17,908 nt of DNA from Bdellovibrionota bacterium FG-2 (GCA_051382305.1 JBBCAV010000156.1:1-17908); one strand, 5' to 3'; counted from the stretch's first letter, positions 1 through 17,908 are shown. Notes: a model not told the origin generated them from the sequence alone. Program-made: numbers and translations.

Positions 1-1032
<1,032 letters not shown>

Positions 1033-1044
1033 GGAGTTACGATC

Positions 1045-1917
1045 ATGTCAATTTGGGTTGGAAAAAATACAAAGTTGATTTGCCAGGGCCTCACCGGCTC
1101 TCAAGGAACCTATCACTCCATCGGCTGCCGTGATTACGGCACGCAGGTCGTCGGCGGCGTTACCCCGGGCCGTGGCGGACAAACCCACGAGGGTTTTCCT
1201 GTATTCGATACCGTTGAAGAAGCGGTGAAGAAGACCGGTGCGAATGCTACCATGATTTTCGTGCCGCCTCCAGGGGCTGCCGATGCGATCTGCGAAGCGA
1301 TGGATGCGGGAATCGAAGTCATTGCGTGCATTACGGAAGGGATTCCTGTCCGTGACATGCTGGCTGTGAAGCGCCAGCTCCAAAATAGTAGATCCAGACT
1401 CATCGGACCCAACTGTCCGGGGATCATCACTCCCGGCCAATGCAAGATCGGGATCATGCCAGGACACATTCATAAGCCCGGACACATTGGCGTCGTATCG
1501 CGCTCTGGGACTTTGACTTATGAAGCCGTGTTTCAGCTTACCCAACTGGGGATTGGTCAGAGTACTTGTGTAGGTATCGGGGGCGATCCGATCAATGGAA
1601 CGAATTTCATTGATGTCTTAGAAGCCTTCAATCGAGACTCTGAAACTCACGGCGTCGTCATGATTGGTGAAATCGGCGGTACGGCTGAAGAAGAAGCAGC
1701 CGACTACATTAAGCGTGAATTCAAGAAACCTGTGGTCGGTTTTATTGGGGGAGCTTCGGCCCCTGCCGGTAAACGCATGGGTCACGCGGGCGCGATTATT
1801 TCGGGAGGCAAAGGAACGGCTGCCGAAAAATTTACGGCTCTAGAAGCTGCCGGTGTGCATGTTTCTCGAAGCCCCGCGGATCTTGGATCTACGATGGCTA
1901 AAGCCCTGAGAAAGTAG
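1045..1917 (+). CDS. sucD: Succinyl-CoA ligase alpha subunit
   Basis: Motifs [35 protein letters not shown] and the phospho-His motif MGHAGA. SD AAGGAG at 1031-1036 overlaps the sucC stop. Confidence 0.98.
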
Positions 1918-1979
1918 CACTTTCAATCTGAATGGATTTGAGCTAATTAGTTGGACAAACGTTAACGGAGGGATTTTTT

Positions 1980-2408
1980 ATGGCTATTGAGAGAACTTTT
2001 TCGATCGTGAAACCTAATGCGGTGATGAAGAATGTGGTGGGAGAAGTCCTGACACGTTTTGAAAAACGTGGGCTCCGCATTGCGGCGGCAAAGTTTACGC
2101 GTCTTACGCGTGAAAAAGCCGAAGGCTTTTATATCGAACATAAGGAGCGCCCATTTTTTCAAAGCCTGGTGCAGTTCATGACCAGTGGTCCTGTTCTTTT
2201 GTTTTGCCTAGAGGGCGAAAACGCTGTCAGTCTCGGACGCGAGATTATGGGTGCAACGGATCCTGCGAAGGCGCTTCCCGGTACGATTCGGAAAGATTTT
2301 GCTGACAGCCTAGAAGCCAATGCATGTCATGGGTCCGATAGCTTGCAGTCTGCGGAACGCGAAATCGCTTATTTCTTTGATAAAGCAGAGCTTCAAAAAC
2401 GTTTCTAA
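1980..2408 (+). CDS. ndk: Nucleoside diphosphate kinase
   Basis: [30 protein letters not shown] and catalytic [15 protein letters not shown] at 1967-1971. Confidence 0.98.
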
Positions 2409-2426
2409 TTTGAGACGGGATATCCT

Positions 2427-4121
2427 TTGAAAATCGCAATCGCTCAGATCGATCCTGTCATTGGGGCGTTTGAGGCGAATGTCAAAAAAATCAAAGAAGC
2501 CTATAAACGGGCCTGTTCAAAACAGGCCCGTTTGCTTTTGACCCCTGAGCTTGCTGTTTGTGGATATCCGCCGCTTGATCTCATTGAGCGCCCCGAGATT
2601 TTTGAGCGGAACGAGGCCGCCGTTGAGGAGCTGCTTGCGGTAACTCGTGACCAGCAATGTGCATTGGTGGTGGGGCATGTCTCAAAAAATCCTTCAGATG
2701 AGGGAAAGCCCGCACAAAATGTTTTGACCGTGCTGGAAAACGGCAAACGGGTCTTCAGACAGGCCAAGACATTGCTTCCCACCTATGACGTTTTTGATGA
2801 AGCTCGCTATTTTGAACCCGCCAAGAAAAACACGCTTTGGGAGTGTGATGGGCGTCGTATTGCTTTTGCAATTTGTGAGGATCTTTGGGGGAACGATACG
2901 GCGTTTGGACGAAAGCTTTATAGTCGCGATCCGCTGGAAATTTATCGTAAAGAACATGCTGAGCTCGTGATTTCGCTATCGGCGAGTCCTTATGTCATGG
3001 AAAAGAGCCTTCGCCGAGAAACGCTCCATAAAGATGCGGCCCGTATGTTGAATGCGCCTTTGGTGTACGTAAATCAAGTCGGGGCGACTGATGAGATTCT
3101 CTTTGACGGGGGATCTTTTGCGCTGAATGCCGATGGTGCGCTTTCGGGGCGGCTACCGTTTTTTAAGAATTCTTTCGGTGTGATTGATATCGATTTTGAG
3201 TCTGGCGCTTGCGTTTGGGAATCTCCTGAGGCATCAGCCCGGGAGGATGAGCGGCCTCTAGAACTTGAAATATTTGGACGCGCCCTTGTTACGGGGATTC
3301 GTGAGTATTTTCTGAGAACGGGTTTTAAGACTGCCATTTTGGGTTTGAGTGGAGGAATTGATTCGGCCGTGGTCGCGGTGCTCGCTGCAAAGGCATTGGG
3401 CCCTCAAAACGTTTTGGGTCTTGCCATGCCCAGCCAGGTCTCTTCTGGGCATAGCCTCGAGGACGCCGAAGCGTTGGCGAAAAATCTAGGAATTCGATTT
3501 GAAGTTAGGCCTATCAAATTTCTATTTTCTGCGATGAGCCGCGAAATTGCCGAGCCTCGCGGTGGAGTCCTGGCGCCGATTGCGCTTGAAAATTTGCAAA
3601 CAAGGCTTCGCGGCGTCATCTTGATGACGCTCGCGAATCATTACTCCGCATTAACGCTGACGACTGGGAACAAATCCGAGATCGCTATGGGCTATTGTAC
3701 GCTTTATGGGGACATGGCTGGAGCGCTCGCTCCAATCGGGGATTTACTCAAAACCCGTGTCTATGAGCTTGCTCATCATCTCAATGGGGTTTATGGAAAT
3801 CCCATTCCAAATCGCAGTATTACCAAGGCTCCTTCTGCGGAGCTGCGCCCCAATCAAACGGATCAAGACACGTTGCCGCCTTATGAATTCTTGGATGAGG
3901 TGCTTCTTGATTACATTGAAAAGGGCATGGCGGTTTCCGAAATTGAAAGCAAAATGGGTCAAAAGGCAAAGTCTCAGAAACAGGGTTGGGTGAGCGAAGT
4001 GCTGCGCACTGTAGAACGCAATGAATACAAGCGAAGGCAGGCCGCCCCCGTTCTGAAAGTGAGTTCCAAAGCTTTTGGAGTGGGGCGTAGAGTGCCGATT
4101 TCTAAGCACTGGGAAACTTGA
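2427..4121 (+). CDS. nadE: Glutamine-dependent NAD+ synthetase (nitrilase/glutaminase domain fused to synthetase domain)
   Basis: TTG start. Nitrilase triad contexts PEL, K-TLLPTYDVFDE.RYF and ICEDLW. Synthetase motifs LGLSGGIDS, ENLQTRLRG, TGNKSE..MGY.TLYGD, APSAELRP.Q.DQD.LPPY and EYKRRQA. Confidence 0.96.
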   Translation: MKIAIAQIDPVIGAFEANVKKIKEAYKRACSKQARLLLTPELAVCGYPPLDLIERPEIFERNEAAVEELLAVTRDQQCALVVGHVSKNPSDEGKPAQNVLTVLENGKRVFRQAKTLLPTYDVFDEARYFEPAKKNTLWECDGRRIAFAICEDLWGNDTAFGRKLYSRDPLEIYRKEHAELVISLSASPYVMEKSLRRETLHKDAARMLNAPLVYVNQVGATDEILFDGGSFALNADGALSGRLPFFKNSFGVIDIDFESGACVWESPEASAREDERPLELEIFGRALVTGIREYFLRTGFKTAILGLSGGIDSAVVAVLAAKALGPQNVLGLAMPSQVSSGHSLEDAEALAKNLGIRFEVRPIKFLFSAMSREIAEPRGGVLAPIALENLQTRLRGVILMTLANHYSALTLTTGNKSEIAMGYCTLYGDMAGALAPIGDLLKTRVYELAHHLNGVYGNPIPNRSITKAPSAELRPNQTDQDTLPPYEFLDEVLLDYIEKGMAVSEIESKMGQKAKSQKQGWVSEVLRTVERNEYKRRQAAPVLKVSSKAFGVGRRVPISKHWET

Positions 4122-4228
4122 ATTGCGGCAACTGCCAAATAATGCTATTTCTACTTAGTGGTATTGTGGTAGTCGCGGTGTTTTTTGGGCCTTTTGGGGC
4201 ATAACTTTTTGTCGAAACGGGAATCTGG

Positions 4229-4663
4229 ATGAAGAAAGGAATTATTGGAATTATGAATACTGAACTCGGTAAAGTTGTTGAGAATCTTAAAGCAGCGCAA
4301 GGGCGCCTTCAGAATTTGGTCAAGAATAAAGGCTGGATTGATGAGGCTCGTAAATACGCTGAAAAGCAGGGTAAAGAGGTAAAGAAGCTTCTTTCTGCAG
4401 ACGTCGGGAAGGTGAGAACTTTCTTGGAACGCGAGCGCAAAGAGCTGGAGCGTTTTCAAAAGTCTCTTCCTGGAGAAGTGAATAAGCTTCGGAAGCTTGT
4501 TGTTTCTCAGCGCAAGGAGTTTGAGAGTCTTTTGAAGAAAGTGAAGAAAGCGACAAAAAAGGGCGGAAAGGTCTCCAAGAAGGCTGCTCCGCACAAGAAA
4601 GTCGCCAAAGTAACTAAAAAAGGCAAAAGCTCAGCGGGTGCGTCGGCTTCTGCTGCGAATTAG
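4229..4663 (+). CDS. Hypothetical basic protein: helical/coiled-coil N-domain plus Lys/Ala-rich tail (PhaF-phasin or histone-H1-like architecture)
   Basis: Only + strand ORF filling the nadE-infC gap. Start is ATG 4229 or ATG 4253. The tail KKVKKATKKGGKVSKKAAPHKKVAKVTKKGK has 15 Lys in 31 aa and no acidic residue. Followed by a strong hairpin. Confidence 0.8.
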   Translation: MKKGIIGIMNTELGKVVENLKAAQGRLQNLVKNKGWIDEARKYAEKQGKEVKKLLSADVGKVRTFLERERKELERFQKSLPGEVNKLRKLVVSQRKEFESLLKKVKKATKKGGKVSKKAAPHKKVAKVTKKGKSSAGASASAAN

Positions 4664-4700
4664 CCGTCGAATTGGCGAGCTATAGAAGGTTTTGGTCTTG

Positions 4701-4732
4701 GTACCGCGGCAAAAGCAGAATTGCCGCGGTAC
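4701..4732. terminator. Perfect 12-bp inverted repeat; possible terminator or RNA-stabilising hairpin
   Basis: GTACCGCGGCAA-aagcagaa-TTGCCGCGGTAC, 37 nt after the stop at 4663. No classical U-tract on either strand. Confidence 0.55.
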
Positions 4733-4747
4733 TTAGCACCGGGTCAC

Positions 4748-4776
4748 TTGACACGGCGACAGACCTTCGGTATTCC
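4748..4776 (+). promoter_or_regulatory. Putative sigma70 promoter for infC
   Basis: Perfect -35 TTGACA (4748-4753), 17-nt spacer, imperfect -10 TATTCC (4771-4776). Lies just upstream of the SD GGAGGT (4789-4794). Confidence 0.6.
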
Positions 4777-4811
4777 TTAAGCGAAATTGGAGGTTTTTTA
4801 CTAAAAAACGA

Positions 4812-5483
4812 ATGAATTTTCCACCACCCTCAGGTTTCCCACCAGGCCCATCTTTTCCACGTCCTCGCTTTCCGCGAGCCCCCCTTGTAAATCCAAATAA
4901 AGACGAACATCGGATCAACGAGCGCATTCGTGTGCCTCAAGTTCGTTTGATCGACGAAGTCGGCGGTCAGGTCGGAGTTGTTCCAACTCACGCGGCGCTG
5001 CAAATGGCGCGCGATAAGGGTTTGGATCTCATGGAAGTTTCCCCAAACGCTTCCCCCCCTGTCTGTAAAATCTGCGATTACGGCAAGTTTAAGTACGAAA
5101 AGAAGAAAAAAGAGCACATAGCTAAGAAAAAGCAGACCGTCATCAAGGTGAAGGAAGTTCAGCTTCGCCCTCAGACGGATTCCCATGATCTTGATTATAA
5201 ATTCAAGAACGTCAGGCAATTCCTCATTGATGGGGACAAGGCTAAGATCACCATCATGTTCCGGGGCCGTGAAATCACTTATGTGGATCAGGGTTTTAGG
5301 ATGATGAATCAGCTTGTTGAACTTGTGAAGGATGTAGGGATGATTGAGGCCCCCCCTAAACTTGAAGGCAAGAAACTCATCATGGTTCTGGCTCCCGGTA
5401 CTGCCAAAAAGGCGGGTACGATCACGATTGGTCCGAAGATTATTATTACTCCAAAGAAGGATCCTTCGGAGACCCAAGGGTAG
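4812..5483 (+). CDS. infC: Translation initiation factor IF-3 with Pro-rich N-terminal and short C-terminal extensions; true start uncertain (ACT 4800 or ATG 4812)
   Basis: RINERIRVPQVRLID, GLDLMEVSPNASPPVCKICDYGKFKYE, VKEVQLRP, GDKAKITIMFRGRE. Upstream of rpmI-rplT. Confidence 0.97.
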   Translation: MNFPPPSGFPPGPSFPRPRFPRAPLVNPNKDEHRINERIRVPQVRLIDEVGGQVGVVPTHAALQMARDKGLDLMEVSPNASPPVCKICDYGKFKYEKKKKEHIAKKKQTVIKVKEVQLRPQTDSHDLDYKFKNVRQFLIDGDKAKITIMFRGREITYVDQGFRMMNQLVELVKDVGMIEAPPKLEGKKLIMVLAPGTAKKAGTITIGPKIIITPKKDPSETQG

Positions 5484-5521
5484 GTAGAATCGGAAAAATT
5501 GAATTTCCGTGGTACAAATTC

Positions 5522-5551
5522 TTGACGAAGGGGGGGCGGCTAGAGTACGTT
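5522..5551 (+). promoter_or_regulatory. Putative internal sigma70 promoter for rpmI-rplT
   Basis: TTGACG (5522-5527), 18-nt spacer containing G7, TACGTT (5546-5551). AT-rich sequence upstream. Lies in the 102-nt infC-rpmI gap. Confidence 0.5.
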
Positions 5552-5585
5552 CCTTACCTTACAGAATCTAATAGGGGCTTTTACA

Positions 5586-5786
5586 ATGAAGATGAAGACT
5601 AAGAAGGCTGCCGCAAAGCGCTTTTCTTTTACAGCAACAGGTAAAGTCAAATTCAAGCGCACACATAAGCGCCACAATTTGGGTAACAAAAGTTCCGCTC
5701 GCAAGTTGAAATTGAGAGCGGGCGGGTATGTTTTCTCCGGCGACGTAAAACACGTCGAGGAGTGCTTGCCTTACGGTTCGCGATAA
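5586..5786 (+). CDS. rpmI: 50S ribosomal protein L35
   Basis: KMKTKKAAAKRF..TATGKVK....KRH.L..KS and C-terminal LPY. Canonical position between infC and rplT. Confidence 0.97.
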   Translation: MKMKTKKAAAKRFSFTATGKVKFKRTHKRHNLGNKSSARKLKLRAGGYVFSGDVKHVEECLPYGSR

Positions 5787-5798
5787 TAAGGAGTACAC

Positions 5799-6161
5799 AT
5801 GCCTCGCGCAAAACGTGGATTTAAACGCCGTCGTCGTCACAATAAAGTTCTAGAAAAGGCCTCAGGTTTTGTCCTTGGTCGCAAGAATAAATTTAAGCGT
5901 ACTGCTGAAGCAGTAGATCGCGCAGGCATTTATGCCTATCGTGATCGCAAGGCGAAAAAGCGAGATTTCCGTCAGCTCTGGATCGCGCGTCTTTCGGCCG
6001 CATCTTCAGCAAACGGTATCAGCTACAGTCGACTTGTCTGTGCTTTGAAAAAAGCGGAGATTCGTTTGGACCGCAAGGTCCTTTCGGATATCGCGATCGT
6101 TGATCCTTTTGGGTTTTCAACGATTGTTGAGCAGGTTCGCGCCTTAGCACCAGCCCGATAA
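5799..6161 (+). CDS. rplT: 50S ribosomal protein L20
   Basis: MPRAKRG, YAYRDRKAKKRDFRQLWIARL, SYSRL..LKKA.I.LDRKVLSDIA. SD AAGGAG at 5788-5793. Confidence 0.98.
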   Translation: MPRAKRGFKRRRRHNKVLEKASGFVLGRKNKFKRTAEAVDRAGIYAYRDRKAKKRDFRQLWIARLSAASSANGISYSRLVCALKKAEIRLDRKVLSDIAIVDPFGFSTIVEQVRALAPAR

Positions 6162-6164
6162 ATA

Positions 6165-6186
6165 TGCCCTCTTCTGGGGCGGTTTT
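6165..6186 (+). terminator. Weak intrinsic-terminator-like hairpin between rplT and pheS
   Basis: TGCCCT-cttct-GGGGCG followed by GTTTT. Short stem with G-U pairs and a short U run, so probably leaky. Confidence 0.35.
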
Positions 6187-6206
6187 ATCGTAGAATCGAG
6201 CCAGAG

Positions 6207-7247
6207 ATGATTATCGAAAGTCTGAAGCGGATCGGAGAGCAAACGCTTATCGATGTTGCGCAAGTTGAAACACTTGCAGCACTCGGCGAGGTACGGATTC
6301 GTGTATTGGGAAAGAAGGGCGCTTTGAGCGAGATCCTCAAGGGTCTTGGTGTGGTCTCGCCCGCAGAGCGTCCCGTCATCGGTGCTGCTGCCAATGAATG
6401 GAAAAAGAAAATCGAGGCGGCGCTAGACGCGCGCAAGCTGGCACTAGAGAAGGGCGTGCTTGACGCCAAAATACGAGAAGAGCGCATTGATGTTTCTCTT
6501 CCCTCGCGGATGCCACATCGTGGGAGTTTGCATCCGATTACGCAAACGACTCGGAAACTCGTGAAAATATTTTCTCGGATCGGGTTTGATCTGAATACGG
6601 GACCCGAAGTTGAGACTGAATACTTGAATTTCGATGCCGTGAATATTCCGGCGGATCATCCTGCACGCGACATGCAAGATACCTTTTTTGCGGGGCCGGG
6701 AGTCGTTCTGCGAACCCACACCACGCCGGTTCAAATTCGTACCATGAAATCTGAATCCTGGCCGGTTCGAATTTTGAGTCCGGGCGCCGTTTATCGCAAC
6801 GACAGTGATGCGACTCATTCTCCGATGTTTCATCAGATCGAGGGTCTTTGGATTGATCGTGGAGTCACGATGAGCGACCTTAAAGGGACGCTGAGTTTCT
6901 TCGCGCGGGAGCTTTTTGGGGCGGAAACTAAGATCAGGCTTCGTCCGAGTTATTTTCCTTTCGTTGAGCCCGGGGCAGAAGTCGATGTAAGTTGTTTTAT
7001 GTGCCGAACGAAAGTTTCACCGACCTGCCGAATATGTCGAGGGAGTGGCTGGATTGAGATCTTAGGCGCGGGCATGGTTCATCCGAGGCTTTTTGAAGCC
7101 GTTGGATATGGTGATGCTTATCAGCGAGACGGGCTTTCGGGTTTTGCCTTTGGAATTGGTATTGAGCGCGTTGCGATGCTTTTGCATGAGATTCCGGATC
7201 TTCGATTGATGTTTGATGGGGACGTTCGTTTCTTGTCCCAGTTTTGA
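6207..7247 (+). CDS. pheS: Phenylalanine--tRNA ligase alpha subunit
   Basis: GSLHPI, NFDAVNIPADHPARDMQDTFF, LRTHTTPVQIR, YRNDSDATHSPMFHQIEG, RPSYFPFVEPG, GFAFGIGIERVAML. Confidence 0.98.
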   Translation: MIIESLKRIGEQTLIDVAQVETLAALGEVRIRVLGKKGALSEILKGLGVVSPAERPVIGAAANEWKKKIEAALDARKLALEKGVLDAKIREERIDVSLPSRMPHRGSLHPITQTTRKLVKIFSRIGFDLNTGPEVETEYLNFDAVNIPADHPARDMQDTFFAGPGVVLRTHTTPVQIRTMKSESWPVRILSPGAVYRNDSDATHSPMFHQIEGLWIDRGVTMSDLKGTLSFFARELFGAETKIRLRPSYFPFVEPGAEVDVSCFMCRTKVSPTCRICRGSGWIEILGAGMVHPRLFEAVGYGDAYQRDGLSGFAFGIGIERVAMLLHEIPDLRLMFDGDVRFLSQF

Positions 7248-7254
7248 GAAAATT

Positions 7255-9768
7255 ATGAAAATTTCCTTTAATTGGCTTAGCGAATTGGTGGATATGTCGA
7301 CGCTCGGAGCGACTCCAGCCGTGCGTGCGGAAAAGCTTGGAGAGCTTTTGACGAAACGAGGACTTGAAGTAGAGTCTATCGAGCGACAGGACACCGGTTT
7401 TGATAACGTGGTGAGTGCTCAGATTCTAGAGCGAAACCCTCATCCTCAGGCGGATCGTTTGAGTTTGTGTAAAGTGAGTCTTGGGCAGGGCGATCCGCTG
7501 GAGATCGTCTGTGGGGCGCAAAATATGAAGGCCGGCGATAAAGTCGTCTTGGCTCAAATTGGCGCCAAACTCCCCAATGGTTTGAAGATTGAGTTGAGCA
7601 AGATTCGCGGCGTGGTTTCCAACGGAATGCTCTGCTCCGAAGAAGAGCTTGGTTTGAAAGAAAAAGCCGATGGCATTCTGATTTTGCCCGCCGAGACGGC
7701 GCTCGGCGTGCATCTAGCGAAGATTTTGGGTCGGGATGATACGACTTTGACTCTGAAACTGACGGCGAATCGCGCGGATTGTTTAGGACATTTTGGGATT
7801 GCGCGCGAGGTTGGTGCTGCGCTCGGAGTGAAGCCCAATCGAGTGCTCGCAGATAGTTTTGGCAAGGCTCAGGGGTTGGGAAAAGGGCCGATTCAAATTT
7901 CTCTGAATGCCGGTGAGAAAGCTCCCCAGTTTTTTGGCTGCACTATTGAGGGAGTGAAAATCGCACCCTCTCCCGTCTGGGTGGTGAAACGCCTTGAAGC
8001 CCTCGGGGCACGCACGATTAACAACGTGGTTGATGCGAGTAACCTGGTACTTTGGGAAACCGGTCACCCGGTCCATGCGTACGATGCGGATAAGATTCAA
8101 GGAGGCCAGCTTGGGGTGCGATTGGCGCACGCAGGAGATGATCTTCCACTCTTGGATGGTACCTCTGTGAAACTCACGGGTGAAGAGCTCGTTATTGCTG
8201 ATAGCAAGGATCTCGAGCGTGCGATCGGATTAGCGGGCGTCATGGGTGGTGGAAACTCAGAAGTATCTGATTCGACATCGCGAGTGTATCTGGAGTGTGC
8301 AGAGTTTGATCCTGTGCTGGTCAGGCGAGCTTCTTCGTGCCATTTGAAGAAGACGGAAGCCTCTCATCGTTTTGAACGCGGTGTAGATCCTCAAGGTCTC
8401 GGTGCAACGATGGAGCGGTTCGTTGAACTCGTGCTTGCTCTTGCGGGTGGACGAGTGGCTGCTGCAGAGATTGCCAAAGGGCCGAACGCTCAAAAGGGAT
8501 TACCTGAGATTCAATGTGATCCCCGGTATTTTGGGCAGTTTCTTGGGATGAAAGTGAGTTCCGAAGAGGCGCAGAGAATTTTTGAGGGGCTGGAGTGTCG
8601 GGTTGAGCATTTGCCTCAGGGCGGTTGGAAGGTCGTCCCGCCCTCGTATCGCCTGGATCTGAGAATCAAAGAGGATCTTGCTGAAGAAATCGCAAGAGCT
8701 TTGGGTTACGACAAGATCGAAGAGACGATTCCGCGGCTGAGTTCGGCTCCTCGTTCGATTGGTGTTTCGGTTTCTCGGCAGGGGTTTGAGCTGCAGGGGA
8801 TTGCCAAGGATCTTTTGGCAGCTCAGGGGCTTTGTGAATGCGTAAATTTTGCGTTTTGCGGCAAGAAGCGACTTGAAGAGTTCGGGCTTGAATCAAATGT
8901 GAAAGTGATCAATCCCTTGAGTGAGGATCATGAGTTCCTGGTCCCCTCGCTTATCCCCGGCTTAATTCACAGCGCCTTGGGCAACTGGAATCATCATTTC
9001 GGTTCTGAAGTTTTACCCATTCGATTGTTTGAGCTTCGTCCGACGTTTTCTCTCCTTCCTGGGCATGCGTCTGTAGCTTCCGATCAGGCCGGCAATGAAA
9101 CGGGAGTGCAAGCGAGCTGGAAGTTGGCGTTCCTTCTTGCGGGCTCTCGAACTTCGGGTGGTTTGCAGCAGGATCAGGGAGAGATTGATTTCTTCGACCT
9201 AAAAGCCGTGGTGGAGCGCTTATTTTTGGGGCTCGGAACCAAGGGGGTTCGGATTCACGCTCTGAGTGAGGGCTGGGGTGGGCTATCTCATCTTTTTCAT
9301 CCCGGTCAGGCGGCCGAGATTTTGATCGGAAAGGATCGAGCCGGGGTAATCGGGCTTCTACATCCCGCCAAGAATTTGGCGCTCAAAGCGCGTGGCGCCC
9401 TTTGGATTGGGGAGCTGGATTGGGCAGTGATCGCAAAACTCTCACGTCCAGTGACTGCGAACCCTGTATTTAAGGCTTGGCCGCAGTTTCCTACGATGGA
9501 GCGGGATTTTGCTTTGCTCGTGGGGGAATCGGTTACGGCTGATAAATTGACCCAGGTCGCCTTGAAGGCGGGGCGTCCTTTGGCAAAGGTTTCAAAGATA
9601 TTCGACATTTATCGTGGAAAACAGGTCGCTCAGGGGATGACAAGTGTCGCAGTTAGGGTTATCTTTTATGAAGAAACGCGCAGCCTTCAGGAATCAGAGG
9701 TTGAAGCGGCATCTGCCAAGATCCTAGAATCATGGAAAAAGGAGCTTGGGGTTCAGTTAAGAAGTTAA
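7255..9768 (+). CDS. pheT: Phenylalanine--tRNA ligase beta subunit
   Basis: True start is ATG 7255 (MKISFNWLSE), not 7213. Motifs HPQADRL, IVCGAQN, RGVVSNGMLCS..ELG, NRADCL, INNVVD, RFERGVD, PPSYRLDL..KEDLAEEIAR, and a C-terminal FDX-ACB domain (FP.MERDFA). Confidence 0.98.
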   Translation: MKISFNWLSELVDMSTLGATPAVRAEKLGELLTKRGLEVESIERQDTGFDNVVSAQILERNPHPQADRLSLCKVSLGQGDPLEIVCGAQNMKAGDKVVLAQIGAKLPNGLKIELSKIRGVVSNGMLCSEEELGLKEKADGILILPAETALGVHLAKILGRDDTTLTLKLTANRADCLGHFGIAREVGAALGVKPNRVLADSFGKAQGLGKGPIQISLNAGEKAPQFFGCTIEGVKIAPSPVWVVKRLEALGARTINNVVDASNLVLWETGHPVHAYDADKIQGGQLGVRLAHAGDDLPLLDGTSVKLTGEELVIADSKDLERAIGLAGVMGGGNSEVSDSTSRVYLECAEFDPVLVRRASSCHLKKTEASHRFERGVDPQGLGATMERFVELVLALAGGRVAAAEIAKGPNAQKGLPEIQCDPRYFGQFLGMKVSSEEAQRIFEGLECRVEHLPQGGWKVVPPSYRLDLRIKEDLAEEIARALGYDKIEETIPRLSSAPRSIGVSVSRQGFELQGIAKDLLAAQGLCECVNFAFCGKKRLEEFGLESNVKVINPLSEDHEFLVPSLIPGLIHSALGNWNHHFGSEVLPIRLFELRPTFSLLPGHASVASDQAGNETGVQASWKLAFLLAGSRTSGGLQQDQGEIDFFDLKAVVERLFLGLGTKGVRIHALSEGWGGLSHLFHPGQAAEILIGKDRAGVIGLLHPAKNLALKARGALWIGELDWAVIAKLSRPVTANPVFKAWPQFPTMERDFALLVGESVTADKLTQVALKAGRPLAKVSKIFDIYRGKQVAQGMTSVAVRVIFYEETRSLQESEVEAASAKILESWKKELGVQLRS

Positions 9769-9805
9769 GTTGCAGTGATGTCTTTTTAAGGAGGAGAAGA
9801 GAATC

Positions 9806-10168
9806 GTGGCGATGACGAAGGCAGATATCGTTGAGGCGCTTTACGAGAAGGTTGGATTTTCCAAGAAGGAAGCCGCTGATCTTGTAGAAATGGTTTTTGA
9901 CACCATCAAGGGCACATTGGCCCAGGGTCAGAAAATAAAAATCTCTGGTTTCGGAAATTTTGTGGTGCGCGAGAAGCGCCCAAGAGTTGGACGAAACCCA
10001 CAAACAGGTGAAAGCATTGAGATCAGCGCACGTCGGGTGCTGACCTTTAGGCCCTCTCAAGTTTTGCGTGCGGAAGTCAATGCAAGTCTTGAGGGCAAAC
10101 CCGTTCAGCCAGATTCGTTCCATCATGGAAAGAAAGATGACGACGATGATGATGGAGATGACGAATAA
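9806..10168 (+). CDS. ihfA: Integration host factor alpha subunit with acidic C-terminal extension
   Basis: MTKADIVE, KISGFGNF.VREKRPRVGRNPQTGE.I.ISARRVLTFRPSQ.L. Canonical position after pheT. SD AAGGAGG at 9788-9794. Start is GTG 9806 or ATG 9812. Confidence 0.96.
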   Translation: MAMTKADIVEALYEKVGFSKKEAADLVEMVFDTIKGTLAQGQKIKISGFGNFVVREKRPRVGRNPQTGESIEISARRVLTFRPSQVLRAEVNASLEGKPVQPDSFHHGKKDDDDDDGDDE

Positions 10169-10586
10169 AGTTCAGATTCCCGATCGGCTTTTTTTTCGGA
10201 TTGGGGATGTCGCTGAACTCTTAGGGATTAAACCCTACGTCTTGCGCTATTGGGAATCTGAGTTCCCGATAATTGCTCCGGAGAAATCTACCTCCGGACA
10301 GCGTGTATATCGAAGAACAGATGTCGAAACCGTATTGATGATTAAGCATCTTCTTTATGAAGAGCGCTATTCGATCGAGGGCGCGAAGAAGCGCATTCGC
10401 GAGCTGCGTAAAGAAGGGGCGCTGAAAAGCTTCAAGCAAGAGACCGTGAGTCAGCACCAGGACCTAGCTGTCGATGGAAATTCCAGCCCCATTGTTTCGA
10501 TGATTTGCGATCCTGAGATTTTGACGCTCGCACGCGACGTGCAGCATTTGGTGCAGCAGCCGATTTCAGAATTATTTCCGCTTTGA
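10158..10586 (+). CDS. MerR-family HTH regulator (the type conserved downstream of ihfA)
   Basis: IPDRLFFRIGDVAELLGIKPYVLRYWESEF..I.P.KS..GQRVYRR.DV..IKHLLYEE.YSIEGAK. Start is ambiguous among ATGs at 10125, 10137, 10146, 10149, 10152 and 10158, all inside ihfA. Confidence 0.92.
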   Translation: MTNKVQIPDRLFFRIGDVAELLGIKPYVLRYWESEFPIIAPEKSTSGQRVYRRTDVETVLMIKHLLYEERYSIEGAKKRIRELRKEGALKSFKQETVSQHQDLAVDGNSSPIVSMICDPEILTLARDVQHLVQQPISELFPL

Positions 10587-10595
10587 GATTAAGTT

Positions 10596-12047
10596 GTGTT
10601 TTTCGGATTTTTTTTTCTCAGTTTGATTTCGCATTTCTCAAGAGCCGATGACGTTCTTCCCTATACGAAGAGAACTCAAAGCTATGCGGGCTTCGCAAAC
10701 ACGGTTCGGGGGGATCTGCGCACCGTGGGAATGGCAGGTGCCATGGTCGGCTTGGCCGATAGTTACGTCGGGGTGATTGATAATCCCGCTGGCCTTGCGA
10801 TGACTGCCGATAGCAACGGTATTCAATTCTCAGGCAATGTTATCCAAGACGGCTTTGTTCAGCCTTATCTTGCAATGGTTTCTTCGAACAACTATTCGTT
10901 AATGGCGACGCCCTACCCTTGGGGGTTTGGTTTCTCATTGTGGTCGCCCCAAGAGGAAGCTGATCGGTTTCGATTCGGAAGTGTTGGAGGAGATCGAATT
11001 GATGTTTCGTTGAAGATCTGGGAATACCGCTGGGCAGTGGCCCGCACCTTCTGGGATAATCGGTTTTCTTTGGGCGGGGCTTTGGCTTTGAGCCAGGCTC
11101 GTGAGTCGATGGGCTTTCCGGAGGATACCGTGGTTAGCGGCGCGAGTGTTTTTACGAAGGACGTCTATGCTTTGGGTTTTACTTTGGGTGGGTTGGTTCA
11201 ACTGCCCAAGCGCGGACTGCTCGGAGTGAGTTATATTTCGCCGCTTCGCCAGTCATTTGAGGCGGCGGATCAGCCAGGGCGAGGGGTGGAGAATTTTTAT
11301 CAACCTGTTCAAACGCCCCAACGGTTGGCGTTTGGGGGGGCGTGGATTCCAAATCGCGTATTTAGAGCCTCAGCTGGAATGTATTTTATGGGGTCGATGG
11401 AGAACACGGCCCTCATGAGTGATGATAGTAAAACGGTCGGGGCCCGCTGGACGGCTCAGCCGCGGGTGGGTCTGGCCTATACGGCTGCGGATTTTAAGTA
11501 TTACAAGGCGTACCTTCATTTGGGGAGTTACTTTGAGAGTTCGCGTACTGCCGGGTACGGGGATCGGATGCACTTCACGGGCGCGGTAGATCTTAATTTG
11601 TGGTTCGTCAATTTAGGGTGGGGAGTCGATAAGGCTCGTGAATATCGCAACTTTATCTATACCGCTGGAATTGATATCGGGCGGTTCTTGCGCGCTTTTG
11701 ATCTGATTCCTCCCGAGAAACGGCCGCCGCAGGCCGGCTTCTTCCCTGACCCCTTCTATCTGTCGGACGCAGGGCTTCCTCGATCACTGGTAAAAGAGTG
11801 GAAACCTGGAGAACACAATCCCAACGTGATTGAGCTCGGCCTGCAGTTGCCGGGAAGACTTCAAGAAAAGTTTACAACTGCGCCTGCGGATGTGTGGCGA
11901 GTAGGGGGGGACGTGTTGAATGAGTTGGGGACTTTACCGGGTGAGTTCCGCGACCAGATGCGCCTGGTCCCTGGCGTGAATTTGATACCGGGTTTAGGGC
12001 CTGCACCGGTACTTTCAGCGCCCCCTTCAATGCCGGCTCAAAAGTGA
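10596..12047 (+). CDS. Outer-membrane beta-barrel of the FadL/OmpP1/PorV-like superfamily with long C-terminal extension
   Basis: Hydrophobic N-terminus ending SRA|DD. Plug motif RTVGMAGAMVGLAD.....DNPAGLA. Many alternating aromatic/Gly beta-strands (FSLGGAL, LGFTLGGLVQ, LAFGGAW, FRASAGMY, FIYTAGIDI). Confidence 0.75.
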   Translation: MFFGFFFLSLISHFSRADDVLPYTKRTQSYAGFANTVRGDLRTVGMAGAMVGLADSYVGVIDNPAGLAMTADSNGIQFSGNVIQDGFVQPYLAMVSSNNYSLMATPYPWGFGFSLWSPQEEADRFRFGSVGGDRIDVSLKIWEYRWAVARTFWDNRFSLGGALALSQARESMGFPEDTVVSGASVFTKDVYALGFTLGGLVQLPKRGLLGVSYISPLRQSFEAADQPGRGVENFYQPVQTPQRLAFGGAWIPNRVFRASAGMYFMGSMENTALMSDDSKTVGARWTAQPRVGLAYTAADFKYYKAYLHLGSYFESSRTAGYGDRMHFTGAVDLNLWFVNLGWGVDKAREYRNFIYTAGIDIGRFLRAFDLIPPEKRPPQAGFFPDPFYLSDAGLPRSLVKEWKPGEHNPNVIELGLQLPGRLQEKFTTAPADVWRVGGDVLNELGTLPGEFRDQMRLVPGVNLIPGLGPAPVLSAPPSMPAQK

Positions 12048-13018
12048 GCAGGCTTTTCGAGTTGCTTCATGATTCTTCGTGCAAGGTTTTCGCCTGTGAT
12101 TGTCTCCATCTGGGTGATTAGGCCCGGGCTGGTAAAATTGAAATCCGTGACCAGGCCTTCAATCAGATCAATCGCAGCAAGCCGGATTTTGTGGGATTTG
12201 AGAAATCTTGAAAGCAGTGGAACTGCTTTTTTTTCTCTTGCATTGAGCGTTGTTGCGGCTAGTCCACTGCCGCGATCAATATTGACTCTAAAATCGCCCT
12301 GAAGCGGAAGTTTTCTTGCGATCGCGATCAACTTTCCATCGAGGAACCAAAGTCGTTGTTCGCCCTCGGAAATGCCCGGTAAGTATTCCTGAAGCAAAAC
12401 GGGGCATGAAAAGTCCAGGGTAGCTTTTGATAGCTGTTCTTGGCATTCGTTTTCCGTGTCAGTCGTCCATTCTAGAAGAGCGACTCCCTTGCTCTGGGCT
12501 TGGTGGAGCGGCTTGAGAACGGTTTTTCCCAATCCGTGGCCAAATTCTCTTAGGAGTTCCCACTGCGAAGAAACACAGCTCTTGGGAAAAATTTCTTTCA
12601 GCGGTAGAGCAAAGATCTTCTCGGATTGAGAGAAAATGATTTTCGGTGGATTGACGATCTCTGTGCCACGCTTGACTCCGAGTGCAAGCAGTTGAAGTGG
12701 ATGCAGGTAGGCGAGGTCGACCGGGGGATCGGTGCGATATTGGATGCTAGAAAAAAAATCTGGAGAAATAGACTGAACCTCATCCATTTTAAAGGACTCT
12801 TTGGTCCGAGCGGGCTCAATGCCGAGAATCCGCTGAGCTTGAAGAAGGATTTGATTACCCGCGAGCCTAACCGTGCGGCCGTTGCACCAATAGTTTTCGT
12901 GTCCCAGGTGCAACGACTCTTGCGCAAGTCTCAGGGATGTGTCGCGGGGATGGTCCATGCGGTTCCATGGGTCCGTAACCCATAGGACGCGACAGGATTT
13001 TTTGCGCCTAGGTTTCAT
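12038..13018 (-). CDS. gshB: Glutathione synthetase-like ATP-grasp ligase (divergent)
   Basis: N-terminal V.DP......DTS, YRTDPPVD, IVNPP.....SEK, VLKPL, QEYLP.I.EG, FR.N and IDLI....DFNFTSP align with prokaryotic GshB. ATGA overlap with the upstream gene. Confidence 0.8.
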   Translation of the reverse strand: MKPRRKKSCRVLWVTDPWNRMDHPRDTSLRLAQESLHLGHENYWCNGRTVRLAGNQILLQAQRILGIEPARTKESFKMDEVQSISPDFFSSIQYRTDPPVDLAYLHPLQLLALGVKRGTEIVNPPKIIFSQSEKIFALPLKEIFPKSCVSSQWELLREFGHGLGKTVLKPLHQAQSKGVALLEWTTDTENECQEQLSKATLDFSCPVLLQEYLPGISEGEQRLWFLDGKLIAIARKLPLQGDFRVNIDRGSGLAATTLNAREKKAVPLLSRFLKSHKIRLAAIDLIEGLVTDFNFTSPGLITQMETITGENLARRIMKQLEKPAHF

Positions 13019-13851
13019 AGCTTATTTCTGACTTCCTTACCCACTGCAATCAGCTCATGAGCTTGTTCACCATAGATTTTGGACAAGCCTTCCATCGCAG
13101 CGTCGAGGCGTATGAGTGTCTGAGTTCTCGCATCCTCAGCCGTGAGATAGTGCAGAATGTGAATGGATGAGTCTTGAAGCTCCTTCAGAGGCGTGCTCAG
13201 AAGGTCTTCGAGATCGTCGGCGACTTGAAAAGCTTCGCCCAGAGCCGCGGAAAAAACAATGAGCGCCTGCCCCTGCGAGGAGGCGTCTTCGATTCCGGTA
13301 AAATCCTTTGGAATCAAGACGGAGGCAGAGAACAAGACTCCCGTTTTCTTCTGATGCATCAGGCGCAACCTGCTAAGCGGGGAGTCCGCATGGAGTAAAC
13401 TTTCCTGCGCTTGTCCCCCCATCACTCCGCGAGGACCTGCCACTTCTAGAAAACGACGCATTCCCTTCATAAAAGGCTCGTTTTTGACAAAAGAGTGAGC
13501 TTCGAGCAAGGTTTCTGCAGCGAGTGCCATGAGGGAGTCACCCGCAAGCAGTGCAATGGCTTCGCCAAAGACTTTGTGGTTCGAAGGTTTTCCTCTTCGA
13601 AAATCATCATCATCCATGCAGGGCAAATCGTCATGAATGAGTGTGAAGCAGTGAAACATTTCTATCGCCAGCGCAATGGGATTGGAGGCTTGCTCCGGTA
13701 GCCCCAGGAGCTTTGCTGAAGCATGAACCAGACGGGGCCGAATTCTTTTCCCGGGGGCCAAAAGACTGTACCTTATCGCTTGCGTGAGGTTTTGGGGCGA
13801 ATCGTTCAGAATCCTTTCGAGCTGATTTTCAAGAAGGTTTTCGAAGTCCAT
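13015..13851 (-). CDS. ispA: Short-chain polyprenyl diphosphate synthase (FPP/GGPP synthase family)
   Basis: GKRIRP, FARM LIHDDLPCMDDDDFRRG, A.LAGD.L, GGQ, KKTG and SARM FQVADDLED. The aromatic residue five positions before the FARM suggests a short-chain product. Confidence 0.88.
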   Translation of the reverse strand: MDFENLLENQLERILNDSPQNLTQAIRYSLLAPGKRIRPRLVHASAKLLGLPEQASNPIALAIEMFHCFTLIHDDLPCMDDDDFRRGKPSNHKVFGEAIALLAGDSLMALAAETLLEAHSFVKNEPFMKGMRRFLEVAGPRGVMGGQAQESLLHADSPLSRLRLMHQKKTGVLFSASVLIPKDFTGIEDASSQGQALIVFSAALGEAFQVADDLEDLLSTPLKELQDSSIHILHYLTAEDARTQTLIRLDAAMEGLSKIYGEQAHELIAVGKEVRNKL

Positions 13852-13855
13852 GGTC

Positions 13856-14860
13856 CTACTTAGCTGCGCCTGCTGTTACAGGAACGGGGTTGGGGGCCGT
13901 AAGAGGGCCTTGAAGGTCAAAAAGATAGCTGCCATCCGCTTGCTTTCCCGGGCCTAAGAATGCGTCGATGAGAACAAACGATTTTAACAGAGCGGCGGAG
14001 AGTTGAAGTTTTGTCCGTGCGTTGATCTGGGAGGCGTCCCAACGTTGGCCTAATGTTAAATCTCCCTCTATCGATAGTATGAGATCATCCGCGGGGTCCT
14101 TTTTTGAAGCATTACCAAGTCGCAGGGATTTGATCGCACCTTTTCCAAATGTGGATGAAAGTTGAATTCGGCCTTCCGAAGCTGAAACTTTCGGGACATT
14201 AAATCCGGCAATACTTTGAGCGCTCAATTCGAATTTCGAAAGATCAAGATCGGCTTCTGAAACAAAGGTAAATGGATTCTCAGGGTTGCCCGCAAAGGAG
14301 AGGGTTCCGCTGACGTTTAACCCGCCTTTGATCCCTGCAAGAAGGAGGAAGGCGCCGGTTTTTCCGAAGTCGATGTGTTTGAGTTTCAACCTTGCTTCAA
14401 GGTGCTCCCCCTTGGAACTAAAATCCCCACTGAGCGTCCCATCTTGCGCCTTGATGTAAATCGATCCGGCTATTTTCTTAAATAAAAGTGCGGTAAGTTT
14501 CGGTGAAATTTCAATTCGATCTATGAGGATGGGCTCGTCGGAGGAAGGGGGGGTGAGTCGGACGTCCTTCATCGTATAGGTGACCCCTAGGCCCAAAGAA
14601 ATCCAACTTTCTCCGGCGGTGAAGGCCACGCCTTTTTGGGCGAGCTGGGACGCAATATGTCCCTGGATGAGGTTTCTCGTCCGATCTTGCGGAAGTTTCC
14701 AGAAGGTAAAAATGATAAGACAAAAGAGGGTAAAGGCAACCCAGGCTGCTGGACGCAAATATCGCATCACCTTGTTGGCCTTTGTTTGCGGCGACGTGCT
14801 CTCGGTCAGGGAGGTTTCTGTGAGTGTCACCTGAGTTGAATGGGTGGAGTCAAGGTTCAT
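13856..14860 (-). CDS. gspN: Type II secretion system protein N (deltaproteobacterial type)
   Basis: Single N-terminal TM helix (AAWVAFTLFCLIIFTFWKLP), beta-rich periplasmic body, C-terminal L.GPL.AP. Follows gspK-L-M. ATGA overlap with gspM. Confidence 0.75.
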   Translation of the reverse strand: MNLDSTHSTQVTLTETSLTESTSPQTKANKVMRYLRPAAWVAFTLFCLIIFTFWKLPQDRTRNLIQGHIASQLAQKGVAFTAGESWISLGLGVTYTMKDVRLTPPSSDEPILIDRIEISPKLTALLFKKIAGSIYIKAQDGTLSGDFSSKGEHLEARLKLKHIDFGKTGAFLLLAGIKGGLNVSGTLSFAGNPENPFTFVSEADLDLSKFELSAQSIAGFNVPKVSASEGRIQLSSTFGKGAIKSLRLGNASKKDPADDLILSIEGDLTLGQRWDASQINARTKLQLSAALLKSFVLIDAFLGPGKQADGSYLFDLQGPLTAPNPVPVTAGAAK

Positions 14861-15468
14861 TTGTTCACCAAATTGAAGGCGGAAATTGCAAGTGTAGCGT
14901 CCATGTAACCCGCGGGGTCTGCCTTCGTGTCGATCTCCATGTGACGAATTTTAACGGGGCGCCCGCCTGATTCCAGCCCAAAAGCAAATCGCACAGTCTG
15001 TTTAATGGTGACATGTTTGATGCTCAGGTCAAAAAGCGATTCCTTAGAAAGGTCGTGGGGAGCTCCCGCTTTTTCGGGAGAGGAGCTCAGTGCGGTTTTT
15101 TCAATGCCGGCACCCGTAGCTAAGGATTCAAAATAGGGGGCCCAGGGGCCTGTGGATTTGGTTTCTGAGGACACTTGAGACGTGAGGTCTTTGAGTCGCT
15201 TAAGTTCGTCATTGGCGCTTTGTAGAATGGAGAGTAATTCAGTTTTCTCAACCACTTCGCTCTTGAGGCTATGCACACTCCAAATGAAACTTAAAGAGAC
15301 GAAGATCACGGTGACCGCGAAAATCCCCCCTAAGAGGAACTTTAGATAAGTCTTGCTTTGTGAATCTAGCTCTTCCCATTTTGATTTGAGCTGCTGAAAT
15401 GCTTCTTGCTCTGAAATGCGGTCTGAGATGGAAGAGAACCATTGTCTAACGCGTCCGCTATTTGCCAT
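14857..15468 (-). CDS. gspM: Type II secretion system protein M (GspM/PilO-like)
   Basis: True start is ATG at 15468 (MANSGRV) with SD CAGGAG at 15480-15475. W.ELD..SK motif precedes one TM helix, then coiled coil and a ferredoxin-like C-domain. Overlaps the gspL end by 11 nt. Confidence 0.75.
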   Translation of the reverse strand: MANSGRVRQWFSSISDRISEQEAFQQLKSKWEELDSQSKTYLKFLLGGIFAVTVIFVSLSFIWSVHSLKSEVVEKTELLSILQSANDELKRLKDLTSQVSSETKSTGPWAPYFESLATGAGIEKTALSSSPEKAGAPHDLSKESLFDLSIKHVTIKQTVRFAFGLESGGRPVKIRHMEIDTKADPAGYMDATLAISAFNLVNK

Positions 15469-17125
15469 AAGCAGCTCCTGAGGGTTTGCCTTTGAAGGAG
15501 ATTTTCCAGCGTTTGGTTTCATTTTCCCCGGTGGGGGGAACTTCTTCCACTTTTTCGCTGGTGAGGCCCGTGATTTGCTTGCCGAGTTGTGTGTTAAGTT
15601 TCTCAGCAATTTGAGGATTTGCGACTAAAAATGTGAGGAGTACTGCTGCATCGTCGGTAGTGGCGTAGGGGGCCGAGGGCGCAGCTCCCACCTGAAAACG
15701 GGTGAGATCGACAATCGTATCCTTAGGGGTTGTTTCCGACAAGGTTTTCAAAAATTCAAGGGGCGAGCGTGGGTTGGGTGAAAGAAGTTTCCCCATTTCC
15801 CGTTGTTTTGTGAGTTCTTTATTGATGGCGCCACGGAGGGAATCCGTACTTGTCAAATAGGTGCGAATAGCGCTGCCTGAGATCTGTCCAAAGAAGGAGC
15901 GAACATTTTTTTCAAGCTGAACGTCAACCTCTTGAAGTCGGTCTTTATGAACGGCAGATTCGATGAAAAGACTAATGAGGAATGTCCCTAAAATCGCGCC
16001 GAGCGCAAGGGCTGGTTTCTTGAGATTGGCGAGATTCATGTCGTGAGTTTGACTCGATTTTGAAAATTCGCCTCGTCTGAAGTTTAGGCAGACGGCTTTG
16101 TCGCTGCCGACATGGCAAAGTGCAAGTGCAGCCGCCAGAGAGAAGGAGGCATCCGAAGACTCAGAATAGGTGACGCCGGAAGTACTCACGGAGCTCAGCG
16201 CGCGCAGTGGTTTGGTGGTAATTTGAAGATACTCTTCAAAAATTCGAGAGAGTCCCGGCAAAAGCGAGGTTCCGCCGGAAGTATAGAGGAGGCCAACATT
16301 TTGTCGTGAGAGGTTCTTGCAAGTGAGTTTGGCTTGTCGGAGTTCGGAAATCAGGGCCAGAAAAGGTTGCATGAGTGTTTGGGAAAATTCAATCTGCTCC
16401 GCCGTGGCTTCCCCTTTTTGGGATGAAGGGATGACAAATCCATGATCGAGGATGGACTGTTGCGCTTCTTCCATTGGAATTTGATATTTCTGGCAAATTG
16501 CAACGCTGAGATCGCTTCCTCCCCAAGGAATCTCACGTGTGAGAATTGGGGTCCCACGCCAGTGCACATAGATGAGCGTGCGTTCGTGGCCAATATGGAC
16601 CACCATGACGGGCTGTTCTTGTGCTCCCGAGGCGACAGGTCCTAAGATTCGATTTAAAAGGGTTCGAAAAGCCCAAGATTCGGTGGTGAGAATATCCGGG
16701 TCGGCGCCGGTGCCCGTGCATGATTCCAGAAGTGCGTTGATGTGTTTCTTTAGCGTGAGAGCGACGTGAACCGTAGTGGCTCCTCGCGTGGTTGAGGGAA
16801 GGATCGAGTATTCAAATGCAGCCTGCTCCATGGGAAATGGGATTTCATCCTCTAATTCAAAACCAATCGTGGCTTGAATGGCTTTCTTGTCTCGCGTGGG
16901 AAGCTGAAGATTTCGAAAGGTTACTTTTCCTCCTTGCAGTCCCATGATGAGTCGATCGGGTGCTTTGGGAAGCGTGCCCATGAGCCGAGCCAGTGCTTGT
17001 GCGGCGTCTTCGCCCGGAGTGATCGCCTGCTCGTAGTAGTCACGAATTTCAAAGCGCCCAAAAGTGCTTTCCAGTTCAACTGCTTTGATGCTCGAGTGGC
17101 CAAGATCAAGTCCTAGGATTCTCAT
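15458..17125 (-). CDS. gspL: Type II secretion system protein L (PilM-like actin-fold cytoplasmic domain, TM helix, periplasmic PilN-like domain)
   Basis: ILGLDLGHSSIKAV, FELEDEIPF, VHIGHERT, IPWGG.DL..AI, SGGTSLLPGL, LNFRRGEF, then a TM helix. SD AGGAGG at 17136-17131. Confidence 0.85.
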   Translation of the reverse strand: MRILGLDLGHSSIKAVELESTFGRFEIRDYYEQAITPGEDAAQALARLMGTLPKAPDRLIMGLQGGKVTFRNLQLPTRDKKAIQATIGFELEDEIPFPMEQAAFEYSILPSTTRGATTVHVALTLKKHINALLESCTGTGADPDILTTESWAFRTLLNRILGPVASGAQEQPVMVVHIGHERTLIYVHWRGTPILTREIPWGGSDLSVAICQKYQIPMEEAQQSILDHGFVIPSSQKGEATAEQIEFSQTLMQPFLALISELRQAKLTCKNLSRQNVGLLYTSGGTSLLPGLSRIFEEYLQITTKPLRALSSVSTSGVTYSESSDASFSLAAALALCHVGSDKAVCLNFRRGEFSKSSQTHDMNLANLKKPALALGAILGTFLISLFIESAVHKDRLQEVDVQLEKNVRSFFGQISGSAIRTYLTSTDSLRGAINKELTKQREMGKLLSPNPRSPLEFLKTLSETTPKDTIVDLTRFQVGAAPSAPYATTDDAAVLLTFLVANPQIAEKLNTQLGKQITGLTSEKVEEVPPTGENETKRWKISFKGKPSGAAYGK

Positions 17126-17135
17126 GTTTGCCTCC

Positions 17136-17908
17136 TCATATAAATCTCATGAAAGTGATTTTCAGGCCAGTATCCAGTGCTTCGGTTGGATTAGATTTTC
17201 CACCTTTTCCGGGGGGGGGAGGAGTGGTTGTTCCCGGAGGGGCCCCTGGGCCAGGTGTGGTCGGGGTCGCTGGGGCGGTCGGGGCTGGTGTGCTGAGCGT
17301 GACCCACGCTTCGAGGGTTCTTACGGATTGGTTTACTTGGGCCTGTACTGTGATTTTGAACTCCGACTCCTCTGTGATAATGCGGATGTTTCTGCGCGTC
17401 AGATCTTGCTTGAATCGATCAATCTCGGCCTGATCGCCTTTGAAAACGGTGATGGCCTTTAGAATGTATTTAAAAAAATCCTCTTCGTCTTTGAAGGTAT
17501 TATCTTGATCCTCTGCGTCTCGATATTTGAAGAAATCTTTGATCTCTTCTTCGGTAATTTTTGGGATCAAGGCCCGGAGTGTGTTCTCCTTCAGCGTGTT
17601 GACGTTGAGTCCTGGCGTGGTGCTTGCCGTGAGGGCAGGGGCTAAGAGGTTATAGAGGTCATCGTCCATCCCTGGAAGCATGTGGAGTTCGGTGACAGAG
17701 GTAAAGGGGGCGCGTTTCATCGGAACAATATCTGCGGAGTCAGACCCCTTGCGTTCATAAGTTCGATCAGCCCAAGCGACGATGGTGTCAACAAATTCGT
17801 CAATCTTGAAGTCTCGGTACTCCGATGCAAATTCTTGGTCAGCTTCAAATTTCTGACTCAGAATGTTCCATAAATACTCCGCTAGGCTTTTTCGAGCTTC
17901 TTCTGGAC
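17136..17908 (-). CDS. gspK: Type II secretion minor pseudopilin GspK, 5'-truncated by the window edge
   Basis: Manual translation shows the frame is open to the edge: ...FVDTIVAWADR...MKRAPFTSVTELHMLPGMDDDLYNLLAPALT...LNVNT. This matches the GspK pattern (D.I.DW.D / PF.S..EL..G / INVNT). Directly upstream of gspL. Confidence 0.85.
   Translation of the reverse strand, partial: PEEARKSLAEYLWNILSQKFEADQEFASEYRDFKIDEFVDTIVAWADRTYERKGSDSADIVPMKRAPFTSVTELHMLPGMDDDLYNLLAPALTASTTPGLNVNTLKENTLRALIPKITEEEIKDFFKYRDAEDQDNTFKDEEDFFKYILKAITVFKGDQAEIDRFKQDLTRRNIRIITEESEFKITVQAQVNQSVRTLEAWVTLSTPAPTAPATPTTPGPGAPPGTTTPPPPGKGGKSNPTEALDTGLKITFMRFI

Follow-up and report, generated by a model that had tools for sequence, protein, structure and literature searches.

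A distant Shine-Dalgarno-type site overlapped by a predicted hairpin in the AUG-start infC leader of an uncultured order of Bdellovibrionota

Introduction

The autoregulation of translation initiation factor IF3 through a rare start codon in its own gene is a textbook circuit, and the dsg gene of Myxococcus starts at an AUC codon. A passage on infC starts in PMC7797042 reads the AUU start of the E. coli gene and the ATA start of the Flavobacterium gene as autoregulatory. According to a review passage on IF3 selectivity, the factor discriminates against non-canonical codons and also against "too extended" Shine-Dalgarno (SD) sequences, the common denominator being a departure from canonical geometry (PMC4611024).

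Two other described systems place a strong SD far from a start codon. In the T4 genes 38 and 25, SD-to-start distances of 22 and 27 nt are cut to 5 and 11 nt, respectively, by a hairpin that is conserved in close T-even phages, as described in the part of PMC3014915 that deals with these genes. In Bacilli, a strong SD at the 5′ end of an mRNA, or steric occlusion there, stabilizes the transcript even when no start codon follows, as set out in a passage of PMC3997798.

Here, we analyze the leader of infC in a 17,908-nt stretch of DNA from Bdellovibrionota bacterium FG-2 (GCA_051382305.1 JBBCAV010000156.1:1-17908), hereafter called the window, and compare it with the infC leaders of related genomes and of further families of the phylum. 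All positions are counted from the first base of the window, and the features of the infC leader and gene lie on the + strand.

The infC locus and the comparison set

The genome that carries the window comprises 4.3 Mb in 433 contigs and is 85% complete, and those of its relatives that have names are metagenome bins of uncultured Oligoflexia, Bdellovibrionota or "Bacteriovoracaceae". The open reading frame at 4812-5483 encodes IF3 (223 aa; Pfam IF3_N 1.9e-32, IF3_C 2.7e-31), with a Pro-rich N-terminal extension preceding the IF3_N domain. It heads the gene row infC-rpmI-rplT-pheS-pheT, and sucD, ndk, nadE and a weak phasin-like open reading frame lie 5′ of it.

For the comparison, infC loci were taken from 40 related genomes (30 loci kept) and 80 more from a species collection; after duplicates and cut-off loci had been dropped, 78 distinct infC 5′ regions were left. 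The relatives with an SD-like word at most 45 nt from the infC ATG form the SD-bearing set (n = 50). As the relatives are not independent of one another, the counts given below overstate the number of evolutionary events.

Two further features of the region were recorded. A 13-bp inverted repeat at 4700-4733 (GGTACCGCGGCAA, an 8-nt loop and TTGCCGCGGTACT) sits between the stop codon of the phasin-like open reading frame (4663) and the TTGACA motif of the infC leader. This repeat is the main element of the local fold; it lacks a T run, and our scan did not report it as a terminator. Downstream of infC, a promoter-like sequence, CTTACA-N18-TACAAT, at 5558-5587 ends at the rpmI start.

The infC start codon

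The start region of infC consists of GGAGG (4789-4793), six T residues (4794-4799), ACT (4800-4802), AAAAAAC (4803-4809), a GA linker (4810-4811), which corresponds to [C/A]GA before the ATG in most relatives, and the ATG at 4812. The SD-type site, GGAGGT, spans 4789-4794. The ACT codon is in frame with the ATG and lies 6 nt past the SD, the ATG lying 18 nt past it, and the arms GTTTTTT (4793-4799) and AAAAAAC (4803-4809) can pair as a 7-bp stem with ACT as its loop. These letters are as the initial annotation described them, and the similar context that it had pointed out at the ndk start (GGAGG, GATTTTTT, ATG at 1980) is also present.

Based on this layout, the initial annotation had raised the possibility that ACU is an unusual IF3-sensitive start codon, or that a base call at 4801 hides an ATT. 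The geometry suits this reading, since an in-frame stop occurs 20 codons upstream and the frame then runs open through the ACT to the ATG at 4812 (the translation across the start reads ...RFFTKKRMNF...), and sister families place ATT, ATC or ATA at a comparable distance from the SD. However, the comparison with relatives contradicts it. The ATG at 4812 is the earliest ATG, GTG or TTG in the open frame and is conserved: the N-terminus at the aligned ATG is M-A-[FILV] in 62 of the 78 non-redundant relatives, MAF in 48 of these, and MNF in the window and in a same-genus relative. The ACT is not conserved. Its position is occupied by CAC in the same-genus genome, where the GTTTTTT/AAAAAAC stem is intact, and by ACC in a groundwater DNA contig (X2; a single contig, depth 3.6) that is 95-99% identical over 4742-4930 and in which the T>C change at 4802 leaves both arms unchanged. 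A contig identical across the whole stretch (X1), which may be the one from which the window derives, reads ACT, which, together with the other bases found there in the two relatives, makes a miscalled ATT unlikely. Additionally, an in-frame stop separates the SD from the ATG in 20 of the 50 SD-bearing relatives, and an ATG, GTG, TTG, CTG or ATH codon that is in frame, open and 4-10 nt past the SD occurs in one of the 50. ACU also lacks the central U (PMC4611024).

Because the loop varies, stops intervene and the N-terminus is conserved from the ATG, we reject both initiation at ACT and a miscalled ATT, a pair of readings that we consider hardly credible. The alignment of infC 5′ regions thus upheld the ATG as the conserved element, but an ATT, ATC or ACT at the candidate position is not a property of the window's order. 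As judged by this comparison, infC is shown to start at ATG 4812, the ACT being only the loop of a small, predicted A/U hairpin. The headline of the initial annotation was wrong in this respect, but the hairpin that it had named as an alternative pointed to a real and conserved feature.

The distance between the SD and the ATG

The distance from the SD core to the infC ATG is 13-33 nt in all 50 SD-bearing leaders of the order. In the matched control, rplT of the same loci, the SD lies 3-10 nt from the start in 58 of 59 cases and at 13 nt or more in none; the rpmI starts of 27 of 58 relatives have no SD-like word within 40 nt. Within the window genome, the distances from GGAGG to the first ATG peak at 4-9 nt (193 of 303), those beyond 13 nt match the background at internal ATGs, and the 18-nt distance itself, found at 6 sites, is at background level. 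The infC SD of the window, at 18 nt, is therefore not at the canonical distance from its true start, for which the genome norm is 4-9 nt, and it falls outside the working range, as do the SDs of the T4-type genes. It is the comparison with relatives, and not the window alone, that leads us to regard the long spacing and the hairpin described below as selected features; on that comparison, the wide SD-to-ATG gap is shown to be real, specific to infC and conserved across the order.

In a same-family genome, the 16S rRNA has the canonical 3′ end, GGATCACCTCCTT. The infC leader matches this tail over 6 contiguous nt in the window and over 8-9 contiguous nt in 18 of the 50 relatives.

A separate observation concerns a multi-copy gene family whose starts have a 13-14-nt match to the 16S 3′ tail (AAAGGAGGTGATCC), followed by 2-3 nt and the ATG. 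Its members have similar N-termini and are found in genome G000 on contigs C232, C236, C244, C342 and C417, at most 300 nt from the contig ends, and at 12 sites in G001. That the copies lie so close to contig ends points to a repeated element, which is possibly mobile.

A hairpin at the SD

The first base of the hairpin in the window (4793-4809) is the last G of the SD. We defined a stem as consecutive pairs starting at base 4 or 5 of GGAGG or at the next base, with a loop of 3-9 nt. By this rule, a stem of at least 5 bp is present at the SD in 33 of the 50 leaders and one of at least 4 bp in 40, compared with 4.0 ± 1.8 leaders having a stem of at least 5 bp (maximum 11) when the bases between the SD and the ATG were shuffled in 1000 trials. 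Such a stem accompanies 19% of all 7424 GGAGG sites in the genome. The stems occur as GGTTC/GAACC, GGTTTC/GAAACC, GGTTTT/AAAACC, GTTTC/GAAAC, GTTTTTT/AAAAAAC (the window's genus) and GTCGG/CCGAC, the last being an unrelated sequence that takes the same position in a single clade of five; they thus differ in sequence and length between clades, with loops of 3-9 nt.

When a covariance model built on the common form of the element was run against 239 kb, all of its matches were infC leaders (35 of 78 loci at E ≤ 1); in the alignment to the model, 86.8% of the cells are paired. A covariance-model search of the genome returned no comparable element elsewhere; in the search with model R1, the infC site obtained an E value of 1.56 and three unrelated matches had similar scores, one of them an ordinary GTG start; the model is too small for scanning genomes. 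On the model-fitted alignment, no pair of the core stem is changed on both sides relative to the commonest type, the innermost pair alternates among C-G (12), U-A (8) and U-G (13), and pairing at the observed level also arises in 110 of 500 column shuffles. RNAalifold predicted no structure for the 42-sequence alignment of 106-nt leaders. In the window, the stem amounts to -2.4 kcal/mol, and the 48 nt at 4783-4830 fold no better than their shuffles (z +0.29; the fold is equalled or surpassed by 113 of 200 shuffles). Given that the alignment tests are negative, the support for the hairpin comes from the clade-level differences between stems and from the shuffle control. On these grounds, comparison across the order shows the predicted SD hairpin to be conserved.

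Among the 40 leaders with a stem of at least 4 bp, 7 would keep an unpaired tail of 2-4 nt before the ATG after folding, as would the window (2 nt); the tail would be 9-10 nt long in another 17 and 16-22 nt long in a further 7. The other 10 of the 50 SD-bearing leaders have a long spacing (13-23 nt) and no stem of at least 4 bp. The initial annotation had suggested that the hairpin might act as an alternative control by shortening the distance between SD and AUG. The long spacing and the SD hairpin have indeed proved to be conserved; however, since the stem overlaps the SD and the remaining distance varies, simple distance shortening does not follow from this, and the suggestion is supported in part.

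Two other pairing partners of the SD were considered. Pairing with the CCU-UCN codons of the Pro/Ser-rich N-terminus was examined by permuting synonymous codons and is rejected, as the natural sequences form poorer pairing between the SD and the early coding region than the permutations do (mean z +0.54; z > 1 in 16 and z < -1 in 3 of 50); such pairing seems, if anything, to be avoided, which would fit an SD that needs to be accessible. An anti-SD helix formed by an upstream CCTTC, seen in the minimum-energy fold, lies inside the spacer between the -35-like and -10-like hexamers described in the next section, and RNAalifold found no consensus structure in the 42 leaders.

A promoter-like motif upstream of the SD

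A -35-like hexamer, TTGACA (4748-4753), is followed 17 nt later by a putative -10-like hexamer, TATTCC (4771-4776), 12 nt after which the GGAGGT site begins. In the 42-sequence alignment (A3), the first hexamer, TTGAC(A), is invariant or nearly so, and (G)GTAnnnC(T) follows it after 17 nt. The arrangement TTGAC[AT]-N16-18-TAnnnn followed by an SD-like word was found in 52 of the 78 leaders, with a 17-nt spacer in most. In 40 of these 52, GGAG follows the -10-like hexamer after a gap of 10-13 nt; the distance from the first G of GGAG to the ATG in the same leaders ranges from 19 to 102 nt (a count that starts 5 nt earlier than that behind the 13-33 nt given above). In five leaders that at first seemed to be devoid of an SD (L003, L009, L010, L067 and L068), the SD-like word keeps its usual place after the motif, 69-92 nt upstream of the ATG, and there is no proximal SD, so the AUG of these leaders must be found without that SD. 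They contain larger stem-loops, followed by an A-rich tail of 20-35 nt. The position of the SD follows that of the promoter-like motif, not that of the ATG.

Most of the -10-like hexamers end in C, which is atypical for sigma-70. Our promoter and terminator scan listed no site at the infC leader; it missed TTGACA/TATTCC because its rule needs a T at the last position of the second hexamer. The genome-wide base composition after TTGACA gave no signal for a local -10 consensus (TAnnnT at 28 and TAnnnC at 17 of 1323 sites). The one RNA run (X3), with under 90% identity, covers only 4904-4992, a conserved coding piece.

Three of the far-SD leaders also contain a short open frame just after the 5′ SD-like word, as read by eye, beginning with ATG at 2 nt (L003), ATT at 10 nt (L068) or ATC at 4 nt (L067). 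These frames may be due to chance or may be small leader peptides.

In general, the leader of the order is laid out as TTGACA-N17-TAnnnC, an SD-type site 10-13 nt further on, usually a short hairpin, an A-rich stretch and the AUG. By comparison with the other leaders, the GGAGG and the predicted hairpin of the window are shown to be its genus's version of this order-wide leader of uncultured Oligoflexia/Bdellovibrionota.

infC starts in other families of the phylum

We collected 40 infC 5′ regions from 12 further families and anchored 39 of them on the conserved domain. In 11 of these families (f14-f24), an in-frame ATT, ATC or ATA lies 2-9 nt past the SD in 36 of 37 loci, and 29 of the 37 have no ATG, GTG or TTG anywhere in the open frame upstream of the domain. 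These families appear to follow the classical infC design, with ATT, ATC or ATA as the probable start codons. A non-canonical start at a canonical distance, which the initial annotation had expected of the window, thus holds for other families of the phylum but not for the window's order. The remaining family, f13, contributes two loci that are similar to those of the window's order, one with an ATG 13 nt past GGAGG and the other with ATT and ATG at 9-15 nt. The former (L122, genome G041) belongs to a second lineage with an ATG-start infC; here, GGAGG is followed by an A/U stem, ATAAAA-CGC-TTTTAT, which extends into the ATG with its 3′ arm and resembles the stem of the window.

The promoter-to-SD arrangement was found in one of the 39 anchored regions, as a poor match. 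Judging by these regions, the arrangement is specific to the window's order.

The IF3 proteins of the order carry a Pro/Ser-rich N-terminal extension of about 20-95 residues before IF3_N (4812-4910 in the window; relatives L002-L110), an example being MAFIPSSPSSPS...FPRPRFPRGP. The families of the phylum with an ATT start have short basic tails in its place, and the Pro/Ser-rich extension co-occurs with the ATG design.

Proposed mechanism and alternative explanations

We propose that the order may have exchanged a weak, ATT-type codon for a strong AUG whose SD is far away, partly masked and often extended, and that this non-canonical initiation region would keep the synthesis of IF3 low. As IF3 rejects non-canonical geometry and over-long SDs, such a leader might still respond to the level of IF3, and the hairpin could tune both the amount of free SD and the effective distance between SD and AUG. 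We prefer this mechanism, a handicapped and perhaps IF3-responsive initiation region, because IF3 rejects complexes that are off geometry and because the AUU and ATA starts of infC are read as autoregulatory. That IF3 would sense the spacing is our extrapolation from the review's statement on extended SDs and geometry. The descriptive part of this explanation, taken as a whole, we consider very likely to be correct. The joint statement of leader features and mechanism comes close to being evenly balanced, with the scale tipping slightly against it, and the mechanism taken separately is tentative, with somewhat more room for doubt than for belief. In its most specific form, the feedback exerted by IF3 would, in this order, act on the geometry of the ribosome-binding site and no longer on the start codon, so that an AUG with an extended SD at least 13 nt away and a hairpin sharing bases with the SD is rejected by excess IF3 as AUU is elsewhere in the phylum; this form we regard as doubtful. 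Since pairing in the stems is weak (at 37 °C, from -2.4 to about -8 kcal/mol), the element could also raise the synthesis of IF3 in the cold, when the stem would close the gap.

The same leader could be a split ribosome-binding site of the type found in T4 genes 25 and 38, in which the hairpin loops out the spacer and enhances translation, with no link to IF3. The conserved phage hairpins are a precedent, SD hairpins are far commoner here than in shuffles, and 9-10 unpaired nt would remain before the ATG in 17 of the 40 leaders whose stem has at least 4 bp. However, the tail is inconstant, shrinking to 2 nt in the window and reaching 16-22 nt in 7 leaders; the large-insert leaders leave 20-35 nt after the hairpin, 10 of the 50 leaders are long without a stem of at least 4 bp, and the stem of the window is marginal. 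The stem also uses the last one or two G residues of the SD, so full pairing of the SD and formation of the stem would exclude each other. We therefore take the split-site reading as rather doubtful. A further reading is that the SD-like word near the presumed 5′ end is not the SD of the AUG and serves as a ribosome standby site or as a stabilizer of the mRNA, similar to the STAB-SD of Bacilli. A docked 30S subunit and the hairpin would then guard against 5′-end-dependent decay, and the AUG would be found in its A-rich context without an SD. The 10-13-nt gap between the -10-like hexamer and GGAG, seen in 40 of 52 leaders, agrees with such a role, as GGAG keeps its place over ATG distances of 19-102 nt, including those with the word 69-92 nt away, and a homologue of RNase J is encoded in the genome (RNase_J_C, 73.9 bits). 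Nevertheless, the mechanism is documented in Firmicutes and not in Bdellovibrionota, and it leaves unexplained why none of the 50 leaders has an SD at the canonical distance and why the sister families have ATT-type starts; we judge this reading unlikely.

Another reading places the signal in the DNA: the inverted repeat would be the operator of a dimeric repressor just 3′ of the promoter, and no RNA hairpin would form. Several relatives do have a perfect 14-bp palindrome (GGTTCTTAAGAACC) directly after the promoter-like motif. However, among relatives, the separation of the arms varies from 3 to 9 nt and their length from 4 to 7 bp, which is unsuited to a fixed spacing of half-sites, and the clade with GTCGG/CCGAC has an unrelated stem at the same place, so an operator seems very improbable. 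The split-site and stabilizer readings remain serious, and neither of them is incompatible with the other or with the handicapped, perhaps IF3-responsive region that we prefer.

Significance and comparison with known systems

Searches of open-access text on Bdellovibrio infC, split sites, infC autoregulation and IF3/SD spacing yielded no description of this leader. To our knowledge, what organisms with an AUG-start infC do is largely unexplored. The phylum offers a natural comparison, since most of its families combine ATT, ATC or ATA with a normally spaced SD, whereas one order, together with f13, combines AUG with a distant SD that usually bears a hairpin. If the AUG design senses IF3, it would show that IF3 proofreads the SD-to-start geometry in vivo and would offer an easy pair of reporters for measuring this; otherwise, it would illustrate how the output of an essential factor can be fixed at a low level. 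Either way, gene callers and readers should expect no near-cognate infC start in this order.

We consider the leader a variant of infC translational control and of split initiation regions and not a new category. It resembles the L20-dependent leaders, i.e., the attenuator of Bacillus and the rpmI operator of E. coli, in being a regulatory leader in an infC-rpmI-rplT operon. However, the element is about 30 nt long instead of about 200 nt, has no terminator and has no Rfam match: the window gave 0 matches at the gathering score, and the region 4550-5000 gave, at E ≤ 10, one irrelevant match on the other strand. With the STAB-SD of Bacillus, it shares a strong SD-like word near the presumed 5′ end, off the canonical distance, in a genome that has an RNase J homologue; the phylum is a different one, however, and in most members of the order this word is the sole SD-like word before the start. 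The likeness to T4 genes 25 and 38 lies in a far SD (18 nt here; 22 and 27 nt in T4) and in a phylogenetically conserved hairpin between it and the start, but here the gene is a cellular housekeeping gene across an order, the stem overlaps the SD, the tail ranges from 2 to 22 nt and some leaders are stemless. Finally, infC of the E. coli type, with AUU, or ATA in Flavobacterium johnsoniae, is the same gene in the same infC-rpmI-rplT-pheST context and also has an abnormal initiation region; unlike it, infC of the window has a plain ATG, and what is unusual is not the codon but the position of the SD, which in this order is no closer than 13 nt and lies partly in a stem.
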